Origin: Candidatus Arthromitus sp. SFB-rat-Yit
GTDB taxonomy: Bacteria > Bacillota > Clostridia > Clostridiales > Clostridiaceae
DNA: 32,000 bases
Reading direction: 5' to 3'
Assembly (NCBI RefSeq): GCF_000283555.1
Contig: NC_016012.1
Coordinates: 420,001 to 452,000, forward strand
The notes beneath the pieces were generated by a model. The model was not told where the DNA came from and did not search any database. It was given only the letters and a program-made list of their open reading frames with translations. Every line of letters starts with the position of its first letter. Positions within the stretch are counted from its first letter, which is position 1. The translations under genes were made by a program, and so were the position numbers. Shown piece after piece: positions 1 to 32,000 of the stretch.

Positions 1-384
1 AAAAATAGAAAAAAGAATGGATTTAGTATTATAGAGGTCATGGTATCATTTGTTATCATAATTATAATAGTACTTTTGATAGGACCTAATCTATTTTCTA
101 CATATGAAAGGTCTAAAGAGATGTCTAAGGTAAGTGATGCAAGCGCTATAGTTAATGCTACTGATATGCACAATTTAAATAGATTCATGGAAGGAGAAAT
201 TGAGGCAATTTCAGACAATATTACAATGTCTGAACTTCGTCAAATTAATGAACAATATAAGTATTTAAATAATTGGCCTAAATGGGTGACTGATTCCATG
301 ACATTAAAAGATATTAAAGATATAGCAAATAATAATTTAGTTAATAAAAGTACTATATCTAGAGCAATTGATAACAGAGTGTAA
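1..384 (+). CDS. Type IV pilin / ComGC-like pseudopilin, 5'-partial (true start upstream of window)
   Basis: Frame 1 is open from nt 1 and reads KNRKKNG|FSIIEVMVSFVIIIIIVLLIGPN. This is a prepilin (class III) signal with Gly -1, Phe +1, Glu +5, followed by the ~20-residue hydrophobic helix. The ORF-track ATG at 40 lies inside that helix, so it is not the real start. Stop TAA at 382-384. A prepilin peptidase gene follows immediately. Confidence 0.8.
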   Translation, partial: KNRKKNGFSIIEVMVSFVIIIIIVLLIGPNLFSTYERSKEMSKVSDASAIVNATDMHNLNRFMEGEIEAISDNITMSELRQINEQYKYLNNWPKWVTDSMTLKDIKDIANNNLVNKSTISRAIDNRV

Positions 385-385
385 T

Positions 386-1084
386 ATGAAATTAGGAATA
401 TATATTTACATATTGTTGAGCACTGTAATGAGTGCGATGTTAAATTTTTTAATTCTAAAAATTATAGGTAATTTAGATTATAAAATTTTTGGATTAAAAG
501 ATAAGAATGCTTCTATATTTGTAATATATAGAGGTATTTTTAAAGATAAAATATTATTATTTAGAATTTGTATTTGCAGTGTATTATTTATAATATTTAA
601 TACTATAATTTTATTTAAAATTTTAGATAAATTCAGTTTTATAATGATTTATACATATTTAAAATATTATTATTTATTTTTAGTGATTTATATATTTGCT
701 TTTATAGATTATATAACGTACTATGTTTATACGATTTTGTCATATCCAATAATTATATTTTCTTTAGTTATGTTTATATTGTCGTTTTTAGATTCAAGAA
801 ATATTAAAATCAATTTAGAAACTATAATTTTAATAGGATTTTTATATTTATTGATAAATAAATTTAAATTTCTAGGTGAAGGTGATTTCGATATATTATT
901 AATAGTAGCTTTGACTTTAGGAGTTTTACCTACAATATTTATTTTTTATTTATCAATAATTATGTCCGGGATAATAGGTATTGGGATTTTATTTAAGAAT
1001 TGTTTTAAATTGCAAAATAATAGATTAGCATTTGTCCCGTTTATTTTTATAGCAACTACAGTTTTTATAGCCCTAAAAGTATAA
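386..1084 (+). CDS. Prepilin peptidase (peptidase A24 family, PilD/ComC-like), minimal form
   Basis: Polytopic membrane protein with two A24 aspartyl signatures about 60 residues apart: 'FAFIDYITYYV' and 'LGEGDFDILLIVAL' (GxGDxKLL-type). ATG 386 sits 1 nt after the pilin stop; the ORF-track TTG 368 would overlap the pilin gene. No Cys-rich N-terminal extension. Confidence 0.7.
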   Translation: MKLGIYIYILLSTVMSAMLNFLILKIIGNLDYKIFGLKDKNASIFVIYRGIFKDKILLFRICICSVLFIIFNTIILFKILDKFSFIMIYTYLKYYYLFLVIYIFAFIDYITYYVYTILSYPIIIFSLVMFILSFLDSRNIKINLETIILIGFLYLLINKFKFLGEGDFDILLIVALTLGVLPTIFIFYLSIIMSGIIGIGILFKNCFKLQNNRLAFVPFIFIATTVFIALKV

Positions 1085-1120
1085 ATATTAATTTATTTTA
1101 ATTAATATTTAAATATTAGA

Positions 1121-1149
1121 TTGAAACCTAATTATATAAGTAGTATAAT
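1121..1149 (+). promoter_or_regulatory. Sigma-A type promoter upstream of the opp operon leader
   Basis: TTGAAA (1121-1126), exactly 17 nt spacer, TATAAT (1144-1149). It lies in the 300-nt intergenic region after the peptidase gene. Confidence 0.55.
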
Positions 1150-1314
1150 TGTATAAATATACTTTGATTGTATAATTGAAAATTAGATTTTTATCTGTTA
1201 ATATTTAGGGTTATTTGAGAGGATATTTGTTAATGTAAATAATTAAATAGTTACATAGAAATTTATATAGAAAAATTATTTTTGAATTGTATAATTTAAA
1301 AACTGGCTATCTGG

Positions 1315-1376
1315 ATGCCCTTATTAACGTATTACTTTGATTAAATTGTAGTAAGTTAATACTGTGGCATTTTTTT
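1315..1376 (+). terminator. Terminator-like hairpin + T7 inside the opp 5' leader (candidate attenuator)
   Basis: ATGCC (1315-1319) pairs with GGCAT (1366-1370), and inner TATTAAC pairs with GTTAATA. The stem is imperfect and AT-rich and is followed by seven T (1370-1376). It ends about 10 nt before the oppB RBS AGGTGGTG. Confidence 0.4.
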
Positions 1377-1400
1377 ATTAATATTTAGGTGGTGTACTTG

Positions 1401-2366
1401 ATGAAGCAATATATAATAAGGAGATTACTCTTATTTATACCAATAATACTTGGGATATCATTCATTTTATTTTTTTTATATGTGTCATCGCCAGGTGACC
1501 CATTATCAGGGATAATAGCAACACAACCTGGTATAACACCGGAAAGAATACAGGAGTTGAGAACTCTTTATGGACTTGATGGAAGTATTATTCAGAGGTA
1601 TTTTAACTGGTTGAAAAATGCGATAAGATTTGATTTTGGAGTATCTCTCAATTATAGAGAACCTGTTAGTTCGATATTAGGTGTGTATATTTGGAATTCA
1701 TTTTATTTAAATGTATTGTCATTTTTATTTTCAGTATTTGTGTCAATTCCATTAGGGATATATATATCAACAAAACATGGTAAAGCATTAGATAAATTTG
1801 TGCTTACTTTTTCATTGTTATTTACATCATTACCAACTTTTGTTTTAGGTATTATCGCTATAAAATATGTGGCACCTTTACTTGGATTACCAATTATAGG
1901 TATGACGACCATAGGAAGTAATTATGTAGGGTTTGCTTATATAAAAGATGTCTTACTTCATACAGCCTTACCTTTTATAATTTTAAGTTTATTTAGTTTA
2001 GCAGGTACTTTAAGAGTTGTTAAAACATCTATGCTTGAAATAATAAGACAAGATTATATAAGAACGGCAAGAGCAAAAGGAGTAAGTGAGAGAGTAGTTG
2101 TATATAAACATGCATTTAGGAATGCATTAATCCCTTTGATACCTATTATTGTTGGAGGTATTGTTACTCTATTTAGTGGATCGATAATAATTGAGCAAGT
2201 TTTTGGCTGGCCTGGTATAGGTAATATAACTTATCAAGCTATTTTAAATAGAGATTACCCATTATTGATGGGATCTGCTATGTTTTATGCAGTATTAACT
2301 ATATTTTCAAACTTATTAACTGATATTGTTTATGCGTTTGTTGATCCGAGAATAAGACTAAAATAG
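1401..2366 (+). CDS. oppB: Peptide ABC transporter permease (OppB/DppB family)
   Basis: Multi-TM permease with the typical N-terminus 'YIIRRLLLFIPI' and EAA-type loop 'DYIRTARAKGVSERVVVYKHAFRNAL'. RBS AGGTGGTG precedes ATG 1401; the ORF-track GTG 1389 lies on the RBS. Confidence 0.9.
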   Translation: MKQYIIRRLLLFIPIILGISFILFFLYVSSPGDPLSGIIATQPGITPERIQELRTLYGLDGSIIQRYFNWLKNAIRFDFGVSLNYREPVSSILGVYIWNSFYLNVLSFLFSVFVSIPLGIYISTKHGKALDKFVLTFSLLFTSLPTFVLGIIAIKYVAPLLGLPIIGMTTIGSNYVGFAYIKDVLLHTALPFIILSLFSLAGTLRVVKTSMLEIIRQDYIRTARAKGVSERVVVYKHAFRNALIPLIPIIVGGIVTLFSGSIIIEQVFGWPGIGNITYQAILNRDYPLLMGSAMFYAVLTIFSNLLTDIVYAFVDPRIRLK

Positions 2367-2378
2367 GAGGTTAAGATT

Positions 2379-3308
2379 GTGAAAAAAGATAAAGAATTGA
2401 TTGTTAAAGATAAGAGTGAATTTGATGAAGAAAATTATAAAGTTGAATCTCCAACAAAAATTATATTTAGAAGGTTATTAAAAGATAAATTAGCTATACT
2501 TGGATTTGCTATGCTCATAATAATTTTAATATTAATTTTGATTGTTCCATTATTTAGTCAAGATTCATCTACGATAAATATATTGATTAAAAATCAATCT
2601 CCTTCCCATGAACATATTTTGGGAACAGATGCATTAGGAAGAGATATGTTTGCGAGGGTTCTTGAAGGAGGAAGATTTTCATTTTTTGTAGGGTTTGCAG
2701 CAACTATTATATCTGTGTTTTTAGGAACATTTTTTGGGCTTGTAGCAGGTTATTATGGTGGAGTAATTGATATGATTATAATGAGAGTTGTCGATATTTT
2801 GATGAGTATACCAACGCTTCCATTACTTATCATACTGGCTGCGTTTTTATCTGACTTAGAAGTAAATCCTAAATATAGAATTTATGTAACATTAGGATTA
2901 TTAGCATTTATATTTTGGACGACGTATTGCAGGAATATAAGGGGTATAGTTTTATTACTTAGAGAACAAGAGTATATGCAAGCTACTGAAGCTTTAGGAT
3001 TTTCGACATTTAGGAAATTATTTGGTCATCTGTTACCTAATATATTGCCATATATAATACTTTATATAGCAAGCGGTCTAGGTACTATGATGATTTTTGA
3101 AGCGAGTTTGAGTTATTTAGGTTTAGGTGTTCAAGCACCATATGCATCTCTTGGAAATTTATTGCAAACCACGCGTAATTTCTTTGATTTAACTAAGAGA
3201 GTATGGCTATGGATTCCACCTACTATTTTATTATTTACATCAGTTTTATCTATAAACTTGGTTGGTGAGGGTTTAAGAAATGCTATAGACCCAAGACTTA
3301 AGAAGTAG
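2379..3308 (+). CDS. oppC: Peptide ABC transporter permease (OppC/DppC family)
   Basis: OppC N-terminal motif 'ILGTDALGRDMFARV' and EAA loop 'EYMQATEALGFSTFRKLFGHLLPN'. GGAGG RBS lies 8 nt upstream of GTG 2379. Confidence 0.9.
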   Translation: MKKDKELIVKDKSEFDEENYKVESPTKIIFRRLLKDKLAILGFAMLIIILILILIVPLFSQDSSTINILIKNQSPSHEHILGTDALGRDMFARVLEGGRFSFFVGFAATIISVFLGTFFGLVAGYYGGVIDMIIMRVVDILMSIPTLPLLIILAAFLSDLEVNPKYRIYVTLGLLAFIFWTTYCRNIRGIVLLLREQEYMQATEALGFSTFRKLFGHLLPNILPYIILYIASGLGTMMIFEASLSYLGLGVQAPYASLGNLLQTTRNFFDLTKRVWLWIPPTILLFTSVLSINLVGEGLRNAIDPRLKK

Positions 3309-3319
3309 AGGTGGTTTAT

Positions 3320-4306
3320 ATGAGTAAAAAAATAGTAGAATTTAAAAATTTATGTGTTTCTTTTAAAGTGGAAGAAGGAACAGTTAAAGCAGTAAATGAT
3401 GTTAGTTTTGAAATTAGAGAAGGTGAAGTATTAGGAATTGTAGGAGAGTCAGGATGTGGTAAATCAGTTACATCAATGTCTTTAATGAGGTTATTATCTG
3501 TTCCGCCTGCTAAATATGAGTCAGGAAGTATTTATTTAAATGGAACAGATATTTTAACCTTATCTGAAGAAGAAATGAGAAAAAGAAGAGGTTCTGAGGT
3601 AGCTATGATTTTCCAGGAACCTATGACATCATTAAATCCAGTAATGAAAATTGGATATCAAATTTCTGAAGTAATAATTATACATCATAAAGTATCTAAG
3701 AAAGAAGCAAAGAGACGTTCTATTGAGATGATAAAGCTAGTTGGTATACCAAGGGCTGAATCGATCTATGATTCATATCCTCATGAATTATCGGGAGGAA
3801 TGCGTCAAAGGATAATGATTGCTATTGCTTTGGTATGTAATCCTCAGGTTTTAATTGCTGATGAACCAACTACAGCATTAGATGTTACTATACAAGCACA
3901 AATATTAGATTTAATAAAGAATATGAGAGAAAAACTTGGTACTTCTATAATGATGATAACTCATGATTTAGGAGTTATAGCAGAAATGGCTGATTATGTT
4001 ATTGTTATGTATGCAGGAAAAGTTGTAGAAAAGGCTAAAGTAAGAGAAATATTTAATAATCCTAAACATCCATATACAATTGGACTTATGAGATCAAAAC
4101 CTACATTTGAAGGTAGTACAGGTAAATTATACTCTATACCTGGGCAAGTTCCAAACCCGATGGATTTACCAAATTATTGTTATTTTTATGATAGATGTGA
4201 TAGAAGACAAGAGAGTTGCAAGAAAGGTATACCGGATTTAGTAAAGGTTAATGATGCACATTATGCTTCTTGCTATATTTTGGGTGAGGAGGTAAATAAT
4301 GAGTAA
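3320..4306 (+). CDS. oppD: Peptide ABC transporter ATP-binding protein (OppD/DppD family)
   Basis: Walker A GESGCGKS, signature LSGGMRQR, Walker B LIADEPTTALD, and a Cys-rich C-terminal oligopeptide-ABC extension (CYFYDRCDRRQESC). RBS AGAGGTGG precedes ATG 3320. Confidence 0.9.
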   Translation: MSKKIVEFKNLCVSFKVEEGTVKAVNDVSFEIREGEVLGIVGESGCGKSVTSMSLMRLLSVPPAKYESGSIYLNGTDILTLSEEEMRKRRGSEVAMIFQEPMTSLNPVMKIGYQISEVIIIHHKVSKKEAKRRSIEMIKLVGIPRAESIYDSYPHELSGGMRQRIMIAIALVCNPQVLIADEPTTALDVTIQAQILDLIKNMREKLGTSIMMITHDLGVIAEMADYVIVMYAGKVVEKAKVREIFNNPKHPYTIGLMRSKPTFEGSTGKLYSIPGQVPNPMDLPNYCYFYDRCDRRQESCKKGIPDLVKVNDAHYASCYILGEEVNNE

Positions 4307-5270
4307 CGATAAAATTATTGAAGTAATAAATTTAAAAAAATATTTTCCAATTAAAAATGGAGTTTTACAGAGAGTTGTAGGAAATGTAAAGGCGGTTGAT
4401 GATGTTTCTTTTACAATAAACAAGGGTGAAACTTATTCGCTTGTTGGTGAATCAGGTTGTGGAAAATCAACTTTGGGTAGGACGGTTATTAAATTATTAG
4501 ATAAAACAGATGGGACAGTTTTATTTAAAGGTATTGATATCTATAGTTTGTCTAAGAAAGAAATGAGAGAACTTAGACTTAAAATGCAAATAATATTTCA
4601 AGATCCATTTAGCTCTCTAAATCCAAGAAAGTCTGTTGGTGATTTGATAGGTGAAGCATTGATTGCTCATAAAGTTGTAAATAGCAAGAAAGAGTACTAT
4701 AATAAAGTTGGAGAAGTTATGGAAATATGTGGTCTTGCAAAATATCATATGAAAAGATATCCACATGAATTTTCTGGAGGTCAAAGACAGAGGATATGTA
4801 TAGCTAGGGGATTAATTTTAAATCCAGAATTTATAGTTGCTGATGAACCAGTATCGGCATTAGATGTTTCTATACAATCTCAAATAATAAATTTACTTCA
4901 GCAATTCCAAGAAGAATATAAGTTAAGTTATTTGTTTATATCTCATGATTTGAGTGTTGTAAGACATATAAGTCATAGAGTAGGTGTTTTATATTTGGGT
5001 TCTTTGGTTGAAGAAGCAAAGAAAGATGATTTATATTCAAAACCACTACATCCATATACACAGGTTTTAATATCTTGTGTTCCTTTACCTGATCCAGATA
5101 GAAAAAATGAAAGGATAGTATTAAAAGGGGATATACCTAGTGCATCGAACCCTCCATATGGATGTAAGTTTCATACAAGATGTTTACATGTTAAAGAAAT
5201 ATGTAGACATGATACTCCAATATTAAAAGATTTAGGTAATGGGCATAAAGTAGCATGTCATCTATATTAA
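4299..5270 (+). CDS. oppF: Peptide ABC transporter ATP-binding protein (OppF/DppF family)
   Basis: Walker A GESGCGKS, signature FSGGQRQR, Walker B IVADEPVSALD, C-terminal GCKFHTRC...C motif. It overlaps the oppD stop by 8 nt and has a GAGGAGG RBS. Confidence 0.9.
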   Translation: MSNDKIIEVINLKKYFPIKNGVLQRVVGNVKAVDDVSFTINKGETYSLVGESGCGKSTLGRTVIKLLDKTDGTVLFKGIDIYSLSKKEMRELRLKMQIIFQDPFSSLNPRKSVGDLIGEALIAHKVVNSKKEYYNKVGEVMEICGLAKYHMKRYPHEFSGGQRQRICIARGLILNPEFIVADEPVSALDVSIQSQIINLLQQFQEEYKLSYLFISHDLSVVRHISHRVGVLYLGSLVEEAKKDDLYSKPLHPYTQVLISCVPLPDPDRKNERIVLKGDIPSASNPPYGCKFHTRCLHVKEICRHDTPILKDLGNGHKVACHLY

Positions 5271-5319
5271 ATTTATTTTAAAATAAATTTAATATAGATT
5301 TTATATAAATAAAATCTAT
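5269..5319. repeat. Two consecutive perfect AT-only palindromes/hairpins between oppF and the first binding-protein gene
   Basis: AAATTTATTTT/AAAATAAATTT is a 22-nt perfect palindrome at 5269-5290 that includes the oppF stop. ATAGATTTTAT-ATAA-ATAAAATCTAT is an 11-bp stem with a 4-nt loop at 5294-5319. Confidence 0.6.
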
Positions 5320-5363
5320 AATTATTAAATTTTATTAAAGTTTATAATTTCTAGGAGGATTAA

Positions 5364-7142
5364 ATGAGAAAGAAGAAATTAATTAGTATTTTGGGATTGG
5401 TTTTAGGATTTATGTTTGTTGTTTCCTCTTGTTCCACATCAAATTCAAATCAATCAACTAAACCTAATGTTAATCAAAATCAGTTAAATGTATCTCTTGT
5501 AAATGGTACGGGTGAGTATGATGAAAAGACTTTATATTTAAAAGCTAGTGAACCAGAACGTTTACCTTCAACTTCAGCAAATAGAAAGGATACGCTTATA
5601 ATTGGAATAATAAATCCAAATGGTGTATTTAATCCATTACTTGAAGAGTCACAATATGATTCGGATGTAAATGATGCTATATGGGCCCCATTACTTGAAG
5701 TAAATTATGATGGAACAATAATAGAAGGGTTGGCCTATTTACCTGAAGTGTCTGAAGATGGAAAGACTTATACATTTACTTTGAAAGATGGTATTAAGTG
5801 GCAAGATGGTACACCTATAACATCACAAGATTTTGAGTTTACATTTAAATATATAATGGATAAAACATATACTGGAAGATTTGAAAGAGAAAGTTTAAAT
5901 GTTCTAGGATGGGAAGCTTATAGGGATGGTACATCCACTAATATTGAAGGATTTAAAATAATAGATGATAATAAGTTTTCAGTTACAGTAGATAATCCCA
6001 ATGCTAAAACTTTGACTTATTTTTCTAAAGATCTTAAGCCTTTAGCTAAACATGTGTATGGAGCAGATTATGTTCAAGGAAATGCTAAGGATTTAGATAA
6101 ATTTAATAGGAATCCGTTTGGTAATGGAGCTTATAAGTTTGTGAATTATAAAGATGGAGAAGAGGTAGTTTTAGTTGCTAATGAAAATTATTATAAAGGT
6201 GTTCCAAAGGTTAAAAATTTAGTTTTCAGAGTAGTAAATGAAACTAACCAAATGCTATTGTTGCAAAATGGTGATGTAGATATAATGAATGGAACTATAG
6301 CAGTTACTACAGAAAATTTATCACTTGTAAATCAACTTGGATTTGCTAATGCAAATATAGTTGAACTTTTAGGATATGGATATATTGCTATAAACCATAA
6401 AGAACCAATTATGCAGGATTTAAATGTTAGAAGGGCATTAGCTTATGGTTTAGACAGAGCTTCTGTTGTGGAAGCTGCATTTGGAGGGCAGGCGAATGTG
6501 ATAGATATTCCACAATCTACAGTTTCTTGGGCTTATCCAGATGAAAAAGATTATACACATTATGAATATAATCCAGAAAAAGCAAAACAACTTTTAGAAG
6601 AGGCAGGTTGGAAAGTTGGCTCTGATGGAATAAGAGAAAAAGATGGGGTTAAATTATCACTTAAATTTTTAGCATCTTCTCCGAATAGTGTTAATGATAT
6701 CTTAGTTCCTGTAATGATTGAAAACTATAAGGCAATTGGTATAGAATTAAAAGCTGAGCAAATGGAATTTAGAACTCTGATTGATAAACAGAGCGAAGCA
6801 AGAGAGGGTAATTTTTCTTACCATTTAGCATTTTTAGCATGGTCTCTTGATATTGATCCAGACTCAACTTCAACATTTGGTTCAACAGGTGCAAATAATA
6901 AAATTTCATACTCAAATCCTACTATTGATAAATTGTTGAGTGATGCTTTAAATGAAATGGATCAAACTAAGAGAAAAGCATTATACGCACAGTTATATAA
7001 AGAAATTTCAGAAGATCTTCCATATTTATTCTTATATCAAAGAAAGAACATGAGTGTTTATTCTTCTAAAGTAAAAGGAATAGACATAGAAACTCCTTAT
7101 AGAACGTTTAAGGATGACTTAGAAAAGATTTCAATCGAATAG
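5364..7142 (+). CDS. oppA: Peptide ABC transporter substrate-binding lipoprotein (SBP family 5), paralog 1
   Basis: Signal peptide with lipobox 'VVSSC'. Family-5 SBP length and motifs ('NPFGNGAYKFV', 'LVANENYYKG', 'GYGYIAINH', 'RRALAYGLDR'). AGGAGG RBS. Confidence 0.85.
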   Translation: MRKKKLISILGLVLGFMFVVSSCSTSNSNQSTKPNVNQNQLNVSLVNGTGEYDEKTLYLKASEPERLPSTSANRKDTLIIGIINPNGVFNPLLEESQYDSDVNDAIWAPLLEVNYDGTIIEGLAYLPEVSEDGKTYTFTLKDGIKWQDGTPITSQDFEFTFKYIMDKTYTGRFERESLNVLGWEAYRDGTSTNIEGFKIIDDNKFSVTVDNPNAKTLTYFSKDLKPLAKHVYGADYVQGNAKDLDKFNRNPFGNGAYKFVNYKDGEEVVLVANENYYKGVPKVKNLVFRVVNETNQMLLLQNGDVDIMNGTIAVTTENLSLVNQLGFANANIVELLGYGYIAINHKEPIMQDLNVRRALAYGLDRASVVEAAFGGQANVIDIPQSTVSWAYPDEKDYTHYEYNPEKAKQLLEEAGWKVGSDGIREKDGVKLSLKFLASSPNSVNDILVPVMIENYKAIGIELKAEQMEFRTLIDKQSEAREGNFSYHLAFLAWSLDIDPDSTSTFGSTGANNKISYSNPTIDKLLSDALNEMDQTKRKALYAQLYKEISEDLPYLFLYQRKNMSVYSSKVKGIDIETPYRTFKDDLEKISIE

Positions 7143-7167
7143 TAAATAATTGATTAAATAAAATCTT

Positions 7168-7215
7168 GCTTGTATATTAATTTTATTATTTAATATATAC
7201 AAGTGGGATTTTTTA
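7168..7215 (+). terminator. Probable intrinsic terminator between the two binding-protein genes
   Basis: GCTTGTATAT (7168-7177) pairs with ATATACAAGT (7195-7204) around an AT-rich loop. It is followed by GGGATTTTTTATTT. Confidence 0.45.
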
Positions 7216-7232
7216 TTTGGTATAGAAAGAGG

Positions 7233-8984
7233 ATGATTAAGTTAAATAAGTTTTTAGGTTTTGTTTTGATTTTTATGATGTTTACTTTTTGTTCTTGTGA
7301 AAAGCAAGGTGAAATTGTACAAAATAGGGAAGTTGTATTTGTTAACGGAGTGGATGAGTTTGATAAAGAAACTTTATATTTAATTCCATCAAATCCAGAT
7401 GCTTTGCCTAAAAATTCTTTGAACAGGAAAGATACTTTGATAATTGGAATGCCTGCACCTAGTGGTGTATTTAATCCATTATTTGCAATTTCGGTAAATG
7501 ATGTTGATGTTAATGATACAATGTGGGATCCTATTTTAGAGATTGATGGTAATGGAAATGTTACAGATGGTGTAACTTATTTGCCTGAAATTTTAAAAGA
7601 TGAGAATACTTATAATTTTACAATTAAAGACGATGCTGTGTGGCAAGATGGTGAGCCAATTACTTCTTATGATATGGAATTTACGTTTAAAGTTTTAATG
7701 GATAAAACTTATACTGGTACTTTTGAGAGAGATAATTTTAATATGTTTGGATGGGAAAATTATAGAGATGGAGTAACAGATAGTATAGAAGGATTTAAAA
7801 TAATAGATGATAAACGATTTTCTATTAAGTTTAATTCTATAAATGCTAAGAAAAATTATTATTTTGAGAGAATTAAGCCACTTGCTTTTCATGTTTATGG
7901 TAAAGATTATGTTCAAGGAGAAGCATTTAAAATTGAATTGTTAAATAGAAAACCATTTGGTAATGGTCCGTATAAATTCGTTGAATATATAGAAGGCGAA
8001 GAAGTAAGACTTGTAGCAAATGAAAATTATTATAATGGTAAGCCTAAGATTAAAAATTTAATACTTAAAGTAATTAATGATTCAAATCAAATTTCTTTAA
8101 TAGAAAATGGTGATGTTGATATAATAAGAAAAACGATATTGCCAACACAAGAAAATTTTACTATTTTAAATGATATGGGATTTGTTGGTGGAATTTTAAC
8201 CGATGTATTGGGTTATGGATATATTGCAATAAATCATAAAGAAGAAATTATGAGAGATATAAATATACGGCAAGCACTTGCATATGGGTTAGATCGAGAA
8301 ACAATAGTAAAAGCAAGTTTTGGAGATTATGGAAGTGTATTAGATATACCACAAAATAAGAATTCCTATTTTTATCCAGATACTGAAGATTTTATTAAAT
8401 ATGATTATAACCCAGATAAGGCAATTGAGCTTTTAGAGAAGTCTGGTTGGTTTTTAGGAGAGGATGGTATAAGAGAAAGAAATGGACAAAAATTGAGTTT
8501 AAAATTTATAGTGGGTTCTACAAATGAAGTTAATGATGTGTTGATTCCTATAATGATTGATAATTATAAGAAAATTGGTATTGATATTATGGTTGAATTT
8601 ATGGAATCTAAAACGTTAATTCAAAGACAAAAGGATGCAAAAGATGGGAAGTTCTCTTATCATTTATCATTTATGTTTACACCTTTTGCTAGCCCTGATC
8701 CTGATTCATCATCAAGATTTTCTACAAATGGACCTTCAAATAGATTTTCATATTCAAACGAAACTGTTGATAAACTTCTTGAAGATGCATTAAATGAACT
8801 TGATAATGTTAAAAGGAAAGAAATATACGCAGAATTATACAAAGAGATTGCATATGATCTTCCATATATATTCTTATTTGAGAGAAAGAATATTGATATA
8901 TATACTTCAAAGGTTAAAGGAATTAAAAATTATAATTTAAATAGATGGTTCTCAAAGGATCTTGAAAAACTGTATATAGAATAA
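7233..8984 (+). CDS. oppA: Peptide ABC transporter substrate-binding lipoprotein (SBP family 5), paralog 2
   Basis: By eye roughly 55-60% identical to paralog 1 over the whole length, with the same motifs ('KPFGNGPYKFV', 'LVANENYYNG', 'GYGYIAINH'). Signal peptide MIKLNKFLGFVLIFMMFTFCSC. ATG 7233 is preceded by AGAAAGAGG. The ORF-track GTG 7203 falls inside the upstream terminator stem. Confidence 0.85.
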   Translation: MIKLNKFLGFVLIFMMFTFCSCEKQGEIVQNREVVFVNGVDEFDKETLYLIPSNPDALPKNSLNRKDTLIIGMPAPSGVFNPLFAISVNDVDVNDTMWDPILEIDGNGNVTDGVTYLPEILKDENTYNFTIKDDAVWQDGEPITSYDMEFTFKVLMDKTYTGTFERDNFNMFGWENYRDGVTDSIEGFKIIDDKRFSIKFNSINAKKNYYFERIKPLAFHVYGKDYVQGEAFKIELLNRKPFGNGPYKFVEYIEGEEVRLVANENYYNGKPKIKNLILKVINDSNQISLIENGDVDIIRKTILPTQENFTILNDMGFVGGILTDVLGYGYIAINHKEEIMRDINIRQALAYGLDRETIVKASFGDYGSVLDIPQNKNSYFYPDTEDFIKYDYNPDKAIELLEKSGWFLGEDGIRERNGQKLSLKFIVGSTNEVNDVLIPIMIDNYKKIGIDIMVEFMESKTLIQRQKDAKDGKFSYHLSFMFTPFASPDPDSSSRFSTNGPSNRFSYSNETVDKLLEDALNELDNVKRKEIYAELYKEIAYDLPYIFLFERKNIDIYTSKVKGIKNYNLNRWFSKDLEKLYIE

Positions 8985-9013
8985 AAGCTATCTTATCTTT
9001 AAGATAGCTTTTT
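8984..9013. terminator. Bidirectional intrinsic terminator between convergent genes
   Basis: AAAGCTATCTT (8984-8994) pairs with AAGATAGCTTT (9001-9011). T-run on the plus strand and A-run before the stem (a T-run for the minus strand). Confidence 0.75.
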
Positions 9014-9611
9014 ATATTGTTATTATTGGTCTTATTTGCTTTCCTTCAAGAGCAAGAAACATGGTATCAATAATTTTTGAGTAATCCGCAACAAGAGAGT
9101 TTGGTTTTGATACAATATTATCTTGAATCATTGGAGCAAAATAAATATTTTTAGTATTTATAAGTGAAGATATATTTTTAAGCGTAATACCTAATGCGTC
9201 ATTTGATGATAATGCAATCACGAGAGGTTTATCTTGTCCTCTTAGAAAAGATTTGACTGCCATAGTAACCGGAGTGTCATTTATACCATTTGCAATTTTA
9301 CCTAGAGTGTTTGATGTGCATGGAGCAACCATAAATAAATCTAGAAAATTTTTAGGACCTATAGACTCAGATTCTTCGATACTTTTTAATATGGTATTTT
9401 TAGTTTTGTTTTTTAAAAATTTCATAGTTTCTTCTGGAATTGCAAATCTATTTTTGATCTTTTGAACGTTGAAGGAAACAATAGGATATATACAAGCACC
9501 CAATTCTATAAGTTTTTCCATTAGAGAAAAAGAATTTTTAAAAGTACAAAATGATCCCGTTATAGCATAACCGATTTTTAGACCGTTTAAATTTTTCATA
9601 AATAACCTCAT
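9012..9611 (-). CDS. spoVFB: Dipicolinate synthase subunit B-like flavoprotein (SpoVFB/DpaB family)
   Basis: Flavoprotein-family motifs in SpoVFB order and spacing: 'LKIGYAITGSFCTF', 'MVAPCTSNTLGKIANGINDTPVTMAVK', 'PLVIALSSNDALG', 'TKNIYFAPM.QDN..SKPNSLVA', 'GKQIRPII'. The length of 199 aa is typical. Confidence 0.7.
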   Translation of the reverse strand: MRLFMKNLNGLKIGYAITGSFCTFKNSFSLMEKLIELGACIYPIVSFNVQKIKNRFAIPEETMKFLKNKTKNTILKSIEESESIGPKNFLDLFMVAPCTSNTLGKIANGINDTPVTMAVKSFLRGQDKPLVIALSSNDALGITLKNISSLINTKNIYFAPMIQDNIVSKPNSLVADYSKIIDTMFLALEGKQIRPIITI

Positions 9612-9701
9612 AATACATTAATAAAAAAGAAAATTATATAATAAGAAAATATTCTCAAATGTATTAAAAGGTTACTGAGATAGGGGGTACTTTTGGATTG
9701 G

Positions 9702-10184
9702 TTAATTAATTTTTTTGTATATATTTATAAAGAACATATTATACTCTTTTTGATTGATAAGTTTAAAATTAGTTAGGTCTATATTTAATTTTACAGATTG
9801 GTTTACAGGATAGAGTTTAGTGTATTCATTTTTTATTATTGTTAGATGTATTTCGTCATAGAAAGGTGTAAAATGTTTATATATTTCATTTCCACCTATT
9901 ATAAAAATATCTTTTGATGTATTTAGTTTTAAAACATCATTTATATCATTAAAAACTATATAAGATTTGTTATCTGGGTTACATAAATTACGAGAAATAA
10001 TTATATTTTTCCTGTTCGATAGAGGTTTATTATCTAAACTATTGAAAGTTTTTCTACCCATAACTATTATATTACCAATAGTTTTTTCCTTAAATATTTT
10101 AAGGTCTTCTTTAATGCGGTAAATAAGTTCATTATTTATACCGAGTGAATTGTATTTATCAATGCATGCAATTAACTTGATCAT
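9702..10184 (-). CDS. folA: Dihydrofolate reductase
   Basis: 'LIACID...LG', 'DLKIFKEKTIGNIIVMGRKTFNSL', 'PLSNRKNIIISR', 'IFIIGGNEIY'. Its ATG lies 2 nt after the thyA stop, a coupled thyA-folA arrangement. Confidence 0.85.
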   Translation of the reverse strand: MIKLIACIDKYNSLGINNELIYRIKEDLKIFKEKTIGNIIVMGRKTFNSLDNKPLSNRKNIIISRNLCNPDNKSYIVFNDINDVLKLNTSKDIFIIGGNEIYKHFTPFYDEIHLTIIKNEYTKLYPVNQSVKLNIDLTNFKLINQKEYNMFFINIYKKIN

Positions 10185-10186
10185 AA

Positions 10187-11014
10187 TTAAATTCCTAACT
10201 CAAATTTTAATTGTGGTGATGTATACTCGTAGTTTTCTATTTCAAAGTCATCAATTGTGAAACTATAAAAATCAGTTTTATTTGTATTTAGTTTCAAAAT
10301 TGGTTGTTTGCCTATTTTTCTGTCAAGTAGTATGAGGGCTTGATTGATATGTCTTTCATAAATATGTACGTTATTAATAATACGAGTGAATTTTCCGGGT
10401 TTTAAATTACATGTTTTGGATATCATCATTTGAAGAGCCACATATTGTATTAAGTTTATTGAGGATGATACAAGAAAATCTGAGCTTCTTTGTACGAGCA
10501 TTGTATCTAAAAAATCTCCTCTTACAGAGAATAAAGTTTGAAAAGCACAAGGATTAAGTCCATCACTATCTTCAAAATCTTTTTCCTGCCATAAATTTAT
10601 AATATGACGTCTTCCATAAGGATCTTTTTTTATACCATCAATCAACTTGTTTATAAGATCATATCTTTTTACAGTTTCCCCATATCTTATACCGATTGTA
10701 TTTGGGTATTTAAGGCTTTCCCATTCATCCCACCAAAAGATGTTATATTTATTTCTGAGTAGATTTAGATCAGATGTTTGATCTTGATATATCCAAAAGA
10801 TTTCTTTTATAGCATTTTTGACTGGTATGTATCTCAATGTTATTATAGGAAATTCATTTTTTGATATATCGTAACTTTCCACGTAATGAGTTATAAATTT
10901 TGAATATGCGGGAGAACCATCTTTGTATTTTGGACGTGGATTTTTGTCAAATATTCCGTTATTTAATATGTTTTTAATGCAATTTTTATGGTTTATATCA
11001 GCAACACAAATCAT
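10187..11014 (-). CDS. thyA: Thymidylate synthase (ThyA, B. subtilis ThyA-like long type)
   Basis: 'GRRHIINLWQ', catalytic-Cys segment 'LNPCAFQTLFSV', 'LVQRSSDF', 'NLIQYVALQMMIS', 'NNVHIYERHI'. Confidence 0.9.
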   Translation of the reverse strand: MICVADINHKNCIKNILNNGIFDKNPRPKYKDGSPAYSKFITHYVESYDISKNEFPIITLRYIPVKNAIKEIFWIYQDQTSDLNLLRNKYNIFWWDEWESLKYPNTIGIRYGETVKRYDLINKLIDGIKKDPYGRRHIINLWQEKDFEDSDGLNPCAFQTLFSVRGDFLDTMLVQRSSDFLVSSSINLIQYVALQMMISKTCNLKPGKFTRIINNVHIYERHINQALILLDRKIGKQPILKLNTNKTDFYSFTIDDFEIENYEYTSPQLKFELGI

Positions 11015-11185
11015 TTTTTAAATCCTTATAATTAATAAATTAGTATTATTGAAATATAATATAGTATTTTTGGTAAATTTTCTATATAAAAGTTAAAATT
11101 AATGAATTAATGCAAGATTAGGGTAATATATTTAATTTTAATTTAAAAATTTTACACTTAGAATTACTTATTAAGAGGTGAGGGA

Positions 11186-12607
11186 ATGGATTGTTGTTTG
11201 GTTATAGATATTTCAAAAATAAATTTAAAAATAATGTGTATTATGCTTAAAAATGATAGAATATTTATGCAAGAAGTTCATAGATGTTCAAAAATAACAT
11301 CAAATATATTTAATTCTATGAAATATTTGAATGTAGATAAAATAATAAAGGAAATAAATGAAGCTTTAGTTAGTGTTAAACAGATAGGGTATAATGTTGA
11401 ATCAATTTCTATAAATTCTTCTATAAATGAACCTATTATTTTGGATGAAAATAATAATTTAGTAATGGAAATATATTTAGGTTTAAATATGAAATCTATT
11501 TATTTAAATAAGATAGTAAATGAATTAGGAAGTGCGTATATTTATAGAAAAACGGGAGTAGAACTTAATAGTAATGATACTTTGTGTAGACTTTTGATGT
11601 GTAAAGATATGCATAAAAATGAATTTAAAAATATCAGGAAAATTGTTTATTTAAGTGATTATATAGCTTATAGATTAACAGGCAATTTATTTAATGAGAG
11701 AAGTCAGCTTGGATTTTCACAATTATTTAATTTTAAAAATCAAAAGATTGATAGCGATATGATTGACTATATAGGTTTTGATAACGATTTAGAATTTAAT
11801 ATAGTAGATTATGGTAAAAGTATTGGTAATTGTAAAGTAAATGGAGTGGATGTAATATCTCCTTATGGTAATACGTTATTATCATCATTTTTTACTACTC
11901 ATATATTAAATAAAAATTCTATATTTATAATTAATTCTTATGAAGGGATTATTGGATGTACCGAAGATTTTTCTAAGATGTATCTTGAAGGTTCTAAATT
12001 TGGTTTAAATCATCAATTATTTAATAGTGATTTAGTGAAAATATTTAGATATATACCATGCTATAAATTGGTTGATGATTTTTTGAAGAATATAGAGAAC
12101 AATTTTATGATTGAGAATTTGTGGAATATTTTGGATAGTGATGAAGATATAAATTATATTATAGATTTTGATAGCGATATATTTAAAAATTCAGCGTTGT
12201 TAATGAATATTGTGAAATATTATTTTGATTTTAAGTTAAATGGTATGCCAAATTCTATTTCTGATTTTATAAGGATTGTTTATAATAGTTTTGCTGTATA
12301 TTATAAAAAGTGTATAAAAGATTTTGAAAAAATAACTGGTGGTATATTTGATAGTATATGTATGGTTGGAGATTATAGTTTAAATAGTTCTTATAATCAA
12401 TTTATATCTGATATTACGCTAAAAGATTTAAAAATCGGGCCTAAAGATTCAGGTATTATAGGAAATGCAATAAATCAGTTTCTTTCGACTGGTAAGATAA
12501 AAAATGTTTATGATGTTGATTATTTACTTGAAAATTCCTTTAATTATTCACAAATAAAGTATAGTGGGAAAAAAATTGATTATCAGTATTTAGAAAATAT
12601 AGTTTGA
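11186..12607 (+). CDS. FGGY carbohydrate-kinase family protein, rhamnulokinase-like, catalytic motifs degenerate
   Basis: Length and collinear blocks resemble RhaB-type kinases: 'IYRKTGVELNSNDTLCRLL', 'YLSDYIAYRLTGNLFNERSQLGFSQLFN', 'ICMVGDYSLNSSYNQFISDIT', 'GPKDSGIIGNAINQF'. RBS GAGGTGAGGG precedes ATG 11186. Confidence 0.55.
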   Translation: MDCCLVIDISKINLKIMCIMLKNDRIFMQEVHRCSKITSNIFNSMKYLNVDKIIKEINEALVSVKQIGYNVESISINSSINEPIILDENNNLVMEIYLGLNMKSIYLNKIVNELGSAYIYRKTGVELNSNDTLCRLLMCKDMHKNEFKNIRKIVYLSDYIAYRLTGNLFNERSQLGFSQLFNFKNQKIDSDMIDYIGFDNDLEFNIVDYGKSIGNCKVNGVDVISPYGNTLLSSFFTTHILNKNSIFIINSYEGIIGCTEDFSKMYLEGSKFGLNHQLFNSDLVKIFRYIPCYKLVDDFLKNIENNFMIENLWNILDSDEDINYIIDFDSDIFKNSALLMNIVKYYFDFKLNGMPNSISDFIRIVYNSFAVYYKKCIKDFEKITGGIFDSICMVGDYSLNSSYNQFISDITLKDLKIGPKDSGIIGNAINQFLSTGKIKNVYDVDYLLENSFNYSQIKYSGKKIDYQYLENIV

Positions 12608-12615
12608 TTTTTTTT

Positions 12616-12652
12616 AAATAGCTACTTTTTTATAAAGGTAGCTATTTTATTG
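12616..12652 (+). terminator. Intrinsic terminator after the FGGY-like gene
   Basis: AAATAGCTAC (12616-12625) pairs with GTAGCTATTT (12638-12647), followed by TATTGTTT. The ORF-track TTG 12650 sits in this tail. Confidence 0.7.
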
Positions 12653-12721
12653 TTTAAATATAGATTTATTACAATTATCTATGATATAATAAAGGATAAT
12701 TTTAGTTTGGGGGATATCTTA

Positions 12722-13717
12722 ATGAAAAAATATGTAACACTCGTTCCAGGATCAAGTCATCACATATATAAGATAGGACTAGGAACATATGATATTTTAA
12801 AAAGTGGGTTGTCAGAGGAAAAACTTGAAGAGTTATTGACAGATTTTTTAGATATGGGAGGAAATGTAATAGATACTTCAGTATCTGAATTAGGATTAAG
12901 AATAAATGAAATAGAGGAATCACAAAAGTTTGTCGGTAGATGGATTAGCAATTGTGGTAGACGTAAAACTATTTATCTGATTTCTAAAAGTTCTTTTCTT
13001 TTAAAAAGTAATACTTTTGATTCTTTGTTAAATGATGTGAATATTAGTTTAAAAAATTTAAATACTAATTATTTAGATTTACTTTTAATTGATGGTGACG
13101 ATCAACACACAGATGTATCTTTGATACTTGAATATTTGGAAAAAATTAAAAAAGATGGTAAGATACTAAGTTATGGATGTTCTAATTGGAAGCCTTATAG
13201 AATTAGACAAGCTATGGAATATGCAAATAAAAATAATATTGAAGGTTTTGTAGTTAATCAAATGTTATGGAATGTAGGTGTTTGCGGAATGGACAACTCT
13301 AAAATAGATGACAAATATGTAAAGATGGATTCAGAAATGATGGACATACATAATGAATTTAATATATTGGCAATGCCATATTCTGCACTAGCAGGTGGTT
13401 TTTTTGCAAAACTCTATTTAAATGAAATGGAACCACAAACTGTTGATATGGAAGGACTTAAATTAAATTCACCATATTATACTGAAAAAAATTTGAACTT
13501 ATATGAAGAACTTAAAGTTATAGGAGAAAAATATATAGCATCGCCATCATGGGCTGCGCTCGGATATTTATTTAATCAAAGAATAGAGACATGTTCTATA
13601 ATATCAGTTAATAATTTAAATCAGTTAAAAGAGGCATTTGAAGCTATAGATATAAAATATAGTTTTGAAGATTTTAAAAATATAGATATATTTAATAATG
13701 AAGAAATTTTAGTTTAA
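12722..13717 (+). CDS. Aldo/keto reductase family protein (atypical active-site residues)
   Basis: AKR blocks: 'IGLGTY', 'GGNVIDTS', 'VGRWI', 'IYLISK', 'YLDLLLID', 'GCSNW'. GGGGGA RBS precedes ATG 12722. Confidence 0.6.
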   Translation: MKKYVTLVPGSSHHIYKIGLGTYDILKSGLSEEKLEELLTDFLDMGGNVIDTSVSELGLRINEIEESQKFVGRWISNCGRRKTIYLISKSSFLLKSNTFDSLLNDVNISLKNLNTNYLDLLLIDGDDQHTDVSLILEYLEKIKKDGKILSYGCSNWKPYRIRQAMEYANKNNIEGFVVNQMLWNVGVCGMDNSKIDDKYVKMDSEMMDIHNEFNILAMPYSALAGGFFAKLYLNEMEPQTVDMEGLKLNSPYYTEKNLNLYEELKVIGEKYIASPSWAALGYLFNQRIETCSIISVNNLNQLKEAFEAIDIKYSFEDFKNIDIFNNEEILV

Positions 13718-13784
13718 AATTTTAATATTTAGGTATGTTTATAATGATGGGAATTAGATATTATTAGATTTTGGAGGAAATATT

Positions 13785-14954
13785 TTGAAAGAATTTTGGG
13801 GAAATTTTAAGAGACATAGATTTTTTATTATTTTTATTATGGTTATCATGGTGGTTTTACTAAATAAGGCAATTGATTATGTGCCAGGTTTTTGGTATAG
13901 AATTACAGAAATTAGTTCGAAGATGTTTAATATATGTCAGCCAATAATTATTGCTGCTATTATGTCTTATATATTAAAACCATTAGTTAACTTATTAGAT
14001 AAAGTGTATTTCAAATTGTTTTACAAAGTTAAAAAAGATCAAAATCCAGTAGAGATTGTTTCAAAGAAACAATTTAGTAGAATAAGACTTTTAACTGTTG
14101 TAACAGTACTTTTAGTTCTAGGTTCTGCATTTGCTATACTTATAACATTTATATTAGAACCATTTTTAAAAAGTTTAAAATCTCTTATAATACAGTTGCC
14201 AGATTATCTTAATATTGTTTTAGAATTTTTAGGTAATTTTGAAATTGATCCAAATATTATAAATAATATAAATGAGAAGGTTGCCTATTTCTTAAATAAT
14301 AATCTTAAAAATGTTTTAGATATATCTATTTCTGCTGTGACATCATTAATTTCCAGTACCGGTACATTTATATTTAATTTTTTAGTGGCTGTAATTTTAT
14401 CTGTTTATATTTTAAGAGATAAGGAAAAAATAGCAAAATTTTTCTCAACATTATCAGATGTAATATTTAGAAATAAAATTAGTATGAAGATTAAAAATTT
14501 TGTATTAGATTTTGATCAGATATTTAGTGGATATTTTACAGGGGTTATTGTAGATGCAATATTTGTTGGAGTGTGTTCGTTTATTTTAACTTATATTATA
14601 AAAAATCCATATGCACTTATAATTGGAGTGCTTGCAGGTGTAAGTAATGTAATACCATACTTAGGTCCGCTAATCGGTGCTATAGGTGCTTTTGTTTTGG
14701 GATTGCCATCTGGATTTAGTACAGCTATAATTGGATTTTTATTGCTTATGGCATTTCAGCAAATTGAAGGTAATTTGATTCAACCTAAGATATTGGGGGA
14801 CTTTGTTGGATTGTCACCACTTGTTGTCATAGTATCTTTAATAGTAGGTGGAGGATTATTTGGAATTGCTGGGATAATATTGTCATCTCCTGTTGTAGGA
14901 ATAATTTCTCTTTATTATAAAAGATATTTGAAAAAGATAAATAAGGGAATTTAA
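13785..14954 (+). CDS. AI-2E family transporter (PerM/UPF0118)
   Basis: Polytopic protein with the family's C-terminal signature 'IPYLGPLIGAIGAFVLGL...QQIEGNLIQPKILGDFVGLSPLVVIVSL..GG.LFGIAGIILSSPV'. GGAGGA RBS precedes TTG 13785. Confidence 0.85.
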   Translation: MKEFWGNFKRHRFFIIFIMVIMVVLLNKAIDYVPGFWYRITEISSKMFNICQPIIIAAIMSYILKPLVNLLDKVYFKLFYKVKKDQNPVEIVSKKQFSRIRLLTVVTVLLVLGSAFAILITFILEPFLKSLKSLIIQLPDYLNIVLEFLGNFEIDPNIINNINEKVAYFLNNNLKNVLDISISAVTSLISSTGTFIFNFLVAVILSVYILRDKEKIAKFFSTLSDVIFRNKISMKIKNFVLDFDQIFSGYFTGVIVDAIFVGVCSFILTYIIKNPYALIIGVLAGVSNVIPYLGPLIGAIGAFVLGLPSGFSTAIIGFLLLMAFQQIEGNLIQPKILGDFVGLSPLVVIVSLIVGGGLFGIAGIILSSPVVGIISLYYKRYLKKINKGI

Positions 14955-14956
14955 CG

Positions 14957-14996
14957 AGGATGCGTTGATTTTATATCAATGCATCCTTTATTTATT
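14957..14996 (+). terminator. Intrinsic terminator after the AI-2E transporter gene
   Basis: 13-bp stem AGGATGCGTTGAT (14957-14969) / ATCAATGCATCCT (14975-14987) with one G-T pair and a 5-nt loop, followed by TTTATTTATTT. Confidence 0.8.
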
Positions 14997-15089
14997 TAAT
15001 TGAATAAATTAGTTAAATAATTTGATTGATTAGTATCAATAATAAATAGTGTAGTGATTAAATTTTTACATAGAGTTAAGGTGATATTT

Positions 15090-18000
15090 ATGAGTGATAG
15101 TTTGAAAAGATATCAAGATGTTTCTATTAATTTTAGTTTAGATAATAAGACAATATATTTAGATAACATTTATAATGAGGATTTTTTAGACTTATATGTT
15201 TTGAAAAGTTATAACGAAGATATTTATTCTAATTTTATTAATTTTATATTTTCAGATAGTATTGAGGTATTAAAGATTATTGAGGATCCTTTAACTTGGC
15301 AGAGTGATAAATTATTTAAAATTAAGGAAGAAGTAAATAAAATAAAAAAAGATAAGCTTAGTAAATTTGAGGAAAGCCATGATTTCCCAAATATAAAGGA
15401 TTATGAGATATTTTTGGATAATTTTTATAAAGGCAATGTAAGCAAAAATTTGGATTTAGTAAATATCCAATATAGCAATATGAATAACGTAAGTTTAAAT
15501 TTAGATAAGTTGTGTAAAGGTAATAAAAGAAGTGATTTGTATATAGGATATCCATTTATTGAAGGGTATATTGATAATGTAGGTTTTGTTCGTATGCCAT
15601 TTTTTCTTATACCTGTCGAAGTATTTAGTGAGAATAATGAGTGGTTTATCAGAAAAATGCTTAAAAGAAAGATAAAGATAAATAGGTATTTGATTATTAT
15701 ATTTCAAAGAATTCTTAAACGTAAAAATTTAGAAATTAAACTTGATTATGATTTCAATAGAGATTTTAAAAAAGATGTGTTAAAAGTATCATTAGATTTT
15801 TTAAAAAGTTTAGATATTGGATTTCATAATAATGATGTAATTTTAGACAATAAGTTTGATGAATTTTTGGGTATGATACGGAACTTAGGTAGTGATAAGT
15901 CTGATCTTGATATTAAAAATTATTTAGTTTTGGGTAGGTTTGATGTAATAGGAAATAAGTATGAGGATTATGAATCACTTATTTATACAGATATGTCTAA
16001 AACTCTTGTAGGAAGACTGATTTCTAATGATTGTGATAATAAAGATAATTATAAAGAAGATATATATAAAGAAATTTATGTTAAAGATAAATTGGATTTT
16101 GATCAAAAGAAGTCTATTTGTTTAAGTGATGATAGCTATATTACACTTATAAATTCAAATTTAGATATAGGAAAAGATACTACGGTAACTAATTTTATAT
16201 TTGATAAAATATGTAAAAATAAAAGTTTACTTGTAGTTTCTAAAAATAAGGAATATTTGAAAAAATTATACAATGAATTTTCTTCTACAAAACCTATTAT
16301 TATGGATTTATTTCAAAGCAATTTCTATCAAAAATTTTATAGGAGTTTTGATAGAATGCTTAATTTTAAAAAAAATTCAGATATAACTAGAGAATTTAAT
16401 GAAATTTTGGATGGTATTAATAAGAATTATCGTTTTATAGAAGATTCAAATGAAATTTATAATAAAATAGAAAATTTTGGTTTATCGCTTAAAGATATGT
16501 ATGAGTTAACAATGAATTTAGGTGATAATGATATCGATAAGGTATCGTTTTCTAAATTTAAATTAAATAATCCTGTTTCAGGTTGTACATTTGATGAAAT
16601 TATTGGTGCAATTGATAAAATTAAAGATGAGAATTTAATTGATATTTTTATATCGCATAAAGAGTATTTGAATAAACATAAAATTCTAAATTCTATAAGA
16701 GAAGATTTTAATTTTGATGATGTCAATTTATATTTAGGTAGATTAAAATCACTTAGAGAAAAATATGATAAGTTGTCCTTGGATATTGATCAAAATAAAT
16801 GTAGTGAGAGTGTAGTTGAATTATTTAAGGAAAATAGTTTTACAAAAAATGAGATTATAGATAAGTGTTTTAAATGTAATGAACATTATATTGAATCTGA
16901 TAAGTATGATAATTCTGATGTTTCAGAATTTTGGATTAAAAGTTTATGGTTTGGGAAAAACAATAAAAAAAGTACAGAAGTTAATAAGCGAGCTTTGATA
17001 GATACTGAAATGTATTATGAGGCTGTAAAAAAGATTGATTTTGATATAAGTTTTATTAAAGATATAGTAAAGCATGATAAATTTGAATTTATCAGGGAGA
17101 GGGTATTTAGTTTTAACGATATAACTTATTTTTTAGATAATTTAATAGAAATGATGGATAGTTTTCACGAATTTATAGAGTATAGTTATAAAATTAAAAA
17201 TTTTACCACACTTGTGAATGATATCTTGGAGTATGTATATAACAACTCAATTAGCGAGAAAATGATGAAAGATAATTTAGATAAAATTTTAAAATTTTCT
17301 ATATTTGTAAATATTTCAAGAAGACATAGTAAACACGGTGATGCACTTGAAAATTATAAAATGGTTGATAGATATTTTAACAATCTTATAGAATTATTTG
17401 ATAAAAGAGCGAGTGTATTAGAAAAATTCATACTAAATAATGTTATGAGTGAAGCGAAAGAGAGTTTAATTGGTACGGATGATAAAATAAACAAAAATGA
17501 TTTTTCGAATATTTCCAAATATTTAATTAAAGATTTTATAAATACTTTTAATAAAGAATGTTTAAAATTATTTCCATGCTTTTTAGTTGATTACGAAGAA
17601 GTATTTTCTAGAATACCTTTAATTGAAGGTTTATTTGACTATGTAGTTTTTGTAGATGGGCACAATTATTTTTTAGAGGAAATTATACCTATAGTATATA
17701 GAGGGAAAAAGATGGTTATATTTGGTAGCGATAACCAAATTGATTGTAGTAGTAGGAGTTATAATATAATATCTCGTGATGTTATAGAAGTTTCAAATAA
17801 TGTATTTAAATTTTTGGGTGATAAATTTAATAGAGTAGATTTAAAATATACGTATACATCTGGTAATGAAATTTTTAGAGATATATCAAATTGTTTATTC
17901 AAAACAAAAGATATTATTTCGTTACCTAAGGATAGAAAATACTCATATATGGATAATCCGTTTATGATATTTACTATAGGCAATAAAGATATAGAAAATA

Positions 18001-19010
18001 TAAATGAATATGAAGCGAAATTTGTTGTAGATCTTTTGTTCAAGCATTTAAAAGTTAAAGAATACGAGGAATCCATTGGGATAGTTACAATAAATAGAAA
18101 TCATGCAGATTTAATTAAAAATGTAATCAAGGATAGATTAAAGTTAGATGAAGAATTTAATTTTTTGTATAATAAGGAGTGTAAAAAATACAAATCAAAT
18201 GATGGAATATATATAACAAGCATTTCTGAAATTTCATATAAGAAGATAGATATTGTAATATTTTCTTTAGGTGGCGAGAGAAATCTAGAAAATGAGATAG
18301 AAATTAAATTTAATGATATAGAAAATCAAAATTGTAGAAATAAATTAAACATGTTTTTGATGATGACTCAATGTGAAATGGATATAGTTACATCACTTAG
18401 TATAAGCGATATAGAAAATAAGGAATATTTTAATGAAAATATAAATGTTTTGAAGAAATATTTAAACTATGCTAATGAAATTTATAGTGGTAATATGATT
18501 AAAGTTATGGATGAATTAAATTATGGTGAGAAATTTGATAATAAATCTACCAAGATATTAGATATTATACATGATAAGCTAGTTGATAGAGGACTTATTG
18601 TAGAGAAAAATTTTGGAACGCAATTTTACAAATTTGATTTTGCAATATATGACAAAGATCTTAAAAAGTATATTTTATTTGTGGAATTTGAATCTAGTAT
18701 AATTCAAAAATTTAAAGATAAACCAGAAAGATACGTAGATTGTTTTATTTATTTTGATAAACTTGGATACAATGTTTTAAAAATTTGGAGCAGAGATTTA
18801 TGGAGCGATATAGATTTCCAGGTTGAAAATATAATTTATAATTATTTTTTAGTTAGAGATAAATTATTGAAATTGAGGTCTAAAAATATTTTAGTAGAAA
18901 ATTTAATTAATAAACATACGATCTTAAGTAAATTTGTAGATATTATTGAAAATAGACGAATAGAGTTGATTTGTGAAAATAGTGGAAATAAAAGTTTGAT
19001 AAAAAGATAG
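15090..19010 (+). CDS. Giant DUF4011 / SF1 (Upf1-like AAA_11/AAA_12) helicase-related protein with C-terminal DUF559/Vsr-like endonuclease-fold domain; catalytic motifs degenerate
   Basis: DUF4011-like core 'YIGYPFIEGY..VRMPFFLIPVEV'. Helicase-collinear blocks 'LDFDQKKSI', 'SLLVVSKNKEYLKKL', 'KKMVIFGSDNQ', 'IGIVTINRNHADLIKNVI', 'IDIVIFSLG'. C-terminal 'YKFDFAIYD..YILFVEFES..LGYNVLKIWSRDLW'. RBS AAGGTGA lies 7 nt before ATG 15090; the ORF-track start 15054 is a GTG upstream. Confidence 0.6.
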   Translation: MSDSLKRYQDVSINFSLDNKTIYLDNIYNEDFLDLYVLKSYNEDIYSNFINFIFSDSIEVLKIIEDPLTWQSDKLFKIKEEVNKIKKDKLSKFEESHDFPNIKDYEIFLDNFYKGNVSKNLDLVNIQYSNMNNVSLNLDKLCKGNKRSDLYIGYPFIEGYIDNVGFVRMPFFLIPVEVFSENNEWFIRKMLKRKIKINRYLIIIFQRILKRKNLEIKLDYDFNRDFKKDVLKVSLDFLKSLDIGFHNNDVILDNKFDEFLGMIRNLGSDKSDLDIKNYLVLGRFDVIGNKYEDYESLIYTDMSKTLVGRLISNDCDNKDNYKEDIYKEIYVKDKLDFDQKKSICLSDDSYITLINSNLDIGKDTTVTNFIFDKICKNKSLLVVSKNKEYLKKLYNEFSSTKPIIMDLFQSNFYQKFYRSFDRMLNFKKNSDITREFNEILDGINKNYRFIEDSNEIYNKIENFGLSLKDMYELTMNLGDNDIDKVSFSKFKLNNPVSGCTFDEIIGAIDKIKDENLIDIFISHKEYLNKHKILNSIREDFNFDDVNLYLGRLKSLREKYDKLSLDIDQNKCSESVVELFKENSFTKNEIIDKCFKCNEHYIESDKYDNSDVSEFWIKSLWFGKNNKKSTEVNKRALIDTEMYYEAVKKIDFDISFIKDIVKHDKFEFIRERVFSFNDITYFLDNLIEMMDSFHEFIEYSYKIKNFTTLVNDILEYVYNNSISEKMMKDNLDKILKFSIFVNISRRHSKHGDALENYKMVDRYFNNLIELFDKRASVLEKFILNNVMSEAKESLIGTDDKINKNDFSNISKYLIKDFINTFNKECLKLFPCFLVDYEEVFSRIPLIEGLFDYVVFVDGHNYFLEEIIPIVYRGKKMVIFGSDNQIDCSSRSYNIISRDVIEVSNNVFKFLGDKFNRVDLKYTYTSGNEIFRDISNCLFKTKDIISLPKDRKYSYMDNPFMIFTIGNKDIENINEYEAKFVVDLLFKHLKVKEYEESIGIVTINRNHADLIKNVIKDRLKLDEEFNFLYNKECKKYKSNDGIYITSISEISYKKIDIVIFSLGGERNLENEIEIKFNDIENQNCRNKLNMFLMMTQCEMDIVTSLSISDIENKEYFNENINVLKKYLNYANEIYSGNMIKVMDELNYGEKFDNKSTKILDIIHDKLVDRGLIVEKNFGTQFYKFDFAIYDKDLKKYILFVEFESSIIQKFKDKPERYVDCFIYFDKLGYNVLKIWSRDLWSDIDFQVENIIYNYFLVRDKLLKLRSKNILVENLINKHTILSKFVDIIENRRIELICENSGNKSLIKR

Positions 19011-19033
19011 TAGTGAAACTACTATCTTTTTTT
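19006..19033 (+). terminator. Intrinsic terminator after the helicase-like gene
   Basis: GATAGTAGT (19006-19014), loop GAA, ACTACTATC (19018-19026), followed by seven T (19027-19033). The stop codon lies in the stem. Confidence 0.8.
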
Positions 19034-19049
19034 GATTACAAAATTATTT

Positions 19050-19105
19050 CAAAATATTGAATAAAGTGTTGAAATGTGTTAATATATTGTTTACAAAATA
19101 TTGAA
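19050..19105 (+). promoter_or_regulatory. Direct repeat pair CAAAATATTGAA flanking the essC core promoter (operator-like)
   Basis: Identical 12-mers at 19050-19061 (overlapping the -35) and 19094-19105 (just after the -10/+1). A partial third copy TTACAAAAT is at 19036-19044. Confidence 0.4.
19057..19085 (+). promoter_or_regulatory. Sigma-A type promoter of essC-esaB
   Basis: TTGAAT (19057-19062), 17-nt spacer, TAATAT (19080-19085). It lies ~40 nt upstream of the essC ATG. RBS AGAGGGGA at 19115-19122. Confidence 0.55.
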
Positions 19106-19124
19106 AAATTTTTAAGAGGGGATT

Positions 19125-22100
19125 ATGAAAAGGGTAAAAATTTATGTTTTCTATAAAAATAAATTTATAGAATGGGATATTGAAAGTTTCCAAAATAGTT
19201 CTATTGAATTTTTATTGGATAAAGATATAACTTTATTTTCTAGAAATTATTCATTTCATTTTGAATATGAGAATGGGAATTATATATTAAAACCTTTTAA
19301 TGAATTTGAACTCATCTATAAAGATCAAAAATTAAATTCAAAATTAATTTTAGATGGAGATGTAATTATCTGTGATTTAATTGGGGATAAATCTAAGGTT
19401 ATTTTATTTATACAGTATGAGGATTTTTTAGGTTGTAGTTTTTATAAGTGTAAGTTAAACGGGATTTCACAGATAAAGATTGGGAAAAATAATTATGCAG
19501 ATATCACATATTCTAACTCTAATTTATTAGATTACCATATTATTTTAAATTTTAAGAAAAATAGTGCAGAGCTTATAAGCAATGCTGGAGGATGTTATTT
19601 AAATAATATAAAGACTTTAAGTGGAAAAGTTTTATTTGGAGATATAATTTTTATTTATGGGCTCAAGATCGTTTATTTAGGGGATTATATTGCTGTAAAT
19701 AATCCAAATGGAAAAGTAACTTCTAGCTTAAAGTTTTCTAATGATGATATTGAAGAAATGGAAATGATAAAATCTACTAATATTAGTAGAGGAGTCGAGG
19801 ATGATAGCAAGGTTTACTTGGATTTAGATGAAATTATAGAATTTCGAGTTGATCCTCCTGTTGTTCGTGATTATAATCTTTTGAAAATTTTATGTATTGG
19901 ATTAATTCCACTAAGTGTGATAGGCGTAGTAATTTGTGTTTTGACTTTCAATTATATAGAGGCAAGTTATATTTATTCTATTATAGTTGGGGCAGCAGGT
20001 TCTTTGATTGTTATACTTCTTTTGTGTTTGTTAATGTATTTTAGAGTTAATAATACAAGGCAAAAAGAGAAGTACGATTCATATTTAAATGATAAATTTA
20101 AAGAAATATCGGTGATTAAAGAAGAATGGGTGAGAGCTTTATCCCAAAGATATCCAAAAGCTATTGACTGTTATGAAAGCGTTATTAATTTTGATAATAA
20201 TGTTTGGAATAGGGTTTGTAGAGAAAATAATTTGTTGAGCTTGACAATAGGGCAAAGTGAATCTTATTTTGGAAATTTAAAAATTTTAACTGAAAATGCT
20301 AAAGATAATAAACTTTTCGATTCCCATAAGATACTTAAGAAAGTACCGATAACCATACCTCTTAAAAAGATAAATAAACTTTCGGTTGTATCTGATATGC
20401 ATAAAAATTATGATGTATTTAAAAATTTTGTAGTGCAACTTACAAGCAATAATTCATATAAAGATTTAAAAATTGTTACAATTGCATCAAAAGATCATGA
20501 AGAAAACATAAATTTTGTAAAATTAATCCCGCATGCTTATTCTGATAAAAATGATTTTAGATATTTTGCCGTAAACGATGATGAAGTAATTGACGTTTTA
20601 CATAATTTACGCAAAATAATACGAGAGAGAAAAAATATTCTAAAACAAAATCCTAAGTACGTTTTTAGAACATCTTATATTGTTTTCTTATTCTATAATT
20701 TTACAATTCCGATGGATCAGTTTTTAAATTATATAAAAAGTGTTGGAAGTCCATTAAATATTCATTTTGTAATTTTCACAATTAACAAAAAAGATATTCC
20801 TGAATGTTTTAAATATATACTTGATGTGGCTGAAAAAGATCAGACTCTTTATAATGTCCGAGAAAATGGAATTAAGAAGGTTGTTTTACCTTATGACTAT
20901 GGTGATATTGCTAATTTGATTGATATGGACAAGTTCACAAATGCATTATCTAAGATAAAATTAATTACAGATGGAATGGTTAAAGGATTTGAAAGTAAAT
21001 CAATTTATGATTTATATGAAATTTCTTCAGTTAAAGATTTAAATATTGAAGAAAGATGGAGAAAAAATAAATTATTAAGTTCTCTGAATATACCAGTTGC
21101 TACTAAGGATTTAAAAGATGTATTTACGCTTAATATACATGAAAAACATGATGGTATAAATGGAATAATATTTGGCGAAAGTGGCGTTGGAAAGACTGAA
21201 CTATTGAAAAATATAATACTTTCATATTCAATAAATTTAAGTCCAAATTTGTTGAATTTTATAATTGTTAAATCAAACTACAATATTAAATTTAATAATT
21301 TTATACATCTCCCTCATGTCCTCGATATTTTGGACAAGGAGGATCTTTCAGAAAAGAATAGATTGATAGATCTTATTAAAAATGAAGTTGGTAAGAGGCA
21401 AAAATTATTCGATAGTATAGGTGTTAAAGATATAGATTCATATTTAAACATCTATGAAAGTTATTCAGATATTACGGTGATTTCACATTTAGTCATTGTT
21501 ATAGATGATGTTTGTGATGATGATATTAATTTTATAGATGAGTTATCTCAAATGTATTCATCAATGCTTAGTACAGGGATTCATATTATTGTATCTTCTA
21601 ATTGTGTTAGCTCATTTGTTGAAAAAGAGAATATTTTAAATAATTTTGATTTTAAAATATGTTTTAGGTTATCCGATGTTAAAGATTTATTTGAAATTAT
21701 GGGAGAAAATGAAACCTTAAATTCGAATTCTACGGGTAAATTTAATGTAAGATTGTCGGATAGTGTTGTAGTTAATAATGTTCAAAATGTATATTCAAAT
21801 TATTATGTTGAAGATCATACAGAACAATTAGGAATAGAACTTGTAAATAATTGTGGTACTGTTAATAAAAAAATCGTAAGGTCAAATGAAATAAATGAAT
21901 TTGTACTTCAAGAGGATGAAATAATAAATGAAATTATAAATCTTTCATCTGACATAAATATGGTGAATATGTCGCCTTTTAATAGTTCACTTAGATATTT
22001 AAGCCTTCATGATTTATCTGGATATAATAGTAATTTTAATGGATTTATGTGGACTGAGTCGGATAAGCCTTGTGATGCAATAGTTGGGGTTGTTGATGAT

Positions 22101-23414
22101 CCGAAGTATCAAGTTCAAAGATTTTTAAGTGTGGATTTTAAAAATGTAGGAAATTTATTTGTATTTGGATCACCTGGAACAGGTAAAAGTAATCTTATTA
22201 AAACTCTTATTTATTCTCTATGTTGTGAATATAAAGAAAGCAATTTAAATGTATATATTGTCGATCCTAATACTAGAAATACAGATTGTTTCGGATATGC
22301 ACCACATGTTAAAAATATAGCATATACAAAAAATGAGATTAATTCTTTATTTAGAAAAATATTGGAAGAATTTGAACTTAGAAAAAAGATATTTGATAAT
22401 TTAGATATTTCAACAATTGATCAATATAAATTGAGAGTTGGGGAAGAACTACCGAATATAGTTTTAACAATTGATAGTATACAGGAAATTTTAGATGATA
22501 AATGGGATTATATGAAATTTATCAGAATGATAGCAAGAGATGGTAAATTTTATGGCATTTATGTTTGCATAACTTCATCTGAGTATGGAAACACAGAAAT
22601 TAATTTAAGTGAGTATTTTGATAATAAGTTTGTATTGAGATTTAACGACGAGTCCCTATATAAAAAAATATTAGGAAAAGATTATAAGATAGATTCCAAA
22701 TTTAAAGGAAGAGGTATAGTTAATTATAGTGATTCATTAGGAGAGAGGATTCTTGAATTCCAAATAGCCTTGCCAATGATGAGTAATAATGACGTTGATC
22801 TTAACAATAAATTGAAGCGTTTATTTACGCATATGAATGAAGTTAATAATAAAATTTATCTTGGATCAGAAATTATGGATGCATTAGAGTGTGAAGAAAT
22901 TAAAGAAGATAACTCGAATAATAACGATAATGATCAAGTGAAAAATTTAAATAGTTATTTAAATGATTTTATAGATAATTATAATAATTTGTGTGTTGTA
23001 TGTGATTTGGAAAATAATGATGATGTTTTGTATGATATAAATAAAGCTGTGGGAGAAAAAGGGATTAAATCTTACTTTTTTCAAAACCGAGATTTAAATG
23101 AAAATGAAGTAGAAGAATTAATAAATTGGATGGATTCTATAAGTGACGAGAGTGTTTTTGTTATTATAAGTAATATAGAGGGATTAATATCTTCATGTAA
23201 TGATAGAATGATTGAGTTATTTAATTCTATTTTGAAGAGGGAATCTAGAAAAATGTATTTCATTACATCTATATATAAAACTAGTAATGTAAATGAGAAG
23301 TGTTCAGAGGTAATAGATTTATTGATTTCAAATGGGGCAAGTATGATTATAAATGATGATAGAAGTGCAACGATTTTATATAAATCTCAAAAGGATCTTA
23401 TTAAGATAAATTAG
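19125..23414 (+). CDS. essC: Type VII secretion (T7SSb) FtsK/SpoIIIE-family ATPase EssC/YukB-like
   Basis: N-terminal FHA-like modules ('IKIGKNNYADITY...GCYLNN...LFGDIIFIYGLKIVYLG'). Two TM helices (LLKILCIGLIPLSVIGVVICVLTF; SYIYSIIVGAAGSLIVILLLCLLMYF). EssC-typical 'YPKAIDCYESV...VWNR'. P-loop domains with GESGVGKT and GSPGTGKS, and 'HLPHVLDILDKED' / 'KRQKLF' blocks. Confidence 0.9.
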   Translation: MKRVKIYVFYKNKFIEWDIESFQNSSIEFLLDKDITLFSRNYSFHFEYENGNYILKPFNEFELIYKDQKLNSKLILDGDVIICDLIGDKSKVILFIQYEDFLGCSFYKCKLNGISQIKIGKNNYADITYSNSNLLDYHIILNFKKNSAELISNAGGCYLNNIKTLSGKVLFGDIIFIYGLKIVYLGDYIAVNNPNGKVTSSLKFSNDDIEEMEMIKSTNISRGVEDDSKVYLDLDEIIEFRVDPPVVRDYNLLKILCIGLIPLSVIGVVICVLTFNYIEASYIYSIIVGAAGSLIVILLLCLLMYFRVNNTRQKEKYDSYLNDKFKEISVIKEEWVRALSQRYPKAIDCYESVINFDNNVWNRVCRENNLLSLTIGQSESYFGNLKILTENAKDNKLFDSHKILKKVPITIPLKKINKLSVVSDMHKNYDVFKNFVVQLTSNNSYKDLKIVTIASKDHEENINFVKLIPHAYSDKNDFRYFAVNDDEVIDVLHNLRKIIRERKNILKQNPKYVFRTSYIVFLFYNFTIPMDQFLNYIKSVGSPLNIHFVIFTINKKDIPECFKYILDVAEKDQTLYNVRENGIKKVVLPYDYGDIANLIDMDKFTNALSKIKLITDGMVKGFESKSIYDLYEISSVKDLNIEERWRKNKLLSSLNIPVATKDLKDVFTLNIHEKHDGINGIIFGESGVGKTELLKNIILSYSINLSPNLLNFIIVKSNYNIKFNNFIHLPHVLDILDKEDLSEKNRLIDLIKNEVGKRQKLFDSIGVKDIDSYLNIYESYSDITVISHLVIVIDDVCDDDINFIDELSQMYSSMLSTGIHIIVSSNCVSSFVEKENILNNFDFKICFRLSDVKDLFEIMGENETLNSNSTGKFNVRLSDSVVVNNVQNVYSNYYVEDHTEQLGIELVNNCGTVNKKIVRSNEINEFVLQEDEIINEIINLSSDINMVNMSPFNSSLRYLSLHDLSGYNSNFNGFMWTESDKPCDAIVGVVDDPKYQVQRFLSVDFKNVGNLFVFGSPGTGKSNLIKTLIYSLCCEYKESNLNVYIVDPNTRNTDCFGYAPHVKNIAYTKNEINSLFRKILEEFELRKKIFDNLDISTIDQYKLRVGEELPNIVLTIDSIQEILDDKWDYMKFIRMIARDGKFYGIYVCITSSEYGNTEINLSEYFDNKFVLRFNDESLYKKILGKDYKIDSKFKGRGIVNYSDSLGERILEFQIALPMMSNNDVDLNNKLKRLFTHMNEVNNKIYLGSEIMDALECEEIKEDNSNNNDNDQVKNLNSYLNDFIDNYNNLCVVCDLENNDDVLYDINKAVGEKGIKSYFFQNRDLNENEVEELINWMDSISDESVFVIISNIEGLISSCNDRMIELFNSILKRESRKMYFITSIYKTSNVNEKCSEVIDLLISNGASMIINDDRSATILYKSQKDLIKIN

Positions 23415-23432
23415 TAATTTGGGGGAATATAC

Positions 23433-23678
23433 ATGGTTTATTTACAGGTATATGTGCCGGATAAAAATAGGTTTTTTGATTATAGAGTATCGAGAAAAAT
23501 AAATATTTGTAATTTAAAAAGCTTAATTGTTGAATCAATATATAATATAAAATGTGATGATGAGTTTATAAGGAATAATTACTCGTTAATAGATTTTAAT
23601 TGTAGAAGAAGATTGAAAGATGATATAAATTTGTGTAATTATTCTATTTATAATGGATATAAATTTTTGTTAATATAG
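23433..23678 (+). CDS. esaB: YukD/EsaB-like ubiquitin-fold T7SS accessory protein
   Basis: 81 aa, starting 18 nt after essC with a GGGGGA RBS. The pattern 'LQVYVPDKNRFFDYRVSRKINICNLKSLIVESI....L.DDINLCNYSIYNGYKFLLI' matches the YukD layout: a beta-strand start, 'D.R.s....i..L', and a C-terminal 'i.nGd.l.l'. Confidence 0.65.
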   Translation: MVYLQVYVPDKNRFFDYRVSRKINICNLKSLIVESIYNIKCDDEFIRNNYSLIDFNCRRRLKDDINLCNYSIYNGYKFLLI

Positions 23679-23685
23679 AACCAAT

Positions 23686-23723
23686 AAGAGCATGCTTGAA
23701 TGTAAGCATGCTCTTTAATTTTT
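23686..23723 (+). terminator. Strong intrinsic terminator after esaB
   Basis: Perfect 12-bp stem AAGAGCATGCTT (23686-23697) / AAGCATGCTCTT (23704-23715) with a 6-nt loop, followed by TAATTTTT. Confidence 0.85.
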
Positions 23724-23770
23724 AAACATATATAGTAAGTGAATATTTTTATTTTATTTTTGGAGGTAGA

Positions 23771-25285
23771 ATGATTAATAAAATAAAAAATCTTATCATG
23801 ATAAGTTTTATTGCTATACTAATGAGTAATTTTAATGTGATTTCGGGTGCTAAAAATAATATAGGAACAGAGATTTTAAACAGTTATAATACTGGGGAGT
23901 TAATTTATTTAATAAATGAGGATGGGGAATTAGTTAGATTAAATAGAAATATGAAAGATATAGTTCCTGAAAATATGCCTAAACTTCTATCTATTAATGT
24001 TTATGAGGATGATTTTTTTGCACTTACTAGGGAACATGAACTTATTTCTTCTGAGAATTTTAAAACATCAAAAAATATAAGTAAGATTGATAAAAAATTT
24101 TTATTAACATTAGATGGGAAAGTATCTTCATTTGATATAAAAAATTCTAGAGTATTTGGGGATTTTAAAAATGTTAAAGATATAAAAGCTCTAAGTGATA
24201 ATGCAGTTGTGATATATGATGTTCAAGGTAATATAAGTATTGTTAATATTGGAAATTCCAAAATAATGAGCATAAAAAATTTATCAGATATAGAAGATGT
24301 AAATATTTTTAATGAAAATTTGATATTGGTTATAAAAAAAGATGGAACTATGATGGGATTTGGTGATGATTATAATAAGGTTTCCAAAATTATAGAATCA
24401 ATAAAGAACGCAAAAAAATTTATACACCAAATGGATAATTTATATGTTGTAACTTATGACAATAAAGCAATACCAATAATTGAAAATGGTTTTAAAGCAC
24501 CTGAAGAGTATTTGAGAGATATATCTGATATTACTATTAGTAATTTTTCAAATAGTGAAGGCGAATTTTACAAATCTTATTTTGTGACTACTGAAGGAAA
24601 AGTTTCTTATTATATACAAAGTGATAATGAGATAAGTAGTTTTAATAAACAGAAAATTGATTATATTAATGGGTTTGATAATGTAGAAAAAGTTTATGAA
24701 TCAGGGTATTTGACTATAGTACTTCATAGAGATGGTTCTATAACGATACCTTTTAATATTCATCATGAATTGAATGGAATTACAGGTGTAACTAATATTG
24801 AACTTAAAAATCAAAGTTATGTTGTTTATTTAGATAATGGACATGCTATAACATCGCTTGATAATATTATACTAAATGATAGAGGTTCATTTGATAAACG
24901 TGAAGAGATTTCAGATTTATATGAATATTTTAATGTTATTTCGTTAAATACTGTAAATAGGGAAATTAATAAAGAAGATTTTGAAAATATGAGAGAGTCT
25001 ATTTTAAATGACAAGGAATCATTTAAAAATGTTATAAGAAGTTTGTGCTTAGATAGAAAATTCATCTTGATAGATATTGGGTATGATGAAATAATAGAGA
25101 GATTATATTATTCTGTTTTGAATGTCAAACCAAGTTCTGATGAATATAATCATATTTTATATGAAATAATTGAAAAATCAGAGAAAGATAACATGGGCAA
25201 GGAACAAATTATAATTCAGATTGTGAATTATATGTTTGAAAATCCATTATTTGAGGATATATTTAAGAAACTTACTCAAACATAG
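23771..25285 (+). CDS. Secreted beta-propeller-like (RCC1-like repeat) protein with DUF4214-like C-terminal domain
   Basis: Sec signal peptide MINKIKNLIMISFIAILMSNFNVISGA. Repeated 'hhhh..DG.h' blades (LINEDGELVRL, LTLDGKVSSF, VIKKDGTMMGFG, VTTEGKVSYY, VLHRDGSITIPF, VYLDNGHAITS). C-terminal 'IIERLYYSVLNVKPSSDEYNHIL...IVNYMFENPLFEDIF' resembles DUF4214. GGAGG RBS. Confidence 0.55.
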   Translation: MINKIKNLIMISFIAILMSNFNVISGAKNNIGTEILNSYNTGELIYLINEDGELVRLNRNMKDIVPENMPKLLSINVYEDDFFALTREHELISSENFKTSKNISKIDKKFLLTLDGKVSSFDIKNSRVFGDFKNVKDIKALSDNAVVIYDVQGNISIVNIGNSKIMSIKNLSDIEDVNIFNENLILVIKKDGTMMGFGDDYNKVSKIIESIKNAKKFIHQMDNLYVVTYDNKAIPIIENGFKAPEEYLRDISDITISNFSNSEGEFYKSYFVTTEGKVSYYIQSDNEISSFNKQKIDYINGFDNVEKVYESGYLTIVLHRDGSITIPFNIHHELNGITGVTNIELKNQSYVVYLDNGHAITSLDNIILNDRGSFDKREEISDLYEYFNVISLNTVNREINKEDFENMRESILNDKESFKNVIRSLCLDRKFILIDIGYDEIIERLYYSVLNVKPSSDEYNHILYEIIEKSEKDNMGKEQIIIQIVNYMFENPLFEDIFKKLTQT

Positions 25286-25295
25286 TTTTACGTAG

Positions 25296-25324
25296 TTGAA
25301 TATATTTTTACCCTTATGTATATT
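25296..25324 (+). promoter_or_regulatory. Candidate sigma-A promoter of the cytidylate-kinase-like gene
   Basis: TTGAAT (25296-25301), 17-nt spacer, TATATT (25319-25324). Confidence 0.4.
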
Positions 25325-25371
25325 AACTAATATGTAAGAAATTTATGGTAATGTGTGGAGGAGTGTTTGAC

Positions 25372-25983
25372 ATGAATAAAATAATTACTATAGGTCGTGA
25401 ATTTGGAAGCGGCGGAAGAGAGTTTGGTAAAAGACTTGCGGAGTATTTAGGCATTGCATATTATGATAAGGAGATAATAACAGAAATATCAAAAAAGACA
25501 CAGCTTGCAGAAGAATATATTCAGGCTATTGAAGATAAACCAATTTCCACATTTCCTATTACCATAGGAAATAGTTTTTATGCAATTTTTAATCCTATTT
25601 CAGAAAATGTAGAAGTAAGTGTTTATGCAGAACAAAATAATATTTTAGTTGATATGGCAAAAAGATCTAGTTGTGTTATTATAGGAAGATGTGCAGATTA
25701 TATACTTGAAGAATTTAATCCATTTAGAATATTTATTTATTCAGATATGAAAACAAAGATTAGTAGATGTATTGAGAGAGTTCCTGAAGGTGAAAATTTA
25801 AGTGAAAAGCAATTGAAAAATCAAATTATAAGTATAGATAAAAATAGAGCTAAGTATTATCAATTTATAACTGGAAATAAATGGGGAGATAGATTGAACT
25901 ATGATTTATGTGTAAACACTAGTTCTTTATCCATAAAATATGCGGCAGAGTATATTGGGAAAATGATTGAAAGTAAAATGTAA
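25372..25983 (+). CDS. Cytidylate kinase-like family protein (Cytidylate_kin2 type)
   Basis: N-terminus 'IITIGREFGSGGREFGKRLAEYLGIAYYDKEII' is the hallmark of this family. GGAGGAG RBS precedes ATG 25372; the ORF-track ATG 25345 is upstream of the RBS. Confidence 0.8.
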   Translation: MNKIITIGREFGSGGREFGKRLAEYLGIAYYDKEIITEISKKTQLAEEYIQAIEDKPISTFPITIGNSFYAIFNPISENVEVSVYAEQNNILVDMAKRSSCVIIGRCADYILEEFNPFRIFIYSDMKTKISRCIERVPEGENLSEKQLKNQIISIDKNRAKYYQFITGNKWGDRLNYDLCVNTSSLSIKYAAEYIGKMIESKM

Positions 25984-25986
25984 ATA

Positions 25987-26017
25987 AAAGGCTAGTGTAA
26001 TTTTGCACTAGTCTTTT
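25987..26017. terminator. Bidirectional terminator between convergent genes
   Basis: GGCTAGTG (25990-25997) pairs with CACTAGTC (26006-26013). AAAA precedes it and TTTTATTTT follows, so a T-run is present on both strands. Confidence 0.65.
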
Positions 26018-27380
26018 ATTTTATTTCGATATCATAAGTTTTTATAACATTATTCACTTCAATTGTTATTGTTCCCTTAGATGGAATGTTTATAGGATGA
26101 AATATATAATTTGAATCAAAGTAACCTACATTGCTTGAAAGTTTTAGATTTGGTAACATATATACGTCGATTGGATTGAAATTTTTGTCGTAGCACACAA
26201 AATTTAATTTTTTTGATTCGTTTGAATTTATTTTTGGGGAATCATGAAAATAGAAGTTTTCTATGTCAAAAGTATAGGGCATTTTGTTTGTAATCATAAT
26301 TGAATTTGATATTAAACGGTTTTCTCTTGGGAGATTTGTATATTTTAATGAATGTATCCCAGGTTCTCTAATCATCATTGATGTTGAGCCACCACCATCT
26401 AAGTTTATAGCTTTGTATGCTCCTCTTGATTTTAAAAAATGGGCAAGTTCTACTAACGACATTCCTTTAAAATCATTTTTTTTGTCAACTGTTAAGGCTA
26501 AAAGAGTATTTCTATTTGTGAGTGCTAAAGCTGTCCTGTGGTTTTTTGAAGTAGTCGATTCTTGTGACCACGTTCTTGAAAAATAATTTTGAGGTAATAT
26601 TTGGTTATCGTAGAGTATAAATTCGTGACCTGTTAGAAGATGTTTAATTTTTGGTGTTGAATAGTTACTTGATTTTCGTATTTCGAAATTTATTTCTACA
26701 TCCATATCGATAAAGGCATTATTAAATAGTGCCTTTTTTTTGTCGTATGAAATTACTATAATTTCATCATTTTTAATTTTATAGATGTTTGGAGGATCGT
26801 TTATTATTTCTTTGATTTTTCCTGATATTAAATTTTTATTGTAAAAGGAAGTGTTTTTATTGTTTGGTATTATGGATATAATAAGTGCATCTTCCTTATT
26901 GTTTGGTAGAAATATTGTCGATGCTTCATTATCTTTGCAGTTGAATATGTTTACAGTATCTTCTAAATAGTCACTTCTGTTAATTGAATCTATGTTTATT
27001 TGTGTTTTATAGGAGTTTGAATCTATTAAATTTATGTATCCTGTGAAATGATAGTTGTCTATATCAATACGATTATTTTCAAATATTGTAAAGCATGGTC
27101 TCATTATTTCTTCATCTTTTGTTAATGAGGTTGAAAAAATTTCACCATTTATTAAATTGCTACATACGGGAATACCACTTGACATATTAAAGAAATCACC
27201 ATTGATTGCACCGATTATATTATTTCCATTTTTTTGTTCTTGATTAACTTGATCATTTAATGTGGATTTTCCATTTGTTATGTTTTGAGATTTATGACAC
27301 ATGAGTGAGTATGTTTGGTTTATTAGGTTTAAATCCATTTCAATATAATTAATATTTTGGTGATTAAATTGTTTTCCCAT
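26016..27380 (-). CDS. Phosphodiester glycosidase family protein (NAGPA domain / DUF2233-like), N-terminus unresolved
   Basis: 'HRTALALTNRNTLLALTVDKKNDFKGMSLVELAHFLKSRGAYKAINLDGGGSTSMM' is the NAGPA-domain signature. The frame stays open 159 nt upstream of ATG 27380 and encodes a signal-peptide-like segment (see findings). The real 5' end is probably 27539-27546. Confidence 0.8.
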   Translation of the reverse strand: MGKQFNHQNINYIEMDLNLINQTYSLMCHKSQNITNGKSTLNDQVNQEQKNGNNIIGAINGDFFNMSSGIPVCSNLINGEIFSTSLTKDEEIMRPCFTIFENNRIDIDNYHFTGYINLIDSNSYKTQINIDSINRSDYLEDTVNIFNCKDNEASTIFLPNNKEDALIISIIPNNKNTSFYNKNLISGKIKEIINDPPNIYKIKNDEIIVISYDKKKALFNNAFIDMDVEINFEIRKSSNYSTPKIKHLLTGHEFILYDNQILPQNYFSRTWSQESTTSKNHRTALALTNRNTLLALTVDKKNDFKGMSLVELAHFLKSRGAYKAINLDGGGSTSMMIREPGIHSLKYTNLPRENRLISNSIMITNKMPYTFDIENFYFHDSPKINSNESKKLNFVCYDKNFNPIDVYMLPNLKLSSNVGYFDSNYIFHPINIPSKGTITIEVNNVIKTYDIEIK

Positions 27381-27630
27381 AAAGTTATAGATTATTTCAT
27401 TTTTATGAGTTACTCCAATTGCTAAAGGAGTAGATGATATAATTTGTGCATGTTCATTAAATGATTTTGAGAAACATAGATGATTTTTAAATAAGGTAAA
27501 AATTACAAATACAAATAAGATTTTAACAAAACTTCTTATATCTCATCACCTCAAATTATTTACTTAATAATAGCTTAGTATTTCTTAATTATTTAAAAAA
27601 ATACTTGATATTTTAAAGGGGGAATTATTT

Positions 27631-28194
27631 ATGAGGATTATGATTGTAGATGATGAAAGAAAATTGGTTAATATACTCAAGACTTATTTTGAAAAAGAGG
27701 GATTTGATGTAATTTATTCATTTAACGGTGAGGATGCTATAGATAAATTTTATTCAAATAAAATAGATTTGGTTATTTTGGATTGGATGATTCCTGGGTT
27801 AAGTGGAAATGAAGTATGTAGGTACATAGATGAATATATTAAGAAACCTTTTGATATTAGATTTTTAATTATGAGAGTAAATAAATTGCTAAATTTTGAT
27901 AAGGATATTAGCTTTAAAGATATTAGGATTAATATAAGAGATAAAGTGGTGTATAAAAATGATAAAAATTTAAATTTAACTAAGTTGGAGTTTGATCTAT
28001 TAAGTTATTTTATAAGAAATAAGGGAGTTATATTATCAAGGGATAGGATAATTAATTAAGTTTGGGGATATGACTATGAGGGAGATTATAGGACAGTAGA
28101 TACACATATTAGAAGACTTAGAAGCAAAATAGGGGAAAATAGCATAAAAACACATAGGGGAATGGGATATACTTTGGAGGTTGATGTAGATTAA
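27631..28194 (+). pseudogene. OmpR-family response regulator, inactivated (in-frame TAA plus internal receiver-domain deletion)
   Basis: The receiver start 'MRIMIVDDE...DLVILDWMIPGLSG' jumps from 'EVCRYI' straight to 'DEYIKKPF', so beta4-alpha4 is missing. The wHTH part 'LTKLEFDLLSYF...ILSRDRIIN' hits TAA at 28057-28059. It then continues in the same frame as '[37 protein letters not shown]' to TAA 28192-28194. Confidence 0.8.
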
Positions 28195-29146
28195 GATTAA
28201 GAATAGAGTTTTTATAGGCAATTTATTTTTTATGGACAAGTTTTATATATTGGAAAAAAGAAAATTATTAGATGAGGTTTATAAGATTATATCTTCAAAA
28301 GATATAAATACCGTTTTAGGTACAATTAGTGATATAGAGAAAGAAACATCTACAGTTATTGTTTATACGGAGAATATAGAGGATATTGATATTTTAAATG
28401 AGTATATTTTTACATCATTTTTTAAAAAAGATATAAAACTAAATAAATTTTGGATTACAGAGGATGCAATAAATAAATTAAATATAACGAGTGTAAATAA
28501 TATATACAATCAAGAAATTGTTAAGTATAAATTTTATACTAAAATGTTTAAAAAAGATGATTACATATTTGTTGTTGGAACAACTTTATCAGATGTAAAT
28601 GAAATAATTGAGATAATAAATAAATTTATAGTATTAATAAGTTTATTTTCTATCTTTATTAATTGGATACTTGTGAATGTAAATATAGGTATAATTACAA
28701 AACATATTAAAAATATAAAATATCTGTTAAGGGATATTGAGTCCTTAAATTTTAGGACGGAAGGTATAAAAATGTGTGACGAGATGGGGGATTTATCTAG
28801 AAGTATAAATCAAATGAGTGATAGTTTAAGGAAAGCTCATGGGGAAATAAATTCTCAAAATCTTAAATTAAAGGAATTGCTGTGTAATGTTGCTCATGAG
28901 ATAAAGACCCCCTTGTCTATTATAAAAGTATATGCCCAAGGAATATGGATTTGATGATGGAACTTATTCAGATATTATACACGGTGAAATTGATAAAGTT
29001 GATGGATTGATTGAGAATTTAATATTTTGATTAATACGGATCACTTAAATATTGTTTTAGAGAATTTATTAACTAATGCTATAAAGTATACCGCTAATAA
29101 AAAAATAAGTATTGATTTATTAATATTAGATAGATATGTAATTTAA
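28184..29146 (+). pseudogene. Sensor histidine kinase remnant (nonsense at codon 2, frameshift, deletions, ATPase domain truncated)
   Basis: GGAGG then ATG 28184 is followed directly by TAG, then in frame '[14 protein letters not shown]' with no full TM1. HAMP-like segment and H-box 'VAHEIKTPLSIIKVYAQGI' follow. A frameshift near 28935 leads into 'EYGFDDGTYSDIIHGEIDKVDGLIENLIF', then further stops. The N-box 'LNIVLENLLTNAIKYT' at ~29042-29092 ends at TAA 29144-29146 without G1/G2 boxes. Confidence 0.7.
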
Positions 29147-29194
29147 CATTCGCGTAACATTACCTCGATATTATTATTTTTGAGGTGAAGTTAA

Positions 29195-30697
29195 TTGAAA
29201 AGATTATGTTTAATATTAATTATTATTTTTGGTATGATGTCATGTAATAATCTAAATATAAATAAGGAGATTTCTGGTAATGAAGAAATTTTAAGCATGC
29301 AGAAAGATCATTTTAAATCGGATTTTGATATTGAAGTAAATCCAGAAACTTTTGCTTTAATGGTTAATGTAAACGGGGTTAGTGAGTATGTATCAAATCA
29401 ACTAACTTCAAGAAAAGTTTCAAACTTTAAGGAAGAAAATGGTAAGATATTATGGAGTTATGAAGAAGAAGGAATTAATATTTTAGTTGAAAATAAGGAA
29501 GAGTATATAAATGTATCAATTGAAGGTTAAGACAATAATTTTATTTGGCCAAGTATTTCGGGTGATGAGTATATTTTGACTATTGGACAAGGTAAAAAGA
29601 TACCGTCAGATGATGAAACATGGAAGAAATATTTTAATCAAATTGAATCTATAAATATACTTAGTAATGTTTTATTATTAAAAAACTTTTATAATCCTGA
29701 TATATTTACAGATAAAATTAGTTTTTAAAGTGATTTAGAAAAAGGAATAGAAAATCTTAATGGAATCGAACTTGTAGAGTTTAATAAAAAAGTTTTAAAG
29801 TCAAAACTTAAAGATATGGTTGATCCTGTAGAAGATTGGGCAGATTCGGTTACAGTAGATATTATAGAGGATATGAAAAATTCAGGAATATCAAATCTTT
29901 TAATAAATTTTGATGACTGGAGAACCGGTTTTGCTAAATCAGAATTTGTAGAAAATGCTAATGAATATGGATACTTAATTGGAACATATGATTCATATCA
30001 CTCAATACATAAAAGCGGTGAAGAGCAATGGTTAACTGCTACATTTGAAGATACAACATTATTTGATGAAGCAACTGTTACAAACAAAAAAGGCGAGAAA
30101 ATAGAAGGGTTTAATGGAGTAGGCAGAAAATTAAATCCAAAACTTGCAATGCCTAGTGTGAGAAGTAGAGTTGAGGAAATTTTGGATACAGGTATAGAAT
30201 TTAATACGTGGTTCTTAGATACAGATGGCACTGGAGAAGTGTTTGATGATTACTCTGAAAATCATATAACGACTGAGGAAGAAGATATAAATGCAAGAAT
30301 TGAGAGAGTTAAGTATTTGAATAATGAAAAGGATATGATTGTTGGAACTGAGGGTGGAAATGATTTTATAAATAAATATGTTGCATATGCTCATGGGATA
30401 GATATGGGTCCTTTTAAATGGATGGATAAAGATTTAAAAGATAAAAATAGTGAATATTATCTTGGTTAATACTATTCACTAACAGGTGGAGTTGATAACC
30501 TTATGTCATATAGATGAAGGAGAATGGGAAAAAATAGAAATTTAATTATAAATCATTATAATGTGTGGGGTGATTTTTCTAAGAAAGTTATAAATAAAGG
30601 GATGATATATTTTGAGAATTTAGTAACTGATGGTTCTGTTAAGATGACTTAATATGGTGATGATGGAGAATTGATACATTATACACCTCGAAGATAA
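29195..30697 (+). pseudogene. Lipoprotein gene (possibly glycoside-hydrolase-like) broken by five in-frame stop codons
   Basis: TTG 29195 with a GAGGTGAAG RBS; lipobox 'FGMMSC'. One reading frame runs 29195-30697. It is interrupted only by TAA 29528, TAA 29726, TAA 30467, TGA 30515 and TAA 30650, with coherent protein-like sequence across every stop (e.g. 'VSIEG*DNNFIWPSISGDEY', 'EYYLG*YYSLTGGVDN'). The hydrolase guess rests only on 'WFLDTDGTGE..VGTEGGNDF' and is weak. Confidence 0.65.
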
Positions 30698-30706
30698 GTT
30701 TTTAGG

Positions 30707-30735
30707 TTGTAATTTAATTTGGTTTTTATTACAAT
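30707..30735 (+). promoter_or_regulatory. Candidate sigma-A promoter of the 227-aa orphan gene
   Basis: TTGTAA (30707-30712), 17-nt spacer, TACAAT (30730-30735). RBS GAAGGAGAA precedes ATG 30784. Confidence 0.5.
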
Positions 30736-30783
30736 GAAACTATTAAAAATTATTCTAAAAATGTATTTTAGAAGGAGAAATGT

Positions 30784-31467
30784 ATGAGTAATCAAGCCGT
30801 TATAAGAATAAAGAATTTTCAAGCTGATTATGATTTTAGAATTTGTAATTTGAGTGTGAGTATTTATTGTATTGGTAAGGGAAATTTAGTTTTGGATGTG
30901 ACAAATAAACAAACTAAGGAATTAGTCCTTGAAAATGTAGAAGTTAGTGATGGTACTCAGTCAATTCAATGTGATTTGGATAATGGAATATATAATTTTA
31001 AGATATATGAAGTTTTTAATAAAAAAGATAGTTCTAGCAGATACTTGTTATATGAAGCAAATTTTACATACAGTAATCCGTATGATGCTAAAGATGGAGA
31101 AATAATTATTAAAAATATTAAATATAAGGGTGATGAATACGCACTTAGATATTATTACAAAATTACAGATATAATTCCTAGTGAAGAAAATGAGAATGTA
31201 TTTTATGCTAAGATGGTTGGGTATGATAAGTTTGATATATTAAAAAGTATAAATGATCCATATGAAATTAAGATTACTTATTTAGATGAAAAGCAAAAGG
31301 AAATTTTTATAGAGTTTGAAGAAGATGGGGAGTATATGTACTTTTTATTTCACAGAGATAAGAGAATGCTTATTAAAGAAGAGGATAAAAATGACCAAAT
31401 AAATTATGACAGATATTTTGAGTTAACGGACGATGAAAGTAGTTATTTAACTACAAATTATAGATAG
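30784..31467 (+). CDS. Hypothetical cytoplasmic protein, no family recognised
   Basis: 227-aa ORF with a strong RBS, its own promoter candidate and a strong terminator. No signal peptide or TM segment. The composition looks beta-rich and Tyr/Asp/Glu/Lys-rich. Confidence 0.7.
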   Translation: MSNQAVIRIKNFQADYDFRICNLSVSIYCIGKGNLVLDVTNKQTKELVLENVEVSDGTQSIQCDLDNGIYNFKIYEVFNKKDSSSRYLLYEANFTYSNPYDAKDGEIIIKNIKYKGDEYALRYYYKITDIIPSEENENVFYAKMVGYDKFDILKSINDPYEIKITYLDEKQKEIFIEFEEDGEYMYFLFHRDKRMLIKEEDKNDQINYDRYFELTDDESSYLTTNYR

Positions 31468-31503
31468 AGGTATCACTTTTGGGTGATACCTCTTTTATTT
31501 TTA
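31466..31503. terminator. Bidirectional intrinsic terminator
   Basis: AGAGGTATCAC (31466-31476), loop TTTTGG, GTGATACCTCT (31483-31493), followed by TTTATTTTT. It lies between convergent genes. Confidence 0.8.
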
Positions 31504-31522
31504 ATATTTTTTGTATGTGTTT

Positions 31523-32000
31523 TTACAAATTAATGAATCTTGGGAATAATATTACATTTTCGATTTGTGAATGAGTTATAACATCATTTTTAAATTCACT
31601 TAATTCTAAGTAAAATTTAGTTATGCTACCACAAGCGTTTTTTGGAGCTACAAAGTTATTTGTTATATCAGATATTTTTTTAAGAGATGGACCTATTACA
31701 TAATGTTCATCAACAGCTTCTCTTATAAATTTTTCCATTGATTTGTATTCTGGGCTATCTTTTGTAAACTTTCCTTCTTGAAATTCTTTTATAGGATCAA
31801 AAATTAATCTTTCTTCTAATATCAAATGACCTTCAAATACTTCTCTTATTTTTGAAAAAATTGAGTGTATTTCCCAAAATAAATCTTTATATTCATGGAT
31901 GTGATGATCCATAATTTTTAACAGACTTTTATTTAAATTTGGAATTGTCTGTCTAATATTTGAATGATAGTTATTTATTATAAAAGATATAATATCTTCT
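31523..32000 (-). CDS. Iron-sulfur cluster repair di-iron protein (RIC/ScdA/YtfE family, hemerythrin-like), 5'-partial at window edge
   Basis: The two hemerythrin-like halves end in 'GHLILEERLIFDPI' and 'THSQIENVILFPR', and 'PKNACGS' is present. The frame remains open upstream of ATG 31912 to nt 32000 ('EDIISFIINNYHSNIRQTIPNLNKSLLKI'), so the gene starts beyond the window. Confidence 0.75.
   Translation of the reverse strand, partial: EDIISFIINNYHSNIRQTIPNLNKSLLKIMDHHIHEYKDLFWEIHSIFSKIREVFEGHLILEERLIFDPIKEFQEGKFTKDSPEYKSMEKFIREAVDEHYVIGPSLKKISDITNNFVAPKNACGSITKFYLELSEFKNDVITHSQIENVILFPRFINL

What the first reader, a model, noticed from the sequence alone, without database searches (positions are those of the whole stretch)
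15090..19010. 1306-codon DUF4011/SF1-helicase/REase-fold protein in which every catalytic motif is replaced, yet the ORF is intact
Seen: an uninterrupted ~3.9-kb ORF sits in sequence so AT-rich that the antisense frames close after 60-105 codons. The collinear architecture matches DUF4011 + Upf1-like SF1 helicase + C-terminal DUF559/Vsr-like fold. The signatures, however, are substituted. Walker A GPPGTGKS becomes NSNLDIGKD (16152-16178). Motif II DEASQ becomes DGHNY (17655-17669). Motif III GDxxQLPP becomes GSDNQIDC (~17724-17747). Motif V/VI 'FQGxE...TRA(R/K)' becomes 'ISYKK...MTQCE' (~18331-18378). Nuclease 'ExDG' becomes 'EFES' (~18680). Established: these motifs are required for ATP hydrolysis and translocation in SF1 helicases. 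Inference: the fold is conserved but the protein is probably catalytically dead, a pseudo-helicase/pseudo-nuclease retained for a scaffold, sensor or decoy role. It is transcriptionally separate from essC but immediately upstream of it.
Basis: partly seen in the sequence, partly recalled or inferred. Interest (0 to 1): 0.65.

Follow-up and report, generated by a model that had tools for sequence, protein, structure and literature searches.

The report
ATPase-dead helicase-nuclease kept by gut SFB
Segmented filamentous bacteria, gut symbionts that shape host immunity, have kept for their whole known history a 1306-residue descendant of an anti-phage-type helicase-nuclease whose ATP-motor residues are gone but which is still under strong purifying selection, so it must now do something other than unwind nucleic acid.

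Summary
The ORF (15090-19010, +, 1306 aa) is real. It is a full-length, collinear homologue of the DUF4011 / Upf1-like SF1B helicase / Vsr-like (MTES_1575) nuclease family, which includes the anti-phage proteins Hhe and ProA and the PADLOC candidate PDC-S37.

The window almost certainly comes from Candidatus Arthromitus SFB-rat-Yit. The gene sits in the same chromosomal slot in every SFB-lineage genome recovered (9 distinct lineages, 40-75% identity).

Helicase motifs I, II, IV, V and VI have lost their catalytic residues in all SFB lineages. Those positions now vary freely within the clade. The Walker A lysine, the Q-motif and most of motif III persist. The neighbouring EssC-like ATPase keeps perfect P-loops, so AT bias alone does not explain the loss.

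dN/dS is 0.07-0.18 overall and below 0.35 in every domain except the weakly conserved C-terminal tail. An AlphaFold model (pLDDT 80) matches Dna2, Upf1, IGHMBP2 and Aquarius. The pseudo-helicase reading is therefore well supported.

The pseudo-nuclease reading is not. The nuclease is the best conserved domain and keeps four acidic residues (ExD becomes ExE, a conservative change).

The gene is monocistronic, with a conserved terminator and a conserved essC promoter. Canonical relatives never neighbour essC. This is a new variant of a known kind, of moderate interest.

The parts
15078..15092 (+). Shine-Dalgarno AAGGTGAT plus ATG start of the gene
   Evidence: AAGGTGATA..ATG is invariant in nine orthologous loci (alignment A6). 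The sequence was read.
15090..19010 (+). Complete CDS, 1306 aa: the SFB-lineage ATPase-degenerate DUF4011 / SF1B / Vsr-like protein
   Evidence: ORF list and translation. Homologues. dN/dS 0.07-0.18.
15090..16049 (+). N-terminal DUF4011-like domain (aa 1-320), including the GYPF.EGY...P.FL.P...N core
   Evidence: Aligns with DUF4011-positive homologues. 64% of family-conserved columns are retained. AF2 pLDDT is 81, with no match to any solved structure.
16050..16409 (+). RecA-like lobe 1A, first part (aa 321-440). It holds the retained Q-motif (D336, Q339), the degenerate Walker A NSNLDIGKDTT (aa 355-365, 16152-16184; K362 kept) and a degenerate motif Ia
16410..17549 (+). Helical insertion domain (aa 441-820) carrying SFB-specific invariant patches (aa 481-540, including NNPVSGCTF, and aa 721-757)
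   Evidence: SFB-specific conservation scan. Long helices in the AF2 model.
17550..17789 (+). RecA-like lobe 1A, second part (aa 821-900). Motif II DEASQ becomes VDGHN (aa 855-859, 17652-17666). Motif III GDxKQLxP becomes GSDNQIDC (aa 879-886, 17724-17747)
17790..18404 (+). RecA-like lobe 2A (aa 901-1105). Motif IV HYRS becomes TYTS (17850-17861). Motif V VQGDERD becomes ISYKKID (18231-18251). Motif VI RLNVAxxRA becomes KLNMFLMMT (18342-18368)
   Evidence: Only 35% of family-conserved columns are retained here. The domain is folded with high pLDDT.
18555..18839 (+). C-terminal Vsr-like (MTES_1575 / DUF559-type) nuclease-fold domain (aa 1156-1250). D1183, E1199, E1201 and E1213 are kept
   Evidence: Pfam MTES_1575 E = 1.7e-7. 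Residue table. Most conserved domain, omega 0.09-0.13.
18840..19007 (+). C-terminal helical tail (aa 1251-1306), weakly conserved
   Evidence: No invariant columns (0 of 41) and the highest omega, 0.33-0.49. Predicted as a long helix.
19001..19033 (+). Intrinsic-terminator-like hairpin (13-bp stem, 5-nt loop) plus T-run, overlapping the stop codon
   Evidence: A hairpin plus T-run sits at the same place in all nine lineages, with different stem sequences. The sequence was read.
14956..14988 (+). Upstream boundary: terminator-like hairpin of the preceding AI-2E transporter gene

Best explanation
This is a vertically inherited core gene of the segmented-filamentous-bacteria lineage. It descends from a stand-alone DUF4011 / Upf1-like SF1B helicase / Vsr-like nuclease of the kind common in Clostridia, the family that contains the anti-phage proteins Hhe and ProA. 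In the SFB ancestor the protein lost the ability to hydrolyse ATP and hence to translocate or unwind. Since then the former catalytic positions have drifted, while the two RecA-like lobes, the N-terminal DUF4011 domain, the helical insertion and the Vsr-like domain have been kept folded by purifying selection. I propose that it now works as a non-motor nucleic-acid-binding platform. The dead RecA cleft, possibly still able to bind a nucleotide through the retained Q-motif and lysine in some lineages, and the N-terminal domain would hold DNA or RNA statically. The new lineage-specific conserved surface on the helical insertion would contact a partner or ligand. Any remaining chemistry would lie in the C-terminal Vsr-like domain, which keeps its acidic cluster. 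In design this resembles RecC and AddB, which are SF1-derived dead helicases used as scaffolds. Shown here: homology, fold, loss of motor residues, selection, lineage restriction and monocistronic organisation. Inferred: static binding, a partner surface, residual nuclease activity and the biological role. My best guess for the role is a domesticated defence-type nuclease used in handling foreign or chromosomal DNA.
For: Homology: phmmer gives E = 4e-91 to a canonical member over 94% of the length, with collinear alignment. PADLOC PDC-S37 scores 2.8e-23 and NCBIfam ProA 1.2e-22. The canonical Clostridial relatives carry DUF4011 + AAA_11 + AAA_12 + MTES_1575 and hit Hhe, ProA and PDC-S37 strongly.

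Fold: AF2 pLDDT 80 / pTM 0.72, with Foldseek hits to Aquarius, Dna2, Upf1, IGHMBP2 and SETX at probability 1.0.

Motor loss: 116 of 209 family-conserved columns are changed. 76 of them are variable within the SFB clade, including S363, D855, E856, Q859, R923, Q1049, E1052, R1085 and R1092.

Control: the adjacent EssC-like protein keeps two canonical G..G.GK[ST] loops in nearly all lineages (one lineage keeps one).

Selection: omega is 0.136 (L001-L038), 0.177 (L039-L040) and 0.065 (L004-L009) by NG86, and 0.07-0.12 by YN00. This is similar to EssC and about twice the housekeeping flanks. All domains are below 0.35 except the weakly conserved C-terminal tail (0.33-0.49).

Lineage: all SFB-type orthologues sit in one syntenic slot. 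The clade is isolated in a 1.84-billion-protein library, with scores of 917 and 810 bits followed by a drop to 323.

New constraint: SFB-only invariant patches lie at aa 481-540 and 721-757, and 22 former family-conserved positions are re-fixed to a new residue.

Nuclease: D1183, [DE]1199, [DE]1201 and E1213 are present in 11/11 SFB sequences.
Against: No biochemical or expression data exist. K362, T365, N368 and the Q-motif are invariant or nearly so, and some lineages keep a near-canonical SPIGTGK loop and D[DE] in motif II. Nucleotide binding, or even slow hydrolysis, in those lineages therefore cannot be excluded from sequence alone. The Vsr-like domain has lost D1215 in 9/11 SFB sequences, R1231 is Lys, and the His at position 1206 is absent, so the nuclease may be dead as well. 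The comparison with RecC and AddB is one of design only; no partner motor was identified. AT-driven amino-acid bias contributes to some replacements: Gly/Ala/Arg/Pro columns are retained at 34% against 48% for the others.
Confidence: 0.62

Rival explanations
1. It still has an anti-phage or anti-plasmid defence role like its relatives Hhe and ProA, but works without a motor, for example as an ATP-independent nuclease triggered by a phage component, or as a decoy or sensor for a phage inhibitor of helicase-nucleases.
For: The parent family is a defence family (NCBIfam Hhe_antiphage and antiphage_ProA, PADLOC Hhe and PDC-S37; Hhe is used as a defence system in 10.1101/2024.04.14.589459 and PMC11232893). 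The acidic nuclease residues are kept. The protein diverges faster than its housekeeping flanks, at 40-45% against 60-70% identity.
Against: It is a single-copy, syntenic, vertically inherited gene in every SFB lineage seen, with omega of about 0.1-0.2 and no mobile-element or defence-island neighbours. That is atypical for defence genes. Defence by Hhe-like proteins is expected to need the helicase motor.
Confidence: 0.2
2. It is an accessory factor, regulator or cargo of the adjacent type-VII-like secretion genes (EssC-like ATPase, YukD-like 81-aa protein and a secreted 504-aa repeat protein).
For: It lies immediately upstream of, and co-oriented with, the essC-like gene in all 9 SFB lineages. 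pHel, EssC, p81 and p504 all diverge faster than the flanks. The 81-aa protein gives weak YukD / ubiquitin-like hits.
Against: A structurally conserved terminator follows the gene, and an invariant promoter-like element precedes essC. None of 26 loci with canonical relatives has essC, p81 or p504 within 10 kb. The flanking housekeeping genes are equally syntenic, so adjacency carries no independent information. There is no similarity to known T7SS components. No WXG100-like ORF is present in the window.
Confidence: 0.12
3. It is still an active helicase/ATPase that uses non-canonical residues.
For: K362 is invariant and the Q-motif is retained. Several lineages keep SPIGTGK and D[DE]GH.
Against: The motif IV Arg, the motif V Gln-Gly..Glu and both motif VI Arg residues are missing in all 11 SFB sequences and replaced by variable residues. 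The Walker A Ser/Thr is D, N or I in 10 of 11. In the window protein the Mg-binding Asp of motif II is Val, and a P-loop Gly is Asp.
Confidence: 0.04
4. It is a decaying gene with no function, whose open frame survives by chance or through recent inactivation.
For: Catalytic motifs are lost. The protein diverges faster than its neighbours.
Against: The frames are intact at about 1290-1316 codons in 9 lineages down to 40% identity. Omega is 0.07-0.18. The Shine-Dalgarno sequence and terminator are conserved. In the same window a two-component system does carry a premature stop and a truncation, so this genome does inactivate dispensable genes.
Confidence: 0.02

Closest known systems
DUF4011 / SF1B / Vsr-like helicase-nucleases: anti-phage Hhe (NCBIfam NF042953, PADLOC Hhe), anti-phage ProA (NF058533), PADLOC candidate PDC-S37, and the unnamed ~1300-aa Clostridial subfamily (e.g. 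in Clostridium saudiense, C. bowmanii, C. lacusfryxellense)
   Same: Same collinear architecture and length as the Clostridial subfamily: N-terminal DUF4011-type domain, split RecA 1A with a large helical insertion, RecA 2A, and a C-terminal MTES_1575 Vsr-like domain. Homology is significant and full-length.
   Different: Motifs I, II, IV, V and VI have lost their catalytic residues. Scores are far below the equivalog cut-offs: 79 bits against 1500 for ProA, and no Hhe hit. It is a syntenic core gene of one host-restricted lineage rather than a variable accessory gene. It lacks the C-terminal DUF3320/wHTH extension of ProA/Hhe-type proteins.
Upf1-like SF1B helicases with solved structures (Upf1, IGHMBP2, Sen1/SETX, Dna2, Aquarius)
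   Same: Same helicase-core fold. Foldseek gives probability 1.0, and the family profile matches IGHMBP2, Upf1 and Dna2. Like Dna2, it combines the helicase core with a nuclease-fold domain.
   Different: The ATP-site residues are absent. The nuclease is a C-terminal Vsr-type fold, not the N-terminal PD-(D/E)xK with an Fe-S cluster found in Dna2.
RecC (RecBCD) and AddB (AddAB): SF1-derived inactivated helicases used as scaffolds (comparison from general knowledge; AddAB also appears in the fold search)
   Same: The design principle is shared: an SF1 helicase fold that has lost its motor motifs but is retained under selection, joined to a nuclease-fold domain.
   Different: A different SF1 branch (UvrD-like SF1A against Upf1-like SF1B). 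RecC and AddB work with an active motor subunit and read Chi sequences. No partner motor or recognition sequence is known here. There is no specific sequence relationship.

Membership tests
DUF4011 / SF1B / Vsr-like helicase-nuclease superfamily (Hhe, ProA, PDC-S37 relatives) | Full-length collinear homology to family members | tested here: met
   E = 4e-91 to 2.5e-86 with 94-96% query coverage to P0011 and P0012, which carry all four Pfam domains. Alignment A1. 4003 relatives at E <= 1e-3 in the representative library.
DUF4011 / SF1B / Vsr-like helicase-nuclease superfamily (Hhe, ProA, PDC-S37 relatives) | N-terminal DUF4011 domain | tested here: inconclusive
   The Pfam DUF4011 model gives no hit even at E <= 10. 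The region nevertheless aligns with DUF4011-positive homologues and keeps 64% of their conserved columns, including GYPF.EG and P.FL.P.
DUF4011 / SF1B / Vsr-like helicase-nuclease superfamily (Hhe, ProA, PDC-S37 relatives) | C-terminal MTES_1575 (Vsr-fold) domain | tested here: met
   PF18741 E = 1.7e-7 over positions 5-93 of 96. The 31.6 bits are below the gathering score of 38.2. All orthologues carry the precomputed PF18741 hit.
NCBIfam equivalogs anti-phage ProA (NF058533) and Hhe (NF042953) | Whole-protein score above the curated cut-off (1500 and 2000 bits) | tested here: not met
   ProA scores 79.3 bits over a partial region (aa 682-1249). There is no Hhe hit at E <= 1. The canonical Clostridial relatives also fall short, at 608 and 442-453 bits.
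Catalytically competent SF1B (Upf1-like) helicases | Walker A GxxxxGK[ST] | tested here: not met
   The window protein has SNLDIGKD. Across the clade the first Gly is Ser in 10/11 and the Ser/Thr is D, N or I in 10/11. Only Lys362 is invariant.
Catalytically competent SF1B (Upf1-like) helicases | Motif II DExx(Q) with a Mg-binding Asp and a catalytic Glu | tested here: not met
   The window protein has VDGHN. Other lineages have DDGHG, EDGHE, DEGHE or DNAHE, and the Gln is lost in all.
Catalytically competent SF1B (Upf1-like) helicases | Arginines of motifs IV and VI and the Gln-Gly..Glu of motif V | tested here: not met
   R923 becomes T, P, S, F or L. R1085 becomes K, H or Q in 10 of 11. R1092 becomes M, L or I. 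Q1049 is variable, G1050 becomes Y (11/11), and E1052 becomes K, R, Q or D in 10 of 11.
Catalytically competent SF1B (Upf1-like) helicases | Two-lobed RecA helicase-core fold | tested here: met
   AF2 pLDDT 80. Foldseek hits to Dna2, Upf1, IGHMBP2, SETX and Aquarius with E from 8e-10 to 1e-6 and probability 1.0.
Active Vsr-like / DUF559-type endonucleases | Acidic cluster D...E.D plus downstream ERD and the Vsr-type His | tested here: inconclusive
   D1183, [DE]1199, [DE]1201 and E1213 are kept in 11/11 SFB sequences. D1215 is kept in 2/11 and the His-equivalent (position 1206) is absent. Among 57 helicase-competent relatives only 30 have D1183 and 19 have the His.
Type VIIb secretion system components | Homology to a known T7SS component, or co-transcription with essC | tested here: not met
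   No T7SS family hit in Pfam or NCBIfam. A conserved terminator and a separate conserved promoter lie between the genes. Canonical relatives are not near essC in 26 loci.
RecC / AddB-type dead-helicase scaffolds | Obligate complex with an active SF1 motor subunit, and Chi recognition | not testable with these tools
   No partner was identified in the window. This is a resemblance of design only. AddAB appears at rank 19 in the fold search because of the shared SF1 fold.

The most novel reading that the evidence does not exclude
The dead helicase-nuclease has been recruited to the SFB-specific, rapidly evolving gene block next to it (EssC-like ATPase, YukD-like protein, secreted repeat protein). 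It would act as a component, chaperone or cargo of a minimal type-VII-like export route used in the intimate contact of SFB with the host epithelium. In other words, a defence helicase would have been repurposed for host interaction in an immunologically important symbiont.
Probability: 0.1. Interest if true: 0.75.

Novelty: new variant of a known kind. Interest (0 to 1): 0.45.

Why it matters
Pseudo-enzymes derived from helicases are known (RecC, AddB), but I found no report of one in the DUF4011 / Hhe / ProA branch. The published SFB genome papers I could search mention neither this gene nor the adjacent type-VII-like genes.

SFB have 1.5-1.6 Mb genomes and shed dispensable genes; a neighbouring two-component system in this very window is broken. 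Retention of a 3.9-kb gene with dead motor motifs through the rodent, bird and other host lineages therefore argues for a real, still unknown function in a bacterium that drives Th17 and IgA responses.

The gene also offers a natural series of progressively eroded P-loops: SPIGTGK, then SPIDTGK, then SNLDIGK. Such a series is useful for asking which parts of an SF1B helicase are needed for non-motor roles. The practical importance is moderate, because everything beyond sequence and predicted fold is inference.

Tried and rejected
1. A direct PDB sequence search with the protein found nothing. Only the family profile reached Upf1, IGHMBP2 and Dna2.

It was rerun with aa 101-1300.

4. Literature searches for PDC-S37 found nothing, ProA could not be traced to a paper, and the few DUF4011 / MTES_1575 hits carried no mechanism.

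5. The N-terminal domain model (pLDDT 81) has no significant structural neighbour in the PDB; the best E-value is 0.7.

6. Pfam on the 81-aa and 504-aa neighbours gave only weak YukD / ubiquitin-like hits for orthologues of the former and nothing for the latter.

7. The simple terminator scan missed the hairpin after the gene because the stem absorbs part of the T-run. It was found by reading the sequence and folding the orthologous intergenic regions.

8. AT bias as the sole cause of motif loss was rejected, because the neighbouring EssC-like protein keeps canonical P-loops.

9. The pseudogene reading was rejected on dN/dS.

10. dS is near saturation for pairs at or below 75% amino-acid identity. 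Only the three closest independent pairs were used for omega.

Full report
OBSERVATION

The window holds an uninterrupted + strand ORF from 15054 (GTG) or 15090 (ATG) to 19010. The longest antisense ORFs across it are 65-105 aa, and GC content is about 22%. The ATG at 15090 is preceded by AAGGTGAT, and this Shine-Dalgarno sequence plus ATG is invariant in nine orthologous loci. The protein is therefore 1306 aa.

FAMILY

Pfam on the protein itself gives only sub-threshold hits: MTES_1575 at 1.7e-7 (31.6 bits against a cut-off of 38.2), AAA_12 at 5.9e-4, and nothing for DUF4011 or AAA_11. NCBIfam gives a partial hit to 'anti-phage protein ProA' (1.2e-22) and PADLOC to the candidate system PDC-S37 (2.8e-23).

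A search of 5.8 billion proteins returned two groups:
- Nine clusters of about 1290-1316 aa at 40-75% identity.
- After a large gap, canonical proteins at 20-26% identity, such as P0011 and P0012 (E = 4e-91 and 2.5e-86, 94-96% coverage). These carry DUF4011 + AAA_11 + AAA_12 + MTES_1575.

The alignment is collinear from end to end. A profile of the family matches IGHMBP2, Upf1, Sen1 and Dna2 in the PDB.

An AlphaFold2 model of aa 300-1306 is confident (pLDDT 80, pTM 0.72). Its best structural neighbours are Aquarius, Dna2, SETX, Upf1 and IGHMBP2, and AddAB also appears.

MTES_1575 was defined as a Vsr-family REase fold (PMC3710099). The canonical Clostridial relatives hit PADLOC PDC-S37 and Hhe and NCBIfam ProA and Hhe strongly but below the equivalog cut-offs. 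A Bacteroides hit, P0018, is a bona fide ProA. Hhe is a single-gene anti-phage system annotated as a DUF4011 protein.

ORGANISM AND DISTRIBUTION

The protein's own contig is 1,515,556 bp. This is exactly the genome size listed for SFB-rat-Yit (PMC9482736, Table 1). The 40-45% orthologues come from MAGs named Candidatus Arthromitus and Candidatus Dwaynia gallinarum.

In all SFB-type loci recovered the gene occupies the same slot. The order is FGGY kinase, aldo-keto reductase, AI-2E transporter, a glyoxalase in some lineages, this gene, an EssC-like ATPase, an 81-aa protein, a ~504-aa protein and a cytidylate-kinase-like gene.

In a library of 1.84 billion representatives the clade is isolated. 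Scores of 917 and 810 bits are followed by a drop to 323 bits.

The 26 loci with canonical relatives, from Clostridium, Christensenella and other Clostridia, have no EssC, 81-aa or 504-aa homologue within 10 kb. Their contexts vary.

STATE OF THE MOTIFS

I compared 11 SFB-clade sequences with 57 canonical ones.

| Motif | Canonical | Window protein | Across the SFB clade |
|---|---|---|---|
| I (Walker A) | GPPGTGKSQT | SNLDIGKDTT | First Gly is Ser in 10/11; fourth Gly is G/D/H/Y; Ser/Thr is D/N/I in 10/11; K362 invariant; T365 kept in 10/11 |
| Ia | VSQKxAALD | VSKNKEYLK | Degenerate |
| II | DEASQ | VDGHN | DDGHG, EDGHE, DEGHE, DNAHE elsewhere; Gln always lost |
| III | GDxKQLxP | GSDNQIDC | GDxxQI in most lineages |
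| IV | HYRS | TYTS | Arg lost in all |
| V | VQGDERD | ISYKKID | Gln variable; Gly is Tyr in all; Glu lost in 10 of 11 |
| VI | RLNVAxxRAK | KLNMFLMMTQ | Second Arg lost in all; first in 10 of 11 |

The Q-motif LDxxQ (D336, Q339) is retained.

Of 209 columns that are at least 85% conserved in canonical proteins, 116 differ in the window protein. Of these, 76 are variable within the SFB clade, including every catalytic position listed above, and 22 are re-fixed to a new residue.

Retention of family-conserved columns by domain:
- N-terminal domain: 64%
- RecA1: 48-52%
- RecA2: 35%
- Nuclease: 58%

AT-driven amino-acid bias contributes. Gly/Ala/Arg/Pro columns are retained at 34% against 48% for other columns, and the protein is only 0.8% alanine. 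Bias is not sufficient to explain the losses, because the adjacent EssC-like protein keeps two perfect G..G.GK[ST] loops in nearly all lineages.

I conclude that ATP hydrolysis and translocation were lost in the SFB ancestor and that the site has drifted since. The rodent lineage, which includes this window, has the most eroded P-loop.

THE NUCLEASE DOMAIN

All 11 SFB sequences have D1183, D/E at 1199, D/E at 1201 and E1213, and 9/11 have R1214. D1215 is kept in only 2/11, R1231 is always Lys, and the His-equivalent at position 1206 is absent.

Among the 57 helicase-competent relatives, only 30 have the first Asp and only 19 have the His. The family itself is heterogeneous at these positions.

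The domain is the most conserved part of the SFB protein, with 28% invariant columns and omega of 0.09-0.13. Its activity is open. 'Pseudo-nuclease' is not established.

SELECTION

Codon alignments of three independent pairs with unsaturated dS gave these values:

| Pair | dS | NG86 | YN00 |
|---|---|---|---|
| L001-L038 | about 0.41 | 0.136 | 0.120 |
| L039-L040 | 0.58 | 0.177 | 0.098 |
| L004-L009 | 0.13 | 0.065 | 0.073 |

These values are similar to the EssC-like gene (0.10-0.12) and up to about twice the housekeeping flanks.

Every domain, including both RecA lobes, is below 0.35. The exception is the weakly conserved C-terminal tail, which reaches 0.49 in the most diverged pair. All orthologues have intact frames.

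By contrast, the response regulator downstream in this window carries an internal deletion and a premature stop, and its histidine kinase is truncated. This genome does inactivate dispensable genes. The pseudogene explanation is rejected.

NEW CONSTRAINTS

Positions conserved in at least 90% of SFB sequences but not in canonical relatives cluster in the helical insertion. They lie at aa 481-540 (22 positions, including the invariant NNPVSGCTF) and aa 721-757. This is what one expects of a new interaction surface. That reading is inference.

TRANSCRIPTION UNIT AND THE essC QUESTION

A terminator-like hairpin follows the upstream AI-2E gene (14956-14988). Directly after the stop codon lies a 13-bp hairpin with a T-run (19001-19033). 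All nine lineages have a strong hairpin plus T-run at this place, with different stem sequences.

Downstream, TTGAA, then 17-18 nt, then TGTTAATATA and the ribosome-binding site of the essC-like gene are invariant across lineages. The same lineages share only 40% identity in the protein (window 19057-19085). The two genes therefore have separate, conserved signals.

The EssC-like protein resembles EssC: TIGR03928 at 6e-133 (below the cut-off), FHA-like N-terminus, TM segments and two P-loops. Orthologues of the 81-aa protein give weak YukD / ubiquitin-like hits.

The only link between the dead helicase and these genes is adjacency within a fully syntenic region. All four genes also diverge faster than the flanks. 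This does not amount to evidence of shared function.

MECHANISM

Shown here: homology, fold, loss of motor residues, purifying selection, lineage restriction and monocistronic organisation.

Inferred: the protein acts as a non-motor nucleic-acid-binding platform. It may still bind a nucleotide in some lineages. A new partner surface lies on the insertion domain, and any remaining chemistry is in the Vsr-like domain. The nearest analogues in design are RecC and AddB.

The biological role is unknown. I rank the options as follows:
- A domesticated defence-type nuclease or DNA-handling factor (most likely).
- Continued anti-phage defence without a motor.
- A T7SS-linked role.

NOVELTY

The family and the concept of dead helicases are both known. 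A clade-wide, selected, ATPase-dead derivative of the Hhe / ProA-type family, fixed as a core gene in SFB, is a new variant.

The SFB genome papers I could search mention neither helicases nor type VII or FtsK-like genes. Sporadic single sequences elsewhere in the family also lack Walker A or motif II residues (P0078, P0133, P0143, P0096). Erosion is therefore not unique to SFB, but no other maintained clade was seen among the top 150 representatives.

LIMITS

- There are no experimental data.
- dS is near saturation beyond the closest pairs.
- Model coordinates could not be inspected to check P-loop geometry.
- The metagenome scan failed.
- The rest of the SFB genome could not be searched for an intact paralogue or a partner.

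Noticed in passing
window 19125-25285 (essC-like 19125-23414; 81-aa 23433-23678; 504-aa 23771-25285): This looks like a minimal type-VIIb-like gene block in SFB. It comprises an EssC-like ATPase with two intact P-loops, a YukD / ubiquitin-like 81-aa protein, and a 504-aa protein with an N-terminal signal or TM segment and repeat-rich sequence. No WXG100-like ORF is present anywhere in the window. All three genes evolve faster than the flanks. They are not mentioned in the SFB genome papers searched.
   Followed up: partly
window 19057-19124: A promoter-like element (TTGAAT, 17 nt, TGnTAATAT) and a leader / ribosome-binding site lie upstream of the essC-like gene. They are nearly invariant across SFB lineages whose proteins are only 40-50% identical (alignment A5), so they are more conserved than the coding sequence. 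The simple promoter scan did not report the element.
   Followed up: partly
window 27631-28954: The two-component system downstream appears pseudogenised in this genome. The response regulator has an internal deletion of about 28 codons and an in-frame stop (142-aa ORF against 212 aa in the closest relative). The histidine kinase ORF stops at 240 aa against about 425 aa in relatives.
   Followed up: partly
window 14955-15089 versus L001 9472-9837 and L004 9403-9765: A 120-aa glyoxalase / bleomycin-resistance-like gene lies on the opposite strand between the AI-2E transporter and the helicase-like gene in most SFB lineages. It is absent from this window and from L039 and L040.
   Followed up: no
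window 29816-30466 and 30784-31467: The GH129-like glycoside hydrolase ORF covers only profile positions 2-199 of 324, and an unassigned 227-aa ORF follows it. This may be a split or truncated gene.
   Followed up: no
proteins P0078, P0133, P0143, P0096 (representative search): Isolated members of the canonical family elsewhere also lack key ATPase residues. Examples are Walker A Lys changed to Cys or Arg, and motif II DGASQ, EEAVQ or DDASD. Motor erosion therefore recurs in this family. Whether these sequences are maintained or are pseudogenes is unknown.
   Followed up: no
canonical family alignment, positions equivalent to window aa 1183 and 1206: Roughly half of the helicase-competent relatives lack the first Asp (Ser or Pro in 27/57) and two-thirds lack the Vsr-type His (His in 19/57) of the C-terminal nuclease fold. 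Many 'active helicase' members may therefore carry an inactive or differently wired nuclease domain.
   Followed up: no
window 15090-16139 (aa 1-350): The DUF4011-type N-terminal domain models confidently (pLDDT 81; a long helical hairpin plus a beta-sheet core containing the GYPF.EG / P.FL.P motif). It has no significant structural neighbour among solved structures.
   Followed up: yes
L001 and L038 10001-10036 (proteins P0002, P0003): The database gene calls for the closest orthologues start 10 codons upstream (MKFLHRVKVIF...) of the ATG that carries the invariant Shine-Dalgarno sequence. This is probably a mis-called start.
   Followed up: partly

What the first reader, a model, noticed from the sequence alone, without database searches (positions are those of the whole stretch)
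19034..23723. Self-contained essC-esaB(yukD) bicistron with no other T7SSb core gene and no WXG100/LXG substrate nearby
Seen: a 1429-aa EssC has FHA-like N-terminal modules, two TM helices and FtsK/SpoIIIE P-loop domains. It is followed after 18 nt by an 81-aa YukD/EsaB-like ORF. The pair has its own TTGAAT-17-TAATAT promoter and is bracketed by hairpin+T-run terminators (19006-19033 and 23686-23723). No other ORF in the 32-kb window resembles EssB/YukC, EsaA/YueB, EssA, a ~100-aa WXG100 protein or an LXG toxin. Established: in characterised Firmicutes T7SSb loci (S. aureus ess, B. subtilis yuk) these genes cluster with essC, and esaB/yukD lies upstream of essC, not downstream. Inference: the machine may be split across the genome. 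Alternatively this is a reduced or repurposed FHA-FtsK translocase plus ubiquitin-like partner working with unknown components or cargo, which would be a candidate undescribed minimal secretion/translocation module.
Basis: partly seen in the sequence, partly recalled or inferred. Interest (0 to 1): 0.75.

Follow-up and report, generated by a model that had tools for sequence, protein, structure and literature searches.

The report
Stand-alone EssC–YukD operon in SFB
A gut symbiont with a very small genome (rat segmented filamentous bacteria) keeps, as its own two-gene operon, only the motor ATPase and the small ubiquitin-like partner of a type VII protein-secretion system, with none of the other usual parts or cargo genes within about 50 kb.

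Summary
Window 19125-23414 encodes a 1429-aa EssC-type ATPase: FHA region, two TM helices, and Walker A motifs in D1 and D2. Eighteen nucleotides later lies an 81-aa ORF (23433-23678). It folds as ubiquitin (pLDDT 95), and its profile retrieves Pfam YukD proteins. The organism is Candidatus Arthromitus sp. SFB-rat-Yit. NCBI names the two proteins only "FtsK/SpoIIIE domain-containing" and "hypothetical".

The pair, its extended -10 promoter with two flanking 12-nt repeats, and its terminator are conserved in five SFB-lineage species. dN/dS is 0.16 (EssC) and 0.27 (YukD-like), while neighbouring genes in this window have decayed.

No WXG100, EssB, EsaA, EssA or LXG gene lies from 19 kb upstream to 18.5 kb downstream. 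The closest non-SFB EssC relatives (24-27% identity) do sit among WXG100 genes. Lack of EssB/EsaA/EssA and a downstream YukD are not unusual, given the published T7SSc-j variants. Lack of a linked WXG100 gene is unusual.

One sister lineage has deleted both TM helices and the D1 P-loop yet keeps the ORF intact; this is unexplained.

The whole genome could not be searched, so split locus and minimal or repurposed module remain unresolved. Verdict: a new variant of a known kind, of moderate interest.

The parts
19006..19033 (+). Intrinsic terminator of the upstream helicase-like gene (12-14-bp stem, then a run of seven T). It marks the 5' boundary of the unit.
   Evidence: Fold of 19000-19040: -14.5 kcal/mol, z=-5.8. 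A hairpin plus T-run is present at the same place in all five species, although its sequence varies.
19050..19105 (+). Promoter region. -35 TTGAAT (19057-19062), 17 nt, extended -10 TGtTAATAT (19077-19085). It is flanked by two copies of CAAAATATTGAA (19050-19061 overlapping the -35; 19094-19105 just after the -10). Each copy is part of an imperfect palindrome TTCAA-N4-TTGAA. Putative operator sites.
   Evidence: Read from the sequence. Nearly invariant across five species whose proteins are only 40-80% identical. No consistent additional copy of the motif elsewhere in the window or the SFB loci. Regulator binding is an inference.
19125..23414 (+). tsxC/essC-like gene, 1429 aa. Layout: FHA1-FHA2 (about 1-245), two TM helices (about 253-306), stalk plus DUF/D0 (about 311-650), D1 (Walker A at 684), D2 (Walker A at 1015), and a short D3-like tail without a P-loop (about 1246-1429).
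   Evidence: dN/dS rat versus mouse is 0.155 overall and 0.06 for D2. NCBI name: 'FtsK/SpoIIIE domain-containing protein'.
23433..23678 (+). tsxB/yukD-like gene, 81 aa. Ubiquitin (beta-grasp) fold, no C-terminal Gly-Gly (the protein ends ...KFLLI). It has its own GGGGGA ribosome-binding site.
   Evidence: AF2 pLDDT 95.3. Foldseek hits to ubiquitin/NEDD8, TM 0.75-0.78. The profile retrieves Pfam YukD proteins. hhalign to the small ORFs next to EssC in L011 and L012 gives E=1e-5 and 2e-6 over the full length. It is 53-85% identical across the SFB clade. NCBI name: 'hypothetical protein'.
23686..23723 (+). Intrinsic terminator ending the bicistron (13-bp stem containing GCATGCT/AGCATGC, then a T-run).
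   Evidence: Fold of 23680-23725: -18.3 kcal/mol, z=-6.1. Found by the terminator scan. The stem core is invariant and the loop variable in five species.

Best explanation
This is a conserved two-gene operon of segmented filamentous bacteria (the window is Candidatus Arthromitus sp. SFB-rat-Yit). It encodes a very divergent type VII secretion ATPase (EssC/TsxC type) and its YukD/EsaB/TsxB-type ubiquitin-like partner.

Shown here: the identity of both proteins, the operon boundaries, conservation across the SFB clade, purifying selection, and the absence of any other recognisable T7SS gene or WXG100/LXG gene from 19 kb upstream to 18.5 kb downstream.

Inferred: by analogy with the B. subtilis YukB-YukD cryo-EM structure, the 81-aa protein is clamped between the FHA region and the DUF domain of the ATPase and stabilises an assembly-competent protomer. 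The ATPase oligomerises in the membrane through its two TM helices. ATP turnover at D1/D2 drives export of substrates that are not encoded at the locus. On this reading the pair is the retained core of a streamlined T7SS variant in a reduced genome. It is not a canonical T7SSb, and any partners or cargo are encoded elsewhere or are not recognisable.
For: Identity:
- EssC: TIGR03928 E=6e-133; YukB E=5.9e-47; two TM helices; Walker A in D1 and D2 conserved in 8 of 9 orthologues; FHA in 7 of 9 orthologues.
- YukD-like: ubiquitin fold at pLDDT 95. The profile search returns YukD-family proteins with full-length matches down to E=6e-8 in a 1.84-billion-protein library, and all 10 tested hit Pfam YukD. 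hhalign to the EssC-adjacent small ORFs of L011 and L012 gives E=1e-5 to 2e-6.

Operon: 18-nt gap, own ribosome-binding site, and conserved promoter and terminators.

Selection:
- dN/dS is 0.155 (EssC) and 0.27 (YukD-like), similar to neighbouring genes.
- All orthologue ORFs are intact down to 36% identity.
- By contrast, the response regulator, histidine kinase and GH129 genes 4-7 kb downstream are broken in this genome.

Mechanism by analogy: YukD is held between the YukB FHA and DUF domains and is needed for assembly (bioRxiv 10.1101/2025.01.24.634720).

Variant T7SSs without EssB/EsaA/EssA are documented (PMC11217815). So is a reduced yukBA-yukD-yukE set in Ca. Epulopiscium (PMC10756260).
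Against: - No WXG100 gene is linked in any of five SFB-lineage species. TsxA is reported as near-universal and EsxA as essential for T7SS export.
- The D3-like tail, which is the substrate-receptor domain in characterised systems, has no P-loop in any orthologue. It is the least constrained cytoplasmic part (dN/dS 0.30; 23-28% identity between genera; variable length).
- The L004 orthologue has lost both TM helices and the D1 Walker A yet remains an intact 1300-codon ORF with YukD-like gene, promoter and terminator conserved. That is hard to reconcile with a purely channel-forming role.
- The score is below the NCBIfam EssC cutoff.
- There is no expression or secretion evidence.
- SFB genome papers do not mention a T7SS.
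Confidence: 0.55

Rival explanations
1. Simple split locus. SFB has an otherwise canonical T7SSb (EssB/YukC, EsaA/YueB, EssA, EsxA, LXG toxins) encoded elsewhere on the 1.5-Mb chromosome, and only essC-esaB has been separated from it.
For: The whole genome could not be searched, because both genome-contig scans returned only relatives' loci. The N-terminal FHA domains are a T7SSb-like feature, and in T7SSb they bind EssB.
Against: - The separation would have to be ancient and stable, because identical synteny without T7SS neighbours holds in all five lineages.
- The protein is far from canonical EssC: 445 bits against a 778 cutoff, and at most 27% identity to any non-SFB EssC.
- Its nearest relatives sit in variant loci whose precomputed Pfam listings show no EssB/EsaA/EssA family.
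- SFB genome papers list Sec as conserved and Tat as absent and do not mention a T7SS. This is weak negative evidence.
Confidence: 0.12
2. Exaptation. The EssC-YukD pair no longer exports WXG100-type cargo. It has been recruited to another ATP-driven task in the SFB life cycle, for example during filament differentiation or intracellular-offspring formation, or as a cytoplasmic ATPase-scaffold complex.
For: - No linked WXG100 gene in any lineage.
- The D3-like domain is degenerate everywhere.
- One lineage keeps an intact, promoter-equipped gene pair after deleting the TM helices and the D1 P-loop, with all deletions in frame.
- The promoter carries conserved operator-like repeats, suggesting tight regulation.
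- T7SS components influence development or sporulation in other Gram-positives (titles and abstracts seen).
Against: Eight of nine orthologues, including the one in this window, keep both TM helices and both catalytic P-loops, which is what a membrane translocase needs. No alternative partner or substrate is suggested by the neighbourhood. The TM-less form may simply be early decay in one lineage.
Confidence: 0.2
3. Decaying relic. The pair is the last remnant of an ancestral clostridial T7SS that is being lost during genome reduction and has no current function.
For: - All other T7SS genes are missing locally.
- The D3-like domain is eroded and shorter in rodent SFB.
- The L004 lineage shows loss of the TM helices and the D1 P-loop.
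- The TM segment has dN/dS of 0.62.
Against: - dN/dS is 0.06-0.16 for FHA, D0, D1 and D2.
- A 4.3-kb ORF stays intact in a 25% GC genome across species down to 36% identity.
- The promoter and terminator are more conserved than the coding sequence.
- Nearby genes that really are decaying show stops, frameshifts and deletions.
Confidence: 0.08

Closest known systems
B. subtilis YukB-YukD (S. aureus EssC-EsaB) unit of the T7SSb
   Same: Membrane FtsK/SpoIIIE-family ATPase with two N-terminal FHA domains, two TM helices, a DUF domain and P-loop domains, paired with a separate ubiquitin-like protein of about 80 aa without Gly-Gly. The best solved-structure match is YukB. The YukD family link was shown.
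   Different: - No YukC/EssB, YueB/EsaA, EssA, YukE/EsxA or LXG gene nearby.
- The ubiquitin-like gene lies downstream rather than upstream of the ATPase gene.
- Identity to other EssC proteins is only about 22-27%, and the score is below the NCBIfam EssC cutoff.
- The D3 domain lacks a P-loop.
- The FHA2 region reads GK...DYH where a canonical FHA domain has the phosphothreonine-binding GR...SxxH. This is my reading of the sequence against the canonical motif from memory.
T7SSc-T7SSj variants, especially the clostridial T7SSf and T7SSj (Garrett, Higginson & Palmer 2024, PMC11217815)
   Same: These are Bacillota systems built around TsxC plus TsxB without the T7SSb-specific EssA/EssB/EsaA. FHA-bearing TsxC occurs in Clostridium. 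Gene order is variable: in L011 the YukD-family ORF lies downstream of tsxC.
   Different: All those variants carry a WXG100 TsxA gene in the cluster (T7SSi is uncertain), plus further components such as kinase, PPM phosphatase, FHA protein, large Ig-like protein or beta-propeller. The SFB locus has none of these. SFB does not appear in that paper's supplementary data. Assignment to a subtype could not be tested, because no reference TsfC or TsjC sequences were available.
Reduced T7SS operon of Ca. Epulopiscium viviparus (PMC10756260)
   Same: A host-associated member of the Clostridia that forms intracellular offspring. It has yukBA and yukD but lacks yukC and yueBC.
   Different: Epulopiscium keeps five yukE (WXG100) genes in the operon. 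SFB has none within about 50 kb.

Membership tests
T7SS ATPase EssC/EccC/TsxC | FtsK/SpoIIIE-family P-loop domains in tandem (DUF/D0, D1, D2, D3) | tested here: inconclusive
   D1 and D2 have clear Walker A/B motifs and Pfam FtsK_SpoIIIE matches two stretches. The stalk-DUF-D1 region aligns to YukB. The D3-like tail has no P-loop and only marginal similarity to P-loop proteins, E about 0.02.
T7SS ATPase EssC/EccC/TsxC | Two TM helices between the N-terminal region and the ATPase domains | tested here: met
   Single hydrophobic block at residues 250-309, Kyte-Doolittle maximum 2.96. It is present in 8 of 9 orthologues and deleted in P0010.
T7SS ATPase EssC/EccC/TsxC | Score above the curated NCBIfam TIGR03928 (EssC, Firmicutes) cutoff | tested here: not met
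   445 bits against a cutoff of 778; aligned to model positions 44-1120 of 1296.
T7SS ATPase EssC/EccC/TsxC | N-terminal FHA domains (the T7SSb, d, e, f, i and j type) | tested here: met
   Pfam FHA in 7 of 9 orthologues, best E=1.2e-8, and Yop-YscD_cpl in 5. The window protein itself is below threshold but aligns throughout.
YukD/EsaB/TsxB ubiquitin-like T7SS component | Ubiquitin (beta-grasp) fold, about 80 aa, no C-terminal Gly-Gly | tested here: met
   AF2 pLDDT 95.3. Foldseek TM 0.75-0.78 to ubiquitin/NEDD8. The sequence ends ...NGYKFLLI.
YukD/EsaB/TsxB ubiquitin-like T7SS component | Sequence membership of Pfam PF08817 (YukD) | tested here: inconclusive
   The window protein has no direct hit. 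Two of five orthologues hit at E=0.005, below the gathering score. However, the family profile retrieves 80-85-aa proteins that all match PF08817, 7 of 10 above the gathering score. So it is a divergent member by transitive homology.
YukD/EsaB/TsxB ubiquitin-like T7SS component | Encoded next to the T7SS ATPase gene | tested here: met
   It lies 18 nt downstream and is co-terminated with essC. The adjacency is conserved in every orthologous locus inspected.
Canonical T7SSb (S. aureus ess / B. subtilis yuk) | EssB/YukC, EsaA/YueB and EssA encoded with essC | tested here: not met
   None found in the window, the next 10 kb downstream, or the +/-10 kb orthologous loci of four other SFB-lineage species. 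The genome-wide question is not testable with these tools.
Any described T7SS (a-j) | WXG100 (EsxA/TsxA) gene in the cluster | tested here: not met
   No PF06013 hit among the ORFs scanned or the precomputed listings. A local WXG100 HMM over all ORFs of at least 40 aa gave nothing better than E=0.1 in the SFB loci, while it recovered eight ORFs in control locus L011.
Any described T7SS (a-j) | WXG100/LXG substrates and other partners anywhere in the genome | not testable with these tools
   Only about 52 kb of the 1,515,556-bp chromosome was reachable. SFB genome papers do not mention a T7SS.

The most novel reading that the evidence does not exclude
SFB, a major Th17-inducing gut symbiont, runs a two-protein machine derived from type VII secretion (EssC-like ATPase plus YukD-like ubiquitin fold) with no WXG100 protein and no other T7SS component. 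It would be either a truly minimal export route, for example for proteins handed to the host epithelium, or an exapted ATPase complex whose role does not need the membrane, as the TM-less and D1-dead but intact orthologue in a sister lineage hints.
Probability: 0.22. Interest if true: 0.8.

Novelty: new variant of a known kind. Interest (0 to 1): 0.55.

Why it matters
SFB are among the best-studied immunomodulatory commensals, yet how they pass proteins to the host or to their own differentiating compartments is poorly understood. Their published genome analyses mention only the Sec pathway, the absence of Tat, and possibly the flagellar apparatus.

This operon is a conserved, selected and separately regulated T7SS-type motor with its ubiquitin-like partner. 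Databases label the two proteins only "FtsK/SpoIIIE domain-containing" and "hypothetical", so it is an overlooked candidate export device.

For T7SS biology, a clade in which only TsxC and TsxB are linked would test two ideas. One is whether WXG100 proteins are truly indispensable. The other is whether the ATPase-ubiquitin-like unit seen in the YukB-YukD structure is the irreducible core. The sister lineage that has removed the TM helices adds a natural experiment.

Tried and rejected
Searches that did not reach the rest of the genome:
- Genome-contig scan with the single protein found nothing. With the alignment it returned only two relatives, Ca. Dwaynia gallinarum and a Clostridiales MAG. 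The source genome itself was not returned, so no genome-wide search was possible.
- Metagenome-contig scan found nothing.
- Extending upstream failed: exact-protein look-ups of four window genes were not on record.

Literature:
- No paper links Arthromitus/SFB with EssC, WXG100 or T7SS.
- Three SFB genome papers do not mention a T7SS in their main text.
- Supplementary tables of two papers gave no hits. The pangenome table of one of them (PMC7474095) is truncated as stored, so this is uninformative.

The 504-aa downstream protein as a possible T7SS part (compare the TsgL beta-propeller of T7SSg): it is an exported RCC1-like beta-propeller plus a DUF4214 helical domain. It lies behind a conserved terminator and has no DUF5050 match. 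It was not counted as part of the system.

The upstream 1318-aa gene is a helicase/nuclease-like protein (MTES_1575; a weak partial ProA match; PADLOC PDC-S37), not a T7SS part.

Defence-system reading of EssC plus ubiquitin-like protein: the PADLOC hits (mad8, SspH) cover only the generic FtsK-like P-loop, and no E1/E2/DUB genes are nearby. Rejected.

Full report
**What is there**

The window has about 25% G+C. ORF 19125-23414 (+) encodes a 1429-aa protein, and ORF 23433-23678 (+) encodes an 81-aa protein 18 nt further on.

The large protein matches NCBIfam TIGR03928 (EssC) with E=6e-133. Its 445 bits are below the curated cutoff of 778, and the last ~180 model positions are unmatched. Pfam FtsK_SpoIIIE matches two stretches. 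The best solved relative is B. subtilis YukB, E=5.9e-47 over residues 265-943.

Other features of the large protein:
- One hydrophobic block, residues 250-309, read as two TM helices.
- Walker A motifs GESGVGKT (684) and GSPGTGKS (1015), with Walker B-like strands.
- The N-terminal ~245 residues are FHA-type by homology: Pfam FHA in 7 of 9 orthologues, best E=1.2e-8.
- The C-terminal ~180 residues (D3-like) have no P-loop in any orthologue and only marginal similarity to P-loop proteins.

**The 81-aa protein**

It has no direct Pfam or NCBIfam hit, and orthologues hit YukD, UBL and ubiquitin models only weakly. An AlphaFold2 model built from 20 orthologues has pLDDT 95.3 and a beta-grasp topology. 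Foldseek matches ubiquitin, NEDD8 and ISG15 at TM 0.75-0.78. There is no C-terminal Gly-Gly.

A profile of the family searched against 1.84 billion representatives returned 37 hits. These include about 25 full-length matches to 80-85-aa proteins, down to E=6e-8. All ten I scanned match Pfam YukD, seven of them above the gathering score. hhalign also aligns the family end to end with the small ORFs next to the two nearest non-SFB EssC genes (E=1e-5 and 2e-6). One of those ORFs is itself a YukD hit. The protein is therefore a divergent YukD/EsaB/TsxB.

**Organism and annotation**

The 504-aa neighbour is 100% identical to a protein named by NCBI as from Candidatus Arthromitus sp. SFB-rat-Yit, on a 1,515,556-bp contig. 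The 81-aa protein is exactly WP_044035503.1, "hypothetical protein". The ATPase cluster contains WP_014094396.1, "FtsK/SpoIIIE domain-containing protein". Neither is recognised as a T7SS protein in public annotation.

**Operon boundaries**

- Upstream, the preceding gene ends in a hairpin plus T-run (-14.5 kcal/mol, z=-5.8).
- Then comes TTGAAT-17-TGtTAATAT and an AGAGGGG ribosome-binding site.
- Downstream of the 81-aa gene is a 13-bp hairpin plus T-run (-18.3 kcal/mol, z=-6.1).
- Across five species whose proteins are 40-80% identical, the promoter, the 5' leader and the terminator stem core (GCATGCT/AGCATGC) are almost invariant.
- Two copies of CAAAATATTGAA (19050 and 19094) flank the -10 element. 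Each lies within a TTCAA-N4-TTGAA-type imperfect palindrome. They are conserved, and no consistent further copy occurs in the regions available. I read them as operator sites; this is an inference.

**Conservation and selection**

Relatives fall into a tight clade: 79% identity (mouse SFB), 43-54% (including Ca. Dwaynia gallinarum from chicken), and 36% (P0010). After that there is a gap down to 22-27% identity for EssC proteins of other Bacillota.

Every orthologous locus inspected shows the same synteny: FGGY kinase, aldo-keto reductase, AI-2E transporter, helicase-like gene, EssC, 81-aa gene, ~500-aa gene, cytidylate-kinase-like gene, NAGPA.

Rat versus mouse dN/dS:

| Gene or domain | dN/dS |
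|---|---|
| EssC, whole | 0.155 |
| FHA | 0.16 |
| TM | 0.62 |
| D0 | 0.12 |
| D1 | 0.13 |
| D2 | 0.06 |
| D3-like | 0.30 |
| 81-aa gene | 0.27 |
| Neighbouring genes | 0.07-0.20 |

In the same window the response regulator, histidine kinase and GH129 genes are broken by a stop, frameshifts and deletions. Intactness of the pair is therefore not a default state in this genome.

**What is absent**

Pfam scans of all substantial ORFs found only ordinary genes. These are a prepilin peptidase, the opp transporter, a flavoprotein, DHFR, ThyA, the genes listed above, a hemerythrin and unknowns. The next 10 kb downstream holds housekeeping genes: M23 peptidase, YtxC, IF3, L35, L20, TrkHA and PheST.

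A WXG100 HMM built from a control locus recovered its four seed ORFs and four further WXG100-like ORFs there. It gave nothing better than E=0.1 among all ORFs of at least 40 aa in the window and five SFB loci.

The nearest non-SFB EssC loci do carry WXG100 genes. One of them (L011) also carries a Ser/Thr kinase, FHA proteins, a giant Ig-like protein and a LytTR regulator.

**Comparison with what is known**

Garrett, Higginson & Palmer 2024 (PMC11217815) describe T7SSc-j. All of them have TsxC and TsxA, and most have TsxB. None has the T7SSb-specific EssA/EssB/EsaA. T7SSf and T7SSj occur in Clostridium. SFB is not in their supplementary data.

It follows that absence of EssB/EsaA/EssA and a downstream YukD are not remarkable; in L011 the YukD ORF is also downstream. 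Absence of a linked WXG100 gene is what stands out. Ca. Epulopiscium has yukBA, yukD and five yukE genes without yukC or yueBC (PMC10756260). Oka et al. (bioRxiv 10.1101/2025.01.24.634720) show YukD gripped between the YukB FHA and DUF domains and required for assembly. That gives a direct reason why these two genes would be retained together.

**An unexplained twist**

The most divergent orthologue is P0010 (L004, GCA_964271565.1). It has a clean in-frame deletion of both TM helices and has lost the D1 Walker A (GESGVGKTE becomes NNE---NKV). It still has:
- an intact 1300-codon ORF;
- the D2 motifs;
- the YukD-like gene;
- the conserved promoter with both repeats;
- the conserved terminator.

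This is either early decay in one lineage or a hint that the pair has a role that does not need membrane insertion.

**Verdict**

The identity of both genes and the self-contained, selected operon are secure. The function is inferred: most likely the retained core of a streamlined T7SS variant exporting cargo encoded elsewhere (0.55). The rivals are exaptation (0.20), a simple split canonical T7SSb (0.12) and a relic (0.08).

The decisive test is a profile and structure search of the complete SFB genomes for WXG100, LXG and other partners. It could not be run here. Both genome scans returned only relatives, look-ups beyond the window failed upstream, and the literature is silent.

Noticed in passing
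L004:10001-13903 (orthologue P0010); corresponds to window residues ~255-307 and 684-691 of the EssC-like protein: The most divergent orthologue has deleted both TM helices in frame and lost the D1 Walker A. It is still an intact 1300-aa ORF, with the YukD-like gene, promoter repeats and terminator conserved.
   Followed up: partly
window 19050-19061 and 19094-19105: Two exact copies of CAAAATATTGAA, each within a TTCAA-N4-TTGAA-like imperfect palindrome, flank the -10 element of the essC promoter. They are nearly invariant in five species and look like operator sites for an unknown regulator. No consistent further copy was found in the regions available.
   Followed up: partly
window 27631-30661: The response regulator has a premature stop (142 aa against 215). 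The histidine kinase has frameshifts and has lost its C-terminal ATPase part. The GH129 glycosidase has lost residues 148-314 and is split across frames. All three are pseudogenes relative to the intact genes in L004.
   Followed up: partly
L009:5717-7608 (another rat-SFB assembly, SRR19621095): In this strain an IS1595-family transposase gene and an aminoglycoside nucleotidyltransferase-like gene (PF10706) sit inside the decayed histidine-kinase region. They are absent from the window.
   Followed up: no
window 23771-25285: A 504-aa protein with an N-terminal signal or anchor helix, an RCC1-like beta-propeller (about 45-361) and a C-terminal helical DUF4214-like domain. All 21 relatives found are about 488-506 aa and at least 45% identical, so the family appears narrow. 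It is separated from the essC-yukD operon by the conserved terminator.
   Followed up: partly
window 15054-19010: A 1318-aa helicase/nuclease-like protein with a C-terminal MTES_1575 REase domain. It gives partial matches to the NCBIfam anti-phage ProA model and to the PADLOC candidate PDC-S37. It is syntenic in all SFB relatives and may be a defence gene.
   Followed up: no
window 23433-23678: In the cluster look-up, the 81-aa protein shows only RefSeq/UniParc identifiers (WP_044035503.1, 'hypothetical protein'), while the neighbouring ATPase also shows a GenBank accession (BAK80933.1). This suggests the original genome annotation missed the small gene.
   Followed up: no
window 40-1084: A type IV prepilin peptidase-like gene (368-1084; Peptidase_A24 at 26.1 bits, just under the 26.5 cutoff), preceded by an unassigned 114-aa ORF. 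Pilus genes may lie just upstream of the window. This could be relevant because T7SSg and T7SSh sit next to Tad pilus genes, although here the gene is 18 kb away.
   Followed up: no
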